Origin: a virus
DNA: 64,000 nt
Reading direction: 5' to 3' (one strand)
IMG/VR virus record: IMGVR_UViG_3300044811_000031
Span: 23,792-87,791 of that record
A model generated the notes under the pieces. That model made no database searches, was not told the origin of the DNA, and saw only the letters and a program-made list of their open reading frames with translations. Both the position numbers and the translations under genes were made by a program. Shown piece after piece: positions 1 through 64,000 of the stretch; the first letter of the stretch is position 1, and each line of letters opens with the position of its first letter.

Positions 1-1
1 C

Positions 2-625
2 CGCCGGGCGCCCGCTCCGGTCGCTGCCGCTGCCGAGACCGTGGATCTCCACGGCACCCGGGGCGACCCCGGGTACGGCTCCATGCACCCCGGCAATGCG
101 GGCAAGGGCAAGGAGCGCCTGGACTCCGGCGGCATGGTCGGCAGCCCCGACTACACCGCCAAGGAGCATCAGGACGCGCTGTCCGACTACACCATCGACA
201 CGCTGGACGTCGGCACCTACCTGCGCACCGGCGAGACCAACCCCGGCGCCGACACCGAGAAGCTGAAGCGGCAGATCGACGTCCTGAGCGACCTCATCGA
301 CGTCCAGGACCGGACCGGGGAGGACCAGACCCTCTACCGGGGCGCCAAATCCATGCCCGACCTGGTCGTGGGGGACGTCTTCCACGACCGGTCGTTCACG
401 AGTACGTCGACTGCGGAGCGCCAGGCCCAGAAGCACGTCAAGTCGTACAAAGGCCAGGGACAGCTCATCACGGTCCATCTCCCCGCCGGATCCAAGGGGC
501 TCAAGGTGGCTGAGGTGGAGCCCTGGGGCGACAGCGAGAAGGAGTTCATACTCCCGGCGGGCACCAGGTTCCGGGTGACCGGCCGGTCACCCGACGGGGG
601 TCTGCAAGTCGAGGTGATCGAATGA
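2..625 (+). CDS. 5'-truncated gene ending in a VIP2/C3-like ADP-ribosyltransferase domain (probably a MuF-like minor head protein fusion)
   Basis: Frame is open from base 2; R-S-E ART motifs TLYRG, FTSTS, SEKEFILP; directly upstream of the capsid protease. Confidence 0.8.
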   Translation, partial: RRAPAPVAAAAETVDLHGTRGDPGYGSMHPGNAGKGKERLDSGGMVGSPDYTAKEHQDALSDYTIDTLDVGTYLRTGETNPGADTEKLKRQIDVLSDLIDVQDRTGEDQTLYRGAKSMPDLVVGDVFHDRSFTSTSTAERQAQKHVKSYKGQGQLITVHLPAGSKGLKVAEVEPWGDSEKEFILPAGTRFRVTGRSPDGGLQVEVIE

Positions 626-2337
626 CCAGCGATGCCCAGCGGCGGATGTCCTGGCTTCCTGGGGATATCGTGCTGGAACCCGGCGCTCCCCGTAAGGAGA
701 GCCTGTCAGCCGACCAGCAGGGAGGGCCCGTGCCCTGGCACAAGGTCCAGAACCATTCTGAGTGCTCAGCGGACAAGCCCTGGGCCGTAGTGAAGGACTC
801 CGACGGATCCGTGGCCGGGTGCCACGCCTCCGAGGGCGATGCCGACAGTCAGCTGGCCGCTCTCTACGCCAACGAAGGGAAGGCGACCACCGTGGCCGAA
901 GAGCTTGGCGGGAAGCCGACAGAAGGTACCAAGAAGGACAAGCGGCTGAAGCCGAACAAGATGGCTGAGGAGCCGGTGGAGACCGAAGAGACCGAGCCCC
1001 TGACCCTGGGCCAGGTGGTCGAGCAGCAGCTCGCCGCGAAGGCCGCCGCCCTGGAGGCGCCCGCCATTCCCGAGGACGCCACCACCGCCCCCTGGAAGGG
1101 ACCGCTCGCCGTCGAGGGCAAGGTCACCGGGGACGGACGGGAGTTCGCCGCCGACGCCCTCACCTGGGCAGAGCCCCCGCTCCCGCTCCGCTGGAACAAG
1201 GAGGACTCCCACGGTGGAGACCCCCACACCGTGGCGGTCAACGTCGGCCGCATCGACAAGGTCTACCGCGAGAGCGGCCTGATCATGGGCGAGGGCGTGC
1301 TCAACCTGGCGGAGACCGACGGCCAGCGGGTGCACGACATGATCAAGGGCGGCTTCATCCGGGGCGTGTCCATCGACGCCGACTCGATCAGCGATGCGCA
1401 GATCGAGTACGTCATGCCCGAGGACACCCCCACCGGCGACGACGCCGATCTGTTCGACCTGCTGATGACCCAGCCCGAGAAGATCGTCTTCCACGGTGGG
1501 CGGATCAGGGCGGCGACCCTGTGCGACATCCCCGCCTTTGCCGAGGCGTACATCGCCCTCACCGACGACGAGGGTGCCATCGTCGCCGGAGGTGCCCCGA
1601 CCGACAAGGTCCAGGTCCACTCGGTCTACGCCCGCACGGTCGACGGCCTGGTCGCTGACGCCGGTGGTCCCCGCGACACCAACTGGCTCCCCCCGGCCGA
1701 GTGGTTCTCCGACCCCAAGCTGTCCGTCCCCACCGGCATCACCGTGGACGACCACGGCCGCATCTACGGCCACGCGGCCATGTGGGGGGCGTGCCACATC
1801 GGGCAGGCCGACGTGTGCATCCAGCCGCCGCACGAGGACCAGCACCCGTACTACATGACCGGCGAGGTCAAGACCCGCGAGGGTGACCGGGTCGCCGTCG
1901 GGCAGATCACCGTCGGCACGGGTCACGCGTCCCTCAGCCTGGGGGCGCAGCCCGCTGCCGAGCACTACGAGCACACCGGCCACGCCGTGGCGGACGTCGC
2001 TGTCGGCAACGATGCCCACGGCATCTGGGTCGCCGGGTCCATCCGGCCGGGGGCCGACCCGCTGCTCGTCCACGAGCTGCGCGCCAGCGGTCAGGTCTCC
2101 GGAGACTGGCGTCGCATCGGTGGCCAGATGCGGATGGTCGGGCTGCTCGCGGTCAACATCCCCGGCTTCCCCGTGCCCCGGGCCCGGGCCCTGGTCTCCA
2201 GCGGATCGCAGGTCGCCCTGGTGGCCGCCGGTCGGCCGACCGTCGCCCATGCCAAGTCGGAGAAGGAGATCATCCAGCAGGCGTTCCGCGTGATGATGGA
2301 CGGCATGGCTGGAATCGTTCATGAAGGGAGGGACTGA
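622..2337 (+). CDS. Capsid maturation protease (cluster-B-like)
   Basis: 571 aa; WKGPLAVEGKVTGDGREF, IRGVSID, IRAATLCDIPAF, VSGDWR; precedes the major capsid gene. Confidence 0.7.
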   Translation: MTSDAQRRMSWLPGDIVLEPGAPRKESLSADQQGGPVPWHKVQNHSECSADKPWAVVKDSDGSVAGCHASEGDADSQLAALYANEGKATTVAEELGGKPTEGTKKDKRLKPNKMAEEPVETEETEPLTLGQVVEQQLAAKAAALEAPAIPEDATTAPWKGPLAVEGKVTGDGREFAADALTWAEPPLPLRWNKEDSHGGDPHTVAVNVGRIDKVYRESGLIMGEGVLNLAETDGQRVHDMIKGGFIRGVSIDADSISDAQIEYVMPEDTPTGDDADLFDLLMTQPEKIVFHGGRIRAATLCDIPAFAEAYIALTDDEGAIVAGGAPTDKVQVHSVYARTVDGLVADAGGPRDTNWLPPAEWFSDPKLSVPTGITVDDHGRIYGHAAMWGACHIGQADVCIQPPHEDQHPYYMTGEVKTREGDRVAVGQITVGTGHASLSLGAQPAAEHYEHTGHAVADVAVGNDAHGIWVAGSIRPGADPLLVHELRASGQVSGDWRRIGGQMRMVGLLAVNIPGFPVPRARALVSSGSQVALVAAGRPTVAHAKSEKEIIQQAFRVMMDGMAGIVHEGRD

Positions 2338-2338
2338 C

Positions 2339-2404
2339 ATGTGCGGCTGCAACCAACCGGCTCCCCCGCCCCCGCCCGCGCCTCCGGCGCCCGACCACAC
2401 CTGA
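2339..2404 (+). CDS. 21-aa micro-ORF MCGCNQPAPPPPPAPPAPDHT
   Basis: GAAGGGAGG RBS; starts just after the protease stop; followed by a terminator. Confidence 0.55.
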   Translation: MCGCNQPAPPPPPAPPAPDHT

Positions 2405-2407
2405 TCA

Positions 2408-2447
2408 CCAGGAGCCCCATCGTTCACCCGGTGGGGCTCCTGGCTTT
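2408..2447 (+). terminator. Intrinsic terminator hairpin
   Basis: CCAGGAGCCCCATCG-loop-CGGTGGGGCTCCTGG followed by CTTT. Confidence 0.7.
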
Positions 2448-2568
2448 CCATGGTCCGGATGGGCCTCAGCTTTATTTTCACTGGTCGAACTAAGTATATG
2501 ATCTTTGGCTCCTGGGGATTTTTGCGCTACCTTGACCCCGACCAACATCCATTACGCTCTCCGCGTCT

Positions 2569-4389
2569 ATGCCGGAGGTCCCCGTGCCCGAGCCGTTCGA
2601 GCCGTCCGCACTCTTCCCCGCCCCGGATGACCTCGTTCCGGTCTCCGACGTGGATCTGTCCAATCTGGAGACCGAGGGGATCGCGGAGTTCGACCGCGTC
2701 CACGCGATCACCGACTACACGCCGGAGATGGTGGCCTACGCCATGACTCTCCGCGAAGACCTCGACCGCATCAAGGCCGAGCTGAGCGCCCGTAAGGTCC
2801 GCGCGGACTCGACTGCCGCCGCAGCCAAGCTGCGTGCGCAGAAGACCATGACGGAACTCCAGGAGGCCGTGCACGGACCGGCGGAGGGAACTCCGGAGGG
2901 TGCGGCTCACGAGACTGAGATGACCGCCAAGCGTGAGGACGCCATCGCTGCCGCAGCGGCCAAGGGTGCTACCGCAGCCCTGGTCCAGGTACTGGCCGAC
3001 CGGCGCAACGGAGCGGCCCTCACCGAGTCCGGCGCCCGCGCCGTGGCCTCCCTGAGCACGACCGCCGCCACGACCCCCAAGCCGAAGGCCCCGACCGCCA
3101 AGCTGGCCATCACCGCCAGCGCCAACGGTTCGGACATCCCGAGCATGGAGGCCCTCGCCGCCGCGTTCATGGACAAGGCGACCAACATCCCCTCGACCTC
3201 GCTCGGACGCCAGGCCCCCCGTCACAAGGTCGCCAGCATCCGCAACGAGCACGCCCACACCGTGGACGACCGCCGCAACCCCATGCAGGTCCAGGAGATC
3301 TGGCGCGAGCTGGTCAACGGTGGCGGTGACACTGCCGAGGCTCTCGTCGCCGGTGGTGGCTGGTGTGCCCCGAACGAGATCATGTACGACTTCTTCAACA
3401 TCGCCGGTCAGCCGAGGACCATCGACCTCCCGACCATCGGCGTGACGCGCGGCGGCATCCAGTTCCCGACGTCGCCCGCCATCGGTGATGTGTTCTTCCA
3501 GGCCGGTGGCAGCAACCCGGCCTCCGGCTTCGGCGGCTTCGCGTTCCCGTTCAACAACGCGTCCGACCCGTGGCTGTGGTCCGAGACCGATGACATCCTC
3601 ACCGTCACCGGCTCCGTCAACAAGCCGACCCTCCGGATCCCGTGCTCGTCCTTCACCAGCCAGCGCCTTGAGGCCTACGGTCTCACCGTCACCGCTGGCA
3701 ACCTGACCGACAGCGCGTACCCCGAGCAGACGCAGAACTTCATCCGGCTGCTCCGTGCGGCCTACGCCCACGCGATCAACGCGCGGCTCATCGGCCTGAT
3801 GGTCACCGCCTCCGGCGGTGCCAACACCGTCGGTGCGGTCACCACTGACGCAGCCGTGCCCCGCGTCCCGAACGCGGTCGGCCTGGCAGCGACGGACTAC
3901 CGGACCCGCTTCGCCATGGACGAGAACGCGGTCCTTGAGGTCGTGCTCCCGTTCTGGCTCCTGGAGGTCATGCGTGCGGACCTCGGCTACAAGCCCGGCC
4001 TGAACAACCTGGCTCTCGCCGCCGCCACGGACGCCGAGATCATCGGCCTCTTCACGGCGAAGAACGTCCGCCCGCAGTTCGTCAGCGACTGGCAGGTGCG
4101 CGGAGCCAACCAGCTCGGCAACGCGACCGTCCAGCTCGTGTGGCCTGCCTCGGTCCAGTTCATGCTCTACGCGGCCGGGACCTTCGTCCACGGCCAGGGC
4201 ATGAGCCTCGACCTCGGTGTCGTCAGGGACTCGATCCTGAACGCGGAGAACGACTTCACCGCCGCATGGGCGGAGGAGACCCACCTGATCGCTCAGGTAG
4301 GCCACGCTTCCCGCCTGTACACCTGCGCCTTCCAGGTCAGCGGCCAGGTCGGCGGCGCAGTCGCCACGCCCAACGGCGCCCACGTCTGA
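2569..4389 (+). CDS. Major capsid (hexamer-type) protein with N-terminal scaffold-like region
   Basis: 606 aa; LVAGGGWCAPNEIMYD motif of Rosebush-like capsids; helical N-terminus. Confidence 0.8.
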   Translation: MPEVPVPEPFEPSALFPAPDDLVPVSDVDLSNLETEGIAEFDRVHAITDYTPEMVAYAMTLREDLDRIKAELSARKVRADSTAAAAKLRAQKTMTELQEAVHGPAEGTPEGAAHETEMTAKREDAIAAAAAKGATAALVQVLADRRNGAALTESGARAVASLSTTAATTPKPKAPTAKLAITASANGSDIPSMEALAAAFMDKATNIPSTSLGRQAPRHKVASIRNEHAHTVDDRRNPMQVQEIWRELVNGGGDTAEALVAGGGWCAPNEIMYDFFNIAGQPRTIDLPTIGVTRGGIQFPTSPAIGDVFFQAGGSNPASGFGGFAFPFNNASDPWLWSETDDILTVTGSVNKPTLRIPCSSFTSQRLEAYGLTVTAGNLTDSAYPEQTQNFIRLLRAAYAHAINARLIGLMVTASGGANTVGAVTTDAAVPRVPNAVGLAATDYRTRFAMDENAVLEVVLPFWLLEVMRADLGYKPGLNNLALAAATDAEIIGLFTAKNVRPQFVSDWQVRGANQLGNATVQLVWPASVQFMLYAAGTFVHGQGMSLDLGVVRDSILNAENDFTAAWAEETHLIAQVGHASRLYTCAFQVSGQVGGAVATPNGAHV

Positions 4390-4409
4390 TCCGCCCCCAC
4401 ATCCGCACA

Positions 4410-4438
4410 GGAGGGGCAGCTACCACCGCTGCCCCTCC
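4410..4438 (+). terminator. Stem-loop after the major capsid gene
   Basis: GGAGGGGCAGC-TACCACC-GCTGCCCCTCC inverted repeat, no U tract. Confidence 0.5.
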
Positions 4439-4460
4439 CGGACAGGGAAGGTGGTGACCC

Positions 4461-5378
4461 ATGGCCGGACCGCGCATCGTTGTCGACGGACCGTCCTTCA
4501 CCGCGCTCCCGTACGGTCTGTGGGACGCGGTCCAGAAGCCGACGGCTCCCAACTCGCACTGGCAGAACGGCATCACCTGGGTCGACCGTTGCGGTGGCGG
4601 TGACACGCTGTACGAGGAGTGCATCGCGGTCACCGGCACCGGCGGCGCGCCCACGGGCCAGGCCGCCAAGGTGAGCAACATCACCCAGACCAACCGGGGC
4701 GCCACCAGCTTCGCGGTGTACGCCGAGTTCGACTGCTCCGCCGTTGGCCTGACCGATGCCGAGACCGTAGCGGCCGACGCTCTGGCCCGGGTCGAGCAGT
4801 ACCAGGTCGAGCGTGCGTTCTGGACCGGCATCGCCGGTAAGACGTCGTCCGGCGGGGTGCCGCAGACCACTGTGTTCCCCCACCTGGCGGCCGTCACCGC
4901 GATGACCGACCCCAACGACAGCCGCATCACCCTCCAGACCGCCGCCACTCAGATCGTCACCGGCGGTGGGGACATCGCCCACCAGCTCGGCAACCTGGAA
5001 GCCCAGCTCGCCGATTGCTACCACGGCCAGGGTGTGATCCACGTCGCTCCCGAGGTCGTGGCGACCATGGCCGCCTGGGACCTCGCCGAGGACGACGGCA
5101 ACGGCGCTCTGTACACCCCCCGGGGCAACAGGATCGTCGTCGGGGACGGCTACACCGGCGGCTCCCCGGTCGGCGGCGCGGCGGCCGACCAGACGAGCTG
5201 GATCTACGCCACCGGGGCTCTGTTCGGCTACCGCAGCGACATCTTCATCCCCGGCTCGACCATCGAGCAGTTCGACCGCGTCGAGAACACGTACCGTCTG
5301 ATCGCCGAGCGCACCTATGTGATCGGCTTCGAGTGCTGCCACCTCGCCACGCTCGTCAATCTGGGCGTCCCCACATAA
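4461..5378 (+). CDS. Second capsid protein (pentamer-type)
   Basis: 305 aa; PYGL, HWQNGI, VERAFW, TPRGNRIVVGDGY, LIAERTY; follows the major capsid gene. Confidence 0.65.
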   Translation: MAGPRIVVDGPSFTALPYGLWDAVQKPTAPNSHWQNGITWVDRCGGGDTLYEECIAVTGTGGAPTGQAAKVSNITQTNRGATSFAVYAEFDCSAVGLTDAETVAADALARVEQYQVERAFWTGIAGKTSSGGVPQTTVFPHLAAVTAMTDPNDSRITLQTAATQIVTGGGDIAHQLGNLEAQLADCYHGQGVIHVAPEVVATMAAWDLAEDDGNGALYTPRGNRIVVGDGYTGGSPVGGAAADQTSWIYATGALFGYRSDIFIPGSTIEQFDRVENTYRLIAERTYVIGFECCHLATLVNLGVPT

Positions 5379-5389
5379 GGAGTTGAACC

Positions 5390-6094
5390 GTGGCCACTAC
5401 GTCTAACTGTGCAGCTCCGATCAAGGGGACGCACTACCGCATGGTCAAGGTCGACGTCTGCGGTAACCCGGTTACCGGCGCGTCGTCCGTGCAGGTCATC
5501 AGCAAGGCGTTCGTCCAGGTCGTCATGGACCCGCAGTACGAGGACGGTGTCGAGTTCTTCGAGCGCACCGCCGACGGCTCGGTCTGCGTCAACCAGAAGG
5601 ACGACCCGGTACTGAAGCGCTTCAACCTGACGATCGACTTCTGTGAGGTCAACGTCACCGGCGCGGCGTACATGATGAGCGCCCGAGAGCTGGCCGTCAC
5701 CAACACCGGCTACGGCTTCGCCGTGGCGGAGGGTGTGCCGAGCAACCGGTACAGCCTGGAGGTCTGGCAGCAGGTCGCCGGTTCCGGCGCCTGTGACGCC
5801 TCCGGTCTCCAGCGCTACATCTACCACGCCTGGCCGAACGTCGGCGCCACCAAGATCGGCGGGTACACGATCGAGAACGGCCGGTCCACTCTCCAGCTCA
5901 TGTCGGAGACCCGCGCCGGTAGCTCGACCGCTGTCACCGGCTGGCTCGACGGTCCCGGCACCGGCACCACCTGGCTCCCGGCCGGAGCGGCGAACGCCGT
6001 CGGTGGCGGCACCGGCGCGCTCGACCACTGGATGTGGAACATCACCACCACGCCTCCGCCCACCGCCGCCTGCTCCCCGGTGACCCTGACGTGA
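5390..6094 (+). CDS. Major tail (tube) protein
   Basis: 234 aa; PIKG, VDVCG, YSLEVW; position in the structural operon. Confidence 0.65.
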   Translation: MATTSNCAAPIKGTHYRMVKVDVCGNPVTGASSVQVISKAFVQVVMDPQYEDGVEFFERTADGSVCVNQKDDPVLKRFNLTIDFCEVNVTGAAYMMSARELAVTNTGYGFAVAEGVPSNRYSLEVWQQVAGSGACDASGLQRYIYHAWPNVGATKIGGYTIENGRSTLQLMSETRAGSSTAVTGWLDGPGTGTTWLPAGAANAVGGGTGALDHWMWNITTTPPPTAACSPVTLT

Positions 6095-6396
6095 TCCCCG
6101 ACCTGGGCAGGGTGGCAGTCAAGTGGTTCTGCCCGTCGTGCACCGCATACGCGGTCACGTACGGGCAGGCCAACCGCTTCCACCTGTGCCCGGGCCTGGC
6201 GGGCATCACCGCTCCGATGCTCCCGGTCGGCTCTAAGGCTACGGTCGTAGCGCATGAGCGCGAGGACTACATCGGTAACGCCGACGTCCAGCTCGATGGC
6301 AACGGCCGCCCGATCATGAACGTTGAGACCGTCCGCGAGGACGGCACTGATCTGATCGTCTTCGCTCCAACAGTGCACATGCGAATCGAGGTGTGA
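6091..6396 (+). CDS. Hypothetical protein with CxxC..HxC
   Basis: GTG overlaps the previous stop (GTGA coupling). Confidence 0.6.
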   Translation: MIPDLGRVAVKWFCPSCTAYAVTYGQANRFHLCPGLAGITAPMLPVGSKATVVAHEREDYIGNADVQLDGNGRPIMNVETVREDGTDLIVFAPTVHMRIEV

Positions 6397-6400
6397 CCCC

Positions 6401-6913
6401 GTGGCCTGGACCGAGAGCCGGATCTTCCAAGAGTGGCCGAAGTCGGTGTTCGGCCAGGGCCAGACTGCTGCCGTGCTCCCGGCCGCCTACGCGGGCCTGG
6501 GTGCCGACTCAGTCAAGTTCGCCCTGTTCGGGGGCAACACCCCGGACCGCACCGTGGCCATCACCGCCACCGGCTACAACGCTGCCGGATCCCAGTGGGT
6601 CGTCGCCAACGAGAAGACCGGTGGTGGCTCGTCCGCGTGGGTGACCGCCGGGCGCGTCCTGGCGTCCAAGACTTTCACCACCCCGTCCACCGGCGTGTTC
6701 ATGTTCGATGCGGCCGACCTCACCGACGCCGCCGCGTCCACCATGTCCGGTGTTGAGGGCGGCCTCGTCTTCGATGACACGATCACCGTCGGCACCGGCG
6801 GCATCGCCAAGCAGGGTGTCTGCTACAACTGGTTCGGCGGCTCCCAGTCGGTCACGGCCGGAACTTTTTCGGTCGTTTTCAACGCCAACGGCATCCTCCG
6901 CATAACGGTCTGA
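6401..6913 (+). CDS. Putative virion structural protein
   Basis: 170 aa, Gly/Thr/Ala-rich, beta-rich; GAGGT RBS. Confidence 0.6.
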   Translation: MAWTESRIFQEWPKSVFGQGQTAAVLPAAYAGLGADSVKFALFGGNTPDRTVAITATGYNAAGSQWVVANEKTGGGSSAWVTAGRVLASKTFTTPSTGVFMFDAADLTDAAASTMSGVEGGLVFDDTITVGTGGIAKQGVCYNWFGGSQSVTAGTFSVVFNANGILRITV

Positions 6914-6955
6914 CCTGGGGTTACGCCTCTTAACCGGGTACGGTAAACTGTACCC

Positions 6956-7609
6956 ATGAAGACGTGCGAGGGTTGTGGAGCAGGGCTGGTTTACAACGGG
7001 AGGGGTCGGCCTCCGAGCCGGTTCTGCTCCCGGAAGTGCAAGGACGCGGTCAAGCATCAGGAGAAGCGGGCGGCCAAGGTCGCCGAACTAGGTGAGAGGA
7101 AGTGTCCGGTCTGTGGAAACGTCATCCCGGACACTGTCACTCTCAAGGCGGTGTGCTGCTCCCGAGAATGCGGGATCGCTCACCAGAATCGGATCAGAGC
7201 CGAACGTAAGATCAAAAAGTTCGAGGCCCGGAACCCGCTCTGTGAGCGCTGCGGGCTGCCGATCCCGTCTGGCGTCGGCCGCACCAAGTTCTGCTCGTGG
7301 GAGTGCAAGCACGCCGCGATGGGTGCCCGGTACCGTGCCAGTCATCCCCGCCCGCAGCTCGTCTACAACTACGGAATCACCGAAGATCAGTATCAGGCGA
7401 TGCTCGAAGATCAGGGCAATGCGTGCGCGATCTGCGGGAGCCCCGAATGGCCTGCTGGATTGCACCCCGGCAGCCCTCACGTCGACCATGATCACGCGAC
7501 GGGCGCTGTCCGGGGGCTGCTCTGTGGACACTGCAATCAAGGACTCGGGATGTTCCGTGATGACCCCGTTCGCCTCCGTGCTGCTGCTGCGTACCTCGAC
7601 GGCCCGTAG
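6956..7609 (+). CDS. Endonuclease VII-family (HNH) endonuclease with N-terminal Zn-finger repeats
   Basis: YGIT..QY, CAICG, HVDHDH..G.VRGLLC..CN..LG; repeated FCS..C motifs. Confidence 0.85.
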   Translation: MKTCEGCGAGLVYNGRGRPPSRFCSRKCKDAVKHQEKRAAKVAELGERKCPVCGNVIPDTVTLKAVCCSRECGIAHQNRIRAERKIKKFEARNPLCERCGLPIPSGVGRTKFCSWECKHAAMGARYRASHPRPQLVYNYGITEDQYQAMLEDQGNACAICGSPEWPAGLHPGSPHVDHDHATGAVRGLLCGHCNQGLGMFRDDPVRLRAAAAYLDGP

Positions 7610-7639
7610 TATCACCGTCTGACCGGAGGGTGGTGAGCG

Positions 7640-9784
7640 ATGGCTGTCGCCTGGCGTGCCAACGGCTCGATCACCTCCGGCAGCACCGCCAACCCCGCCG
7701 CAGCATCCACCATCCCGGCCAGCGCGGTCGATGGGGACATGCTGGTCATGGCGGTGCTGACCCGCAACACGACGCCCCCCACCGTCACCACGCCCTCCGG
7801 CTGGAACCTGCTCGGCAGCATCCAGGGCGGCACGGGCGCCTTCGCGGCTGACGCCGGGCTGGTCCTGCTCACTCTGTTTTCGCGGATCTTCGTCACCGGC
7901 GACACCGCCCCGGCGCCCGCCCTATCGGCCGCGCCCGACAACGCCATGGTCGGGATCACCGCCTTCAGCAAGGGAGCCACCGAGACCTGGGTGACGCCCC
8001 GGCTGTCCACGGCCTCCAGCTCCACCGGCTCCGCCAGTACGTACTCCCCCTCCACCGGCACCCCCGTGCCGACGTTCCAGCCCGGGGACATGGTCTGGTG
8101 CGTGGACGCGATCAACGGAGACATCGGCACCTGGGCTGCTCCGGCCGGTACCCTCACCGCCACCGGCGTCACCTTCGGAACCATCACCAACCGCTTCGCC
8201 ACGCCTAACGGCCTGGGCACCGGCGACAGCCGCATGGACGGCTCGTCCATGCCGTACACCAGCGGCACCGCCTCCGCCGGTCTCGTCCGCTCGGTCAGCT
8301 ACACCGTGGGTGGCGCCAGCACGTGTGGCTCCTCCGGATACGTGCAGCTCTCCGTCACCGTCCAAGCCACCAGCACGGATGCGGCCAGCACCGGTGCGGC
8401 GGCCGACTCCACCGCCGGTATGGAGATGCTGCCCACGGCGGCCAACGGCGCCACCGGTGCGGCGGCCGACGCACAGGGCCAGCTGAGCACGCTGCCCACG
8501 GCGGCCAACGGCGCCACCGGCACGGCGTACGACGCGGTCGCCCAGACGTCCTCCGGAGTCACGGCCCTGCCGGACACTCCGGGCGGCACGGGCACGGCGC
8601 AGGACATGTCCGCCGCCCTGTCCGCCCTGCCGGACGCTCCGGCCGGGACAGGTGCGGCGCAGGACATGTCCGTCGCCCTGTCCGCCCTGCCGGACACCCC
8701 GGCCGGGACCGGCGTAGCGGCCGACGCACAGGCGCAGCTGAGCACGCTGCCCACGGCGGCCAACGGCGCCACCGGCACGGCTGCGGACATGTCCACCGCG
8801 CTGTCCGTCCTGCCGGACACTCCGTCCGGTACCGGCGTGGCTCTCGACGCCCCGCTCACGATCGCCGCTGGGGGCCTCGCCTCCGGGACAGGTACCGCGA
8901 GCGACTCCTCCGCTGGGCTGAGCGCGCTACCGGACACCCCTGCGGCCACGGGTACCAGCCTGGGGGCCACAGCCTCTCAGGAGGGAGCCTCGGGAGTTTC
9001 CACCGCCACGGGTGCGGCGGCCGACGGACAGGCTCAGATCACTGTCCTGCCGGACACCCCGGCCGGTACCGGCACGGCTCTCGACGCGGTCGCCCAAGCG
9101 GGCAGTGGGATCACGGCTCAGGCGGACATCGCCTCCGGCACCGGCGCCGCGCAGGACATGTCCGTCGCCCTGTCCGTCCTGCCGGACACTCCGTCCGGGA
9201 CGGGCGCCGGACAGGACGCCTCCGCTGGCGCAGGTGTCCTGCCCGACACTCCGGTGGGAGCCGGTGCCGCGTCCGGTCCTGTGGCGTCCCTGGGTGCCCT
9301 GCCGGACACGCCCTCGGGGGCCGGTGCCGCGTCCGGCCCTATGGCGCCCGAGGAAGCCCTGCCAGGCACCGGCCAGGCTACCGGCGCGGCGGCCGACGGG
9401 ACAGCCGGTATCGCCGCCCTGCCCGACGCTCCGGCCGGTACCGGCACGGCCCACGACGCGACCGCGCAGACCATCACCGGGACCGTCGCCAACGCGGGGA
9501 CCGCGAGCGCCACCGGCGCGGCAGCCGACGACTTCACGGCCATCATGGTCAACGCGGGCTTCCCCACCGCCGTGGCGGACGCCTTCGGCATCGGCGTCCC
9601 GGTCACCGGCAGCGAGGACGTCTCCGGCCGGGAGCCGGTGGGCGCCGTGTCCGGCCGCCGCAGCGACGTCAACTCCGCGACCGGCCGGGAGCCCGGCGGG
9701 ACATTCGGCTCAGCGACGGTAACCTCAGCTCAGGGCCGGGAGCCCTCACCATCCGCTTCAGGCCGGGAGGCTGGTCATCAGTGA
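7640..9784 (+). CDS. Ala/Gly/Thr/Ser-rich repeat virion protein (fiber or decoration)
   Basis: 714 aa; many ~21-aa LPDTP.GTG.A.D repeats; C-terminal GREP repeats; N-terminal domain resembles the start of 17988. Confidence 0.7.
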   Translation: MAVAWRANGSITSGSTANPAAASTIPASAVDGDMLVMAVLTRNTTPPTVTTPSGWNLLGSIQGGTGAFAADAGLVLLTLFSRIFVTGDTAPAPALSAAPDNAMVGITAFSKGATETWVTPRLSTASSSTGSASTYSPSTGTPVPTFQPGDMVWCVDAINGDIGTWAAPAGTLTATGVTFGTITNRFATPNGLGTGDSRMDGSSMPYTSGTASAGLVRSVSYTVGGASTCGSSGYVQLSVTVQATSTDAASTGAAADSTAGMEMLPTAANGATGAAADAQGQLSTLPTAANGATGTAYDAVAQTSSGVTALPDTPGGTGTAQDMSAALSALPDAPAGTGAAQDMSVALSALPDTPAGTGVAADAQAQLSTLPTAANGATGTAADMSTALSVLPDTPSGTGVALDAPLTIAAGGLASGTGTASDSSAGLSALPDTPAATGTSLGATASQEGASGVSTATGAAADGQAQITVLPDTPAGTGTALDAVAQAGSGITAQADIASGTGAAQDMSVALSVLPDTPSGTGAGQDASAGAGVLPDTPVGAGAASGPVASLGALPDTPSGAGAASGPMAPEEALPGTGQATGAAADGTAGIAALPDAPAGTGTAHDATAQTITGTVANAGTASATGAAADDFTAIMVNAGFPTAVADAFGIGVPVTGSEDVSGREPVGAVSGRRSDVNSATGREPGGTFGSATVTSAQGREPSPSASGREAGHQ

Positions 9785-10119
9785 GTACCGACAGTGCGGT
9801 GATCGGTCCCTACAAGACCGGCGAGAAGCCGCTCCCCCTGACCTACACCTTCCAGGACAACGGCGGGGTGGCTATCAACCTCACCGGCTTCACGGCGAAG
9901 GTCAACGTCCGGGAGAAGTACGGCGCGGCCACCCAGTACAACGCCACGGTGAGCACCCCGCTGTCGGGCATCGTCACCTACGCCTGGACCGGTGCGGAGT
10001 TCCCGACCCCCGGCCAGTACCAGGCCGAGTTCTGGGTCGGCAACGGCGTGGCGAGGTACGACTCCATCCTGCTCAAGTTCGATGTCCGCGCGGCCGTCGG
10101 GCCCGTCCCGGCGATCTGA
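9781..10119 (+). CDS. Small virion protein (BppU N-terminal-like)
   Basis: GTGA coupling; INLTG, G.VTY.W, G.Y.AEF.V pattern. Confidence 0.6.
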   Translation: MSTDSAVIGPYKTGEKPLPLTYTFQDNGGVAINLTGFTAKVNVREKYGAATQYNATVSTPLSGIVTYAWTGAEFPTPGQYQAEFWVGNGVARYDSILLKFDVRAAVGPVPAI

Positions 10120-10126
10120 GGGGATC

Positions 10127-10933
10127 ATGACTGCCAACGCATTCGGCCCGTGCTCGGCCTGGACCCCCATCTGGACCTGCGACGTTTCGGCCAAGTCGCC
10201 CACCGCCACCGGCTACGCCGCGCAGGCCGCGACCGAGGTCATCTGGGCGCTGTCCGGCCGCCAGTTCGGCCTGTGCCAGGTGACGCTACGGCCCTGCCGC
10301 CGCAGCTGCTACGACGACAGCTGGTGGTCCACGTACGGTGGTCCCTGGCAGGCCGGGTGGTGCTCCCCGGGCTTCAACGTGCAGTACGGCTTCGGCTTCT
10401 GGTTCGACCTCACCTGCGGGTCCTGCTCCGGCGGGTGCTCCTGCTCGGAGGTTCCGGAGGTCGTGCTCCCGGCGCCGGTCAGCTCCATCGTCAACGTCAA
10501 GATGGACGGCACCCCGATGGCCACCGGCGCTTACCGCGTCGACAACAACCGGCTGCTCGTCCGCACCGACGGCCAGCGCTGGCCACGCTGCAACAACATG
10601 GTCAAGGACGACACCCAGCCGGGCACCTGGTCGGTCACCGCCCTGTACGGCCAGGACGTACCGGTCGCCGGACAGCTCGCCGTCGGGGAGATGGCCTGCG
10701 AGATCCTGCGCGCCATGGGTGGCGAGGACTGCCGCCTCCCGGCCGGGGTCCAGTCACTCATCCGGCAGGGCGTGACGATCGACTTCCCCCAGGTGGGGCA
10801 GCTCATCCGCGACGGCATCACCGGTCTGTACCTGGTGGACCAGTTCGTCGCGTCGGTCAACCCGTCCAGGCTCCCGGCCCGCAGCCGGGTCTACAGCGTG
10901 GACACCAAACCCCATCGAAGGGCAGGCACGTGA
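10127..10933 (+). CDS. Head-to-tail adaptor
   Basis: LSGRQFG.C, Cys-rich loop, CRLP, RQGVT, TGL..VD; RBS GAGGGG. Confidence 0.7.
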   Translation: MTANAFGPCSAWTPIWTCDVSAKSPTATGYAAQAATEVIWALSGRQFGLCQVTLRPCRRSCYDDSWWSTYGGPWQAGWCSPGFNVQYGFGFWFDLTCGSCSGGCSCSEVPEVVLPAPVSSIVNVKMDGTPMATGAYRVDNNRLLVRTDGQRWPRCNNMVKDDTQPGTWSVTALYGQDVPVAGQLAVGEMACEILRAMGGEDCRLPAGVQSLIRQGVTIDFPQVGQLIRDGITGLYLVDQFVASVNPSRLPARSRVYSVDTKPHRRAGT

Positions 10934-12384
10934 GCGTAGAGGTTCCGACCATGACCGAGTTCGACGCGGTGACCGCGCGGGTGGATGCCCTCACCACGGC
11001 GGTCACCGGTATGGGCGCCCCCGCTCCCGACCTGACCGAGACCGTGTCCGCCCTGTCCTCCGCCGTGACCGGCCTGACCGAGGTGGTCGACGGCCACGGG
11101 GTCCTGCTGGGTACGGCCGTGGACGAGATCAACGACCTGGACGACCGCGTCACCGTCCTGGAGGGTGCAGCGAGCCCGGCCCCCACCGGCGTCGCCCCCA
11201 AGACCTGGGAGGTGGTGGTCAACGGCTACACGGACGCCGCCGTCCAGGCTGCCATCACCACGGCTCTGTCCGGTCGGATCGGCAACGTCGTCCAGCGCAA
11301 GGTGATCTTCCCGCCGGGCGTCTACAACCTGACGCAGCCGATCATCGACAGCGACACCGCCAACCACACCATGATCGAGGGTCTGACCCTGGAGGGCATG
11401 GGCTTCCGCTCCACCCGGATCAACTGGAACCCGGCGACCCCCGGCCCGGTCATCCGCGCCATCCGGCGGCTGCGCTTCTTCCGCATGGAGGGGTTCACGG
11501 TCAGCTCGTCCAACGCGGCCAACGAGTTCGTCTACGCGGTGAGCGACACCTCCGGTGGCTACAACCAGGCGTGGACCTTCCGCCACATGGAGTGGCAGGG
11601 CAGCTGGCTCCGGGTCGTCGGGCTCGACGGCGACGCCACCGCCAACCTCAACAGCGAGATGCTCTTCGACCGCTGCTCGACCGCGAGTGACTCGGTCTTC
11701 GCTGACGCGTTCTTCCGCTCCGGCGGCATCAGCGGCACCTTCAACCAGCAGAACCAGTTCCTCAACTACACGGTGCGGGACTGCTTCTTCACGGTGAAGA
11801 GCGGCACGATGTTCCGCTTCGACAAGGGCGGCTCGATCACCGTCCAGGGCGGCAGCTGGTCGGCCGCGAGCAGCGCCTCCGGACCGATCACCTGGTTCCT
11901 GATGCCGAACGACGGGGCCAACAACCGCTCCGCCTGCCAGCTCCACGTCGACCGGGTCCGTTTCGAGCCGAAGGCCAGCAACCACCTGATCATCGACTGC
12001 GGGTGGGGCACCGGCTCCGTCGAGTTCAGCAACTGCTGCGATCTCTCCAGCCTCCAGCAGCCCGACCCCACCACGGTGAACACCTACAGCCTGCACCGCT
12101 ACACCGCCCGCATCCCCTGGGGCTCCGGCGTGGGCGGCACCCTGCCGAGCGTGCGCTACGTCAACCATCAGGGCGTCGGCCATCACGCCGTGGTGGGGGT
12201 CACCAGCCCCGTCGGCCGGGGCGGCATCGTGTACGAGGGCTGCTACTTCTGGCGCGGCACCGGCGGCCAGAAGGCACCGGCGGCCGACGGCACTGCGGGC
12301 GCGGCCCTCACCTGGACCGGGACGCAGCCTCGGTACGAGTTCATCCACTGCGACAACGTCGATGCGGCGAAGTCGTGGGTGTGA
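10930..12384 (+). CDS. Tailspike/depolymerase-like beta-helix protein with coiled-coil N-terminus
   Basis: D.AVQAAI..A, VIFPPGVY, LTLEG.G pectate-lyase-like signature. Confidence 0.6.
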   Translation: MSVEVPTMTEFDAVTARVDALTTAVTGMGAPAPDLTETVSALSSAVTGLTEVVDGHGVLLGTAVDEINDLDDRVTVLEGAASPAPTGVAPKTWEVVVNGYTDAAVQAAITTALSGRIGNVVQRKVIFPPGVYNLTQPIIDSDTANHTMIEGLTLEGMGFRSTRINWNPATPGPVIRAIRRLRFFRMEGFTVSSSNAANEFVYAVSDTSGGYNQAWTFRHMEWQGSWLRVVGLDGDATANLNSEMLFDRCSTASDSVFADAFFRSGGISGTFNQQNQFLNYTVRDCFFTVKSGTMFRFDKGGSITVQGGSWSAASSASGPITWFLMPNDGANNRSACQLHVDRVRFEPKASNHLIIDCGWGTGSVEFSNCCDLSSLQQPDPTTVNTYSLHRYTARIPWGSGVGGTLPSVRYVNHQGVGHHAVVGVTSPVGRGGIVYEGCYFWRGTGGQKAPAADGTAGAALTWTGTQPRYEFIHCDNVDAAKSWV

Positions 12385-12467
12385 TCGCCTACCTCTGGCA
12401 TGGGATCCTGGACGGCACATGGGCCTGTCCCTGCGCCCACAGCCGCTGGCTGCGGAGGTACTCGTGA
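12381..12467 (+). CDS. 28-aa micro-ORF
   Basis: Fills the gap with GTGA overlaps at both ends. Confidence 0.35.
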   Translation: MIAYLWHGILDGTWACPCAHSRWLRRYS

Positions 12468-12967
12468 CCACCACCGGACCGCTCAAGTTCTACACCGTGG
12501 CGGAAGCCGTCCGCGTCGCGGTCGACGCCGCACTGACCTACTCCGTGCAGCGGTCCGGTGTGGTGCCGGGGGCCATCGCCTGGGACGAGTGCGACTGCGG
12601 CCTGCTCGCGGTGTCCACCGGCCGGGCGTACCTGAGCGACAACTTCCCCGAGGAGGAGACCACCCGGATCGGCCAGTGTGAAGCAGCATGGGAAGTGATC
12701 GAGATCGTGGTGCAGATCATCCGCTGCGCCCCCGGCCCGCAGGGTGAGAGCCAGCTCGCCCCGACCGTGGCCGCTCTGGACGCGTCGGCGCAGATCATGA
12801 TGACCGACCTCCAGCAGGCCCTGGCCGCCATCGCCCTGTGGATCTGCACCAGCAAGGACTCCGGTCTGATCGTTGACGGTATGATCATGCCGTCCGATCC
12901 GCAGGGCCCCGAGGGCGACTGCGTCGGCTCCGAACTCCACGCCGTAGTCGCGCTGCCGAGGGGATGA
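12464..12967 (+). CDS. Tail terminator/completion protein
   Basis: PGAIAWDECDCG, GPEGDCVG; GGAGG RBS. Confidence 0.6.
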   Translation: MTTTGPLKFYTVAEAVRVAVDAALTYSVQRSGVVPGAIAWDECDCGLLAVSTGRAYLSDNFPEEETTRIGQCEAAWEVIEIVVQIIRCAPGPQGESQLAPTVAALDASAQIMMTDLQQALAAIALWICTSKDSGLIVDGMIMPSDPQGPEGDCVGSELHAVVALPRG

Positions 12968-13347
12968 TCTCCGTGGCCCAGATGAGGATCAACATCGACC
13001 AGACCGCCGTCAAGCGGATGCTCGATGAGCCCGGCGGTCCGGTGGCCTGGAACATGGACCGCCGGGCGAAGCGCGTCGCCACCCGGGCGCGGCAGCTCGC
13101 TCCCGGCAGCATGAAGCGCAAGATCACTACGTCAACCGCGAGCGGCCACGTCCGGGTCGAGTGCAGCCACCCGGCCGTGCTGTACGTCATCCAGGGCACC
13201 CGGCCGCACATCATCCGGCCGAACCGGCGCAAGGCTCTGCGGTGGTCCTCCGGGGGCAGGTTCGTCTTCGCCAAGCTGGTCCACCACCCCGGGAACAGGG
13301 CCAACAACTTCCTGCTCAAGGCCATGCGAGAGGCGTCCGGCCGCTGA
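12964..13347 (+). CDS. Neck/tail completion protein (HK97 gp10-like)
   Basis: GTRPHIIRP, VHHPG..ANNFL. Confidence 0.65.
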   Translation: MISVAQMRINIDQTAVKRMLDEPGGPVAWNMDRRAKRVATRARQLAPGSMKRKITTSTASGHVRVECSHPAVLYVIQGTRPHIIRPNRRKALRWSSGGRFVFAKLVHHPGNRANNFLLKAMREASGR

Positions 13348-13350
13348 GGA

Positions 13351-13563
13351 GTTATACGGCCGTCGGGTGCCGCCTTGTTACCGGCTCGTACTGATCATGT
13401 CTTGACCAGGCGGAATGCCGAGCAGAAGAGGCTGGCCCGCTCGTACCAGGGTCTCCGGGAGAGGCCGGGAGAAGGGAACCTCCGGACTTTCCTACCCTAC
13501 GTAGTAGTAACTTCCCTGATAACTACGGATAGCTACCGTATACCTACGCTGGCCGCCGTATAG
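13351..13563 (+). repeat. Dispersed ~200-bp non-coding element, copy A
   Basis: Gapless alignment to 53243-53455 and 40107-40268. Confidence 0.9.
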
Positions 13564-13621
13564 CGACGCCTCGGATCGAGTCCGGAAAGATCATGGTTTT
13601 CGACCGCCTACGGTGATCGGC

Positions 13622-14044
13622 ATGAAGGACTTCACCCGGGAACGCAAGAAGATCGAATTCAAGATCGATGACGACGTCTTCACCGCCAAGTCGCCGATCC
13701 CCGCGCAGACGCTGATGGACTTCGCGTCCGCGTTCTCCTCCATGAACGAGGACTCCGCAGTGGAGGATCAGCTGGCCGCCTTTCAGGGCGTGCTGGATCT
13801 CGTGCTCATGCCCCAGTCGCTGGAGAGGTTCAAGCAGCGCATGTCCGATGCCGACGAGCCGGTCAGCGTCGAGCAGGTCGAAGAGATCGTCAGTTGGCTC
13901 TTCGAGGAGTACGGGCTCCGCCCTACTCAGCCGTCAGAGCCCTCTGTACCTGGGCCTCCCGCCCCGGACTCTGGCATGAGCTTGACGGGGAACACGCCAG
14001 TCGTGGTATCGACCTCCTCGGACTCCCCTGCGATCAGTTCCTGA
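13622..14044 (+). CDS. Tail assembly chaperone (gpG-like)
   Basis: Upstream of the tape measure; EEYGLRPT followed by a low-complexity tail. Confidence 0.75.
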   Translation: MKDFTRERKKIEFKIDDDVFTAKSPIPAQTLMDFASAFSSMNEDSAVEDQLAAFQGVLDLVLMPQSLERFKQRMSDADEPVSVEQVEEIVSWLFEEYGLRPTQPSEPSVPGPPAPDSGMSLTGNTPVVVSTSSDSPAISS

Positions 14045-14280
14045 ACGTGATCTATTACGCCATGACCCAGCGCATCGGCCCCAAGGACGAGAACGACAAG
14101 CGGACCGACAAGCAGATCCGCGACGAGCTGGACAACGGCCTCGGAGTGGTGCGGTGGATCACGCCCGGCGGGGGCACGGCCCCCGAGCCGGACGAGCAGG
14201 AAGAAGGCGCACCGCTGTGGTGGGCCGGTGAGGAGGAGGCTTCGCAGAGCTTCCTCGGGAGCATGGGGGTGATCCTCTAA
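13918..14280 (+). CDS. Tail assembly chaperone -1 frameshift extension (gpT-like)
   Basis: Overlapping -1 frame ORF (PPYSAVRAL..W..LDG) without a good start of its own. Confidence 0.6.
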   Translation, partial: PPYSAVRALCTWASRPGLWHELDGEHASRGIDLLGLPCDQFLNVIYYAMTQRIGPKDENDKRTDKQIRDELDNGLGVVRWITPGGGTAPEPDEQEEGAPLWWAGEEEASQSFLGSMGVIL

Positions 14281-14286
14281 ATGGCA

Positions 14287-14769
14287 CTAGCGCAGACCGG
14301 CACGCTTCGCTCGGGCGAACTCTCGTCCGCGCTTACGGATGCATGCGCGGCACCCTCGGCTGCCGTCCGGCCGGTCGTAAGTATTGATGTCGTCGTACGC
14401 GTGCCCGGCCGGGCAGCGAGTCTTGGCTCGCTGCCATGCCCCGTTAACCACGGAGCCGAGACCGCGTGCGAGGTTCACAGCCCGGGTGACAGGCTCTGTA
14501 TGCCAGGGGTTCCAACAGGCTCTGTTCCGGCAGAGGTGGTCGAGGTCGAGCCCCTCGGGGATCTCGTCTCGCAGCTCCGCGTACGCCACTCGGTGCATGG
14601 ACAGGAAGCGCCGGGTGCCGTCCGTCCGGCTACCGACCATGGCAATTCCGTAGCCCTTGCTGAGGTTTCCGGTCCACACCCAGCACAGCGGGTGGAGCCC
14701 TTTGATCAGGCACGGGACTTCTTTGGACCGAGCCACGATGCGGTCCATCACCGGAGTAACCTTGCGCAT
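14287..14769 (-). CDS. HNH homing endonuclease
   Basis: CWVWTG, HRVAY, DHLCRNRACWNPWH, C..GH; inserted antisense between chaperone and tape measure. Confidence 0.85.
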   Translation of the reverse strand: MRKVTPVMDRIVARSKEVPCLIKGLHPLCWVWTGNLSKGYGIAMVGSRTDGTRRFLSMHRVAYAELRDEIPEGLDLDHLCRNRACWNPWHTEPVTRAVNLARGLGSVVNGAWQRAKTRCPAGHAYDDINTYDRPDGSRGCRACIRKRGREFARAKRAGLR

Positions 14770-14851
14770 GTCGTCTCCTCTACAGACGGCGTGAGGTGTG
14801 CCCCTGGCCGGGCACACCTCTATTTTACGTTCACGGGTGGGGTGATCTGAA

Positions 14852-17800
14852 ATGGCTCTCGGATCGCTTGTGGGACGTGGATTTGTGAGAATAGATGCGG
14901 ACACCAAGCCCGCCAAGAAGGCCATCATGGCGCTGGGAGCGATCGGCTCCCAGGGTGGGCTGATGGCGATCAGCAGCGCGCTGTCCAGCGTCGCTGTCCC
15001 GGCCATCGCCGCCGTCACCACCGCTACCTTCGCCATGGCCAACAGCTTCGCCGCCGCCGGTGCGGCGGCCGGTATCTTTGCCCTCGCGGTCAAGCCTCAG
15101 TTCGCCGACATCAGCAAGGCCATGAAGGGCCAGGCAATCGCGGAGGACGCGAAGACCAAGGCTGCCGTCCAGGCGTCGCTCGCGCAGGACATCGCGACCA
15201 AGAACGGCTACAAGTACGGCACCCAGGTCAAGATCACATCCAAGATGACCGCTGCCGCCAAGGACAAGGCGACGGAGTACAACCGGGCGCTGGCCGCCTC
15301 CGGCAGCGCGAGCAAGACCGCCACCAAGGCGCAGGCCCTGTACAAGCAGGAGCTGGACGCCATGCCCCCGGCCACCCGCAAGACGGCCGAGGCGATGCAG
15401 AACTTGAAGGACGACACCAACTCCTGGAGCCGGTCGCTGGCCGCGACCACGATGCCGATCTTCACCCGGGGGATCAACATCATCCGGGGGCTGCTGCCCA
15501 AGCTGACCCCGATCGTCCATCTGGCATCCGAGCAGATCACCCAGTTCATGGACAACTTCCGGGGGGACCGGGGCGGGCTCTTCGTCAAGTTCGGCAAGAA
15601 CATGCAGCTCCTCGCCGGTGGCTCGCTGGGTGTGCTGCTCCGCTCTCTGAAGAACATCGCCCTCGGCTTCGTCGGGGTGATGAACGCCTTCGCCCCCATG
15701 GCCATGGGGATGGGGCTGGGCTTCGAGAGCCTGACCAAGAAGTTCGCCACCTTCGGCATCAAGCTCCAGTACAGCAAGGGCTTCAAGTCGTTCATCGCGC
15801 AGGCCCGCTCCCTCAAGCAGACCAACCTGCTGAAAACCATCGGGGACCTGGCCAAGATCGCCATCACGGCGGTGCAGGCGATGGGCCCCCTCGCCGGGGT
15901 CAGCCTCAAGATCGCTCAGGCGTTCGCGTCCATGCTCGCGGCCCTGCCGCCCGCCGTACTGACCAAGCTCGTCCAGGCCATCGTGCTGGCCAACGTGGCG
16001 TTCAAGGCGTACGCCATCTACACCGCCGCCGCCGCCGGGGTCACCTGGCTCTTCAGCACGGCCAACGGCGCCAGCCGTGTACAGATGGCCCTCACCCGGA
16101 TCGAGCTCTACGCCTGGAACATCCAGCTCCGGCTGATGGCCATGCAGCAGGGCATCGCCGCTGCCGCGACCTGGGCCTGGAACGCCGCGCTCACCGCGTC
16201 CACCGCCGTGGTCAACTTCTTCCGGCTGGCCAACCTGCGCGCCGTGGCGTCGGTCATCGCCACCCGCATCCAGATCATCGCCCTGGCCGTGGCACAGCGA
16301 GCGGCAGCCGTGGCGAGCGCCGTCGTCACCGCCGCCACGTGGGCGTGGTCGGTCGCGATGAACTCCACCGGCATTCCGCTGCTGATCATCGCCATCGCCG
16401 CCCTGGTCGCAGCGATCATCTGGATCGCAGTGAAGACCACCTGGTTCCAGACCGGCTGGAAGTACACCTGGAACGCGATCAAGGTCGCGGCGTTCTACGT
16501 CTGGCATGCGCTGGAAGCCGTCTGGCACGGCATCACCGTCGGCTACGAGGCGATCCTGTCCGCCGCGCAGGCCGTGTGGCGCTGGCTGAAGTCCAACTGG
16601 CCATATCTGGTCGGCATCCTCGGTGGGCCGTTCGGCCTCGCCGTTGCGTACATCACCAAGCACTGGGGCCAGGTCAGGGACTTCCTCATCTCCGGCTGGC
16701 ACTCGATCTACAACAACGTCGTCTCCCCGATCATCCACTTCTTCACCGTGTCGATCCCCAACGCGGCCGGGCACATGAGGGACTTCGTCAAGTCGGCCTT
16801 CCGGAGCATGGTGCTGTTCATCCTCGACCGCTTCGGGGATGTGCTCCACGGCGCGGCGCGGCTCTTCGGCTGGGTGCCAGGAGTCGGCGGGAAGCTCAAG
16901 TCGGCCGAGCGCTCGTTCCAGAAGTTCCGGGACAACGTCAACAAGGCCCTGGGCGGGGTCAACGGCCACACCGTCAAGGTGCCGGTGAGCTTCCGGACCA
17001 TCGGCGGGACGAAGGTCTTCACCCGGGCCAGCGGTGGCGCGATCGACGGTGTCGGCACGGAGACGTCCGACTCCAACCTCGCCCTGGTGTCCAAGAACGA
17101 GCACGTCTGGAGTGCCAAGGAGGTCCGGGGCGCCGGTGGCCACGGGGCGATGGTCAGCATGCGCAGGGCCGCCAAGGAGGGCAAGCTCCCCGCCTTCGCC
17201 CAGGGCGGCACGCTCGGTGTGACGACCTCGGCCCCGAACTACAAGAGCGTCAGTTCCGCGATGTCCCGGGCGATCATGGCGGAGATCAACCTGCACAAGA
17301 AGGCCCTGTTCAACACGCTGCCCATGGCGATGCTCGCGGGCGGCTTCGCCGGAGGGGGCAAGGCCCCGGTCGGCGGCGCGAACCACTGGCGTGGCCTCGT
17401 CATCACGATGCTCAAGATGGTCGGCCAGTCGACCGGGCTGGTCAACACGGTGCTCCGGCGCATGCAGCAGGAGTCCGGGGGCAACCCGAACATCGTCAAC
17501 AAGTGGGACAGCAACTGGAAGGCCGGGCACCCCTCCGTCGGCCTGATGCAGGTCATCGGACCGACCTTCCGGGCGCACGCCGGTAAGTACCTGCACACGG
17601 GGCCGTTCCTCTACGGCACGTCGGTCAACCCGGCGGCCAACATCTACGCGTCCTTCCGCTACGCCCTCGGCCGGTACGGATCCCTGGCCAACGCCTTCAA
17701 CCGCAAGGGCGGATACGACCTGGGTGGCGTGGCCAGCGGCACCGGCCTCTTCCCGAAGATGACCAGCGCGCCGGAGCGGGTCCTGTCCCCCCGGCAGACG

Positions 17801-17983
17801 GCCGCCTTCGAGAAGTCGATGAGCGGTGGCTTCGGCCAGGGCGGCCAGATGGTCGTCCACATCCACCTGGAGAACCACGGGGTCATCGGCAGCCGGGCAG
17901 AGCTGGAGCAGTGGCTGGTGGACTCCCTGGACTCCATCGGCCGCAAGCACCGCGTGCCTGCCTCGTTCGTGAAGAACGGGTGA
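14852..17983 (+). CDS. Tape measure protein with C-terminal lytic transglycosylase domain
   Basis: 1043 aa, Ala-rich with W-periodic repeats; QESGGNP..SVGLMQVI. Confidence 0.9.
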   Translation: MALGSLVGRGFVRIDADTKPAKKAIMALGAIGSQGGLMAISSALSSVAVPAIAAVTTATFAMANSFAAAGAAAGIFALAVKPQFADISKAMKGQAIAEDAKTKAAVQASLAQDIATKNGYKYGTQVKITSKMTAAAKDKATEYNRALAASGSASKTATKAQALYKQELDAMPPATRKTAEAMQNLKDDTNSWSRSLAATTMPIFTRGINIIRGLLPKLTPIVHLASEQITQFMDNFRGDRGGLFVKFGKNMQLLAGGSLGVLLRSLKNIALGFVGVMNAFAPMAMGMGLGFESLTKKFATFGIKLQYSKGFKSFIAQARSLKQTNLLKTIGDLAKIAITAVQAMGPLAGVSLKIAQAFASMLAALPPAVLTKLVQAIVLANVAFKAYAIYTAAAAGVTWLFSTANGASRVQMALTRIELYAWNIQLRLMAMQQGIAAAATWAWNAALTASTAVVNFFRLANLRAVASVIATRIQIIALAVAQRAAAVASAVVTAATWAWSVAMNSTGIPLLIIAIAALVAAIIWIAVKTTWFQTGWKYTWNAIKVAAFYVWHALEAVWHGITVGYEAILSAAQAVWRWLKSNWPYLVGILGGPFGLAVAYITKHWGQVRDFLISGWHSIYNNVVSPIIHFFTVSIPNAAGHMRDFVKSAFRSMVLFILDRFGDVLHGAARLFGWVPGVGGKLKSAERSFQKFRDNVNKALGGVNGHTVKVPVSFRTIGGTKVFTRASGGAIDGVGTETSDSNLALVSKNEHVWSAKEVRGAGGHGAMVSMRRAAKEGKLPAFAQGGTLGVTTSAPNYKSVSSAMSRAIMAEINLHKKALFNTLPMAMLAGGFAGGGKAPVGGANHWRGLVITMLKMVGQSTGLVNTVLRRMQQESGGNPNIVNKWDSNWKAGHPSVGLMQVIGPTFRAHAGKYLHTGPFLYGTSVNPAANIYASFRYALGRYGSLANAFNRKGGYDLGGVASGTGLFPKMTSAPERVLSPRQTAAFEKSMSGGFGQGGQMVVHIHLENHGVIGSRAELEQWLVDSLDSIGRKHRVPASFVKNG

Positions 17984-17987
17984 CGCC

Positions 17988-20351
17988 GTGGCCATCGCCT
18001 TCCGCGCCGCAGGCGCCCGCACCAAGGTCGACATCGGCAACAGCGGCTCCCCGCAGAACGTCGGCCTCCCGGCCGGTCACCTCTCGGGGGACCTGCTGTT
18101 CATGGTCGTCCTCACCGACGACAACAACGGCCCCACCACCCCGTCCGGCTGGTCGAGCCTGTTCGGCTCCCAGCCCGGCAGCTCGCAGGCGTCGCCCTAC
18201 ATCGCCCGGCCGAGGATGCACGTCTTCTACCGCATAGACAACGGCTCCCTGGGCGCCAACGTCAGCGTCACCTTCAACACGTCCAGCTGGCCCACCGGCG
18301 ACCCGTTCGTCGTCGCGTGCACCCTGGCGTACACCGGCTGCGACACCACGAGCCCTATCGGCCAGTGGCAGCAGAGCAACAACCAGAGCACCACGGCCGC
18401 GCAGGCCCACCCGCAGATCACCGAGTCCCTCGCCAACTGCTGGCTGCTGACCTTCCGGGGCGTCAGCACCGACAGCCCTGCCGCCACCTTCACCAACTCG
18501 GTCGGCACGGATGCCGAGCGGGTGGACGACTCCGACGGCTTCAACGAGCTGGCCTTCGGCCTGTACGACTCCAACGTCGCCCTCGTGGCGGGTACCTACA
18601 CCCAGCGCACCACGACGGCCAGCCGCGCCACCACCTACGGCAACGTCCTCGCGAGCATCGCCATCCGCCCGGCGGCCGTGGCTGGGGCCGTGGTCGCCAT
18701 CGCCGGTACGGCGGAGGCCACCGGCACAGCCAACAACGTGACCGCGACCGCCCTGTCCGGCCCGTGGGACAACTGCGCCGTGCTGCCCTCCTACTCGTGG
18801 GCGATCGACTGGGACGGCAACGGCGTCTTCACCGACCCGGGGGAGGACGTCCGGCCGGACATCCTGTCCGGTGGGGTGACGATCGAGTACGGCCGGGACC
18901 AGAGCCGACAGCTCAGCCCGACCAAGATCGGCAGCATCGGGTTCTCGGTCAACAACACCACCCGCAAGTACAGCCCCGAGTACGCATCGGGCGTCCTGTT
19001 CGGGGACCTGGACCCGGCCCGGGAGATGAAGGGCTCGGTCGTCTTCTCCGGCACGACGTACCCCCTGGGCTTCGCCCGGATCGATGACTACAACATCCAT
19101 GCCGACCGGGACAACCGGACCGTCGACTTCACCTTCCTCGACGGGCTCAAGCTGCTCGACGGCTTCCCCCTGTCCACGCCGGTGCTGTCGTCCATGCGCA
19201 CCGGAGACCTGATCAGCTACATCCTCGATCAGGCCGGTTGGACCGGCACCCGGGACATCGACCCCGGCGCGACGATCGTCCCCTTCTGGTGGGTGGAGGG
19301 CCCCAGCGCGCTGTCCGCCATCCAGGATCTCGTCCGCTCCGAGGGCCCGCCCTCGATCGCCTACGTGGACCTGAACAACAACTTCATCTTCCGCGACCGG
19401 CACCACCGGCTGCTGCGGTCGTCCTCGATCAACGTCCAGGCGTCCTTCGCGGCGAAGGCCCTGGGCGACTGCACCGCCCCGGCGGTCACCGGGCTGAGCT
19501 TCACGGCGCCTTTCGACTACGCGCACGGCTGGCGGGACATCGTCAACTCGGTCAGCTTCGATGTGGACGAGCGCTCCCCCGATGCCGAGTACACCGTCGT
19601 GTGGAACTCGGACAGCTCGTACTCCCTGGCCATCGGCGAGAGCCAGACGATCGACATCTCCGGGTCCGACCCGTTCATCAACGCGCAGGATCTCACCCTC
19701 GGAACCGACTACACCGTGACCGGCGCCGGGACGGTCACCACCACGGTCTCCCGCGACTCCGGCCAGTCGGTGCGGATCACCCTGCTGGCCATCGGCGGCT
19801 CCGTCGTCATCTCCAACCTCCAGCTGAGGGGCAGGGCCATCCCTGTCCGGCGGACCATCAAGGTCTCCCAGACGGACGCCGCCTCGATCACGTCCCACGG
19901 TGAGCGGTCGTATCCGGACAGCGCCCCCTGGTCCAACGTCCAGGACGCCTACGCCATAGCGACGATGATCCTGCTCCACTACGCGCACCGACGCCCCACC
20001 GTCTCGCTGCGCCTGGCGGCCTCCGACCCGGAGCACTACCAGCAGATCCTGTCCCGGATGATCTCCGACCGGATCCACATCGTCAACGCCGAGATGGGCA
20101 TCAACGACGACTTCTTCGTGGAGACGATCACCCACAAGATCGACCGGATGAACCAGACCGGGAAGCCGCCGCTGCACTCGGTCGTCCTCGGCTGCGAGAA
20201 GCAGCTGACCCTGAACACCAACCCGTTCCGCTTCGATGTGCGTGGCTCCGGGTTCGACCAGGGCGTGTTCGACCCGATCACCTCCGACGACCCGACCACC
20301 GTGTTCGTCTTCGACCAGGGCATGTTCGACACCGATCTGTACGGGACGTGA
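17988..20351 (+). CDS. Minor tail protein (baseplate hub-like fusion)
   Basis: 787 aa after the tape measure; IDWDGNG.F. Confidence 0.75.
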   Translation: MAIAFRAAGARTKVDIGNSGSPQNVGLPAGHLSGDLLFMVVLTDDNNGPTTPSGWSSLFGSQPGSSQASPYIARPRMHVFYRIDNGSLGANVSVTFNTSSWPTGDPFVVACTLAYTGCDTTSPIGQWQQSNNQSTTAAQAHPQITESLANCWLLTFRGVSTDSPAATFTNSVGTDAERVDDSDGFNELAFGLYDSNVALVAGTYTQRTTTASRATTYGNVLASIAIRPAAVAGAVVAIAGTAEATGTANNVTATALSGPWDNCAVLPSYSWAIDWDGNGVFTDPGEDVRPDILSGGVTIEYGRDQSRQLSPTKIGSIGFSVNNTTRKYSPEYASGVLFGDLDPAREMKGSVVFSGTTYPLGFARIDDYNIHADRDNRTVDFTFLDGLKLLDGFPLSTPVLSSMRTGDLISYILDQAGWTGTRDIDPGATIVPFWWVEGPSALSAIQDLVRSEGPPSIAYVDLNNNFIFRDRHHRLLRSSSINVQASFAAKALGDCTAPAVTGLSFTAPFDYAHGWRDIVNSVSFDVDERSPDAEYTVVWNSDSSYSLAIGESQTIDISGSDPFINAQDLTLGTDYTVTGAGTVTTTVSRDSGQSVRITLLAIGGSVVISNLQLRGRAIPVRRTIKVSQTDAASITSHGERSYPDSAPWSNVQDAYAIATMILLHYAHRRPTVSLRLAASDPEHYQQILSRMISDRIHIVNAEMGINDDFFVETITHKIDRMNQTGKPPLHSVVLGCEKQLTLNTNPFRFDVRGSGFDQGVFDPITSDDPTTVFVFDQGMFDTDLYGT

Positions 20352-20358
20352 GAGAGAA

Positions 20359-20721
20359 ATGAGCCAGCTGCTGCTGCCCAGTTCGCAGGCGTACATCTAC
20401 TGCGGCGAGTGGGTGGGCGACTGCCCCCGCGAGGGCTGCGCCAACGTCGAGTTCCTCTGGATGCCGCTGGTGCCCAACGGCCCCCGGGTCCAGCCCAAGC
20501 CGATGTATGTCTGCTCGTACTGCGGCATGCAGGCGGTCATCGAGTGGCCGGACAGCGAGTTCATGGTCGGGGCGATGGCCGTGCTCATGCAGCGGCCGGT
20601 GCCCGACAACCGGAACTGGTACCCGGCCGACCACGACGTCGCCACCCGGTTCCGCATCCCCCACGGGCAGACGCTCGATGACCTGAGGGCCGAGAACGAA
20701 GCTCACGGAGTGGAGGTGTGA
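20359..20721 (+). CDS. Hypothetical Zn-binding tail-region protein
   Basis: CP..GC, CSYC, RNW.P. Confidence 0.65.
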   Translation: MSQLLLPSSQAYIYCGEWVGDCPREGCANVEFLWMPLVPNGPRVQPKPMYVCSYCGMQAVIEWPDSEFMVGAMAVLMQRPVPDNRNWYPADHDVATRFRIPHGQTLDDLRAENEAHGVEV

Positions 20722-20722
20722 C

Positions 20723-21262
20723 ATGGCGTGGTCCAGCCCTATGACGGCAGTAGCCGGGGCGACGTTCACGGCTGCCCAGTTCAACCAGTACGTCCGGGAC
20801 AACCTGAACGAATGCCCGACGGCCAAGGCCACCGTGGCGTCGCAGATGTTCATCAGCACCGGGGCCAACGCCCTCGTCGCCCGGGCGCCGGGCACGGCCA
20901 CCGTGGTCACCAACCAGACCACGGCGTCGACCTCCTACGTCGACCTCACCACGGTCGGCCCGGCGTTCACGGTGAACACCGGCACCATCGCCATCGTCTC
21001 GTTCTCCGCCTCGGTGGCCAACAACGTGGCCAACAGCGCGGCCAACGTCTCCGTGGCGGTGTCCGGAGCGTCGTCCGTCGCCGCGAGCGACAACTGGTGC
21101 CTGCTGTTCGACGGCAACGCGGCAGGCAACTTCAGCCGGGCCGGGAACACCCACGTCTTCTCCGGCCTGACCCCCGGGTCCAACACCTTCACCACGAAGT
21201 ACAAGGTCGGCTCCAACACCGGCAGCTTCCAGTTCCGCGAGATCAACGTCATCCCCCTGTGA
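20723..21262 (+). CDS. Minor tail protein paralog 1
   Basis: MAW..PMTAV.G..AAQFN..VRDNL, LTPG.NTF..KY. Confidence 0.75.
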   Translation: MAWSSPMTAVAGATFTAAQFNQYVRDNLNECPTAKATVASQMFISTGANALVARAPGTATVVTNQTTASTSYVDLTTVGPAFTVNTGTIAIVSFSASVANNVANSAANVSVAVSGASSVAASDNWCLLFDGNAAGNFSRAGNTHVFSGLTPGSNTFTTKYKVGSNTGSFQFREINVIPL

Positions 21263-21275
21263 GAGGAGGGTCCGC

Positions 21276-21572
21276 ATGGCCACCATCCGCGCCTACGTCA
21301 ACCAGCTCTGGGACGCTCAGCAGTTCATCGCCAGGCAGCTCGGGTCCGACCTCGCCCGGGGGCCGCTGGAGCAGCGGGCGGCCGTCCTGTCCATCGATCT
21401 GACCACGGCCGTGATCCTCAAGACCCTCGTGGACGCCGGGGTCACCACCGACGTCGCCCTCCAGGCGACCATGACCAGCGTGCGGAACGCCATTTACAAG
21501 CGGCAGCCCGGCTTCGTCCCGGCCCCCGGGGACAACGACGAAGGCGTCACCCCGCAGCCGGATCTGGGGTGA
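21276..21572 (+). CDS. Hypothetical protein
   Basis: 98 aa; GGAGG RBS. Confidence 0.65.
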   Translation: MATIRAYVNQLWDAQQFIARQLGSDLARGPLEQRAAVLSIDLTTAVILKTLVDAGVTTDVALQATMTSVRNAIYKRQPGFVPAPGDNDEGVTPQPDLG

Positions 21573-21578
21573 CTGAAC

Positions 21579-22130
21579 ATGGCATGGACTGCTCCCATGA
21601 CAGCGGTGTCCGGCAGCGTCTACACGGCTGCCCAGTTCAACACCCACGTCCGGGACAACCTGAACGAGACGGCCGTGGCCCACGCTGCCAACCTGGGCGG
21701 GTACTTCGTCACCGCCGGGACCAACCAGATCGTGGAGAGGCTGATCGGGCAGTCGACCCTGAACGCCTCCAGTGTGACGTCGTCCACCAGCTACACCGAT
21801 CTGGACGACGGGATCCCCGGCCCGACCGTCACCCTGACCACCGGCAGCACGGCCCTGGTCACCGTCGGCGGGCGCATCGGCCCCAACACGGTCGCCACCC
21901 CGAGCACGAAGATGAGCTGGGAGGTATCCGGCGCGTCCTCCGTCACGGCGGCCGACGACTGGGCAGCCGGGCAGGTCAACTCCGGCACGACCACCATGGT
22001 CGTCTACACCTGCCGCACGTACCTGGCCACCGGCCTGACTCCCGGCGTGAACACCTTCACCGCGAAGTACTGCGTCAGCTCGGGCACCGGCACCTACAGC
22101 GTCCGCAACATCAACGTTCTGCCGTTCTGA
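21579..22130 (+). CDS. Minor tail protein paralog 2
   Basis: Same motifs as 20723. Confidence 0.75.
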   Translation: MAWTAPMTAVSGSVYTAAQFNTHVRDNLNETAVAHAANLGGYFVTAGTNQIVERLIGQSTLNASSVTSSTSYTDLDDGIPGPTVTLTTGSTALVTVGGRIGPNTVATPSTKMSWEVSGASSVTAADDWAAGQVNSGTTTMVVYTCRTYLATGLTPGVNTFTAKYCVSSGTGTYSVRNINVLPF

Positions 22131-22143
22131 GGGAGGTGATCGT

Positions 22144-22689
22144 ATGGCCTGGACCGCCGTCCCCACGGCCGTGGCCGGGTCCGTGGTGTCCGCCGCGCAG
22201 TTCAACACCTACATCCGGGACAACCTCCTCGCCTCGGAGGCTGCCGCCTGCCTGACGCCGGGCAGCTTCCCGGTCACCTCCGGAGCCAACGCCGTGGTCG
22301 AGAGGATCCCGGCCACGGCCATCGTCGCCGCCGGTGAGACCGTGACGTCAGCTACGTACGCCGACTGTGCGACCCCCGGCCCGTCGGTGACGTGCGCTAC
22401 CGGCACCATCGCTCTGGTCATCGTCGGCGGCCGTATCGGCCCGAACACGGTCGCCACCCCGAGCACGAAGATGAGCTGGGAGGTCAGCGGGGCGACGACC
22501 ATCGCGGCATCGGACACGTGGGCGGCCGGTATGGTCAACCCCGGTACCACCACCTTCGCCATCTACACATCCCGGTGGTTCCGGACCACGGCCCTCACCC
22601 CGGGCAACAACACCTTCAAAGCCAAGTACGCGGCCAGCTCGGGTACGGCCACCTACACCTTCCGCTCCATCCACGTCATTCCGTTCTGA
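22144..22689 (+). CDS. Minor tail protein paralog 3
   Basis: Same motifs; shares VGGRIGPNTVATPSTKMSWEVSGA with paralog 2. Confidence 0.75.
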   Translation: MAWTAVPTAVAGSVVSAAQFNTYIRDNLLASEAAACLTPGSFPVTSGANAVVERIPATAIVAAGETVTSATYADCATPGPSVTCATGTIALVIVGGRIGPNTVATPSTKMSWEVSGATTIAASDTWAAGMVNPGTTTFAIYTSRWFRTTALTPGNNTFKAKYAASSGTATYTFRSIHVIPF

Positions 22690-22696
22690 GGAGATC

Positions 22697-23011
22697 ATGG
22701 ACTTCAGCCGGTTCCTCAGCCCGGACGTCGGTGCCGTCGGCATCCTCGTCCTCGTCGTCCTGCTCATCCTCTGGGGACTGCTGCTCCCCCGGTCGACGGT
22801 CAAGGCCCTGCTCGACGCCAAGGACGAGCAGGTGGAGCTGTACCGGTCCGCCTACCGGGACGCCATGGAGACCGTCGGGATCAAGGACCGGCAGATAGGC
22901 CAGCTGATGGAGATGGCCCGCACCACCACCCACGTGATCGAAGCCCTTCCGGGAGCGATCGGCCGGGACGGGGGTGACACCCATGCGCTGGACCCTGCGA
23001 AGGAAGGTTGA
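22697..23011 (+). CDS. Membrane protein (lysis cassette)
   Basis: One N-terminal TM segment plus coiled region. Confidence 0.65.
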   Translation: MDFSRFLSPDVGAVGILVLVVLLILWGLLLPRSTVKALLDAKDEQVELYRSAYRDAMETVGIKDRQIGQLMEMARTTTHVIEALPGAIGRDGGDTHALDPAKEG

Positions 23012-23012
23012 C

Positions 23013-23198
23013 ATGATCAAGAGCGAAGACACCGAGGCTCGTCATGCAGCTCAGCACGCCAAGGCAGTCCGGAACAAGGCCCTCGAAGACACCGGGGAGA
23101 TCGCCGCCCTGAGCAACAGGCTCCGCACCCTGCGGGAGACCAACCACTTCGCCGACCTGATCCGGGCGGCCCTGAACGGTGAGGCCCACAGACCGTGA
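23013..23198 (+). CDS. Small lysis-cassette protein
   Basis: LRETNHFA; coupled to neighbours. Confidence 0.6.
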   Translation: MIKSEDTEARHAAQHAKAVRNKALEDTGEIAALSNRLRTLRETNHFADLIRAALNGEAHRP

Positions 23199-23503
23199 AC
23201 ACCTACGAGACGATCAACTACTGGGCGAGCATGTACGCCTCCATCGCCTGCATCGCCTTCGTGATCGCCTACTCGGTCCTGGCACCATGGTGGAAGACCT
23301 CCACCGGGCGCATGATCATGATGCTGGTCGGCGGGCTGGCCGGGCTGGCGATACTGAGCATCGCCTTCTACCAGGTCCGGGACGCGGACACCGTCCGGGC
23401 CATCCGCTCCGTCCTGGTGATCCTCGTCGGCACCGCCCTGTGGTGGCAGGCCGGAGCCGTGGTCAGGGTCCAGATACAGCGCAGACGGGAGAAGCGGCGA
23501 TGA
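23195..23503 (+). CDS. Putative holin
   Basis: 3 TM segments and a basic C-terminus; before the endolysin. Confidence 0.65.
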   Translation: MNTYETINYWASMYASIACIAFVIAYSVLAPWWKTSTGRMIMMLVGGLAGLAILSIAFYQVRDADTVRAIRSVLVILVGTALWWQAGAVVRVQIQRRREKRR

Positions 23504-24726
23504 GTAAGATCACCATCTGGCAGGCTCTGGCCCGCTGCGCGCTGACCACCCACTGGGCCGTCAACATGTGCGACAACTTCTGCGCCAACATGTACGGCTA
23601 CGCCTTCTCCGGCTACACCGACGCCGTGGCCCACTGGAACCACCTGCCCGCTGCCGACAAGCATCCCGGGGACGACACCGTCCCGCCGGGCATGCTGGCC
23701 TTCTGGGGTGGGGGCCACGGCCACGTCGCCGTCTCCGACGGTACGGGGTACGTCTGGTCCACGGACATCTCCGGCGCGGGTACCGTGAGCCGTGTGCCCC
23801 TCGGCCTGGTCGCCTCCCGCTGGGGCAAGCCCTACCTGGGCTGGGGGGAGCCGATGTTCCAGGGCATAGCTTGGAGTGAGACCGTGCCACGAGTGATGAG
23901 GGACAGCACCAACCCCGCCGACATCCCCCTGGCCGGGACGGACCTGGTCGCCGGATACCTGAACGGCAGCTACGCGTGGTCGGCCGCCGGGTGGGCCCGC
24001 TTCCCCGACGCCGGGCACGTGACGATCGACGTCAACGGCACCCGGCCGGATGCCGACGTGCTCGACGTGGAGCCCGGCGACGCCACCGTGGCGGGCGGCG
24101 TGCGCTGGCTGCCCAAGGCCCTGGCCGTCAGCCGTGACTTCGTCCCGGTGATCTACTGCAACCGCAGCAACCGCACGGCCTTCGTCACCGCCGCGAAGAC
24201 GGCCGGGTTCAGCATCAACACCCACTACAAGTTCTGGGTCGCGACGCTGGACGGCACCCGCACCCTGAGCGACATGACCGGCGTCGCGGCCATCCAGTGG
24301 GCGGGTGCCGGGCAGACCGGCCACCACTACGATCAGTCCGACGTGTTCGATGACACCTGGAAGGCGACCGACATGCCGCTCACCACGGCCGACAAGGCCT
24401 GGATCTCCGCCGAGTTCGTCAAGCAGCTGAAGGCCGTGGTCTACGGCCAGGTCTGGGACCAGGACAAGATGCCCGCTCCCGACACCGCGCCCGACAAGGC
24501 GACCAACGCCAACCAGCTCCCGCGCAACGTCGTGCGCAGCACGTACGACCTCGCCAACACCACCGAGCAGACCGCCCGCGCCGTTCTCGCGCAGGCCGAG
24601 ACCATCGGCGTCTCGCTCAGCGAGATCAAGGCGACGCTCGCGGCTCTCGATCTCTCCCAGCTCCCGGCGGAGATCGCCGCCCGGCTGGAGACCCTCAAGC
24701 TCAACGTCACCGTGTCGGAGGTCTGA
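23500..24726 (+). CDS. Endolysin: CHAP/NlpC-like peptidase plus glycoside hydrolase (GH25-like) domain
   Basis: MCDNFC, GHVA, YLGW; then LDVEPGD, PVIY, WVA, QW, D.S. Confidence 0.75.
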   Translation: MSKITIWQALARCALTTHWAVNMCDNFCANMYGYAFSGYTDAVAHWNHLPAADKHPGDDTVPPGMLAFWGGGHGHVAVSDGTGYVWSTDISGAGTVSRVPLGLVASRWGKPYLGWGEPMFQGIAWSETVPRVMRDSTNPADIPLAGTDLVAGYLNGSYAWSAAGWARFPDAGHVTIDVNGTRPDADVLDVEPGDATVAGGVRWLPKALAVSRDFVPVIYCNRSNRTAFVTAAKTAGFSINTHYKFWVATLDGTRTLSDMTGVAAIQWAGAGQTGHHYDQSDVFDDTWKATDMPLTTADKAWISAEFVKQLKAVVYGQVWDQDKMPAPDTAPDKATNANQLPRNVVRSTYDLANTTEQTARAVLAQAETIGVSLSEIKATLAALDLSQLPAEIAARLETLKLNVTVSEV

Positions 24727-24728
24727 TC

Positions 24729-24956
24729 ATGTCGCAGTTCGCACAGCTCGAAGAGACCGCGCGGGCGGCTGCCGTCGCCGTACTGCGGGAGGCCCTGGAG
24801 CGTATCGAGACCCTGGAGAAGAAGGTCGAAGACCTCCTGTCCGCCCCCGCCCCCAAGGCGCCGCCCGCCCCCGCCGCTGCTCCGGCCGCCAAGGGGTCGT
24901 CCACGACCGCGCGGGCGCAGAGCGCCACCGCCAAGGGAACGTCAGGGAACAAGTGA
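24729..24956 (+). CDS. Hypothetical coiled-coil protein
   Basis: 75 aa, coupled to the next gene. Confidence 0.6.
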   Translation: MSQFAQLEETARAAAVAVLREALERIETLEKKVEDLLSAPAPKAPPAPAAAPAAKGSSTTARAQSATAKGTSGNK

Positions 24957-26035
24957 AGATCAAGGTCTACCCGGCGGACGTCTTCGGGTGTGGGCACTTC
25001 CGGCTCATCTGGGCCTGCGAGTTCCTGATGGCGGCCGGGCACGACATCGAGCTGGTGCCCCCCGGGGAGCGCCAGCTCGAACTCCGTGTCAGCGGGAACG
25101 AGGTGACCGACGTCGTCCTGGGCGACGAGGACGTGATCGTGTTCCAGCGGGTGACGCACGCCTTCCTCGCTCAGGCCGTGCCGATCATCCGGGCCAAGGG
25201 CGTGGCGGTCGTGGTCGACATAGACGACGACCTGTCCGCCATCCACCCGAGCAACCCGGCCTACGCCGCGATGCACCCGCGCAACGAGATGCGCCTGGAG
25301 CCCGGCCGCCGGGAGCCCCGCCGTCACAGCTGGCACCACCTGGCCACGGCCTGCCGCGAGGCGACCCTGGTGACGACCTCGACGCCGGGGCTCATCGAGC
25401 GCTACGCCCGCCACGGCCGGGGACAGGTCATCTACAACTACCTGCCGGAGATCTACTACGGCGTCCCCCACGAGGACAGTGACCTCATCGGCTGGCCTGC
25501 CGCGCTCGTCTCCCACCCGGATGACCCGTCGGCCGTAGGTGGTGCGCTCGCACGCCTGACGGGGGCAGGAGCGGCCTTCCAGGTCGTGGGTGACCCAACG
25601 GGCGCCGGACGGGCCTTCGGGCTCTCAGAGGACCCTCAGGGGATTCTCGGGGTCGACGTCCACCAGTGGCCCGCAGAGGTCGCCAGGCTCGGCATCGGCA
25701 TCGCCCCGCTGGCCGACACGAAGTTCAACCGCAGCAAGAGCTGGCTCAAGCCGCTAGAGATGAGCGCTCTCGGTGTGCCGTGGGTGGCCAGCCCGAGCGC
25801 GGAGTACGCGCGCCTGCACCGCATGGGCGTCGGGGTGCTGGCCGACCGGCCGCGTCAGTGGTACCGCCACCTGGACCTGATCCGGCGGGACGCCGGGCTG
25901 CGCAACGACCTCGCCGGGCAGGGCTACGAGGTCGCCGCCGGGCTCCGGCTACGCGACCACGCGTGGCGGTGGGCCGAGGCCTGGAGCAACGCTCTGGAGC
26001 TGCAACGTGGGAGTGTCGGCGCCGGGGTCCAGTAG
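24953..26035 (+). CDS. GT-B fold glycosyltransferase
   Basis: GCGHFR, VVVDIDDD, IGIAPLADTKFNRSKSWLK.LE..ALGVP.VAS. Confidence 0.8.
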   Translation: MKIKVYPADVFGCGHFRLIWACEFLMAAGHDIELVPPGERQLELRVSGNEVTDVVLGDEDVIVFQRVTHAFLAQAVPIIRAKGVAVVVDIDDDLSAIHPSNPAYAAMHPRNEMRLEPGRREPRRHSWHHLATACREATLVTTSTPGLIERYARHGRGQVIYNYLPEIYYGVPHEDSDLIGWPAALVSHPDDPSAVGGALARLTGAGAAFQVVGDPTGAGRAFGLSEDPQGILGVDVHQWPAEVARLGIGIAPLADTKFNRSKSWLKPLEMSALGVPWVASPSAEYARLHRMGVGVLADRPRQWYRHLDLIRRDAGLRNDLAGQGYEVAAGLRLRDHAWRWAEAWSNALELQRGSVGAGVQ

Positions 26036-26212
26036 GTCGCACTGCCGGGAGAGCTGCTCGATCCGCCCGGCCAGGGCGTCGATCTGTACGGTCAGGGAGG
26101 CCCGGCAGCGGGGGCTCAGGTCGGTGGCGTCCTGGATCTGACGCCGTTTGGCCTCCAGCAGGCCGGTCATGTCGGCGGCGTGGGCGGCCAGCTCCTGCAA
26201 GGTCATCATCAT
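25949..26212 (-). CDS. Hypothetical protein
   Basis: ATGA-coupled to whiB; overlaps the convergent GT end. Confidence 0.45.
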   Translation of the reverse strand: MMMTLQELAAHAADMTGLLEAKRRQIQDATDLSPRCRASLTVQIDALAGRIEQLSRQCDLLDPGADTPTLQLQSVAPGLGPPPRVVA

Positions 26213-26610
26213 GTGGTGGCGGCTTCCGGCTGGTGCTTCCCGGTGGGACGGCTCTCCGCCCTCCACGATGCGCCGCACCGGGTGCAGACCTCGTACTCGT
26301 CCACCGCCACCAGGTCGACGCTCAGGCACAGCGGGCACTTGGCCCGGCTGCGCGTACGGGACATGGCCTGGCGCATGGCCCGGGTGGTCCCGGCCCACAG
26401 CCCCCAGTCCTTGTTGATCACTGCCGAGTTCAGGCACTTGCCCCGGACCGGGCAGATGTTGCAGTAGGTGCTCTGCACGAAGGCCAGAGCCACCGCGTCG
26501 TTCTCGTCGGCGGGGTAGAAGACCGCGTCGAATTCATTGAGGTCTACGCCCTTGCACCGGGCGTACTCGTGCCAGTCGGGCTTGATGGAAGCCCACACGC
26601 TGTCTGCCAT
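26209..26610 (-). CDS. whiB: WhiB-family transcription factor with C-terminal Zn ribbon
   Basis: W...A.C, C..CPV...C, GLWAG; extra CPLC..CTRC. Confidence 0.85.
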   Translation of the reverse strand: MADSVWASIKPDWHEYARCKGVDLNEFDAVFYPADENDAVALAFVQSTYCNICPVRGKCLNSAVINKDWGLWAGTTRAMRQAMSRTRSRAKCPLCLSVDLVAVDEYEVCTRCGASWRAESRPTGKHQPEAATT

Positions 26611-26654
26611 GCCGAGCCTCGATTCTTTCGCCTCCCATAGTCCGCCTGTGTGGA

Positions 26655-26695
26655 GAAATAGAAAAGGCCCAGCACCCGGGGTGGGTGCTGGGCCT
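26655..26695 (-). terminator. Intrinsic terminator of the leftward early operon
   Basis: AGGCCCAGCACCC/GGGTGCTGGGCCT stem with a U-rich tail on the - strand. Confidence 0.75.
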
Positions 26696-26702
26696 CTCGG
26701 TC

Positions 26703-27446
26703 CTAGCCTTGCCGTTCTCCCATGGGCGGATACCCGGCACCGCGCGCCGGTGCCCGCAGGTGCCACGGGATGTCCAGATCGGGGGAGGCGACGGACGCCT
26801 GCATGCTGAAGGCGTCGCCCTGTAGCTCCCAGTCCTCCCGGAACCCGGCCGTACGCGACTCGCGGTCGAGCACCGGCGGAGGAGGCAGTATCCCGCCGGG
26901 GTGGTACCCGCCGCCGCGCTGGCTGCTCGGCCGCACCGGGTACCGGTCGTCGTCCATGCCACCGGTGCGTCGTCCGCCCCCGGCCGGGATGGTCCGGCGC
27001 CCCCGCTCCGGGAAGGTCGAGCCGACGTAGTCCGTGTCCCGCCAGGCGTTCTTGACGACGTACTGGTGGGAGCCGGTCGTCGGGCTGTAGCCGATGTCGG
27101 GGACGACCCGCTGGCCGTCGGCCGTGATCCACGCGATGGGGGTCTGGTAGCTGTAGACCACGTACTCCGCGTCGCGGGCCTCGTCCTGGTACTCGGTCGG
27201 CAGGTGGCCCATCTCGGCCGCCCCACCGATCACGCCGCGCATCGACCCGGTGCCGATGCGGAACGCCTTCAACTGGGTGATGCGCGGTCCGGCCTGATCG
27301 ATCGTGACGACCATGCGCCGGTCGGTGTAGTGGCGGTGGCCGTCGACCATGTGGTCGCAGGTGCCGCACTTCCGGCCCATTCCCTCGGTGTACTGCTCGC
27401 AGCCGCACCAGCGGTTGGCGCACTCGTGCGGGGTTGCCCGGTTCAC
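26703..27446 (-). CDS. Hypothetical protein (YVVYSY.TPI.W family)
   Basis: GTG start; paralog of 28561-29037. Confidence 0.65.
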   Translation of the reverse strand: MNRATPHECANRWCGCEQYTEGMGRKCGTCDHMVDGHRHYTDRRMVVTIDQAGPRITQLKAFRIGTGSMRGVIGGAAEMGHLPTEYQDEARDAEYVVYSYQTPIAWITADGQRVVPDIGYSPTTGSHQYVVKNAWRDTDYVGSTFPERGRRTIPAGGGRRTGGMDDDRYPVRPSSQRGGGYHPGGILPPPPVLDRESRTAGFREDWELQGDAFSMQASVASPDLDIPWHLRAPARGAGYPPMGERQG

Positions 27447-27562
27447 TTCTTCTTGCCTCCCTTGTCGCCCGGCTTCTGGCCGGTGGCGATGTACTTGAGC
27501 GTCGCTTTGATGCCCCCGTAACCGGCCATTCCCAGCCCGGCCTCGATCACCCAGATCCACAT
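27443..27562 (-). CDS. 39-aa small protein
   Basis: GAGGAGG RBS; coupled to the downstream gene. Confidence 0.5.
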   Translation of the reverse strand: MWIWVIEAGLGMAGYGGIKATLKYIATGQKPGDKGGKKK

Positions 27563-27571
27563 GGCGCCTCC

Positions 27572-27928
27572 TCAGAGGGTGACGGTGAGCAGGTAGACGG
27601 CGCCCACCAGCTCGGCTGCGTTGACGGCCAGCTCGACCACCAGACGGCCGGGGCTCCACTCGCCGGTGTCCCGGCCGACCTTCAGGCTCATCCGGATGAG
27701 CGAGACGAACAGGGCGGAACCCATCAGGCCCACCACCAGCAGGACCCCGGGCTCGGGGTGGCCGATGGCCAGCGACGCCAGAATGCAGCTCATCGCCAGA
27801 GCCACGAAGGCTCCGGCACCGGCGGCCTGCTGAGTGACCATCGGCCGCTTGCCGGTGCCCCGGGACGCTTCAGTGGTCAGGCCGATTGCGTAGAGAGCGG
27901 CCAGGATGACGGCTATAGCAGTGTTCAT
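27572..27928 (-). CDS. Membrane protein (4 TM)
   Basis: AGGAGAGATCATG start; hydrophobic segments. Confidence 0.7.
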   Translation of the reverse strand: MNTAIAVILAALYAIGLTTEASRGTGKRPMVTQQAAGAGAFVALAMSCILASLAIGHPEPGVLLVVGLMGSALFVSLIRMSLKVGRDTGEWSPGRLVVELAVNAAELVGAVYLLTVTL

Positions 27929-27955
27929 GATCTCTCCTGTCTCGTTGGTCTTACG

Positions 27956-28030
27956 TGCACCCGGCAGGACTCGAACCTGCGCCACGCGGCTTCGTAGGCC
28001 GCTGCTCTGTCCGGACTGAGCTACGGGTGC
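27956..28030 (-). tRNA. tRNA-Arg(ACG)
   Basis: Cloverleaf GCACCCG/CGGGTGC, GCGGC-CTACGAA-GCCGC, TTCGAGT. Confidence 0.9.
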
Positions 28031-28108
28031 TCGGTGGCCGCCGCTGGCCCTCAGTGGACCGGCGGCGGCCGGGGTGGTGCTACCTCCTTGGTCGGGCCCG
28101 GCGAGCCC

Positions 28109-28573
28109 TCAGCGGGCTGTTCGGGCGCGGTCCCGCTGGCTGATGAAGCCGTGCTCCTTCGGTGCCAGCGGCAGCTCCTCCTCGCGGTGGGCGACGACCC
28201 AGCTGTCCGCGTCGCCGTCGCCGTCCGCCAGGGTGATCCGGCAGGCGACCCACAGCCCCGGGGTCTCCCGGATGTGGTCCTCCAGGTTGCCCCCGATGTA
28301 CTCGGAGGAGTGCAGCCCCACGCCGCTGTAGCCGTACTGCCCAGTCCAGCCGGACAGCAGGCTCCAGCCCTGGCGCCGGACCGCGCGGATCATGTCGGCC
28401 TCGTGCTCCTTGAGGATCGAGCCGTCGTCCGTCGTCTCGGTCTCGACCTCCGGCGCCCGGACGTCCGGCACGGCCTCGACCGTGCCGTCATCCCGGACCC
28501 GGACGACCTGGCCGAACTCCATCAGGTCGCGCAGCTCCCGGCTGCGTCGTCCCCAGCCCATTACGGCTTCCAC
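28109..28573 (-). CDS. Hypothetical protein
   Basis: 154 aa; GWTGQYGYSG..HSSEYIGG. Confidence 0.65.
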   Translation of the reverse strand: MEAVMGWGRRSRELRDLMEFGQVVRVRDDGTVEAVPDVRAPEVETETTDDGSILKEHEADMIRAVRRQGWSLLSGWTGQYGYSGVGLHSSEYIGGNLEDHIRETPGLWVACRITLADGDGDADSWVVAHREEELPLAPKEHGFISQRDRARTAR

Positions 28574-29037
28574 TGCGATCCGCCGAAGTGCGGGTCACGC
28601 TTCATGGCCCGGGTGTAGTCGGTACCGGCCGCCACCATCGCGTCCGGGCCCGGCTCGTCCGGGTCCAGGCCGCGCTGCTTGAGCCATGCCTTACGGCCCT
28701 TGGCGGTGCCGTCGTGGTAGCTCCCCCACGCCTCGATCAGGACGGCACGGTGGGCGTTGGTCGTGGTGGAGTGGTTGACCGCCGGGATGACCCGCTCCAG
28801 CAGGCCGGTCTGCTCGTCTTCGAGGGCCCAGCCGATCGGGGTGTCGTAGCTGTAGACCACGTACACCGCCTCATGCAGGCTGGCCTTCAGCTCGGCCGCG
28901 TTGCTCTCGCTGCTCAGCCAGCCGAGGTCGCGCCCGGCGCCGGGTACGCCGCGCAGGTTGCCGGTGGACAGCTCCCACTTGCGGTGGTTGTCGAACGCGC
29001 TGATCGCCTTACGCCGTGCTTCCTGTCCCATGGCCAT
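28561..29037 (-). CDS. Hypothetical protein (YVVYSY.TPI.W family)
   Basis: AGGAG RBS; paralog of 26703. Confidence 0.7.
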   Translation of the reverse strand: MAMGQEARRKAISAFDNHRKWELSTGNLRGVPGAGRDLGWLSSESNAAELKASLHEAVYVVYSYDTPIGWALEDEQTGLLERVIPAVNHSTTTNAHRAVLIEAWGSYHDGTAKGRKAWLKQRGLDPDEPGPDAMVAAGTDYTRAMKRDPHFGGSQWKP

Positions 29038-29057
29038 GGGTGTCTCCTGTCTCGGGG

Positions 29058-29071
29058 GATTTAATTAAACC
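29058..29071. promoter_or_regulatory. Palindromic operator-like site, copy 1
   Basis: GATTTAATTAAACC, intergenic. Confidence 0.6.
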
Positions 29072-29102
29072 ACTCGGAGCCCCCCGGAGGGGGCTCCGGC
29101 GA

Positions 29103-29363
29103 CTACACCTCGCGGCTGGCCGCCCACAGCCGCCGGGTGGCGGCGAACACGGCGACCCGCTTCCTCGTCTTCAGGTCGGACCCGGTGACGAAGTAGGCCG
29201 GGATGTACTCGCCCCGGTACAGGATCTCCGCCAGGGCGACCTGGTGGACCAGCACCTGGCGGGTGATGACGGCCGGGCCGTCGTCCTTGACGTACTCGGT
29301 GAACACGTCGCCACCCTTCAGCTGCGGGCTGCGGACGATGAACTCGGTGAGCTTGCTCTGCAT
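29103..29363 (-). CDS. Hypothetical protein
   Basis: 86 aa with RBS. Confidence 0.6.
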   Translation of the reverse strand: MQSKLTEFIVRSPQLKGGDVFTEYVKDDGPAVITRQVLVHQVALAEILYRGEYIPAYFVTGSDLKTRKRVAVFAATRRLWAASREV

Positions 29364-29402
29364 GATCGATCTCCTGGGCTTGCTGTGCGGTGGACGGGCG
29401 GG

Positions 29403-29747
29403 TCAGCGGCTGGACCGCTTCTTGAACGTCACCGGCGCGTCGTCCGTGTAGACGGCGTCCCGGATCTTGGGGGCCCAGCGGAACATCGGCTTGGTCCGGG
29501 CGGGGGCCAGCCAGGTCTCCCCGTTCTGCGGGTTGCGGCGCACCCGGGGCGCCTCGACCTTCGGGTACCAGGTACCGAAGTTGGTGACGTTGACCGGGTG
29601 ACCGGCCACCACGTTGCGGGGGATGACGTCGAACGTCGCCCGCAGTACCCGCTCCACGATCTCGCGGCTGACGCCGGACTCGGCCGCGACGGCCTCGGCC
29701 AGGGCCATGTGGTTCAGGCGGCCGGTGGGGATGTGTCGTGCGCTCAT
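29403..29747 (-). CDS. HU/IHF-family DNA-binding protein
   Basis: LAEAVA, V.VTNFGTW, R..RNPQNGE, P.F. Confidence 0.9.
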   Translation of the reverse strand: MSARHIPTGRLNHMALAEAVAAESGVSREIVERVLRATFDVIPRNVVAGHPVNVTNFGTWYPKVEAPRVRRNPQNGETWLAPARTKPMFRWAPKIRDAVYTDDAPVTFKKRSSR

Positions 29748-29754
29748 GATCTCC

Positions 29755-30207
29755 TCAATCCTTGACGACCGGCCACGGGACCGGCTTGCCGTCGCTCTTG
29801 CGGACCCACTGTCCGCCGGATGTCTTCTCGAAGGGGTCGATCAGGTCGGCCGCGAACTCCATGCCGTCCAGACCGTGGGGCGTCCAGGTGCCGAGGCGCC
29901 TGACCCGCGCCTTGCGGATCTTCTCCGCGTCGTAGTGCTGGATCATGTCCGGCAGCCACGAGACGAACTTGCACAGGGTCTCCAGCTCGGAGTCGTCACC
30001 CTCCCAGTCGTCCGGCTGGTCCATGTCGTAGGTGACCTTGTGGACCGCGTCGGCCAGCGTGCGGTACGCCGCGTGATCGCTGTCCTCCAGCGCTCCGGCG
30101 GCGACCTTGTCGTGGAACTGCTGGATGTACTTGCTCCCGCTGTCCCACGTCCAGCCGTGAGCGATCATCGCCCCCAGGAGGACGGCCCGCTCGGTCTCTC
30201 CGTGCAT
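29755..30207 (-). CDS. Hypothetical protein
   Basis: Coupled to the upstream ORF; GGAGG RBS. Confidence 0.6.
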   Translation of the reverse strand: MHGETERAVLLGAMIAHGWTWDSGSKYIQQFHDKVAAGALEDSDHAAYRTLADAVHKVTYDMDQPDDWEGDDSELETLCKFVSWLPDMIQHYDAEKIRKARVRRLGTWTPHGLDGMEFAADLIDPFEKTSGGQWVRKSDGKPVPWPVVKD

Positions 30208-30380
30208 CACGATGCCTCCGTCCGGGCGAGGAACCACGCGGCGGACCGGGACGTCCTCCGTGCCCTGCTGGAGGCCCGTGAGCCCCTGGCCCGGTCGGTG
30301 GTGCCGGACCGGTCCTGTTCGGCCGCCCTGCGCCCGTCTGTGGACGCCTTGCGGGTCTTCTGCACCTGCTCCTGCTTCAT
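30207..30380 (-). CDS. Small basic protein
   Basis: GAGGAG RBS; Arg-rich. Confidence 0.4.
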   Translation of the reverse strand: MKQEQVQKTRKASTDGRRAAEQDRSGTTDRARGSRASSRARRTSRSAAWFLARTEAS

Positions 30381-30401
30381 AACCGATCTCCTCTCACTGC
30401 G

Positions 30402-30474
30402 AGCCCCCGGCACGATTCGAACGTGCAACCTGCTCATTACGAAAGAGCTGCTCTGGCCGTTGAGCTACGGGGGC
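30402..30474 (-). tRNA. tRNA-Thr(CGT)
   Basis: GCCCCCG/CGGGGGC, anticodon loop TT-CGT-AA, TTCGAAT. Confidence 0.85.
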
Positions 30475-30500
30475 TGGCCCGGCCGGAGCCGGGGTTGTGC

Positions 30501-30782
30501 TCACTTCCTTCGTCCACCGCACCAGGACTCCAGCGCTCCGTCGATCACCTGCTTGTTGCTGGTGGTCTCGGCTTCGTCCTCGTCCGCGAAATCGAACCAC
30601 ACCGAGTGCAGCCACTCGGAGAACGGCTTGGCGCTCTCGGGCGGCAGCTCGCGGGTGTCCAGGACGTACTGGTAGATCATCCCGGCGTCGACACCGCGCT
30701 GGACGCCCGGCCTGACGTCCTCCGGCCGGGCCCCCTGCTCGTCGTACTGCTCGGCCAGGGCTTTGGGGTCCAGGGCGGTCAT
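30501..30782 (-). CDS. Hypothetical protein
   Basis: ATGA-coupled. Confidence 0.6.
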   Translation of the reverse strand: MTALDPKALAEQYDEQGARPEDVRPGVQRGVDAGMIYQYVLDTRELPPESAKPFSEWLHSVWFDFADEDEAETTSNKQVIDGALESWCGGRRK

Positions 30783-31099
30783 CGGGGCACCTCTACTTCG
30801 GCGCTCTCGATGGCCGTGGTGTGGACTCCGTAGACCCCGGCCTTGCTGGCTGTGATGAGGTACATGCCGACAGCTTTGGACGGGTCCTTGAAAGCCTGGC
30901 CCCACGAGAGGTCGAGCTGCTGGACGAACAGGTCGCGCTGGAAGCCGACGACCCGGTACGGGTCGCCATGCCAGACGTCCTGGCGGCCGATCATGCCCTG
31001 CTCGTCTGCGAAGAACGGGTACGGGAGCTTGGTCAGCTCCTGTCCGTCGTCGGTGATCTGATCGGTGAACGCTGCGGGTTGCAGCCGGATGATGGTCAT
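30779..31099 (-). CDS. Hypothetical protein
   Basis: 106 aa, coupled. Confidence 0.65.
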   Translation of the reverse strand: MTIIRLQPAAFTDQITDDGQELTKLPYPFFADEQGMIGRQDVWHGDPYRVVGFQRDLFVQQLDLSWGQAFKDPSKAVGMYLITASKAGVYGVHTTAIESAEVEVPR

Positions 31100-31485
31100 A
31101 GCGGGTCCAGCCCTTCGTGCTCACGGATCAGGTTGGCGAGGGTGACCATGTCGTCGGCCCACCGCTTGCTGCTGTGGACCTCGATGCCGAGCCCCCGCAG
31201 GTACTCGCGGGCGGCGGACTCACGCCTGTCCCAGGCGAGCTGCTCGGGGGTGCGGATACGCGCCGGGCTGCCGATGCCCTTGCCCGGCGGGTAGACGGTC
31301 TTGGTCCCCATGTGGAAGCGGTCGTCCCGGATGTACCCGCCGTCTATCGGCTTGACGGTCAGCCATACCCGGCCGACCGAGACGACCTCGACCGGGGTCT
31401 CCCGGGTGCCACGGTTCAGCGTTTCGGTGATCATCAGTTCGTCGCCGACGGCCAGCGGACCCAGCTCCGGGCGCTTGTGGTTCAT
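31096..31485 (-). CDS. Hypothetical beta-barrel-like protein
   Basis: LAVGD..VVSVGRVW; coupled. Confidence 0.6.
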   Translation of the reverse strand: MNHKRPELGPLAVGDELMITETLNRGTRETPVEVVSVGRVWLTVKPIDGGYIRDDRFHMGTKTVYPPGKGIGSPARIRTPEQLAWDRRESAAREYLRGLGIEVHSSKRWADDMVTLANLIREHEGLDPL

Positions 31486-31637
31486 CGCCACAGCGAGTCC
31501 CCCTCCTCGTCCACGGCCTCGCCGTCGATGCCCTGGCCGACGATCGTCCACTTCTCGGGGAGGTCGTCGTACGCCTGGATGATCGCGGCCTTGGGGTCGT
31601 CGGACTCGATCTCGATGAAGATCTGTACGTGTGCCAT
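31482..31637 (-). CDS. 51-aa acidic protein
   Basis: GAGGAGAG RBS; coupled. Confidence 0.55.
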   Translation of the reverse strand: MAHVQIFIEIESDDPKAAIIQAYDDLPEKWTIVGQGIDGEAVDEEGDSLWR

Positions 31638-31717
31638 CTGCTCTCCTCTCCACTGTGCTGGGTGAACCGTACCCCGGGGCTGACTGGGTCAACCCCGGGG
31701 CAGGCTACACGGGTTGG

Positions 31718-32437
31718 TCAGCGGTAGCCCTTCGCGGTCGTCCGGAAGGTCGATTTGGTGCCGGTCTTCCACCAGCGGCCCTGACTGAGCGGCGTGGCGC
31801 AGAACTCCACGACGTGGAGCACCCCGGCCATCTCGTTGACGTAGTCCCGCCACTCCTCGTAGGACATGTCCTCCGGACCCTTGAAGTACAGCGTGTCGTC
31901 GCCGTCGGCCAGGTAGCCGGTGTCCCGGTCGATGATGACGTTGAGCGCCCAGTCGGCCAGGTGCGGGGGGACCTCCTTGAGCTGCTCCCGGCGGCGGCCG
32001 GACTTCCAGCCGGTCCAGCCGTTGGCCAGCTTGTCGTCCATCCACGCCATCAGGTCGAGCACCTGGCTGGTGGCCATGCGGAACGACCCGGCGACTTGGT
32101 GGGGGGTGCTGTTCCAGAACGTGGTGAAGTGCACTCCCGCGTCCGGCAGCCGCTTGGCCTGCATCGTGTTCTGTCCACCGGCGTTGGTCCAGACGTCGCC
32201 CATGCGGGAGCGGTGCAGCCACCCGGCCAGCCGCTCGAAGTCGGCCTGCTCCAGCAGGGTCGAGTCCGAGTGGGAGCTGTGCATCGGGTAGAGCGCGAGC
32301 ACGGTGGTGTCGTCCAGGGGGCGCCAGTAGCGCGGTCCCATCTGGAAGCTCGATGACTTGTTCTGCTCGCCCTTGCCCGCTACCTGGTACAGCGCGGCTT
32401 CGTACGCCTGCTGCTCTTCCCTCGTGCGCCTAGGCAT
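31718..32437 (-). CDS. Hypothetical protein
   Basis: 239 aa; GGAGGA RBS. Confidence 0.65.
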   Translation of the reverse strand: MPRRTREEQQAYEAALYQVAGKGEQNKSSSFQMGPRYWRPLDDTTVLALYPMHSSHSDSTLLEQADFERLAGWLHRSRMGDVWTNAGGQNTMQAKRLPDAGVHFTTFWNSTPHQVAGSFRMATSQVLDLMAWMDDKLANGWTGWKSGRRREQLKEVPPHLADWALNVIIDRDTGYLADGDDTLYFKGPEDMSYEEWRDYVNEMAGVLHVVEFCATPLSQGRWWKTGTKSTFRTTAKGYR

Positions 32438-32675
32438 TGTGTGTTCCTCCTCGTCCCTGCCAGCGGAGGCCGTGGCGCCTCAACCGGGTGATCTTGTTCT
32501 TGCTCTCGTGGTCCATCAGCTTGGCGGTGGTGGAGACGATCTCCCGGTAGCCGCAGGCCAAGCAGACCAGCGCCGGGTGCTTGCCCCGGCTGCGGTCCAG
32601 CTCGAACACCTTCTGCTCCTCCGCCGCGTCGACCAGGCGGCGGAGGAGGTCGGAGCGGAAGCGGATCTTGCTCAT
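32430..32675 (-). CDS. HicA-like (dsRBD fold) protein
   Basis: Helix, ELDRSRGKH, IVSTT, KN...LRRHG pattern. Confidence 0.5.
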   Translation of the reverse strand: MSKIRFRSDLLRRLVDAAEEQKVFELDRSRGKHPALVCLACGYREIVSTTAKLMDHESKNKITRLRRHGLRWQGRGGTHNA

Positions 32676-33214
32676 CAGTCGGTGCACTGCGGGGTGTTGT
32701 GCACCCGGCCGACGTAGCCGCACGGGCACGGCTTCAGATAGGTGGCGTCGGCCGCCTTGGCCGCCCTGGCGGCGGCGGCCAGCTCCCGTCCGCAGGAGCA
32801 GAGGTGGCCCGTCCCCTTCCACCGGGGGCAGCCCTGGCAGCCGGGGAGCCCGGAGGCGCGGGCTGCCCTGACGGCTTCCTCCACGATGCCCTCCAGGTTG
32901 CGGAGGGTGTAGTCGGTGCCGCCCTCGACCCCACCACCGCGCCGGGCCTCCGCCACGACGCTGTACAGCTGGTCGGTCAGGTCGTCGCCGAGCTTGACCT
33001 CGTCCTCGGCCAGCAGCTCGTCCAGCGTGACGGAGTCGTCCTTCCGGCCGTCAGTCCACCCCTTCTGGTAACCGATAATCGACGCCTGGCCAAGGAAGCC
33101 TGCGAGGGTCCGCTTCGCGTCCTCTCGCTGCCGGGGCGGTACGTTCACCAGGAGGACCGCGTACGCCTCCTGATAGACGTCGTTGAGCGTCCTCTCGGGC
33201 TTGCTCTGTGACAT
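32675..33214 (-). CDS. Hypothetical Cys/His-rich protein
   Basis: RBS; C-terminal CxxC/HxC motifs. Confidence 0.6.
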   Translation of the reverse strand: MSQSKPERTLNDVYQEAYAVLLVNVPPRQREDAKRTLAGFLGQASIIGYQKGWTDGRKDDSVTLDELLAEDEVKLGDDLTDQLYSVVAEARRGGGVEGGTDYTLRNLEGIVEEAVRAARASGLPGCQGCPRWKGTGHLCSCGRELAAAARAAKAADATYLKPCPCGYVGRVHNTPQCTD

Positions 33215-33235
33215 CGTGCTCTCCTCTCGTTTGAG

Positions 33236-33305
33236 TGTCCTCAACAGGATTCGAACCTGTGGACTCCGGCACTAGCAACCGGCGCGCAACCGATGCGCTG
33301 AGGAC
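33236..33305 (-). ncRNA. Atypical compact tRNA-like RNA (central loop triplet CUA)
   Basis: Perfect acceptor stem GTCCTCA/TGAGGAC and T arm ACAGG-TTCGAAT-CCTGT; 5-nt D loop; CCGG-TTGCTAGTG-CCGG. Confidence 0.7.
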
Positions 33306-33435
33306 GTGCACGGGATTACGGCTCCCGGCGGCCGGTCGGGCGTCCTCAGCGAGGAACGCGGGGGAGAGACGGGGAGTGGATCTCCCGGGGGTCCTTGGGT
33401 GTCGGCTTGGGACCGGGCTGGCTGACTGCCATTCT

Positions 33436-33705
33436 TCACTCCTCGTTCAGGAACGCTATAGCGATCCGTGCGGCACCCGCGTGGGTGACCGGGTGGCTGG
33501 CCGGGGTGACCAGATCGTCGGCCTCCAGCAGGTACTGCGGTCCACGGGCGCGGGTCACCTTGTCCGCCCGCAGGCGGACGATCCACTTGCCGTGGTAGCG
33601 GGGGCCGACGCGCCCGCCGCCCGCCTTGGCGACCTGCGCCCGGATGGTCGTGCCGGGCATCACCTTGTCGAACTCGAAGTCCTCGTCCGTGTACGGATCA
33701 CTCAT
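33436..33705 (-). CDS. Hypothetical protein
   Basis: 89 aa, coupled. Confidence 0.6.
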   Translation of the reverse strand: MSDPYTDEDFEFDKVMPGTTIRAQVAKAGGGRVGPRYHGKWIVRLRADKVTRARGPQYLLEADDLVTPASHPVTHAGAARIAIAFLNEE

Positions 33706-34171
33706 CGTCTTCCTCCGGGAACATCAGGTCGAAGCAGGGACCGCAGGTGCCGGTCTTGACCAGCTCGCGCTCGTCGGCGTTCAGGTACGGCAGCGCGTTC
33801 TGGATGAACATGCCGCCACGCCAGTCGGCGAGGTCGGACTCGCTGACCTCCAGCGTGGTGGCCGTGCCGCACACCCGGCAGGTGTAGTCGCGGGGCAGCC
33901 GGGCCGACGACAGGAAGATCGTCTGCGTCTCGCAGACGCGGGTGTCGGGGCTGCCTCCGGGGGCCTCGCTCAGCCAGCCGGAGATGCCGCCGGAGCTGAC
34001 CGCACCGCTCACGCCGTACTCGGTCTTCATGACCTGCGCGGCCTCGCGCACCAGCTTGGTGTGCTCGGCCGCCGGGCCGTAGCTGTAGATCGCCACGATG
34101 CCGTGGCCCCGGTCCTCCGCCTCGTGACGGTAGACGTACCGGGGGTTCTCCAGGGGCTTCCTGTCAGTCAT
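33698..34171 (-). CDS. Hypothetical protein with Zn-ribbon-like C-terminus
   Basis: CRVCG, IQNALPYL..DERE...TG.C..C. Confidence 0.7.
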   Translation of the reverse strand: MTDRKPLENPRYVYRHEAEDRGHGIVAIYSYGPAAEHTKLVREAAQVMKTEYGVSGAVSSGGISGWLSEAPGGSPDTRVCETQTIFLSSARLPRDYTCRVCGTATTLEVSESDLADWRGGMFIQNALPYLNADERELVKTGTCGPCFDLMFPEEDDE

Positions 34172-34181
34172 GCTGTCCCTC

Positions 34182-34412
34182 CTAGTTGAACTGGGATATG
34201 GCGTGCTGCTGGTCGATGTCCCAGTGGGACGCCGAAGCGGCGATCTCGCCCTCGGGGCAGAGATCCTGGATCAGGCCGGAGCCGAGAGCCATCACGTGGG
34301 AGCAGTGCTGGCAGTCGGACATGTGCTCGATCCACATGGTGTAGCTCGACCAGTACGGGAGCGACGCCAGCCGGTGTACGGCTGGCGCCACGAACTCGTT
34401 GGGGAGGTCCAT
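34182..34412 (-). CDS. Small Cys/His protein
   Basis: H..DC..C..C. Confidence 0.55.
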   Translation of the reverse strand: MDLPNEFVAPAVHRLASLPYWSSYTMWIEHMSDCQHCSHVMALGSGLIQDLCPEGEIAASASHWDIDQQHAISQFN

Positions 34413-34810
34413 CACGCCACGGCCAGTACGGCGGCGGCGTGCATGCGGCGCTGGATGTCGGCCCACTCGTTCTGGGCGGCGGTGTCGGCCTCCGCCATGC
34501 GGGCGGCGGCGGCGCGGCTGGCGTCGCTGCGGGGCTCCGGAACGGTGAGCCGGAAGGCGTCGCCCAGGCCGTACGCGGTGACGCGGTCGAGCCGGAAGGT
34601 CCGGGTCTCCCCGGACTGCCGGTCCATCGCCCGGACGTAGCGGTCGCCCTCTGCGTTGCGGGTGATGGCGTACGGCTCGATGGTGCGGACGGTGCCGGAG
34701 CTGTTGGCCCGGGTGTAGACGATGGCCAGCGAGCGGTGCTCGCGCATCGCTCGGGTGACCGTCCGGTACAGGCTGTGCAGACGGACGTTGGTGCAGAGCT
34801 GAACTCGCAT
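34412..34810 (-). CDS. Stand-alone WYL-domain protein
   Basis: I.Y......T.RTIEPY, Y..A.D...GE.RTFRLDR. Confidence 0.85.
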   Translation of the reverse strand: MRVQLCTNVRLHSLYRTVTRAMREHRSLAIVYTRANSSGTVRTIEPYAITRNAEGDRYVRAMDRQSGETRTFRLDRVTAYGLGDAFRLTVPEPRSDASRAAAARMAEADTAAQNEWADIQRRMHAAAVLAVA

Positions 34811-34849
34811 GATCTTTCTCCTGCTCTCCTGGTCCTGCTGGGGTGGTGC

Positions 34850-34863
34850 GATTTAAGTAAACC
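34850..34863. promoter_or_regulatory. Palindromic operator-like site, copy 2
   Basis: GATTTAAGTAAACC upstream of the WYL gene. Confidence 0.6.
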
Positions 34864-34916
34864 ATCAAGGGTCCGGCCGGGGACCAACCACGACGAAAAT
34901 ACCCGGCCGGACCTTG

Positions 34917-34997
34917 CTCACGGAGTGGGGCCCGAACCCACGTCTGCCCCCCGGGGTGCGGCCCCGGCGGCGCTCTGCCATGTTGAGCTATCCGTGA
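34917..34997 (-). ncRNA. tRNA-like RNA with elongated anticodon arm
   Basis: TCACGGA/TCCGTGA acceptor, canonical D arm, 8-9 bp anticodon stem with 5-nt loop CCGCA, T loop TTCGGGC. Confidence 0.7.
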
Positions 34998-35121
34998 TCG
35001 GCTCCCCGGTACCCCGGGGAGCCTTCGAGGCTTTCTTTGGGTTGCCCCTCAGACGGACCACCGGCCACGACACTCCGGGTGTCCCCGGCGCGACCGTCCT
35101 GGTACCTCTCCGTCCCTCATG

Positions 35122-35193
35122 TACTCCCACCCGGTCATGATCCGGGACCTGCACCTTGAGAGGGTGCCGGGCATCCATTGCCACCATGGGAGC
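35122..35193 (-). tRNA. tRNA-Glu(CTC)-like with aberrant T loop
   Basis: GCTCCCA/TGGGAGT, GCACC-CTCTCAA-GGTGC, T arm CCCGG-ATCATGA-CCGGG. Confidence 0.65.
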
Positions 35194-35222
35194 TGGCCCG
35201 GCCGGAGCCGGGGTTGTACGTG

Positions 35223-35717
35223 TCAGTGCCCGCACAGGGAGCGGTGCCCCTCGTCCATGCCGCAGTGATCACCATTCGAATCGTAGCCCGAGCACTGCCG
35301 GTGCGGATGGGCCAGCTGGCAGTCAGGCCCGAACTGGCAGGTGGTGTCGACCGAGGCTCGGGGGGTCATCGTCTGGGTACGCCGCAGCCAGTCGTGGGGG
35401 TCGACCAGCGTGCCCTCGACTTTCCGGGGGAGCGCGGCACCGAACCCGGCGCGCCGTCCCTCCTCCTCGGTCAGCCCATAGTCCGCACCCCGGTTGACGC
35501 TCTGGACCTGCTCCAGGGTCGCGGGCGGGGACACCGTGTGCCTGGCCAGGATGTCCCCGGCCGAGTACGTCTCGGCCTGCTCGTCCAGTGCGGCGAAGAC
35601 GCCCGCGTTGTCGAGCGTGTTGATCAGCCAGGCGACCTTCCCGCTCATGCCCACCTGCCCCAGAGCCATGCCCCGGAGTTCGGCCAGGGCCTGGATCGTC
35701 TCGTCGCTGTAGTTCAT
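35223..35717 (-). CDS. Hypothetical protein
   Basis: GAGGAGAGATCATG start. Confidence 0.65.
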   Translation of the reverse strand: MNYSDETIQALAELRGMALGQVGMSGKVAWLINTLDNAGVFAALDEQAETYSAGDILARHTVSPPATLEQVQSVNRGADYGLTEEEGRRAGFGAALPRKVEGTLVDPHDWLRRTQTMTPRASVDTTCQFGPDCQLAHPHRQCSGYDSNGDHCGMDEGHRSLCGH

Positions 35718-35739
35718 GATCTCTCCTCGATCGCTGGGA

Positions 35740-35937
35740 CTAGCTGACCTCTACGGTGTCCAGGGCGAGGCTGAGCACCTCGTCGTACGACGTTGCGTTG
35801 TGCGCGGCCGTGGTGAAATCCTCGGCAGCCTCGCGGTGACCGGCGCGCCGGAGGGCCTGGGCGACCTTGGCGATGATGCCGAAGACGTTGCCGTCCTGGC
35901 CGGTGAGCTGGACCTCGACGTCGGGGTAGTTGGGCAT
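35740..35937 (-). CDS. Small phage protein (LTGQDGNVF.I motif)
   Basis: GAGGAGAGATCATG start. Confidence 0.7.
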   Translation of the reverse strand: MPNYPDVEVQLTGQDGNVFGIIAKVAQALRRAGHREAAEDFTTAAHNATSYDEVLSLALDTVEVS

Positions 35938-35969
35938 GATCTCTCCTCGCTCGATCTTGTGGTGCTGAG

Positions 35970-36042
35970 TGGACCCGACAGGACTTGAACCTGCCACCCC
36001 CTGTGTGCGAAACAGGTGCTCTACCAGATGAGCTACGGGCCC
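35970..36042 (-). tRNA. tRNA-Ala(CGC)
   Basis: G3:U70 pair, CCTGT-TTCGCAC-ACAGG, TTCAAGT. Confidence 0.9.
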
Positions 36043-36077
36043 GTGACGACCCCCGCAGACGGGGGCCGGTAGAAGGA

Positions 36078-36176
36078 TCAGCAGGGAGAGCCGCACTTGG
36101 TGCAGCGCCCCGCCCATTCGCCCGAGCTGCCCCGGGTGTGCTCGCCGCCCGCCGGGCAGCTACCGTAAACGATCAT
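36078..36176 (-). CDS. 32-aa Zn-finger-like microprotein
   Basis: MIVYGSCPAGGEH...RCTKCGSPC; GAGGAG RBS. Confidence 0.5.
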   Translation of the reverse strand: MIVYGSCPAGGEHTRGSSGEWAGRCTKCGSPC

Positions 36177-36243
36177 CTATGCTCTCCTCTCCGTGGTGTC
36201 TGCACGTGCCCCCGGCCGGACGCCCTTTGGCAGCTCGGTCGGG

Positions 36244-36678
36244 TCAGTTGTCGGTCCCGTCGGACCCGGTCTTGCGGACCAGCTCCCAGCCGCGCTCGTA
36301 GGTGGCCTCTACGGACAGATCGACCTTGAGGACGTACCGCGTACCGGCCTGGCCGTGGAAGCCGCTCCTGATGCCGTCTCCGGCTTCCTCGGGGGTCTGG
36401 TACTGGGTGGGGTCGAAGCCCCGGGAGCCGTCGTCCGACACGACCCGGTCGTTCTCGGTCGAGACGATGTAGTGGGTGTCTGTGCGGTGGGAGCCGGTGC
36501 TCTGGCTACGGTCCAGGTCGCGGTCCAGGTCGCGCATGTCGCGGACTCCCATGTCGTACGCCCGGACCAGGTAGGCGTCCAGGGCGGCACGCTCGCTGCC
36601 GAAGCCACCGAAGCCACCGGCGTGAATCGCCCGGAGGGCCTCGTCCTGGAGCTGCTGGAGCGGAGTGCGGTCAGTCAT
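36244..36678 (-). CDS. Hypothetical protein
   Basis: 144 aa; GGAGG RBS. Confidence 0.65.
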   Translation of the reverse strand: MTDRTPLQQLQDEALRAIHAGGFGGFGSERAALDAYLVRAYDMGVRDMRDLDRDLDRSQSTGSHRTDTHYIVSTENDRVVSDDGSRGFDPTQYQTPEEAGDGIRSGFHGQAGTRYVLKVDLSVEATYERGWELVRKTGSDGTDN

Positions 36679-36684
36679 GATCGG

Positions 36685-36888
36685 TTACCTCCCCGCCGCA
36701 TGGCGGATCATCGCAGCGGCACGGGCTTTGGGGTGCTCGCGATTCAGGGCTGACGCCTTGACCACGATCATCGTCTCGGAGTTGATGAACCGGACGTTGA
36801 TCATCCCGCCGTCCAGCACCTCATCGACCATGACCATCTCCGGTCCGTCGAAACGGTCCCACCAGACATACTCACCGTGTGCGAACAT
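36685..36888 (-). CDS. Small SH3-like hypothetical protein
   Basis: AGGAG RBS. Confidence 0.55.
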   Translation of the reverse strand: MFAHGEYVWWDRFDGPEMVMVDEVLDGGMINVRFINSETMIVVKASALNREHPKARAAAMIRHAAGR

Positions 36889-36905
36889 CGTTTGCTCCTG
36901 CTCTG

Positions 36906-36973
36906 CTGTGAGGCTGAATTGCCCCCGCCAACGGCCGGGCCCCGGGTAGGCGGACCGGCCGCTCGCAGCGAAC
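36906..36973 (-). repeat. Leader hairpin element, copy 1
   Basis: Homologous to 37476-37537 and 38746-38808. Confidence 0.75.
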
Positions 36974-37459
36974 TCAGGCTTCATCGATCGCCTTCTTGAC
37001 GGCTTCCTTGAGGTCGAAGCGGTGGGCCGCCTCCCACGCGTGGAGCGCCCGCCGGGCTTCCTGCTCGGCCTTGGCCAGCTGGACGTACTCGACCCGCTCT
37101 TCCTGGGCCAGGGGAGCGACCCGCAGGAGGTGCTCGGTGAGCTGGGTGCGGCTGCCGTCGGACCAGGTGACCAGAATGTTGCCGTTGGCCGCGTGGAAGC
37201 CAGTGGCCGTACCCGAACGGGCGTAGGGCTTGGCCGGGTAGCCGTAGCCACCGCCGGACACACCCAGCTCGGTGAAGGCCACCGCTACCTTGACGACGGC
37301 CTGCTTGGTCGCGGTGGCGATCTTGTCGATCAGCTTGGCCTTGGTCTCAGCCGAGAGGACGTTGCTCGCGACCTTCGCGCCCCAGTTGCCGAACTCGGTG
37401 ACGTGGATGTCGACGGTCTGGCCGTTCTTCTCGACCTGCCCGGCCGGGTACTCGATCAT
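36974..37459 (-). CDS. Hypothetical protein
   Basis: 161 aa; AGGAG RBS. Confidence 0.7.
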   Translation of the reverse strand: MIEYPAGQVEKNGQTVDIHVTEFGNWGAKVASNVLSAETKAKLIDKIATATKQAVVKVAVAFTELGVSGGGYGYPAKPYARSGTATGFHAANGNILVTWSDGSRTQLTEHLLRVAPLAQEERVEYVQLAKAEQEARRALHAWEAAHRFDLKEAVKKAIDEA

Positions 37460-37475
37460 GATTTCTCCTGTCTGG

Positions 37476-37537
37476 CTGTGAGCCCTGTTGCCCGCAGAAC
37501 GGCCGGGCCCCCGTAGGGTACCGGCCGCTCGCCGTGC
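37476..37537 (-). repeat. Leader hairpin element, copy 2
   Basis: AACGGCCGG..CCGGCCGCTCGC core. Confidence 0.7.
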
Positions 37538-37544
37538 TAGGGGA

Positions 37545-38723
37545 TCACTTACCGGTCACGCCCACCAGGCCCACGGCCGCGAGCGCGTCGGCGTTCATGG
37601 CGTACGCCTTGTCCGCGTCGGCGACCGTCTGGCTGAACGACGTGATCGCGTTGAACAGCCCGCCGGTTGTGGTGTCGCCACCCTTGATGAAGTGCTCCAG
37701 GATGCCGTCCGTGTCCTCCTTGGAGAATGCGTCCCGCTTGACCAGAGCCTTGACCACGTCCTGCGGCTTGCCGGTGACGGGGCGGTCGGAGCCGGACTCG
37801 ATGCGCTCGATGACCCGCTCCATGTAGTCCGTGTCCAGGAACGTCTTGACCGCGTCCCGGGTCTGGAGGGTGATCAGCTCCAGGTTCTTGGCGGCGGTCT
37901 CCTCGCTGTAGCGGACGACGCCCTCCTCCTCCAGCCGGGAGCCGAGGTGGCGGCGGCTGACCGCGTCCTGGGTGATGGTCATGCCGTTGGTGCAGACCTC
38001 GATCTCCAGGCTCGGGGTGATGCTGAAGGCACCGCCGCCGGTCTCGGAGTTGGAAAGGACGAACCCGGCGAACACGGTCGGGTTGTCCGCGCCACGGTTA
38101 CCGCTGAAGGGGCTGCGGTAGTCGCGGAGCAGCTTGGGCGCGAGCGCCTGGACCTCGGGGACGACCACCTTGACGTACATGCGGCGGTCGGTCAGGTCGG
38201 CCTGACGGACGACGTGGGCGTCGAGCCCGGCGGACTTCATGCCGGACAGGGTCGCCATCAGGACGTCCCAGTTGTCGATCGTCTTGTAGCTGTCGGACAG
38301 CAGCGCCCGGGCGTAGCCGTTACCACCGTCCTGGCCCTTGAAGGTCCGGACGAGGAACTTGCGGGGGTCGGTCTCACGGACCAGCGTGCCGTCGTTCTTG
38401 GTGAAGCCGTGGAGCTGGCCGTTGATGTTGGAGTCGATCAGGTCGAGCTTGTTGGTGTCCCGCAGCTCCCGGACGTATGCCCGGGGGACGCGGAGCTTGG
38501 CGGCCACGCCCTCGTCGTACACGGGGGACGGCGCGTAGTGCGCGACCGGGGTGGTGACGCCGGTGTCGGTCACGGCGGCCTCTCCGGCGCCCCGGATGAC
38601 GACGTTGCCCTGGTGCGACCACAGGTCGCGGGCGGGGACGATCAGGTCTTCCTTGCGGTCCCGCTGCTCGGTCAGCTCGGTGACGAGCCCCTGAAGCGAA
38701 GCGTTGCGAAGGTTGAGCTGCAT
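37545..38723 (-). CDS. DUF932/DUF945-like protein
   Basis: ARALLSDSY..IDN, AGFVLSNSETG.G, VCTNGM, H.G. Confidence 0.75.
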   Translation of the reverse strand: MQLNLRNASLQGLVTELTEQRDRKEDLIVPARDLWSHQGNVVIRGAGEAAVTDTGVTTPVAHYAPSPVYDEGVAAKLRVPRAYVRELRDTNKLDLIDSNINGQLHGFTKNDGTLVRETDPRKFLVRTFKGQDGGNGYARALLSDSYKTIDNWDVLMATLSGMKSAGLDAHVVRQADLTDRRMYVKVVVPEVQALAPKLLRDYRSPFSGNRGADNPTVFAGFVLSNSETGGGAFSITPSLEIEVCTNGMTITQDAVSRRHLGSRLEEEGVVRYSEETAAKNLELITLQTRDAVKTFLDTDYMERVIERIESGSDRPVTGKPQDVVKALVKRDAFSKEDTDGILEHFIKGGDTTTGGLFNAITSFSQTVADADKAYAMNADALAAVGLVGVTGK

Positions 38724-38745
38724 GGTGATCTCCTGAGTGTGCAGT

Positions 38746-38808
38746 TGAGGCCCTGTTGCCCCCGCCAACGGCCGGACCCGTGAAGGCGCCCGGCCACTCG
38801 CAGCGAAC
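38746..38808 (-). repeat. Leader hairpin element, copy 3
   Basis: TTGCCCCCGCCAACGGCCGG..CCGGCCACTCGCAGCGAAC. Confidence 0.75.
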
Positions 38809-38812
38809 AGGA

Positions 38813-39043
38813 TCAGTTGGTGGCGTGGCCCCGGAGTTCCGAGAGGATCATGATGCACTCGGTCCGGGTCAGGCCCGAGGTGTCGTACTCGGGGTCGCCG
38901 TGCTCCTCCTTGAGCATCTCGTACAGCCTCGCCAACGACACCTTGTCGTACGACGCCTGCACCATCTCGAAGGCCTGGAAGGTGGTCTCGTACTGGCCGT
39001 GCCCGGCGATCTCCGCCCGGATGGTTCCGTGTCGCTGGCTCAT
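38813..39043 (-). CDS. Hypothetical protein
   Basis: Coupled; GGGAG RBS. Confidence 0.6.
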   Translation of the reverse strand: MSQRHGTIRAEIAGHGQYETTFQAFEMVQASYDKVSLARLYEMLKEEHGDPEYDTSGLTRTECIMILSELRGHATN

Positions 39044-39357
39044 GATCGGCACTCCCTTGCAGCGTGCAGCGAGCGGAAGACGATGTTCATGTAGGCGTCG
39101 TACTCGTCCCGGCCGAAGCTGGCGTCGTACTTGGCGTGCATCTTGCAGAGGCCGCGTGCGACCTCCGCCACGCGGCAGGCGCCGTCGTTGGTGTCCGACC
39201 GGTCGTAGGCCGCGAGGATCATCTCGGCCTCTTCGGTGTACTTGTCCGCCAAGGTGACGCTCCGGGGGAGCTTGGCGATGCGGGCCATCAGCTCGGGCTG
39301 CGCGGAGTACGCGCTGTCGTCGTAGGCGATGTCGTCGCCCCACTCGTTGTCGCTCAT
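39040..39357 (-). CDS. Hypothetical protein, first gene of the leftward early operon
   Basis: AGGAGAGATCATG start. Confidence 0.7.
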   Translation of the reverse strand: MSDNEWGDDIAYDDSAYSAQPELMARIAKLPRSVTLADKYTEEAEMILAAYDRSDTNDGACRVAEVARGLCKMHAKYDASFGRDEYDAYMNIVFRSLHAARECRS

Positions 39358-39359
39358 GA

Positions 39360-39918
39360 TCTCTCCTGGTGTCGCTGGGGTGGTCCGTGCGGGGCGCCGG
39401 GTTGCGACCCCGGCCGTCGTGGTGACCGGCCGGTCGATCCGGGGATCTCGTCCCCGGCGTCCCAGTGCGCGGTAAGGGTCTGACCCCCGACCGTGCCTGG
39501 CGGATTGTGGCTCCGCCGGGCCGTGTGGTGCTTGTGCCTGGCCGTGCTCGCCGGTCTGGCCGGTCGAGTCGTTCCGCAGGCGATCGTGCTCGTGTATAGG
39601 TGACGCTCTCGATGTCGCGGCTAAGTACCGTCCGGGGCGGTCCGTGAGGATCACCGCTGGGTGGCTCGCTCGATCGTTTCGTGCTGGCGCTCGATCCCTC
39701 GCGCTTACCCCGCCCGGATGTGTCCGACGTGATCAGTCAGTGCCGTATGTCCTCGGCTGATCACCGGCCGTCCCCGGGCAGCGTTTCCGCTGCTGGATCT
39801 TGCTTCCGTTTTCTTGGGGAGGGTCGGTGCCCTGTCGCCGGTCGCGCTTCCGCTTTTAGGCCCTCCCCGGTTCCCCGGGGGCTCTGCCTGGGACTTGCCG
39901 CTTGCCCCTGCCCTACAA
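39360..39918 (-). ncRNA. Long structured 5' leader or candidate ncRNA
   Basis: ~560 nt between promoter and first RBS; several hairpins; no convincing ORF. Confidence 0.5.
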
Positions 39919-39923
39919 CCACA

Positions 39924-39952
39924 AATATACGGGCGGTAGTGAGTTATGTAAA
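39924..39952 (-). promoter_or_regulatory. Sigma70/HrdB-type promoter
   Basis: TTTACA-17 nt-TATATT on the - strand. Confidence 0.75.
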
Positions 39953-40106
39953 GTCTCACTTAAGCCTCTGACCTGGGGCTTTCAAACTCGTAGGTAAAGT
40001 GTTGGTAAAGTGATCAAGGCTTCGGGGGCCCTCAACCCCCATACGAATGAGGCAAGTTCACTGACCTGGGGTTATACGAAAACTATGCGAGGCCACCGGC
40101 CCGGAA

Positions 40107-40268
40107 GTTACCGCGCCGTAGTGATCAAGCTCTGACCAGGGGAAATCCCTAGCAGAAAGAGCTGGCCCACTCGTACCGGGCCAGCTCCGAAAGGCTCTTA
40201 GACGGCAACCTCGCCGTTTTGCTACCCTACGTATCAGTAACTTGAAGGATAATTACCCATAGCTACCG
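40107..40268 (+). repeat. Dispersed non-coding element, copy B
   Basis: Gapless alignment to 13377-13538. Confidence 0.85.
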
Positions 40269-40293
40269 GCTCCCCAACCGGTAGCTGACATAT

Positions 40294-40668
40294 TTATTCG
40301 GTCGCCTTCAGCCGCTGCTTCATGATCTTGTGGTCGGTTCCGGACTGCCGGAGCGACCGGACCATGGCCGCGAAGGCCAGGCAGCAGATCGCCAGAGAGA
40401 TCATCGCGATCATGAGCGCCTGAGCGATCATGACGAAGACGACCGCGACTCCGGCCAGAGCGATCATGGCCCAGACCGCGAGGACGAAGTGACCGGCGTA
40501 CCGGCTGGCGATGTCCATCTCCGGCACCGGCACCGGCGCGACGGCCGGAGGGTAGTGGTGGTGATGGATCTCGATCTTGTTGACGTTCGGCTGCGCCCAG
40601 TCCCGCTCGGCCATGTCGTACCGGGTGTACTCGACCAGCTCTGCCAGACGCGCCTGCTGCTCATCCAT
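40294..40668 (-). CDS. Membrane protein (Spd-like)
   Basis: IHHHHY.P followed by 2 TM segments. Confidence 0.6.
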   Translation of the reverse strand: MDEQQARLAELVEYTRYDMAERDWAQPNVNKIEIHHHHYPPAVAPVPVPEMDIASRYAGHFVLAVWAMIALAGVAVVFVMIAQALMIAMISLAICCLAFAAMVRSLRQSGTDHKIMKQRLKATE

Positions 40669-40807
40669 GAGTCGTCATCTCCTTGATCCTGTCCCAGTGC
40701 GCCGCTACGTAGATCACCGCGAGGAAGCCCAGCACCGTGAACGTCAGCCGCCGGTTGGCCCGGCGGCGCTGCTCCCTGCGGGCCCGTCGGCTGCGCCTCA
40801 CCACCAT
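40661..40807 (-). CDS. Small membrane protein
   Basis: Arg-rich N-terminus plus one TM. Confidence 0.5.
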   Translation of the reverse strand: MVVRRSRRARREQRRRANRRLTFTVLGFLAVIYVAAHWDRIKEMTTHG

Positions 40808-41052
40808 TCGATCCCCCCGAACAGATCGTCCCCACGGTGGCGCAGGTACGCCCGGCCGGGGACGGTGATCACCGTCATGATGATCGCGATGGCGACCATC
40901 AGGACGAGGGAGCCGACGACGTTCGCGTTGGCCGCGTCGCCGGGGAGCAGCGTCGCGAACAGGATGAGGAACACCAGCCCGAGCGCTCCGTCGATAACCA
41001 GGACGGTGCCCTTGACGACTTTGCTTACCATGATCTTCGCCTCCGTTGACAT
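40798..41052 (-). CDS. Small membrane protein (2 TM)
   Basis: Hydrophobic segments. Confidence 0.6.
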   Translation of the reverse strand: MSTEAKIMVSKVVKGTVLVIDGALGLVFLILFATLLPGDAANANVVGSLVLMVAIAIIMTVITVPGRAYLRHRGDDLFGGIEWW

Positions 41053-41177
41053 GAGCTGACACGGGTCCGTGTCAGTAGATGGGTGTCAGAAAAAGTGATC
41101 TAGGTCAGAGCCTCTGTCAGAAGACCTGACACCGGCGTCTGACACTCAGCTGACAAGGCTCCTGACATGCTCTGACA
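41046..41177. repeat. CTGACA/TGTCAG array (clt-like locus)
   Basis: 9 exact hexamers at 41056, 41070, 41084, 41115, 41126, 41139, 41150, 41162, 41172, plus near-matches. Confidence 0.75.
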
Positions 41178-41481
41178 GCCGTTGCTTGGTGACCTCTGGG
41201 AGTCGGCCCCGGAGGATGTTCACGGACCTCGTTACCGGGTCCAAGTGATACGGGTTCCAGCAGCGGGTCATCCTGCACAGATGGTCGGGCTCCAAGCCGT
41301 CCGGTAGATCATCGATCATCTCTCGGTACGCCACTCGATGCGCGTACTGGGTACGGCCTTCGATCATTACCCGGCTGTAGTCGTGTCCTGTACTGCGGGC
41401 CACCCAGCACGGGAGATCCAGCCCTTTTACCAGGCATGGAACCTCCCGTGACCGGGCTTCCAGACGGGCGAGCGGGTCCAT
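41146..41481 (-). CDS. HNH endonuclease
   Basis: HRVAY..DHLCR..RCWNPYHL; paralog of 14287. Confidence 0.8.
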   Translation of the reverse strand: MDPLARLEARSREVPCLVKGLDLPCWVARSTGHDYSRVMIEGRTQYAHRVAYREMIDDLPDGLEPDHLCRMTRCWNPYHLDPVTRSVNILRGRLPEVTKQRLSEHVRSLVS

Positions 41482-43439
41482 CAGGGCCGGTGGCCGTTAC
41501 TGACACGAGCCCTGATGTAGTACGGCGGCTTGCCGTTGACCTGGGTCAGGCGGCCCTCCTCCACGAGCCTGTTCAGCTCGTTGTAGACCCACTGGCGGGT
41601 CCGGCCGACCAGCCCGGGGAGGTCGTTCAGATCGGAGAAGTTGACGTCCATCTGGCCCCGGGTCTCCAGCTCATCGATCTTGCTCTCCAGCAGAGCGACC
41701 GCCTTCTCACGGGTCATCCGGTCCTCGGGCTCCGGCGGCCGGAGCGCGAACACGACGTCGTTCTTGGGACGGGCGATAGGCATCGACACGTCCACCTCCT
41801 CCTCGAACGGGTCCTCCATGTCACCGGCCACGGCTGCGACCGGCTCCTTGACCGGGTCGGCCGACAGACCCCGGGACAGGTACGCGAGCGTCCCGGCGTC
41901 GATCGTCGCCCAGTACCCGGCCGCCTTGCTCGCGGCTAGCTCAGCCTGCTTCTGCTCCCGGCTGAGGTAGTACGCGCGGGCCTCCTCCGCCCACTTCTCC
42001 GGGTCGGTGCCGACCAGCTCCCCGTACAGAGAACCGGGGTAGTTGTTCCGCCACTTGGTGGGGTCGGCCCCCTTCTCCAGCGTCCCGGCGCTCAGGGCGA
42101 AGCGGGCGTCGTAGTGCTCGACCGCCCCGTGGCAGAGGCTGTTGGTGAACTGCCCCCTCGTCTTCCGCTCGATGTTGCTGTGGTGGGCGGACGTCATGCT
42201 CGCGCAGAGACTGATGCCGACCGAGCGCGCGGTGCGGATCGCCTGGTCGAACTCGTCGTTGCCCGACAGGACGGTCGCGGCCTCTTCGATGTCGATGAAG
42301 AGGAGCGGCATGCCGTGCAGGGTCCACAGCTCCGGCTCCCACTGCTGGTAGCCGACGGTGCCGTCGCTCCTGGTCAGCTCGCCGAAAACCTGCGCCCGGT
42401 ACTTGATCGCATCGGGCAGGTTCCGGATGAACTGGTTGGTGTCGTCCTCGCCGTCGATGGCCAGGCCGAGGCAGTGGGCGATGGCGCCGAAGCCCTGCTT
42501 GAACTTCTCCGGGTCGGCCACGATCGGGACGACGTCGATGCGCCAGCGCATGTCGATGATCGCGGTGACGATCGTCTCGGTCTTGCCCGCGCCGGTGACG
42601 CCGGTGGTCAGCGTGTGCGGCAGGGGGCGGGGGCTGTCCGGGTCGGAGTTGCCGACGATCCACATGGCCAGGGGGGTGCCACCGGCGCGCTCCCCGGGGA
42701 CCAGGGCGGCAGCGGCGATGCTCTGACCAGGAGCGGAGGGCCCGGCCCACTTGACGGACTTCTTGAGGGACTCGGTGAGCTGGAACGCCAGGGTGACCTG
42801 ACTCGCATCCCCGGAGACGCCGGTCACGGTGACCTCGTCCTCGCCCATGCCGACGACCGAGGCGATGCGGCTCCGGTCCATCTGCACGTCGGCCGTGGTG
42901 CTGCCGCCCTTCTCCATCTGGATGGTCGTGGCGACCCGGCCGGGCTTCTCCTCGACCTTCTTGACCGTGCCGTTCTTCAGGCTGGCGATCTTGTCCAGCA
43001 GGCTGTCGTGGCCCCCGGCCGCCTTGTCGTCGTCGTGGTGGGGGGACATGGCCGCGTGGCGGATGCCCCACAGGGCGGAGACGAAGATGCCGCCCATCAC
43101 CCAGCTCTGCGTCATGCCGCTGGTCAGCGGGTCGGTGGCCGTGGCCACGACCAGCCACCCCAGCACGACGGTCGCGAACACGGTGGCCGCGTTGCGGGTG
43201 TGGGGGTGGCGCCGGTTCCACATGGTCCAGGTCGAGTAGACCAGCGCGGTGCACCCGGCGGACAGGAAGGCGATCATGACCGGCTTCCCGCCCCACTGCC
43301 AGTGAGCCAGCAGGGCCACCGGCATGACAACGACGCAGATCAGCGGTGCCGTCAGGTACGGCATCATCCGTGATCCGGCCAGTCCGCTGACCCCGAGCCG
43401 CTTGGTGCGGACGGCGCTGCGGCTCCCCTGCTTGCTCAT
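41481..43439 (-). CDS. traB: TraB-type FtsK/SpoIIIE DNA translocase
   Basis: N-terminal TM segments, Walker A GVTGAGKT, Walker B LFIDIEEA, C-terminal wHTH. Confidence 0.8.
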   Translation of the reverse strand: MSKQGSRSAVRTKRLGVSGLAGSRMMPYLTAPLICVVVMPVALLAHWQWGGKPVMIAFLSAGCTALVYSTWTMWNRRHPHTRNAATVFATVVLGWLVVATATDPLTSGMTQSWVMGGIFVSALWGIRHAAMSPHHDDDKAAGGHDSLLDKIASLKNGTVKKVEEKPGRVATTIQMEKGGSTTADVQMDRSRIASVVGMGEDEVTVTGVSGDASQVTLAFQLTESLKKSVKWAGPSAPGQSIAAAALVPGERAGGTPLAMWIVGNSDPDSPRPLPHTLTTGVTGAGKTETIVTAIIDMRWRIDVVPIVADPEKFKQGFGAIAHCLGLAIDGEDDTNQFIRNLPDAIKYRAQVFGELTRSDGTVGYQQWEPELWTLHGMPLLFIDIEEAATVLSGNDEFDQAIRTARSVGISLCASMTSAHHSNIERKTRGQFTNSLCHGAVEHYDARFALSAGTLEKGADPTKWRNNYPGSLYGELVGTDPEKWAEEARAYYLSREQKQAELAASKAAGYWATIDAGTLAYLSRGLSADPVKEPVAAVAGDMEDPFEEEVDVSMPIARPKNDVVFALRPPEPEDRMTREKAVALLESKIDELETRGQMDVNFSDLNDLPGLVGRTRQWVYNELNRLVEEGRLTQVNGKPPYYIRARVSNGHRP

Positions 43440-43451
43440 CCCGTGGCCCCC

Positions 43452-43946
43452 TTACTTGATCGTGAAGCGCTGGTGGGACTTGGCCTTGGTCTCGGACTTC
43501 TCCAGGATGTCCGCGTACACCTGCTCGAACGTCGACCATGCGGACACGAAGCCGCTGGCCGCCGAGGCGAAGTGATCCGCCGACGCCTCCAGGTGCTTGG
43601 TGACGCGCTTCATCTTCCAGGCGGCGGCCCACTGGTGACCGAGCTTGGCCATGTCCCGGGCGCCGGAGGTCAGCTCCCCGGCCGCGAGCGCGGACTGGAC
43701 CGCGAGGTAGTGGGACAGCTTGCGTCCGGCCTCGCAGAACTCGTTCAGGTCGTGCTGGTCGGACAGACCGACCTCGTCCATCGCCTTGACCAGAGCCTCG
43801 ATGCCCCCGCCGCCGGACGACTTGCGGGCGGGGCGGGACGCAGACGGACGGGACGCGGGCTGGCCCTGTCCGGTGAGTCCACGGTCGCTGGCGTCCTGTC
43901 CGTTCGCCGGGGTCGTGCCCCGGGTGGTGTTGTCTCCTGCTGCCAT
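43452..43946 (-). CDS. TraA-like plasmid transfer accessory protein
   Basis: Helical 164-aa protein directly upstream of traB. Confidence 0.5.
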   Translation of the reverse strand: MAAGDNTTRGTTPANGQDASDRGLTGQGQPASRPSASRPARKSSGGGGIEALVKAMDEVGLSDQHDLNEFCEAGRKLSHYLAVQSALAAGELTSGARDMAKLGHQWAAAWKMKRVTKHLEASADHFASAASGFVSAWSTFEQVYADILEKSETKAKSHQRFTIK

Positions 43947-43963
43947 GATCTTGTCTCCTTGTC

Positions 43964-44722
43964 TCAGGCTGTCCGGACATCCGGACGGTTACGGGCGATG
44001 GCCTTGCGCAGCGTGTCCGGCTTGGTGTCCGGCAGCTTGTCCAGCACGGCGGTGCGGATGTCCTCGTCCGAGATGTCCGGGTCGGCGGACACCAAGTCGC
44101 GGACAAGGGAGGGGACAGATCCATCGGCTGTCCGGCGGACAGGCTTGGGGTTGATCCGGAAGACAGGTCCGGTGTCCGGCTGTCCTCCGGCGAAGGCCAC
44201 GACGTCCGTGTCCGTGTCCAGAGCGGACGCCAAGGCGGACACGGACAGGGGCGGCCGGACAACGGGGGCGGACACGGCGTCCGGGGTCTCTGTCCGGACA
44301 GCGGCCATGTGCAGCAGGTGTCCGAAGACGAGCGCCGGGATGCAGGACACGGTGATGACGAGGGCGACCTGCTGAGCGGTGAGGCCCGGCTTGCCGTAGA
44401 GGTGGGCGATGGGCTGCGCCGCCATGGCCAGGAGGATTGCCAGAATGGCGCCCCAGACGGCCGTGGCCTTGCCGGGGGTACCGGGGGCCCGCTTGGTGGC
44501 TACGACGGCCGCTATGCCCGCGTAGGCGGTCAGGGTGCCGGGCATCCCCCAGGCGAGCGTCGGGCTCCACCCGGCCTGGTGCGCGAGGTAGTGCTCACCG
44601 GGGGCGCACATCACCAGGACGAAGACCGCGACGACCGGACGGCCGACGTTCAGGATCAGCCGGACCCACCACAGGTCGCGTCCGGTGTCCTGTGTCCGCT
44701 TGAACCACTTCGGTGTCCGCAT
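43964..44722 (-). CDS. SpdA/SpdB2/DUF2637-like membrane protein with C-terminal DNA-binding-like domain
   Basis: 4 TM (E..LA..AGW, P....HLL), Pro/Asp/Thr linker, DTLRKAI.R. Confidence 0.65.
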   Translation of the reverse strand: MRTPKWFKRTQDTGRDLWWVRLILNVGRPVVAVFVLVMCAPGEHYLAHQAGWSPTLAWGMPGTLTAYAGIAAVVATKRAPGTPGKATAVWGAILAILLAMAAQPIAHLYGKPGLTAQQVALVITVSCIPALVFGHLLHMAAVRTETPDAVSAPVVRPPLSVSALASALDTDTDVVAFAGGQPDTGPVFRINPKPVRRTADGSVPSLVRDLVSADPDISDEDIRTAVLDKLPDTKPDTLRKAIARNRPDVRTA

Positions 44723-44745
44723 GTCCTGGCTCTCCTGTCCTGACT

Positions 44746-44759
44746 GATTTAGTTAAATC
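44746..44759. promoter_or_regulatory. Palindromic operator-like site, copy 3
   Basis: GATTTAGTTAAATC upstream of the transfer module. Confidence 0.65.
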
Positions 44760-44832
44760 ACCCTGGATAAAGAAGTGTCCGGCCTGTCCGCTCAGCTGTC
44801 AAGCGGACAGGCCGGACACGGCCGGACACGGA

Positions 44833-45069
44833 TCAGGCTCCCGGACAGACGCCTCCGACCGGACCCCAGTTGTGGGTGTCGTGGGACACGAGGGCGGACA
44901 GGCGCGGACATGGCTCGTGTCCGGTGTCCGGCGGGCGGGTGCCCAGGACACGGGCCCGGGCGGACATGACGGCGGACAGCTCCGCAGCCGCCCGGCCGAA
45001 GTTGCGCAGAGCGAGGGCCATCTCCTCCAGGCCGGACACCACGATGTCCAGGTCTATCTGTCCGCCCAC
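44833..45069 (-). CDS. Hypothetical protein
   Basis: GTG start with GGAGG; start uncertain. Confidence 0.4.
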   Translation of the reverse strand: MGGQIDLDIVVSGLEEMALALRNFGRAAAELSAVMSARARVLGTRPPDTGHEPCPRLSALVSHDTHNWGPVGGVCPGA

Positions 45070-45281
45070 TGGATGCCCTCCATGTCCGTGACGTCCACCG
45101 TCTTGAGGGACATCAGCTCCAGCTCGTCCCGGGGAATCTTGAACGTCTTGCTCGTCCCCTTGACCACCAGCCGGGCGATCGGCTCGTCCGTCATCGGCAG
45201 GGGACTCCTGGCCGTCCCGGACATCTCGATCAGCCGGTCCCCGGCTCTCATACTCGCCAGGTACACGAAGCACGTCATCAC
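45054..45281 (-). CDS. Hypothetical protein
   Basis: GAGGAG RBS. Confidence 0.5.
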   Translation of the reverse strand: MMTCFVYLASMRAGDRLIEMSGTARSPLPMTDEPIARLVVKGTSKTFKIPRDELELMSLKTVDVTDMEGIQWADR

Positions 45282-45368
45282 TGTCTCCTCTGTCCGGCCG
45301 GTAGCGTCCGCTACCGGCCCACCGGGCGATGCGCCCGGCCTCGGCCAGCAGGTCGATCCTCTTCTCTA

Positions 45369-46010
45369 TCATGACCTTCCTCGTCCGGCGGTGGACGTCC
45401 GGGGGTGGGCGTGCCACTTCCAGGTCTTGCGGTCGACGTGTTCGAAGACCGCTCCGGCGTCGAGCATGCGGATCAGGTACGCCTCGTCCTCGCCACGGTA
45501 GCGGCCGTCCGGCAGGGTGAAGCCCTCGGGGAAGCCGTCCACCCGGCGGACCATCTCCGTGCGGACCAGATGGGTCATGGGGATGAAGCTCCCGGCCCGG
45601 CGGAGATGGGCCTCCTGCTCCTTTCCGAAGCGGATCCCCCAGGGCAGCATCAGGTGGCCCTGGACGGTGACGGCCGTGGGGTCCGGTCCGCCGACCATCC
45701 GGGGGACCGGGTAGACCAGGTCCGGCGGCGGGTCGTACCGGCCACGTGGCGTCTCGAACGGCCGCATGCAGACCTTGAGGTGACCCTCAAGAAGCTCGTC
45801 GTCGTCATCGAGCCAGGCGATGACGTCGGTGGTGACGCGCTGCATCGCCCGGTTGCGGCTGGCGGCGGCTCCGGTGCGCTGGCTGTCCCGCTCGACCACG
45901 AGCTGATCGAACGGGCGGACCTGGCTCTTGGCCGACAGCACGGCTCGCTCCAGCTCCCTCTCCCGGCCGGGGATCGTCGGGATGACCACCGCCACCGTGA
46001 GCCTGGTCAT
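45369..46010 (-). CDS. Glycosyltransferase family 2
   Basis: VVIPT, GAAASRN, WLDDDD, GED. Confidence 0.85.
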   Translation of the reverse strand: MTRLTVAVVIPTIPGRERELERAVLSAKSQVRPFDQLVVERDSQRTGAAASRNRAMQRVTTDVIAWLDDDDELLEGHLKVCMRPFETPRGRYDPPPDLVYPVPRMVGGPDPTAVTVQGHLMLPWGIRFGKEQEAHLRRAGSFIPMTHLVRTEMVRRVDGFPEGFTLPDGRYRGEDEAYLIRMLDAGAVFEHVDRKTWKWHAHPRTSTAGRGRS

Positions 46011-46165
46011 CGCCACTCCCGGGGGGAGCCGAGGGCCCGGAAGACCATGTTCAGCCCGTCGCGTATGTCCCGGTTGAAGTCGGCAGCCGTGACCACCCGG
46101 CGGACCCGGGCTGCACGCTCGATCTGGTGCGTGGCCTTCTCCACGTTCGGGTATCGGATCTTCAT
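46007..46165 (-). CDS. Small hypothetical protein
   Basis: Coupled ATGA. Confidence 0.45.
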   Translation of the reverse strand: MKIRYPNVEKATHQIERAARVRRVVTAADFNRDIRDGLNMVFRALGSPREWR

Positions 46166-46435
46166 CAGAACCACTTCCCCCAGTGCTGGTAGCCACAGCG
46201 GCGGCAGACGGCCGACGCGAACTGGCCACCCTGGATGAACGGGTGCGGGATCAGGATCCAGAAGGTACGGATCAGTGCTCGGTAGATCATCGTCTCTCAC
46301 TCCCTGGCGGTGGTGGTGCTGGCAGGGTGAACGGATCCGGCTGCGCCCCGCAGTACTGGCACATCCACCGGTGGCCCTCCGAGAGGAAGTTGTGCCCCGT
46401 CCACACCCCGCACCACCATCGGCCTAGCCTCGACT

Positions 46436-47020
46436 TCACCAGCGGTCTCCTCGTCCATTCGTGTTGTCGCCCCAGTGCCAGTACCACGTGCGCCGGTTCA
46501 GGTGGGTGAACTTCGCTCCGGCCCGGAGCAGGGCGTCCCAGGCCCCCCAGTCATCGCAGGGATTCTCCGGCGGACCCTTCGGCTGGAAGCCGCCGACGTC
46601 CTGGAGCAGGGCCGTACGCACCAGCACGGTGACCGGGATGTAGTTTTGGGCCTCCAGAGCCTTCGCGCTGAACTCCTGACCCTCGAACTGCGGGAAGGGA
46701 TCCCAGCCCTCGGGGACGGTGAACCACGGGTAGACGAGGTCGGCCCCGGTGGTCCGCGCGCAGTCCAGCAGGGAGGCGATGTGGTCCGGCCGCCACTGGT
46801 CGTCGGAGTCAAGGAAGGCGGTCCACTGCGTGGTGACCCCGGCCAGCGCCCGGTTGCGGGTCTCGGCAGCACCGGCATGGGTGGTGTCCACGGCGATGCT
46901 GATGGCGTCGACCGGCCGGGTCTGCCAGGCGACCGACTCCATCGCCCGGTCGAAGATCGCGGTTCGCAGCCGGGGCAGGTGCACGGGGATGACGGCGGTC
47001 ACGCCGCCGGTCAGCCTCAT
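46436..47020 (-). CDS. Glycosyltransferase family 2
   Basis: AVIP, GAAETRN, FLDSDD, GGF, DDW. Confidence 0.85.
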   Translation of the reverse strand: MRLTGGVTAVIPVHLPRLRTAIFDRAMESVAWQTRPVDAISIAVDTTHAGAAETRNRALAGVTTQWTAFLDSDDQWRPDHIASLLDCARTTGADLVYPWFTVPEGWDPFPQFEGQEFSAKALEAQNYIPVTVLVRTALLQDVGGFQPKGPPENPCDDWGAWDALLRAGAKFTHLNRRTWYWHWGDNTNGRGDRW

Positions 47021-47493
47021 GCGGGGGTGGCCCTCCAGTTCCCCTCGAAGCCCTGGTTGAAGTGCCAGCTGATCTCTTGCCAGAGCTTGATTCCGTAGTC
47101 CGCGTTGGCCGCGAACACGGCCTGCCCCGGCTGGCCGGGCTCCGCCTGCATGAAGTAGTAGAAGCTCTCCCTGCACCAGTAGCTGACGTGCGTCGGGTCG
47201 GCGATGGCGTGCCAGGTCGGCAGCCCGTTCTCGGTGATGATCAGCGGCAGGATCACCTCGAAGACGCCGCCCGGCCGGAGCACCCTGTGTGCCTCGTTGA
47301 AGATGTCGATCCGGCCCTGCCCGGCGGGGATGTGCTCCAGCACGTGGCTTGCCCGGATGTGGTCCACGGTGTCGTCGCCGGTCGGCCAGGGGACCTGCTG
47401 AGCCTCCCGCTGCCAGTCACCGTGGCCGTTGCGGCTGTCCAGGTTGACCCACCCCGGCTGGACGAGGGTTCCCCCGCCGATCTCGATGTTCAT
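47017..47493 (-). CDS. SAM-dependent methyltransferase-like protein
   Basis: IEIGGG, ASHVLEH, EAHRVLRPGG, DPTH. Confidence 0.8.
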   Translation of the reverse strand: MNIEIGGGTLVQPGWVNLDSRNGHGDWQREAQQVPWPTGDDTVDHIRASHVLEHIPAGQGRIDIFNEAHRVLRPGGVFEVILPLIITENGLPTWHAIADPTHVSYWCRESFYYFMQAEPGQPGQAVFAANADYGIKLWQEISWHFNQGFEGNWRATPA

Positions 47494-48224
47494 CAGTGCC
47501 TCGCGCTTCCCTCGTACTTGAGCCACGGGTTGGAGATGTGATCACCGGGCAGGGCCGACGGCCGCAGCTGATACCGCCGCAGGACGTACGGCTGACTGAC
47601 CTGGTCCTGGAAGGTGTGCCGCTGGACCTCGGCCATCCACGCCGCACTGAAGTCGCTCAGGGCGTCCCGGTAGTAGTTGCAGTTGCGAATGATGACGCCG
47701 GTGGCCCACAGCCCCCAGTGCTCGGGCATACCGGCCTCGCGGTACTCGGCCGCCTGGCGGGCCAGATCCTGTCCGGCGTACTTGGGCAGCGTGGCGCTGA
47801 AGGCGGCCTCGTCAAAGAGGCAGTCCCGCCACGGGTGGGCGAACTGCGCCAGGGGCTCCGCGTACTCCCCGGCCTCCGCCAGGAAGCGCGGGGAGGTGAT
47901 GCGGTAGCTGCCGTCGATCCAGGCGGTGAGCAGCGCCCGAGTGTGGGCCCGGGGGTGGAACTTCGGGTACTTGGCGGCCACGTTGCGGTGCAGACCTGGC
48001 TGGGGGTTCTCCACGACCCTCCAGCCTGCCAGGGCCCCGGGCTCGGCCTCGGTCAGCAGAGCCGGGTTGTCGGTGACCAGCACCCAGTCGACCTTCATCT
48101 CGACGTCGTACCCGAAGATCCTCATGACCTGCGGGCAGATGGGCTTCACGGTGTCGTAGCCATCGAAGATCCCGGTGATCACCGCTGCGTCGAACCTGGC
48201 CGGGTCGCCCTTCACCGGTACCAC
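47493..48224 (-). CDS. Glycosyltransferase-like protein (DUF616/TOD1-MUCI70-like)
   Basis: TGIFDGYD, K..P, WIDGS, HP.RDCL.DEA, DQVS.PY. Confidence 0.7.
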   Translation of the reverse strand: MVPVKGDPARFDAAVITGIFDGYDTVKPICPQVMRIFGYDVEMKVDWVLVTDNPALLTEAEPGALAGWRVVENPQPGLHRNVAAKYPKFHPRAHTRALLTAWIDGSYRITSPRFLAEAGEYAEPLAQFAHPWRDCLFDEAAFSATLPKYAGQDLARQAAEYREAGMPEHWGLWATGVIIRNCNYYRDALSDFSAAWMAEVQRHTFQDQVSQPYVLRRYQLRPSALPGDHISNPWLKYEGSARH

Positions 48225-49048
48225 TCCACAGCGGCCTCGACGCGGTCCCAGTCCAGCTCGGGCTTCCAGTCCAGAAGGTCCCAGCCCTCGCCGGTGGCGG
48301 CGCTCAGCGCGCTCGCCGTCTCGCCCCGGCGCATCGGCAGGTACTCGACACCGGCCTTGCTACCGGTCCATCCCAGGACCCGACGGGCCAGCTCGTTCAC
48401 CGTGACGGGCTGGCCGGTACCGGCGTCGAAGGTCTCGTCGTCCCCTCCCTGAGCGGCAGCCTCGACAAGCATCCGGCCGACGTCATCCGCGTGGACCAGA
48501 TCCACAATCTGCTCGCCGCCTCCCCAGATGGGGATCGGCTGGCCCTCCCAGGCACACCGGGCGAACGTCGGGAGGATCTTCTGCGGGTGGCCGTGACCGT
48601 GGGCCTGGTGAGGGCCGTAGGCGTTGAAGGCCCGGACGTGGCTGACCGGCAGGCCCTTGGACAGGTGCCAGGCCGTGGCCAGCCGGGTGGCGCAGATCTT
48701 GGTCGCGGTGTAGACGGACGGGAACACCGGCGGCATGGTGATGCCGACGTAGCGGACGCCGTGGTTGTGGCACCACTCCAGCACGCGGAGCGTACCGATC
48801 ACGTTGGCGTGCACGGCCTCCTCCGCCGTGTCGAACAGTTCGTCCGTGCCGAGCATCCCGGCCAGGTGGATCACGACGTCCGGGTGGGTCGGGGGCCACA
48901 TGCCGTGCAGGATCAGCTCGTCCAGGTCTCCGAGGACGTCCTGTCCGGCCGCCCGGTCGAAGGACCACGCCGTGTGTCCGGCGCGTACGGCGGCGGCGAT
49001 CGTCGCCCTGCCGATGAAGCCGTTCCCTCCGGTGACTGCGATGCGCAT
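48212..49048 (-). CDS. NAD-dependent epimerase/dehydratase
   Basis: VTGGNGFIG, HLA, YTATK, R.FNAYGP. Confidence 0.9.
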   Translation of the reverse strand: MRIAVTGGNGFIGRATIAAAVRAGHTAWSFDRAAGQDVLGDLDELILHGMWPPTHPDVVIHLAGMLGTDELFDTAEEAVHANVIGTLRVLEWCHNHGVRYVGITMPPVFPSVYTATKICATRLATAWHLSKGLPVSHVRAFNAYGPHQAHGHGHPQKILPTFARCAWEGQPIPIWGGGEQIVDLVHADDVGRMLVEAAAQGGDDETFDAGTGQPVTVNELARRVLGWTGSKAGVEYLPMRRGETASALSAATGEGWDLLDWKPELDWDRVEAAVEWYR

Positions 49049-49707
49049 CAGTGGGGGTATCCGTTCCACTTGGCCAGGAAGAGCTGGCGGTCGACGTGCG
49101 TGCGGGCGGTCAGCTCGGCGGAGGCCGATGTCGTCTCGCCGGGGGAGAGGTGGACCACGGCGCAGCCGGGAACGCACAGTGCCCCGCCCGACAGCCGGGC
49201 GGTGAAGTCGAGGTCGTTGTCCCCGTACCACCACTCGAACTGCTCGTCGGTCTTCAGGCCGGACTCCCCCCGCAGCATGAAGCACCAGCCGGTGATGCGG
49301 GTGGAGACGTCGGCGTTGGGCTGGGTGAGCAGCACCCGCCGGTCATCGAAGGCGTTCGGGTAGGCGAGCACGGCGGTGGTGGCCCGCATCTCGCGGTCCA
49401 GGGTCTCGGTCAGATGAGGGCAGGCGATGATGTCGTCGTTGGTGACCAGGACGTTCCACTGCTCCTGTCCGGCCGCCTTGGCGTAGGCGGCGGCAGCGGC
49501 GATGCCCAGGTTCCACCAGCGCTGGATGTTCTTGGGAGGGTCGGCATCGTCAATCGCGACGATCTTGCCTCCCCCGATGTCGGGGACGGTGAACTCCTCG
49601 CTGGTGCGGACCAGGAACAGCAGATCGACCTGATCGACCAGGCTCTCCAGGCATCCGTCCAGGCACTCCCGGCCGAAGCTCGGGACCACGGCGTAGGTGA
49701 GCGTCAC
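49048..49707 (-). CDS. Glycosyltransferase family 2
   Basis: WNLG, VTNDD, GWCF, WWYGDND. Confidence 0.75.
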   Translation of the reverse strand: MTLTYAVVPSFGRECLDGCLESLVDQVDLLFLVRTSEEFTVPDIGGGKIVAIDDADPPKNIQRWWNLGIAAAAAYAKAAGQEQWNVLVTNDDIIACPHLTETLDREMRATTAVLAYPNAFDDRRVLLTQPNADVSTRITGWCFMLRGESGLKTDEQFEWWYGDNDLDFTARLSGGALCVPGCAVVHLSPGETTSASAELTARTHVDRQLFLAKWNGYPH

Positions 49708-49955
49708 CGGCCACCGACCTGGGGCCGGAACACGGCGTTCATCTGCTCCTCCAGAGCGTCCAGCCGCCGGGCGATGGACAGCGCCCAGTCGGAGCTGATG
49801 ATGGCTGTCAGCTCCCGGCCACTGCGCAGGCACAGCTCTGCGATGTCCATGGCCGCCTCCCGGTCGTAGACGTTCCCGGAGATGATCCAGCGGTCCCCGT
49901 AGCTCTTGGCGGAGCGGTCCAGCATGGCCTGGCAGTCCTCGCGGCTCAGGGACAT
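49704..49955 (-). CDS. Hypothetical protein
   Basis: Overlaps both neighbours. Confidence 0.5.
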   Translation of the reverse strand: MSLSREDCQAMLDRSAKSYGDRWIISGNVYDREAAMDIAELCLRSGRELTAIISSDWALSIARRLDALEEQMNAVFRPQVGGR

Positions 49956-50194
49956 GGGCTGTCGCTCTCCGCGCTCCACACGGAGCTGCTGTCCTCCTTG
50001 AGGCACCGGCGCACCCGGCCGGAGCGGCGCAGCCGGTCCAGAGTCAGGTACGTCAGGCTCGCGGTGAGGCCCGTCTTCTCGGCGACCTCGTTGCGGGTGA
50101 GAGGGCCCTCCGCTGCGAGCAGGTCGTAGACCCGTTCGTCTCTGTCGATGTTCTCCTGCGGCCGGGGGCGTCCCCGGCGCGGGGTGTCGCTCAT
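49946..50194 (-). CDS. Winged-HTH DNA-binding protein with AT-hook-like RGRPR
   Basis: GPLTRNEVAEKTGLT....Y..L.RL...G.V. Confidence 0.75.
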   Translation of the reverse strand: MSDTPRRGRPRPQENIDRDERVYDLLAAEGPLTRNEVAEKTGLTASLTYLTLDRLRRSGRVRRCLKEDSSSVWSAESDSPCP

Positions 50195-50526
50195 TACTTG
50201 GTCCCTTCGGGCATGCGCGGCTCACGGTGAAGCTCGGCACACGCCAGGCCGTGAATCCCGGCGAGGTGCTTCTCCAGGTCCCCGATCTTGATCACTACCG
50301 CGTGGCACGGGGGGTCGGCCACGGCCGCTGCGAGATCCTCGTCCCAGGAGTACCCGCACCGCAGGCACTCGCGGTGCAGCCGTTCGTTCGTGTCGTAGCC
50401 GACCACCTCGTTGAGACGGCCGTGCGTGCATTCGCCCCACCGCATGTACTCGGTGGTCGCCCCGATCTTCAGGCACTTGGGGCAGAGGGGGTCGTCTCCG
50501 CTGAAGGGCTGGTGCGCGGCTTGCAT
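50194..50526 (-). CDS. Zn-ribbon hypothetical protein
   Basis: CPKC, CLRCGYSW. Confidence 0.55.
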   Translation of the reverse strand: MQAAHQPFSGDDPLCPKCLKIGATTEYMRWGECTHGRLNEVVGYDTNERLHRECLRCGYSWDEDLAAAVADPPCHAVVIKIGDLEKHLAGIHGLACAELHREPRMPEGTK

Positions 50527-50554
50527 GACTTTCCTTTCACCGATTCGCTCAATA

Positions 50555-51109
50555 CTAGAGCGCGCCCAGGGCCAGCTGCTGCTTGAGGTACTCGCGGTGG
50601 AGGTCACCGGGGGTGACGTCACCGTTCCAGCGGCCGTCATCGAAGATGTGCCAGCCCCCGAGTTCGGCCGCACGGTCGGCCAGCTGCGAGCAGATGAGGT
50701 GGCCGCCGTTCTTGATGAAGCCCTGGAGATGCGGCGCCGGGATGTGGAACCGGTGCAGCGCGAGCAGCCCGTAGTCGAGGAAGCTGTACGGCGTGCCGAC
50801 CAGGGAGTGCGCGGCCTCCGCCACGGCTGCCCGGTACTGCTCGGGGCAGCGGAGGTAGACCACGTCGGTGTGCCAGTCGGGGACCTCCTGCGCCCCACCG
50901 GGCATGGCCTCCACGATCAGGCCGTAGCCGGTGACGACGTCGACATGCGCGTATTTCTTGAAGCCGTCTCCGTTGGCCCACTGGAGAGCGCGGATGATCC
51001 GCCCTCCGAAGCCGCTGATCGTCGTGATGCCGATGTCGCCGGGCTGCGGCTGGTAGGCGGCGGCGCGGGCTCCGGCGGTCTCCCACCGGGTGTGCTGGCT
51101 GTCGGGCAT
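50555..51109 (-). CDS. Permuted papain-like NlpC/P60 (YiiX/YebB-like) amidase
   Basis: QPGDI, H, IVEA, G.PY, ICSQL, VTPGDL. Confidence 0.75.
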   Translation of the reverse strand: MPDSQHTRWETAGARAAAYQPQPGDIGITTISGFGGRIIRALQWANGDGFKKYAHVDVVTGYGLIVEAMPGGAQEVPDWHTDVVYLRCPEQYRAAVAEAAHSLVGTPYSFLDYGLLALHRFHIPAPHLQGFIKNGGHLICSQLADRAAELGGWHIFDDGRWNGDVTPGDLHREYLKQQLALGAL

Positions 51110-51206
51110 GTACGCTCCATGGTTGGTGTGGTCATGAGACGGGCCCGCAGGCGAGGGGTGGGGAGACACCTCGCTTGCGGGCCCTGCCGGGTAATTACCT
51201 CCACCC

Positions 51207-51220
51207 GATTTTATTAAACC
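51207..51220. promoter_or_regulatory. Palindromic operator-like site, copy 4
   Basis: GATTTTATTAAACC, intergenic. Confidence 0.55.
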
Positions 51221-51227
51221 ACCCTCG

Positions 51228-52166
51228 TCAAGGGGTGTAGCGGTAGCACGTGAGCCAGGTCGTGTCGATCTGGACCGACGAGCCCTTGGCCGCGTAGCTC
51301 CCGGCGAGGGCGGACTCGTTCTGGAGGATCCAGTCGGCCGCGTCGGGGAAGTCGGCATTCACCGTCTTGACGAGCTTGCCGTCCAGGTAGAAGCGGATGT
51401 GGCCCGGGACGATCTCGGTCGAGTAGGTGTGCCAGCTCGTCCACGCGCTGTTGGGGGCTACGTCCGCCTTGGACTCGTTGAACTCGTGGGTGAACATGCT
51501 CACGGGGTCATGGTCGAAGTTGCCTCCGGCCTCGGGGTAGTCGACCTCGTTCGGGGTGTAGCGCAGGTGGGCCATCTTGAAGCCGGGCGTGCGGGTGCGG
51601 ACGACGAGACGCTCGGTGAACTTGCCGTAGCGCAGGCCCATGCACTTGACCGGCACCAGGGCGGCCACGTGATTGGACCCACCGGCGGCAGGACGATACA
51701 TCTTGACGTGGAGCTGGCCGTCGGTACCGGAGGGACTGATCCAGGTGGTGTCGTCGGGCCGGTAGTGGCCTCCGAGGGTACGGCCGCCGTTGCCGTCGTT
51801 GCCGGAGGTCGCGGTGTCGTCCCATCCGGACGGGTAGGCGCCGATGCTGCGGTAGATGCTCCCGGTGCCGGTGCCGTACTGCTTGAGCCCGGAGCACTTG
51901 AAGTCACCCTCCCCAGCGCATCCGCTGAAGCTCCCCTTGGCTGCGTGCTGCCCGTTGAAGGTGTCCCGGAGGAGGAGCTTGAAGGCGCCGCAGTTGCCGA
52001 CCGGGGCAGCGTTGCTGGTGACGTGGCACGCGTCCTGGCTTGGGGTGACGGCTGCTCCGGCCCGAGGTGCAGGCCCCAGAAAGAGGGAGGCGAGGCCCAT
52101 GAGCATCACCCCAGCCAGGATCATCCAGGGACGAACGAAGTTCCGCCGGGCGTGGGCTCCGGACAT
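51228..52166 (-). CDS. Secreted GH16/concanavalin-like glycoside hydrolase
   Basis: Signal peptide (RRNF, hydrophobic, AGA); YGKF, EVDYPE, WHTY, FYLDG. Confidence 0.7.
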   Translation of the reverse strand: MSGAHARRNFVRPWMILAGVMLMGLASLFLGPAPRAGAAVTPSQDACHVTSNAAPVGNCGAFKLLLRDTFNGQHAAKGSFSGCAGEGDFKCSGLKQYGTGTGSIYRSIGAYPSGWDDTATSGNDGNGGRTLGGHYRPDDTTWISPSGTDGQLHVKMYRPAAGGSNHVAALVPVKCMGLRYGKFTERLVVRTRTPGFKMAHLRYTPNEVDYPEAGGNFDHDPVSMFTHEFNESKADVAPNSAWTSWHTYSTEIVPGHIRFYLDGKLVKTVNADFPDAADWILQNESALAGSYAAKGSSVQIDTTWLTCYRYTP

Positions 52167-52199
52167 GACGGGTCTCCTTTGGTCGCTCCGGACAGCGTA

Positions 52200-52230
52200 G
52201 AGCCCGGCTCCCCCGTGGAGAGCCGGGCTC
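52200..52230. terminator. Intergenic hairpin
   Basis: GAGCCCGGCTC/GAGCCGGGCTC. Confidence 0.5.
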
Positions 52231-52243
52231 GGGTACGGTCCGG

Positions 52244-52396
52244 TCAGCTCGTCCAGATGGTGGCCAGGTAGGCGACCAGTGCGGACAGGATCAGCCAGGC
52301 GGCCACGGTCTCGAACGTGTGGCTCCAGCCCCGGTCGACCGGTCGGGGCTCCTTGGTCTCGGCCGTCTTCAGGTTGGTGACCTTGTCGATGTCCAT
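52244..52396 (-). CDS. Small membrane protein
   Basis: GAGGAG RBS; C-terminal TM. Confidence 0.55.
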   Translation of the reverse strand: MDIDKVTNLKTAETKEPRPVDRGWSHTFETVAAWLILSALVAYLATIWTS

Positions 52397-52403
52397 GCTC
52401 TCC

Positions 52404-52592
52404 TCATCTCGTCAGTTGGTTGATCTGGTTGCGGGTGATCACCTGCGTACTGCGGGTCGCCAGGCCGTACAGCTTGTGGTGGTGCTCCGCCCAGTTGAGG
52501 CCTGGCCCGGGGGTGCACTCCACGCACTGGCACGGGCCGGAGTCGTAGACGATCGGCTTGGCGCCCGGCTTGTGATCGGCGTACTGCCTCAT
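52404..52592 (-). CDS. Small hypothetical protein
   Basis: CQCVEC; coupled. Confidence 0.5.
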   Translation of the reverse strand: MRQYADHKPGAKPIVYDSGPCQCVECTPGPGLNWAEHHHKLYGLATRSTQVITRNQINQLTR

Positions 52593-52708
52593 GACCAGCC
52601 CCACAGGTAGAGGACGATGAAGATCACGACCACCACGGCCCAGAAGCTCAGCTGGCTGAACACGGTGTCGTAGAAGCCAGGTCGGCGGGGATACAGGCGG
52701 CGGCTCAT
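52589..52708 (-). CDS. Small membrane protein
   Basis: Coupled on both sides; one TM. Confidence 0.5.
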   Translation of the reverse strand: MSRRLYPRRPGFYDTVFSQLSFWAVVVVIFIVLYLWGWS

Positions 52709-53199
52709 CAGCTCCTCCACCGGGGGGCTCGGGTCGGGTCCTGCTGGACCCACTGCCGTTCGAGAGCTTCCTTGATCTCGACGTCGTGCACGGCGGCCAT
52801 CTTGAACAGCGCCATCGCCGGGGCGGTGAGGAAGCGGGTGTCACCACTCGGGGTCGACATGGTGAAGATCGCCTCGTACGCGTCCTCCGCGAAGCGGTAC
52901 CGGGGACGGTCCGTCTCGCCGGGCATGTTGGAGCAGCCCAGGGTGTAGAGCACGTACCGGCGCGGGAGCGCCGTCTCCCGGAACAGGCGTGGCTCGTACC
53001 ACCGGCAGGCCGGGCACCGGCGGCCCTCGGGGGTGAACTCCCCGGCATGGTTGTGCTTGTCCTGGCGGGCGGATGCCACCCCGAGGAAGGTCCCGTGCAC
53101 GGGCAGGCTCCCGTGCTCCAGGGGCAGGTCGAGATCGAACTCCTCGCCCACTTCGTCGGGCTGCGGGTACAGCTCGGTCCTGCGCGGATCTGTGATCAT
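52708..53199 (-). CDS. Hypothetical protein
   Basis: CPACRW.E..LFR; GAGGAG RBS. Confidence 0.7.
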   Translation of the reverse strand: MITDPRRTELYPQPDEVGEEFDLDLPLEHGSLPVHGTFLGVASARQDKHNHAGEFTPEGRRCPACRWYEPRLFRETALPRRYVLYTLGCSNMPGETDRPRYRFAEDAYEAIFTMSTPSGDTRFLTAPAMALFKMAAVHDVEIKEALERQWVQQDPTRAPRWRS

Positions 53200-53242
53200 C
53201 TGCTCTCCTCAGTCATGCTCTCCTGGTCAGCGTACCCGGTAG

Positions 53243-53455
53243 GTTATACGGCCACCCCCACCCGTCTTGTTACCCACTCGTACTGATCATGTCCTGACCA
53301 GCCACTATCCCGGAGAGCGGAGCCTGGCCCGGTCGTAGAGCCCCTGCTCCGGTAGGCCGGGAGAGAGGAACCTCGGCACTTTCCTACCCTACGTAGTGGT
53401 AACTTGCAGGATAATTACCGACGGTTATCGTATAGCCAACCGGTCTGTCGTATAG
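53243..53455 (+). repeat. Dispersed non-coding element, copy C
   Basis: 213-bp gapless alignment with 13351-13563. Confidence 0.9.
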
Positions 53456-53456
53456 A

Positions 53457-53612
53457 TCACTTGGCTCCGGCCAGCCCCAGAACGGTGCCCATAACGATCA
53501 GCGCCATGAGGGTCAGCCACACAATGATCACGATGAACTTCCACGAGGACAGCCGCTCGACACGGGCGGGGAGGGACACCCGGTGGGTGCCCCTCCCGTG
53601 CTGTCCGGTCAC
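53457..53612 (-). CDS. Small membrane protein
   Basis: GTGA-coupled; one TM. Confidence 0.5.
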   Translation of the reverse strand: MTGQHGRGTHRVSLPARVERLSSWKFIVIIVWLTLMALIVMGTVLGLAGAK

Positions 53613-54424
53613 ACCTGGTTCTCGGGCTTGCGGCCCCGGTTGTAGATGCCCTTGACGTGCGTGTAGGCGGCGGCCCCCAGGGTGGTGCCGTAGTGCCGCT
53701 TCGCGGTGGCCACCTCCCCGATGAACTGCGCCGGGGTCGTGTGCCGCAGCTTGACCACGAGACCCTGCACCTGCTTGGGCTCGATCTCCGGGTGCTTGGC
53801 GAACAGGCCTCCGATGCCACCGATGGTCTCGGTGCTCACCGCGTCGGTCGAGCCGTTCCAGGAGTTGGAGATGACCTCCAGCGTCCGGCGCAGGGCGACC
53901 CCGTCGTCGGCCCGGTAGATCCGCTCCACCGTGCCGATGCAGTTGTACCGGCGGTGCTTGGCGTCGGCCTTGCCGAAGCCCTGCGCCACCCATCCGAAGT
54001 GGGCCGTAATGTCGGCGATGTTCACCGCCCACTCCTCCTTAGCGGTGACTGCCAGGCGGAAGCGGTCCCGGACGTGAACGGCCTTGCGATCGTTGTGCTC
54101 CAGGAAGATCGCGGCCTCCTCCGGAAGGGTGAGGCCCTCGTACACCTGGCAGGTCAGCGGCGCCACGGTGGCCTCACCGCAGACGAGCTTGAACGCCTCG
54201 TACCGGGTCTGTCCGTCGAGCACGACGAACTCCTCGGCCACATCGACGTCGCCGGGGGAGCCCATGAACAGGGCCTTCCGGTGGCTCACGGCGAGGATGC
54301 CGACCATGTCGTCGTTCCAGCGGTCAGCGATCTTCCGGACGCGTACCGGGTCGAGCAGCCGCTGCACCCGGGGGTCGATGGACAGTTGATCGGCGGGGAT
54401 CTCTTCGATCTTCTTCTCGGTCAT
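53609..54424 (-). CDS. ParB/Srx N-terminal domain protein (DUF6551-like)
   Basis: L.ID..VQR, VLDGQTR, EEA.IF...N. Confidence 0.75.
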   Translation of the reverse strand: MTEKKIEEIPADQLSIDPRVQRLLDPVRVRKIADRWNDDMVGILAVSHRKALFMGSPGDVDVAEEFVVLDGQTRYEAFKLVCGEATVAPLTCQVYEGLTLPEEAAIFLEHNDRKAVHVRDRFRLAVTAKEEWAVNIADITAHFGWVAQGFGKADAKHRRYNCIGTVERIYRADDGVALRRTLEVISNSWNGSTDAVSTETIGGIGGLFAKHPEIEPKQVQGLVVKLRHTTPAQFIGEVATAKRHYGTTLGAAAYTHVKGIYNRGRKPENQV

Positions 54425-55329
54425 GCGTCGTTGTCTCCTGTGCTCTCTTCGATCTTCTTCTCGATCAGGTGGATCAGACGGACCAGGTCGGCCTTGGTCT
54501 TCCGGAGGTTGTCCGTGAAGACGTACAGCTCGTCCCGGTCTAGACCTGCGATCAGGTCCTTGTGGGCCTCCCAGTCCTTGTAGATGCCCCGGAGGAAGGT
54601 GATCTCCGGGAGGGTCATGTGCCGGGCCATGGTGGTCTGCGGCTTGCGGAGACGGTCCCGTCCGGCCGGGGCCTCCGGCGCCTGGAACCCGGTGGGGACG
54701 GAGGCCAGCTTCGGCCGGTCCCGGTCCGGGCGCTCGTCGGGTACGGCGGCGGGGACCTGCTCGATCGGGAGCTGCATGATCTGCGCCTGCTCCTCCTTGG
54801 GCTTGCGGACCAGACGGTCGGCGGCCGACAGGGCCAGCTCCCCGTCCTCGACCGCCTGCGCCACCTCGGGCACGCCCAGGCTGCGTACCCGCTTGGCCCG
54901 CTCCAGGCCCTTGACGCTGGCGCCGGTGCGCTCGGCGACCTGCTCGCGGGTCAGATGCGCAGACACGCCGGTCGACGCCTCTCCGGTCAGGTAGTCCTGA
55001 CGCTGCCCCCAGCCCAGCGTCTCCAGAGCCTGCGCGGCCATGGCGATCTGGCTGGGGGTGAGATGACGTCGGGCGGTGTTCTCGTCCCAGACGTAACCGG
55101 CTGCGTCGTCGCCGGTGTAGGGCTTCTCCGGGCAGGCGATGCCGAGTTCCTGGCAGGCCCGCTTGCGGTTGCGGCCGTCGAGGATCATGCCCTCGAAGGT
55201 CGTGATCGGGTGGATCAGCCCATTGCGGCCGATGCGGTCCTTCAGCTCCTCGAAGGCGTCACCGTCCATCAGGGGGAAGACGTCGGCCAGCGGGTGCGCC
55301 TTGAGCCCTCCGTAGCTGCCCTTTGGCAT
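54421..55329 (-). CDS. ParB/Srx domain plus HTH protein
   Basis: HPLA.VFP, ILDGRNR..AC, N..RRHLT.SQ.A, HTH. Confidence 0.8.
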   Translation of the reverse strand: MPKGSYGGLKAHPLADVFPLMDGDAFEELKDRIGRNGLIHPITTFEGMILDGRNRKRACQELGIACPEKPYTGDDAAGYVWDENTARRHLTPSQIAMAAQALETLGWGQRQDYLTGEASTGVSAHLTREQVAERTGASVKGLERAKRVRSLGVPEVAQAVEDGELALSAADRLVRKPKEEQAQIMQLPIEQVPAAVPDERPDRDRPKLASVPTGFQAPEAPAGRDRLRKPQTTMARHMTLPEITFLRGIYKDWEAHKDLIAGLDRDELYVFTDNLRKTKADLVRLIHLIEKKIEESTGDNDA

Positions 55330-55523
55330 CAGACGCCCTCCTGGTCCAGGGGTGTGCCGTCCTCGGTCACGGTGAGCCCGGGGCCGAACTGCTCGGCCGT
55401 GGCCTCGGCATCGTCCCGGCTCTCACCGGAGTAGAGGATGTGGTCGTTGCCCAGGCGGTCCTTGCCGACGACCTGGTAGTTGGGGAACCTCGGGGCGGGG
55501 GTGACCTCTTCGGGAGTGGTCAT
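55329..55523 (-). CDS. Hypothetical protein
   Basis: Coupled. Confidence 0.55.
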   Translation of the reverse strand: MTTPEEVTPAPRFPNYQVVGKDRLGNDHILYSGESRDDAEATAEQFGPGLTVTEDGTPLDQEGV

Positions 55524-55693
55524 CGGACGGCCCCCTTGGTGTTGCGGTCGAGCCACTCACGCAGGGCCCAGCGCGCAACCGTGGACTTGTCGACGCCCCG
55601 GGCTTCCCCGGCGGCCTCGACTTCCTCCTTCATTTCCGGCTCTACCGCCACGGCCATCTGAGCCGTGTAGCGTGCCTTCACTCTGGCTGTCAT
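55520..55693 (-). CDS. Ribbon-helix-helix DNA-binding protein (probably leaderless)
   Basis: QMAVAV....K..V...GVDKS..AR.AL; GGGTATCCT -10 element just upstream of the ATG. Confidence 0.65.
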   Translation of the reverse strand: MTARVKARYTAQMAVAVEPEMKEEVEAAGEARGVDKSTVARWALREWLDRNTKGAVR

Positions 55694-55744
55694 ACTCGAA
55701 GGATACCCTAGGTCGTATGGGGTTACACGATCACAGGAGACGCG

Positions 55745-56305
55745 ATGCAGATGAAGATCATGGGGCTCGACCTCTCCATCACCTCGACCGGGGTGTGCCT
55801 GCCGGACGGCTCGGTGATCGCCCTCCGGCCGAAGCGCAAGGGTGACGACCGGCTGGGGGAGATACGCGATCACATCCGGCTGGCCGTCCGCACCAGTGGT
55901 GCCGACCTGGTGGTGATCGAGTCCATCCAGGGCCGTGGCCTGAAGGGCGACGCAGCGATCATAATCCCCATGCTGCACGGGGTGATCCGGGTCATGCTCC
56001 GGGACGAGCAGGTACCGTTCGTCCTCGTCAACCAGAGCACCCTGAAGCGGTACGCCACCGGCAACGGCAACGCGGACAAGACCGCCATGGCGATGGCCGC
56101 GTACAAGCGGGCGCGCGTCGACTTCGCCGACGACCGTGGTGGCGACAAGTGCGACGCCTGGTGGCTGTACGCCGCCGGTATGGAGCACACCGAGCAGCTG
56201 CTCTTCATCCTCCCGCTGGCCCAGCGCCAGGCTCTGGAGCTTGTGGACTGGTCCCCGGTACCCGTGGCCCCCCGGTTCCGGACAGGCGCTCAGACGGGAA
56301 TCTAG
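55745..56305 (+). CDS. RuvC-like Holliday junction resolvase
   Basis: MGLDLS.TSTG, VVIE, LKRYATG.GNADK, D.CDA. Confidence 0.85.
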   Translation: MQMKIMGLDLSITSTGVCLPDGSVIALRPKRKGDDRLGEIRDHIRLAVRTSGADLVVIESIQGRGLKGDAAIIIPMLHGVIRVMLRDEQVPFVLVNQSTLKRYATGNGNADKTAMAMAAYKRARVDFADDRGGDKCDAWWLYAAGMEHTEQLLFILPLAQRQALELVDWSPVPVAPRFRTGAQTGI

Positions 56306-56327
56306 ACCGCCCGGGCCGGAACAACGA

Positions 56328-56363
56328 AGAGCCCCACTGCCGGAGAGGTAGCAGTGGGGCTCT
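56328..56363. terminator. Hairpin between convergent genes
   Basis: AGAGCCCCACTGC/GCAGTGGGGCTCT. Confidence 0.7.
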
Positions 56364-56405
56364 CGTGCGCCGTGTCCTGCGAGGGGTCAGGACCGGCTGG
56401 TCACA

Positions 56406-57059
56406 TCAGAACGGGGGCTCGTCGCCCTCGTCCTTGTTGAACGGGTCCTCGCCACCGAGGAAGCTGTCGGCCTCGGGCTTGTAGTTCGGGTTGTCGGCCG
56501 CCGGGGTCCACTTGGCCACGAAGGTGTGGCCGTTGAAGCCGGAGCTGTACTTCTTGGACTTGCCCCGCTTCATCTGGAGCCGGATGCCCTTCTCCAGCGG
56601 AGCCAGGCTGCCCTCCGGCTGACCGAGCTTGACGGCGGCCTCCTTGCGGGCCTCCACGATGGCGTCGAGCATGGCGCCGAACACGTACGCCCGGCGGGTG
56701 CCGTCGTCGTCGGGGACGGCCTCCTCCTCGTTCTCCCGGCCCTTCCAGGTGATGCCCCAGTGCTCGCTGCCCTCGGGGATCTGGAAGTCCATCAGCACCT
56801 GGAGGGACGGCCGGGCGCTCCGCTCGTTCTTGACCTCGGAGTCCTTGACGTGCTTCCGGCCCTCGAACCACATCAGCTCACCGGTGTTGATGTCGGTGCG
56901 CTGGACCGGGTCGCCCCACGAGAGCAGGGTGCCGTCGAACTGGGCGCCCACCTTCGGGAACTTGACGGCCACCATGGAGGTGTAGTTGCCGCCTCCGAGG
57001 AAGTCGTCTGCTGCGTCGCTGGTGTCGGCGGGCTTGCCGCCGAACGGGTCTACTGCCAT
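56406..57059 (-). CDS. ssDNA-binding-like (OB fold) protein
   Basis: KF...G....G, DDDGTRR.YV, acidic C-terminal tail ending DEPPF. Confidence 0.65.
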   Translation of the reverse strand: MAVDPFGGKPADTSDAADDFLGGGNYTSMVAVKFPKVGAQFDGTLLSWGDPVQRTDINTGELMWFEGRKHVKDSEVKNERSARPSLQVLMDFQIPEGSEHWGITWKGRENEEEAVPDDDGTRRAYVFGAMLDAIVEARKEAAVKLGQPEGSLAPLEKGIRLQMKRGKSKKYSSGFNGHTFVAKWTPAADNPNYKPEADSFLGGEDPFNKDEGDEPPF

Positions 57060-57078
57060 GATCTTGGTCTCGCTTCCT

Positions 57079-57113
57079 GTGAACCTGTAAACGGGTGAAC
57101 CTGTAAACGGGTG
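57079..57113. repeat. Tandem 16-bp direct repeat
   Basis: GTGAACCTGTAAACGG x2 plus GTG. Confidence 0.85.
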
Positions 57114-57234
57114 CGGGTCCGCCGCGCAGCTACGACGTTGACCAGGCCCGGACTCGGCTGCCGCCTTCCGGCGGCCCAACTGCTATCCCTTGTCCGGTAC
57201 CTCCGGCCGGAGCCGGGGTGACCATGTGCCACCA

Positions 57235-57325
57235 GTGCGCTGACGGGACTCGAACCCGCGACCTCCGAACGACGGGCACTTAGGACCCGAGCGTCCGGCG
57301 CTCTTTCCATCTGAGCTACAGCGCG
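57235..57325 (-). ncRNA. tRNA-like RNA with ~12-bp anticodon arm
   Basis: Canonical D arm and GCGGG-TTCGAGT-CCCGT T arm; C1:A72 mismatch; arm CCGGACG-CT-CGGGT-CCTAAGT-GCCCG-T-CGTTCGG. Confidence 0.75.
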
Positions 57326-57334
57326 CCACGTTGA

Positions 57335-57601
57335 TCAGCGGATGGTGCTGAGGAACTGCTCCCACGCCACCGGCGTGAAGGCCAGTCCCGGGAGGGTGAT
57401 GTCCTTGCTGTCGCGGACCAGCACGATACCCCGGCTGGCGACCTCGACGCAGTTCTCGATGGTGGAGTAGCTCGACTTCCGGTACGCGGCTTCGAGACAC
57501 TCCCCGCCCTCGTTACCGCTGTAGCTGGACGCCTTGAACGCGGCTTCCAGGCAGGTGCCGTTCGCGTCCGAGTGGGTCGACTTGCGGAACGTGTCGTCCA
57601 T
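57335..57601 (-). CDS. DUF397 protein with repeated KSS.S motif
   Basis: FRKSTHS/FKASSYS/YRKSSYS, CVEVA, VRDSK, W..F. Confidence 0.85.
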   Translation of the reverse strand: MDDTFRKSTHSDANGTCLEAAFKASSYSGNEGGECLEAAYRKSSYSTIENCVEVASRGIVLVRDSKDITLPGLAFTPVAWEQFLSTIR

Positions 57602-57753
57602 GATCTCTCCTGGTCTCTCGGTGGATGAGCGGGGACGGATGCTTGCTGCTCGATCTTCGGATGGCCCGGAGACCACCTACGCCAGAGCATCCGTCCCTCT
57701 CCGCCCCGGTACCTTCGCCCGTCGAGTGAGTCGGGTCCGGGGAGTACCTGTAC

Positions 57754-57777
57754 AGCATACCCCGGTTTAGCTAATTC
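57754..57777 (-). promoter_or_regulatory. -10 element (GGGGTATGCT) with adjacent operator-like copy 5
   Basis: - strand GAATTAGCTAAACC-GGGG-TATGCT. Confidence 0.55.
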
Positions 57778-60026
57778 GAAGCCTTCGCCAGGGTGTCCTG
57801 CATCAGCTTGACCAGGGCATTGAGCCGGGTCATGCCGATCTTGGCGACCTCGCCCTTCATCTCCTGGAAGAGGGCCGACGCCTCCGGCCGCGTCGTCACG
57901 GACCGGGCGCGATCCTCATACGTGGGCTGCGCCGGGACGGGAGCGGGGGCAGGAGCTGTCGTACGCCCCGGGTTGGCCACCGGTGCCGGGGTGGGCCTGC
58001 TCGGCCGGGAGACGGCCGCCTGAGCCTTCTCCATGTCGACCACGGCGAGCAGCGTCTTGATGACCTCCTTGGTCAGCCCGGCGTCCTTGGCCTCCTGCCA
58101 GGCCGCGTTGCCCTCCTCCGGCGTTTTGACCGCGCGGAACTTCGCCTCCCACTGCGCCACGGTCGGCGGCCGGGTCACGGACGGGTGGCCCGTGGTCATC
58201 TGCGCGGCGGTCGGCCGGTCGAATGCCTCCGGCTCGGCATGCCGGATCGTGGCGGTCTCGTCGGACGTCATGTCCCCCAGCTCCTTGATGATCGCCGCTG
58301 CGGCGCCGGTCACGTCGGCCTTCGTCAGGGACAGCAGGGGCTCCGGCATCTTGGGGTCGCGGCCAGACCGGACAGCCGCGCACAGCTTGGCGTCCCGCCA
58401 TCCGGCGATCAGGTCGGCCGGGACGATGGAGCACCGAGCCTCGCCGTACGGCATGTGCATCACGATGCCGACGTCCTCACGCACGGGCTTGATGCCCTGC
58501 TCACTCAGCGGGCTCCATGCCCAGTGCGGCCGGTTCTGGTCGTCGTACACGACCGTGGCCACACCGTGCTCGTTGATGCCGTGAGCGTAGATCGACTCCT
58601 GGATCTGAATCTCCTGCCAGGCGTAGTCGAGCATGGCGCCGGACTTGACGTCGCCGATGACGTAGTCCCCGGCGTGGATCTGCACCCGGCGCCCCTCCAG
58701 GACGGTCTCCGGCTGGTCGCGGATGCACTCCAGCACCCGGTCGAACGTGCCGACGATGCCCTTGGCAAGCTCCAGCGTCAGCACGGACCGCTCAATGAGG
58801 TGCGGGACGGGACGGAACCCGGCGGCCTCCAGTGCGGCCAGGTAGACGGCGACGTCGGGCCGGTACTCGTCGGGGACGTCCTTGACAGTCTTGCGGCCGG
58901 ACTCGACCTCTTCGGTGTGCTTGTGGAGCTGGGTGCCCTTCTTGGCGCGGTCCTTGGATCCGGCGGCCAGCTTGGCCTGCTCCACGATGGAGTTGAGATC
59001 GTCCCGGCGCTCGCGGGCGACCTCGTACGCCACGCCGCCCTTGAGGATCCGCTTGACGTTCTCCATCAGGTCGGGGCGCCGGGCCAGCCCGAGAGCCGCC
59101 ATCCGGCTCTTCCACTGGTCCAGGGCGATCGAGTCGGCGATGGTCTCGGCGAAGGTCGTCGTCCGGGTCCACTTGGTCTTCTTGCCGGTGATGGGGTGGG
59201 GGCCCTCGTACCGGCCGTTCTTGACCGGCAGCTGGAGAGAGATGTGCTTCGGCCGCTCGGCCACGGCGGCGCGGGCCTCCGCGTCGGACTCGATCTCGTC
59301 CCCGCAGCAGTCCTGAGCCTCCCAGCCGCCATCTCCATCGGCCCGGATGACGTCCCCGGAGAGGAAGGAGGTGTAGCAGCCGGAGCAGTCCCCGTCGTAG
59401 GCGGAGTCGAACCACGGGCCCTTGCCGCCCTGCTCGGGCTCGGGGGTGGGGCTGCCCCCACCGAGGAAGTCGTCGGCTGCGGAGCGGGGGATCACGGTCA
59501 CCGTGGCACCGGCGCGGGCGGCCGTGCTCGGGTCGTCCGGCTCCTCCATGCCGCACACACAGAAGCTGCCGGAGTGGCCCTTGCCGTCGTCCCCGTACTC
59601 GAAGTCGTGGACGTGCTCCGGACCGTACAGGCTGTTCAGCTCAGCAGCCGCAGCCCGGGACCGGCCGTACTCCGCCTCGACCTCCTGCTCCAGGACCGGG
59701 CTGATGCCCTCGACCCCCAGCGGCCAGTCGGAGCCCCCGGGGCAGTTGGCCCGGCCGGACCGGTCCAGGTGGGTGCGGATCCGCTGGTTGGCGGTCAGCG
59801 GGTAGGGCATGCGGCACTCCTTGCAGAGCGCTCCTCCACCGTGGTGCTCGCCACCGGGCTCCCCCTCGTACGCACCCTTCGGGTGGCCGCCGGAGCCCGG
59901 GCACATCGGGTTCTCCGGAGTGATCTTCTTCCCGTTGGCGGCATGGGCCCGCAGCACGCCTCCGGCGACCAGACTCACGTCAGTCCGGGGGCACAGCGGG
60001 CAGGCCGCCTTCTTGGTCTCAGGCAT
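57771..60026 (-). CDS. PD-(D/E)XK (Cas4/RecE-like) exonuclease with Zn-binding N-terminal repeats
   Basis: RTTT, GTQLH, E, GTFDR, IGDVKSG, Q...YA. Confidence 0.8.
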   Translation of the reverse strand: MPETKKAACPLCPRTDVSLVAGGVLRAHAANGKKITPENPMCPGSGGHPKGAYEGEPGGEHHGGGALCKECRMPYPLTANQRIRTHLDRSGRANCPGGSDWPLGVEGISPVLEQEVEAEYGRSRAAAAELNSLYGPEHVHDFEYGDDGKGHSGSFCVCGMEEPDDPSTAARAGATVTVIPRSAADDFLGGGSPTPEPEQGGKGPWFDSAYDGDCSGCYTSFLSGDVIRADGDGGWEAQDCCGDEIESDAEARAAVAERPKHISLQLPVKNGRYEGPHPITGKKTKWTRTTTFAETIADSIALDQWKSRMAALGLARRPDLMENVKRILKGGVAYEVARERRDDLNSIVEQAKLAAGSKDRAKKGTQLHKHTEEVESGRKTVKDVPDEYRPDVAVYLAALEAAGFRPVPHLIERSVLTLELAKGIVGTFDRVLECIRDQPETVLEGRRVQIHAGDYVIGDVKSGAMLDYAWQEIQIQESIYAHGINEHGVATVVYDDQNRPHWAWSPLSEQGIKPVREDVGIVMHMPYGEARCSIVPADLIAGWRDAKLCAAVRSGRDPKMPEPLLSLTKADVTGAAAAIIKELGDMTSDETATIRHAEPEAFDRPTAAQMTTGHPSVTRPPTVAQWEAKFRAVKTPEEGNAAWQEAKDAGLTKEVIKTLLAVVDMEKAQAAVSRPSRPTPAPVANPGRTTAPAPAPVPAQPTYEDRARSVTTRPEASALFQEMKGEVAKIGMTRLNALVKLMQDTLAKASN

Positions 60027-60438
60027 TCGTAAGCTCCTCGATCTGTACGGGCGGGAGGTCCCAGCACGGGTGGTCTCCCACTGCGGCAGCGGTCAGCGAC
60101 CACTGGGTGAAGCGGTACGGCTGCCCGGGGCCGGTCTCCCATGAGCCGTAGCTCAGGTCGATCTCCAGCCACGCCTGGCCCAGGGCCAGCCGCTCGACGT
60201 AGGGGGCGGCCTCGATGCCGGTGAACATCCGGCCGAATACGATCAGCCGACGGTCCACGACGGCGGCCGACTCGATCACGCCGATCTGCGGCCGGTGGAA
60301 GCCGTTGCCCTCCCACCGCCCGAACACCGGCAGGGGGTACGGGCGGTGGTCCAGGACGTCCTGATCCTCCAGCACCCGGCCATCGTTGGTCGGCACGCCG
60401 ATGCGGCCGACGATGGCGATGAAGACGATCCGTTTCAC
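60019..60438 (-). CDS. Stand-alone paralog of the capsid protease domain
   Basis: GVPTNDGR, PLP, IG.I, IDL, LTAAAV...P.W align with 622-2337. Confidence 0.55.
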   Translation of the reverse strand: MKRIVFIAIVGRIGVPTNDGRVLEDQDVLDHRPYPLPVFGRWEGNGFHRPQIGVIESAAVVDRRLIVFGRMFTGIEAAPYVERLALGQAWLEIDLSYGSWETGPGQPYRFTQWSLTAAAVGDHPCWDLPPVQIEELTNA

Positions 60439-60824
60439 TACGCCTCGTCTTCCATGCGGCTGAAGATCCAGTCGTTGCCACCGGCGACGACGCGGTACCG
60501 GCCGACCGGCCCGAGAGGGTGGTCCTGGCCCTCCAGGTAGGTGTGCAGAGCGCACCCGAACAGCGTGCCGTCGAGCCGCTCGATCAGCGGGTGCTGGATG
60601 CTGAAGGCGTCCGGGTCGAGCTGCACGAGGTGGGCGGTCTCACCGGCCCGGTCGAGCAGCACGGCGGGAGCCTCCGGCCAGGGGCAGTCCATCTGGACGC
60701 ACACCAGGCGGCCACCGGTGGACACCTGGACGGTCGGGTTGCCGCAGGCCGGGCAGTACCCGGCGACGTCGCGGTCGTGGACGCTGCGCCGGGGGGTGGT
60801 GGCCTTCTTCTTCGCGGGGGTCAT
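60438..60824 (-). CDS. Zn-binding hypothetical protein
   Basis: GYCPACG, C...DC, FSIQHPL.ERL. Confidence 0.65.
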   Translation of the reverse strand: MTPAKKKATTPRRSVHDRDVAGYCPACGNPTVQVSTGGRLVCVQMDCPWPEAPAVLLDRAGETAHLVQLDPDAFSIQHPLIERLDGTLFGCALHTYLEGQDHPLGPVGRYRVVAGGNDWIFSRMEDEA

Positions 60825-62485
60825 GTCTGGATGCTCCTCATCCTCGGGTCGAGCCTGCGGGTGGCGAAGACGATACCGATCGCGTCGGACACTTCGCCCT
60901 TGGTAGCGGGGCCGTCGATGGTGATGCCGATCGACCGGGCCTTGCTGATCTGGAGGGGGCTGGCGGGCTCCTTGCGCCACCGCTTCTTCTTCATCGTCAG
61001 GACGCCCGCCCCGGCCTCCGTCTCCGCCCACGCCATGGCCATGCCGAGGGGGAGGGTGCGGTGCAGAACCTGCCAGGCGGTGCCGTTGGCCGGGGCGAAG
61101 CCAACTGCCCAGGTGCCCTCGCGGTCCGGCCAGATGAAGACCTCTCCGTCCCCCCGGCCGATGAACATCACCCCACCGCGCGTGCGCAGCCAGGAGACCC
61201 CAGAGGCCGCGAACAGGTCGACGTCCCGGTACTTGAGGTCGAACAGCAGGTGGTCGGCGGACAGGGTCGTCTCGTCCCGCTCCTGCTGGCGGACGTACGC
61301 CTGCGACAGGGACTCGCCGGGCTCCGGCTCCACGTGCAGGCCGGGCTCCAGATCCACCAGCGTGCTGATCACACCGCCCTGGCCGACGACGTTGAGCACG
61401 AGAGCGTCGGCCTTGCCGGGCCAGGTGCGCAGCACCCGGCCGACCATCTGGATGTACAGCGGGGCGCTCTTGGTCGGCCGGGCGATGACCGCGCAGTCCG
61501 CCCATGGGAAGTCGGCTCCCTCGGTCAGCACCATGCAGTTGACGATGGCCTGGTACTCGCCGGTGCGGAACCGCTCGTAGATCAGCCGTCGCTCCTCCCG
61601 GGTGGTGTTGCCCTCGACCACGTCGCAGGTGATGCCGATGCGGTCCAGCTCGGCCGCCGTCAGGTAGGCGGTCGCCACGTCGGGGGTGAAGACGATATGC
61701 CGCCGATCGGCGGCGTGCTGGTGGATGGCGAAGGCGATGGCGTGAGGGCCGTCGACCGCCATCAGGGCGTCCCCGAGGGACTTGGCCTGGTAGTCGCCCC
61801 CGGACGTCTTTACGGCGCTCAGATCCAGCTCCAGGTCCACCGTGCGGGCGGACACGTCGGTCAGGAAGCCGTTGGCGATCATCCACAGGGTGGTCTTGGT
61901 GTAGACGACGTCGTCCCACACGTCACCGAGGCCCACCTCGTCACCCCGGGCCAGGGTGGCGGTGAAGCCCACGGCCCGGGTTCCGCCCCACTCGTCGTCG
62001 TCCATCCAGTCGAAGCAGCCGAGGGACGTCATGATCTTCATGTAGCTCGGGGCGGCGGCATGGTGGCACTCGTCCACGATGACCAGGCCGATCCCGGGGC
62101 CACCGGTCTGGGACCGGACCAGGGCGGCCAGCCGGTTCTCCCGGGCGAGGGTCTGCACCGATGCCACGATCACATCGGCGTCGACCTCGTTGTCGGCCGC
62201 CTTGACCTTGCCGATCTCCAGATCGGGGGCGATCGTCCGCAGCTTGGCGATGGCCTGGTCGGCCAGTTCGTCCCGGTGGACGAGGACGACCACCCGGTGC
62301 GGGTCGCCCATCATCCGGTGGACCTGGACGAAGTCCCGGATCAGCGAGGCGAAGATCACTGTCTTCCCGGCACCGGTGGGCAGCACGACCGCCGGGCGCT
62401 GCATGCCCGACGGCCACGCCCCCCAGACCGCGCTGATGCACTCGGTCTGGTACGGCCGGAGGGTGATCTCCTCGTGCCTGATCAT
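60821..62485 (-). CDS. Superfamily 2 (DEAD/DEAH-like) DNA helicase
   Basis: LRPYQ, PTGAGKT, DECHH, TAT, QMVGR.LR. Confidence 0.92.
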   Translation of the reverse strand: MIRHEEITLRPYQTECISAVWGAWPSGMQRPAVVLPTGAGKTVIFASLIRDFVQVHRMMGDPHRVVVLVHRDELADQAIAKLRTIAPDLEIGKVKAADNEVDADVIVASVQTLARENRLAALVRSQTGGPGIGLVIVDECHHAAAPSYMKIMTSLGCFDWMDDDEWGGTRAVGFTATLARGDEVGLGDVWDDVVYTKTTLWMIANGFLTDVSARTVDLELDLSAVKTSGGDYQAKSLGDALMAVDGPHAIAFAIHQHAADRRHIVFTPDVATAYLTAAELDRIGITCDVVEGNTTREERRLIYERFRTGEYQAIVNCMVLTEGADFPWADCAVIARPTKSAPLYIQMVGRVLRTWPGKADALVLNVVGQGGVISTLVDLEPGLHVEPEPGESLSQAYVRQQERDETTLSADHLLFDLKYRDVDLFAASGVSWLRTRGGVMFIGRGDGEVFIWPDREGTWAVGFAPANGTAWQVLHRTLPLGMAMAWAETEAGAGVLTMKKKRWRKEPASPLQISKARSIGITIDGPATKGEVSDAIGIVFATRRLDPRMRSIQT

Positions 62486-62847
62486 CAGCTCTCCTCCATC
62501 CCGAGCAGGTCCATCACGTCGACCGGCGGCGCCTCATGCTCCGGCCGGGCCCCGAACCTGAGCCACCGCCACTGCACCGGGAGCCACGCCAGCCTGAGGT
62601 CCATAGCGACCAGGGCCCGGTGCTGACCGTCGTCCATCAGGACGGCCGGACTGTCAGGAGCCAGGGCCAGCCGGAGCGGCGTACGGACGCCCTGGAGCCC
62701 GATCACCCGGCGCAGGTCGTCCAGCCGCTCCCGCTCGGTGTCGTTCCGCACGGAGTCCCGGCGGCACTCGTCCCAGGTGGCGTACCGGCCGGGGGACACC
62801 AGGCCCGAGGTCAGTGACGTGAGCGGCAGACGGCCGGTCCAGATCAT
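62485..62847 (-). CDS. ParB/Srx-like small domain protein
   Basis: G...PL.L, DGQHR...A..L....LPV. Confidence 0.6.
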   Translation of the reverse strand: MIWTGRLPLTSLTSGLVSPGRYATWDECRRDSVRNDTERERLDDLRRVIGLQGVRTPLRLALAPDSPAVLMDDGQHRALVAMDLRLAWLPVQWRWLRFGARPEHEAPPVDVMDLLGMEES

Positions 62848-63356
62848 CAGCCCTCCTCAGGCAGGGTCAGATCCACGATCATGGGCTTGGCGATGATCTC
62901 GGGACGGTTGGTCCGCAGGGACTTGACCTCATCGAAGTTGAGTCCCCGGCGGCGCCCCGTCGCGGCGTACAGCCCGTCGGTCTCCCGCTCCAGCTCCTCC
63001 GCCAGACGGCAATCGATGATCTCCATCCACTTCACCGCGACGGCGGCCACCTGACCCAGCTCCCGACGGAGCTGCTCGGGGTCACCATGGACGGCCTGCG
63101 CCAGGGCCTCGAACACCTCCTCCAGGAGCACGACGGTCATGTTGCGGGGGTCGCCCCGGCCAGCCTTCCATTCGTCCTTCAGGTGGTCGCACCGGGCCTT
63201 GAGCATGATCTCCAGCACGGCATAGCTCCGGCCGAGGATCAGGGTGCCGTCGTCCGTGCCGTCGTTGTCGGCGAGGTGCTGGCGGCCCCACAGCTCCACC
63301 TGGCGCTCGCGCTCGGCCGCGACCTCGCTCAGGATCATGTCGGTGTGCGCACTCAT
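62847..63356 (-). CDS. MazG-like nucleotide pyrophosphohydrolase
   Basis: ER.RQ...WG, LLEEVFEA, EL.QVAAVAV.W. Confidence 0.6.
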   Translation of the reverse strand: MSAHTDMILSEVAAERERQVELWGRQHLADNDGTDDGTLILGRSYAVLEIMLKARCDHLKDEWKAGRGDPRNMTVVLLEEVFEALAQAVHGDPEQLRRELGQVAAVAVKWMEIIDCRLAEELERETDGLYAATGRRRGLNFDEVKSLRTNRPEIIAKPMIVDLTLPEEG

Positions 63357-63565
63357 CAGACCCTCCCCATCCGGAGCAGCTCGCGCCAGCAGGTTCCGCA
63401 GTACCACATACCGGCCAGCCGGTAGCGGTCGGACTTCAGGGCCACGCCCTGGCAGCGCTGGCAGGTGGCCGGAGCGCGCACCGCACGGACCCGGTTGACG
63501 ACGGTGTAGCCGGTGGCGAAGCCGATCGCTGCTGCGATGAAGCACGCCACCAGAACGATCACCAT
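63356..63565 (-). CDS. Small membrane-anchored Zn-finger protein
   Basis: TM plus CQRC..CGTC. Confidence 0.5.
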   Translation of the reverse strand: MVIVLVACFIAAAIGFATGYTVVNRVRAVRAPATCQRCQGVALKSDRYRLAGMWYCGTCWRELLRMGRV

Positions 63566-63903
63566 GCCCGGCCTTCCGTGAAGCCGGTGCACAGGGCACG
63601 CAGCTCGTCCTCGCAGGGGGTGCAGAGCAGGGTGTGGGGCTTGCCGGTCCACAGGGCCTGGCGGAAGGTCCAGTCGTTGCAGCTGGCGCAACGGGGGCCC
63701 CGGGCGGCGACGGCGGCGAGCGTCGCGGGCCAGTTGGTGCTCTGGACCGACGGGACGGTCTGGCCGTCGTGGCTGTGGATGCGCAGGCACCGCAGGACGT
63801 CGTGCTCGGAGGCGTCCTCGCTGTCGCAGCCGTACTCGTTCAGCGCGGTGGCGTAGGCGAACTCTCCGGGGGTCACCGGGACCACGGCCGGGGACAGGTG
63901 CAC
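63559..63903 (-). CDS. Cys-rich hypothetical protein (start uncertain)
   Basis: CASC..CTPC; the strong RBS at 63944 is out of frame. Confidence 0.45.
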   Translation of the reverse strand: MHLSPAVVPVTPGEFAYATALNEYGCDSEDASEHDVLRCLRIHSHDGQTVPSVQSTNWPATLAAVAARGPRCASCNDWTFRQALWTGKPHTLLCTPCEDELRALCTGFTEGRAW

Positions 63904-63980
63904 GGGCGGTCAGGCCACGTGCAGACGGGCTGGTTGCTGATCATGATCTCCCTCTCTCCTGGTTTCCGTTGTGCCCTACG

Positions 63981-63990
63981 ATGATACCCC
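63981..63990 (-). promoter_or_regulatory. Putative -10 element GGGGTATCAT
   Basis: Same GGGTATNNT pattern as at 55700 and 57754. Confidence 0.4.
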
Positions 63991-64000
63991 GCGCTTACCC

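What the first reader, a model, noticed from the sequence alone, without database searches (positions are those of the whole stretch)
57235..57325. tRNA scaffold with a doubled-length anticodon arm and a C1:A72 mismatch
Seen: canonical D and T arms, but the anticodon arm has ~12 bp with a small internal loop and a 7-nt loop CCUAAGU. The inserted segment is itself base-paired, which argues against random decay. Inference: it is unlikely to decode normally. It could be a decoy or inhibitor for anticodon nucleases or tRNA-sensing defences, a Y-RNA-like tRNA mimic, an RNase P/Z processing signal, or a tRNA with a mini-intron.
Basis: partly seen in the sequence, partly recalled or inferred. Interest (0 to 1): 0.75.

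Follow-up and report, generated by a model that had tools for sequence, protein, structure and literature searches.

The report
Non-decoding tRNA-shaped RNA in actinophage
A soil Streptomyces-type phage carries a well-kept gene for an RNA that has every part of a transfer RNA except a usable codon-reading arm, which is replaced by a long closed hairpin; look-alikes occur in other high-GC phages and some Streptomyces genomes, so it is probably a selected tRNA mimic (most likely an RNA-cutting signal), not a broken tRNA.

Summary
Window 57235-57325 (- strand) is a complete cloverleaf (Rfam tRNA 46.4 bits) with a 34-nt anticodon arm: 7 bp, a 2x1 internal loop, 5 bp and the loop CCUAAGU, which lacks U33. 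C1 faces A72, and the preceding G can pair with C73.

It cannot decode. No intron reading gives a normal arm.

It is not a one-off. Four other phage lineages (G005, G006, G008/G011, L165) keep the same tRNA body, with compensatory changes, and a 9-12 bp arm of unrelated sequence. Six of 401 Streptomyces genomes hold similar shapes.

In this phage the element lies in a ~0.54-kb insertion, together with a DUF397 (BldB-type) gene. All five relatives lack this insertion. In near-identical soil variants the element is unchanged, while the adjoining spacer is full of substitutions and indels.

There is no integrase, Ro60, RtcB or CCA enzyme, and no antisense target.

Best reading (about 45%): a tRNA-like punctuation element cut out by host RNase P and RNase Z. 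A trans-acting decoy or scaffold comes second. No RNA data exist.

This scan has reported similar non-decoding tRNA shapes in other actinophage genomes.

The parts
57235..57326 (-). tRNA-shaped RNA gene. G(-1) is at 57326, C1 at 57325 and discriminator C73 at 57235. No CCA is encoded.
   Evidence: Rfam RF00005 scores 46.4 bits. ARAGORN reports it. MFE cloverleaf. It is the best non-training hit of family model R1, at 57.2 bits.
57319..57325 (-). Acceptor 5' strand CGCGCUG. It pairs with 57236-57242 (CAGCGCA). C1 faces A72 as a mismatch.
   Evidence: Direct reading. The same acceptor, including G-1 and C73, is found in phage G005.
57300..57316 (-). D arm: GCUC-AGAUGGAAA-GAGC.
   Evidence: The D stem is invariant in 6 relatives.
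57265..57298 (-). Extended anticodon arm. Lower stem 57292-57298 with 57265-57271 (7 bp). Internal loop CU/U. Upper stem 57285-57289 with 57273-57277 (5 bp). Apical loop CCUAAGU at 57278-57284.
   Evidence: dG -17.1 kcal/mol, 12 bp, z = -2.45. Pair probabilities are at least 0.9.
57243..57259 (-). T arm: GCGGG-UUCGAGU-CCCGU. A 22-nt block is identical to the T arm of Streptomyces tRNA-His.
57335..57601 (-). DUF397 (BldB-type) gene, 88 aa. Its stop codon lies 8 nt before G(-1) of the element.
   Evidence: Pfam PF04149, E 8.5e-25. Translation. GC3 0.92.
57203..57217 (-). GC hairpin CCCGGC-UCCG-GCCGG, 17 nt downstream of the element. The two other exact copies lie about 5 nt upstream of tRNA-Thr and of a tRNA-Glu-like gene.
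   Evidence: 3 exact copies; 8 matches with up to 2 mismatches against 2.2 expected.
57060..57601 (-). Insertion of about 0.54 kb relative to all five related phages. It holds the DUF397 gene, the tRNA-shaped gene, the hairpin and a fast-evolving spacer with a 2x16-nt tandem repeat (57081-57112).
   Evidence: Alignment with L002. tblastn shows the P0002 homologue directly after the 751-aa homologue in L002-L006, with no DUF397. No tRNA there.
56406..57059 (-). Downstream conserved gene (P0002, 217 aa, no Pfam family). The insertion occupies its leader.
57771..60026 (-). Upstream conserved 751-aa gene, with a Cas4-type exonuclease-like middle part.

Best explanation
The element is a genuine, selectively maintained tRNA-shaped RNA gene that does not decode. 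It keeps the whole upper body of a tRNA: acceptor, D arm, T arm and elbow nucleotides. The anticodon stem-loop is replaced by a closed helix of about 12 bp.

It entered this phage with a BldB-type DUF397 gene, as a small insertion in the leader of a conserved gene.

Most likely mechanism (inferred, not shown):
1. The element is transcribed as part of the minus-strand operon.
2. Host RNase P recognises the intact acceptor/T-arm stack and cuts 8-9 nt after the DUF397 stop codon. Because of the G-1:C73 pair, the cut may fall one base upstream, as in tRNA-His.
3. RNase Z or 3' exonucleases trim behind C73.
4. This separates the DUF397 message from the downstream gene's message, as plant-mitochondrial t-elements do.
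5. A stable RNA of about 91 nt is released. The ribosome cannot use it because the arm is about 7 bp too long and lacks the U33 turn.
For: Shown:
- The tRNA body is intact (Rfam 46.4 bits). In 6 relatives 99.1% of core cells are paired, and 8 of 19 pairs have compensatory changes (0/500 shuffles reach this).
- The long arm recurs with unrelated sequence in G005, G006, G008/G011 and L165 (9-12 bp), in L159 and L127 (14 bp), and in 7 Streptomyces loci (10-14 bp).
- Between G005 and G006 the element is one of only two alignable islands in 4.5 kb.
- Soil-metagenome variants X3 and X4 show no listed change in the 93-nt element. The 174-nt spacer next to it carries 11 substitutions and 26 indel letters.
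- The element has the same orientation as both neighbouring genes. It starts 8 nt after a stop codon and sits 175 nt before the next start. A GC hairpin follows it.
- The phage has no integrase, Ro60, RtcB or CCA enzyme.
- No promoter-like site lies in the region.

From the literature:
- Known working tRNAs have 5-6 bp anticodon stems (PMC7609411).
- tRNA-like t-elements direct RNase P/Z cuts at mRNA ends (PMC1920247).
Against: - There are no RNA data, so transcription, ends and cleavage are all inferred.
- A mere cutting signal does not need a long arm or its preserved helicity. An ordinary tRNA would serve.
- The relatives sit in different places, often in long non-coding tRNA-array-like stretches. 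This fits free-standing small RNA genes as well as punctuation.
- A soil variant (X2) seems to carry a normal-length arm (5 bp plus the 7-nt loop CGAUAAC) at the same locus, so the long arm is not obligatory there. This rests on one 151-nt contig.
- The low diversity of the element in X3 and X4 could partly reflect recent spread of the cassette. The DUF397 3' part is equally unchanged in X3.
Confidence: 0.45

Rival explanations
1. Trans-acting tRNA-scaffold RNA. The tRNA body serves only as a processing and stability chassis. The variable apical hairpin, or the uncharged or charged acceptor end, is the active part. It would act as a decoy or sponge for a host factor that binds the tRNA elbow or acceptor, such as a defence nuclease or nucleotidyltransferase, HisRS or RNase P.
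For: - The body is conserved while the arm tip differs completely between lineages. That pattern is expected for a payload or for an arms race.
- Several such genes stand in arrays in G005, L165 and L208.
- This phage has a second non-decoding tRNA shape at 34916-34997.
- The acceptor is identical, including G-1:C73, in two unrelated phages.
Against: - No partner was found. Ro60, RtcB and CCA-enzyme genes are absent.
- No enriched sequence in the genome is complementary to the tip.
- G006 and G008 have A73 and a normal 1:72 pair, so the His-like acceptor is not a family trait.
- A decoy for anticodon nucleases is unlikely, because no anticodon loop is displayed.
Confidence: 0.25
2. Decaying phage tRNA gene: a former tRNA whose anticodon loop received a small palindromic insertion, now without function.
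For: - Relative G009 has a normal-size tRNA-Phe(GAA)-like gene with the same D arm and lower stem.
- The element is absent from the closest relatives at this locus.
- For this one sequence the arm is only marginally better than shuffles.
- The spacer next to it is clearly decaying.
Against: - Damage is confined to one arm. Every core position and tertiary-pair nucleotide is intact.
- The same kind of arm recurs in at least 5 phage lineages and in Streptomyces genomes.
- The element is unchanged in variants whose flanking spacer has many changes.
- The inserted hairpin is not a repeat found elsewhere in the genome.
Confidence: 0.15
3. DNA-level site: the long imperfect inverted repeat in a tRNA-like frame is a recombination or attachment site used to move small cassettes.
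For: - The element lies inside an insertion.
- G006 has a decayed duplicate of the element's 3' end about 370 nt downstream.
- The X2 variant switches sequence inside the T stem.
Against: - The phage has no tyrosine or serine recombinase.
- The spacer between the arms of the repeat ranges from 3 to 16 nt among relatives. That does not fit a recombinase core site.
- Compensatory changes in the acceptor and T stems indicate selection on an RNA fold.
Confidence: 0.05
4. Working tRNA after all: either tRNA-Pro(CGG) with a 13-nt intron at 37/38 (ARAGORN -i), or a Leu(UAA) decoder using the apical 5-bp stem and 7-nt loop.
For: - ARAGORN with introns calls tRNA-Pro(cgg) i(42,13).
- The apical hairpin has canonical 5-bp/7-nt dimensions with UAA in the middle.
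Against: - Removing the intron leaves a 7-bp stem, and no bacterial enzyme for such introns is known.
- The loop has C33 and G37. The host's UUA-reading tRNA-Leu (bldA type) has CUUAAAC.
- Only 4 TTA occur in 22,601 phage codons.
- Relatives' tips (GUUUGACA, GAGCAGUGAG, GAGCAACGGAG) give no common anticodon.
- The anticodon would sit about 7 bp too far from the elbow.
Confidence: 0.03

Closest known systems
t-elements of plant mitochondria and the mitochondrial tRNA-punctuation principle (Forner et al. 2007, PMC1920247)
   Same: A tRNA-like fold without decoding function lies directly beside mRNA ends inside a polycistronic unit. It is thought to be recognised by RNase P and RNase Z through the acceptor/T-arm half.
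   Different: t-elements are usually partial or degenerate tRNA shapes. Here the whole cloverleaf is intact and the anticodon arm is lengthened to 12 bp. Cleavage has not been shown. The setting is a phage of actinobacteria.
Phage T4 stable RNAs C and D (species 1 and 2) in the T4 tRNA cluster (my own knowledge, not checked here)
   Same: Phage-encoded, tRNA-sized, non-decoding RNAs associated with tRNA genes. They are processed by host tRNA enzymes, and their function is unknown.
   Different: No sequence relation was tested. The T4 RNAs are not complete cloverleaves with an extended anticodon helix.
Engineered 'tRNA scaffold' for recombinant RNA (Ponchon and Dardel 2007) and MALAT1 mascRNA / MHV68 TMER tRNA-like RNAs (my own knowledge)
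   Same: A tRNA body has its anticodon loop replaced by an extended stem carrying another hairpin. The body gives RNase P/Z processing and stability.
   Different: Those are artificial or eukaryotic/herpesviral. A natural bacterial-phage counterpart with a conserved family is not described in what I could search.
YrlA / bacterial Y RNAs bound by Ro60 (Rsr)
   Same: A non-coding RNA that imitates the tRNA D/T elbow. Some are encoded by actinophages.
   Different: In YrlA the 5' and 3' ends form the long Ro-binding stem and the acceptor-like stem is closed. Here the ends are at the acceptor and the long stem is closed. There is no Rfam match and no Ro60 gene.
Bacterial tRNA-His and initiator tRNA
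   Same: A possible G-1:C73 pair (His) and a C1xA72 mismatch (initiator). A 22-nt T-arm block is identical to host tRNA-His.
   Different: There is no GUG or CAU anticodon, no G1:C72, and no run of three G:C pairs above an anticodon loop. Relatives G006 and G008 lack both acceptor marks.

Membership tests
Canonical decoding tRNA (Rfam RF00005) | Cloverleaf with acceptor, D and T arms and conserved elbow nucleotides; score above the gathering threshold | tested here: met
   46.4 bits against 29. U8, A14, G18G19 and GUUCGAGU are present.
Canonical decoding tRNA (Rfam RF00005) | 5-bp (at most 6-bp) anticodon stem with a 7-nt loop, U33 and a purine at 37 | tested here: not met
   The arm has 12 bp with an internal loop. 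The apical loop CCUAAGU has C33. Known natural range is 5-6 bp (PMC7609411).
Intron-containing tRNA (archaeal BHB type or bacterial group I) | An insert whose removal restores a 5-bp stem and 7-nt loop with U33; a bulge-helix-bulge motif or a group I fold | tested here: not met
   No 17-nt excision gives U33 (direct reading). ARAGORN -i leaves a 7-bp stem. The insert is far too short for a group I intron.
tRNA-His | G-1 paired with C73 | tested here: met
   G at 57326 and C at 57235. The same is seen in G005, but not in G006 or G008.
tRNA-His | GUG anticodon in a normal loop; G1:C72 | tested here: not met
   There is no such loop, and C1 faces A72.
Initiator tRNA-fMet | C1xA72 mismatch plus CAU anticodon and three G:C pairs closing the anticodon stem | tested here: not met
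   Only the mismatch is present.
YrlA / Y RNA | Rfam match; a Ro-binding stem formed by the RNA ends; a Ro60 (TROVE) gene nearby | tested here: not met
   No Rfam match at E up to 1. No TROVE gene in the phage. The topology is opposite.
tmRNA | tRNA-like domain plus a tag reading frame | tested here: not met
   ARAGORN finds no tmRNA.
t-element-like processing signal | A tRNA-like fold lying between co-oriented genes, next to mRNA ends | tested here: met
   It lies 8 nt after the DUF397 stop and 175 nt before the next start, on the same strand.
t-element-like processing signal | Cleavage by RNase P and RNase Z at its borders | not testable with these tools
   No RNA run holds the sequence. This needs end mapping or in-vitro cleavage.
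Long-anticodon-arm tRNA shapes of high-GC phages (provisional family, model R1) | Intact tRNA core plus a closed 9-14 bp arm in place of the anticodon stem-loop | tested here: met
   57.2 bits with R1, above all ordinary tRNAs (at most 46.8). Arm statistics. Core covariation.
attP / recombination site in a tRNA frame | A cognate integrase or recombinase in the element | tested here: not met
   PF00589 and PF00239 are absent from the 87.8-kb record.

The most novel reading that the evidence does not exclude
The element belongs to an undescribed class of actinophage and Streptomyces 'natural tRNA-scaffold' RNAs. A conserved tRNA chassis gives processing and stability. A fast-changing apical hairpin, or the His-like acceptor end, acts in trans on a host factor. 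Here it was acquired together with a BldB-type DUF397 gene as a two-part moron that interferes with host development or defence.
Probability: 0.2. Interest if true: 0.8.

Novelty: new variant of a known kind. Interest (0 to 1): 0.55.

Why it matters
If these RNAs are made and processed, phages of actinobacteria would be using the tRNA fold for something other than decoding. It could serve as a portable cutting signal that lets newly acquired genes be expressed independently, or as a chassis for small regulatory or decoy RNAs.

That would extend the tRNA-punctuation idea from organelles to phages. It would also explain many 'tRNA-???' and 'tRNA-OTHER' calls in actinophage annotation.

The family is not separated from tRNA in Rfam 15, so such genes are currently counted as odd tRNAs or missed. 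The pairing with a BldB-type gene gives a concrete, cloneable 0.7-kb unit to test in Streptomyces.

Tried and rejected
- **Curated phages:** blastn of the region and of the element gave no match, or only generic T-arm matches. tblastn of P0002 gave none.
- **IMG/VR:** an exact 30-mer of the arm gave none.
- **Metagenome scan with the acceptor pattern:** it found only unrelated tRNA-Asn(GUU) genes with short inserts from peat and wetland samples.
- **Host DUF397 loci:** 80 loci were searched and none has a related tRNA-like neighbour.
- **Closest phage DUF397 homologue (L278, 69%):** it has no tRNA-like gene beside it, so DUF397 and the element are not a conserved pair.
- **Sequencing runs:** no RNA holder is listed.
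- **Hairpin insert as a dispersed repeat:** it has no other copy.
- **Antisense target of the arm tip in the phage genome:** no enrichment.
- **Imitation of the anticodon loop of the host's UUA-reading tRNA-Leu (bldA type):** the host loop is CUUAAAC and only UAA is shared. TTA codons are negligible.
- **A second, decayed tRNA in the 175-nt spacer:** only 10 bits with R1, so not supported.
- **Promoter and terminator consensus scans:** nothing found.
- **Partner or recombinase genes:** no integrase, resolvase, Ro60, CCA-enzyme or RtcB gene.
- **Pfam on neighbours of the Streptomyces and phage relatives:** uninformative.

Full report
**Setting.** The window is bases 23792-87791 of an 87,791-bp IMG/VR virus record. 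It has 68% G+C, and CheckV rates it complete. Its proteins resemble those of Streptomyces and other actinophages. The nearest cellular relatives of the adjacent DUF397 protein are from Kitasatospora and Streptomyces. The host is therefore a streptomycete-like actinobacterium.

**The observation.** On the minus strand, 57325 to 57235 reads as a complete cloverleaf:
- acceptor CGCGCUG/CAGCGCA
- U8 and A9
- D arm GCUC-AGAUGGAAA-GAGC
- G26
- a 34-nt anticodon arm
- variable loop AGGUC
- T arm GCGGG-UUCGAGU-CCCGU
- discriminator C

The arm is CCGGACG / CU / CGGGU / CCUAAGU / GCCCG / U / CGUUCGG. That makes 7 bp, a 2x1 internal loop, 5 bp and a 7-nt loop, with pair probabilities of 0.9-1.0.

Rfam's tRNA model scores it at 46.4 bits against a threshold of 29. 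It treats 23 nt as an insertion. ARAGORN cannot name an anticodon.

In addition, the base before C1 is G (57326), and it can pair with C73. This is the arrangement that marks bacterial tRNA-His. A 22-nt block of the T arm is identical to host tRNA-His.

Taken alone, the arm beats only about 97% of shuffles. The single sequence is suggestive, not decisive.

**It is not a decoding tRNA.**
- No excision of 17 nt restores a loop with U33.
- ARAGORN's intron mode proposes tRNA-Pro(CGG) with a 13-nt intron, but this leaves a 7-bp stem.
- The apical hairpin has anticodon-arm dimensions with UAA in the middle. However, it has C33 and G37, while the host's UUA-reading tRNA-Leu (bldA type) has the loop CUUAAAC.
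- The phage has only 4 TTA in 22,601 codons.
- Reviewed natural tRNAs have 5-bp, exceptionally 6-bp, anticodon stems (PMC7609411).

**Relatives.** Pattern scans of IMG/VR, followed by a covariance model (R1), found the same design elsewhere.

| Source | Acceptor | Arm |
|---|---|---|
| G005 (L140, 103 kb) | Identical to ours, including G-1, C1xA72 and C73; compensated T stem | 3-4 bp + 3x3 loop + 6 bp, with a 10-nt tip |
| G006 (L267, 101 kb) | Normal acceptor, A73 | Same arm as G005 |
| G008/G011 | Not compared | CCGGA-CCCCCAC-[GUUUGACA]-GUGGGGG-UA-UCCGG, 12 bp |
| L165 | Not compared | About 7 bp + 2x1 loop + 5-6 bp, the same layout as ours |

- G008/G011 are true relatives of our phage, with 43-57% identity in the 751-aa protein. 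Their element sits at another genome position.
- With R1, our element scores 57.2 bits, above every ordinary tRNA (at most 46.8).
- Across six sequences the tRNA core is 99.1% paired, and 8 of 19 pairs have changes on both sides (0 of 500 shuffles reach this).
- Arms of 9-14 bp are found in all 12 long-arm elements examined, most of them well below shuffles in energy.
- A pattern search of 401 Streptomyces genomes found 7 more such shapes in 6 genomes.
- Relative G009 has a normal-size tRNA-Phe(GAA)-like gene with the same D arm and lower stem. This suggests descent from an ordinary phage tRNA.
- G005 and G006 lack the 751-aa gene, so the family crosses phage lineages.
- Between G005 and G006 the element is one of two alignable islands in 4.5 kb.

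**Local context.** All five relatives (L002-L006) have the 751-aa gene followed directly by the P0002 homologue. None has a DUF397 gene or a tRNA there. The alignment with L002 places an insertion of about 0.54 kb in our phage. The insertion holds:
- the DUF397 gene (57335-57601, Pfam E 8.5e-25);
- the element;
- a GC hairpin;
- a spacer.

DUF397 is the BldB family of developmental regulators (PMC10294661, PMC6262351). The hairpin CCCGGC-UCCG-GCCGG has two further exact copies in the phage, each just upstream of a tRNA or tRNA-like gene. The closest phage DUF397 homologue has no such RNA beside it, so the two are not a fixed pair.

**Population evidence.** Contigs from other soil metagenomes were laid on 56900-57900.
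- X3 covers 57141-57470 with 6 substitutions and 1 gap, all in 57141-57229.
- X4 covers 56925-57380 with 19 substitutions, 18 of them listed, and 26 indel letters. All listed changes lie outside 57234-57326.
- So the element is unchanged where the adjoining spacer changes at roughly one event per 10 nt.
- A caveat: the DUF397 3' part is equally unchanged in X3, so recent spread of the cassette may contribute.
- X2 matches up to 57256 (inside the T stem) and then reads an ordinary 5-bp stem with the loop CGAUAAC, which again lacks U33. This hints at allelic exchange through the conserved T arm.

**Partners sought.**
- No tyrosine or serine recombinase.
- No Ro60/TROVE, CCA-adding enzyme or RtcB gene.
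- No genome sequence enriched for complementarity to the tip.
- No other copy of the hairpin.
- No consensus promoter or terminator.
- No RNA run.

**Interpretation.** What is shown:
- a selected, non-decoding tRNA shape;
- membership in a recurrent family;
- arrival here in a moron-like insertion inside an operon.

What is inferred is the mechanism. The position fits a t-element-like punctuation signal. The element starts 8 nt after a stop codon, has the same orientation as its neighbours, has an intact RNase P/Z recognition half, and is followed by a hairpin. Such a signal would free the DUF397 message and release a stable small RNA (PMC1920247 gives the precedent).

The preserved long helix and the variable tip are not explained by that role alone. 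This keeps a trans-acting scaffold or decoy role alive. Simple decay, a DNA site and a working tRNA are less likely, for the reasons given under the rivals.

**Earlier notes of this scan.** On other actinophage genomes the scan has described similar non-decoding tRNA shapes, one of them with a C1:A72 mismatch. I used these notes as leads only. The antisense and Ro60 leads were tested here and were negative.

Noticed in passing
window 57602-57770: The intergenic block after the 751-aa gene is 83% identical (104/126 in 57620-57745) to the same block in relative L002. That is far above the flanking proteins (57-60% and 44% aa). It is probably a conserved leader or regulatory RNA.
   Followed up: partly
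window 57081-57112: A perfect 2x16-nt tandem repeat (GAACCTGTAAACGGGT on the + strand) lies just upstream of the P0002 ribosome-binding site. This stretch is indel-polymorphic in soil variants X3, X4 and X5.
   Followed up: partly
window 30479-30493, 35198-35212, 57203-57217 (- strand): Three exact copies of a GC hairpin (CCCGGC-UCCG-GCCGG). Two lie about 5 nt upstream of tRNA-Thr and of a tRNA-Glu-like gene. One lies 17 nt downstream of the element.
   Followed up: partly
window 34916-34997 (- strand): A second non-decoding tRNA shape in the same phage. It has an intact acceptor, D and T arms, but a 6-bp GC stem with a 5-nt loop in place of the anticodon arm.
   Followed up: partly
window 33236-33305 (- strand): A tRNA with a CUA (amber-reading) anticodon scores 40.6 bits in Rfam. 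19 of 91 long ORFs end in TAG.
   Followed up: no
L214-L249 (metagenome contigs): tRNA-Asn(GUU) genes from peat and wetland metagenomes carry one to three short inserts in the D loop, the anticodon loop and the variable region. They look like archaeal multi-intron tRNAs.
   Followed up: no
L090:1689-2149 (Streptomyces genome G002): Four tandem copies of a 90-92-nt odd tRNA-like gene stand next to tRNA-His. Three of the four have an encoded CCA, and ARAGORN reads a 4-nt 'anticodon'.
   Followed up: no
L288-L294 (Streptomyces genomes): Seven long-anticodon-arm tRNA shapes in 6 of 401 genomes. All share the same D-loop design (AGUCAGGAA in six, AGUCAGGUA in one). Some have a frayed or extended acceptor helix.
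   Followed up: partly
L274:2495-2604 (G006) against L275 (G005): G006 carries a decayed duplicate of the element's T-loop/3' end about 370 nt downstream of the intact element, followed by a block shared with G005. It looks like an insertion into or beside the element.
   Followed up: partly
window 57147-57256 in soil run X2: A variant contig switches sequence inside the T stem. Upstream of the switch it encodes a normal-length arm (5 bp plus the loop CGAUAAC). This may be an alternative allele at the same locus.
   Followed up: partly
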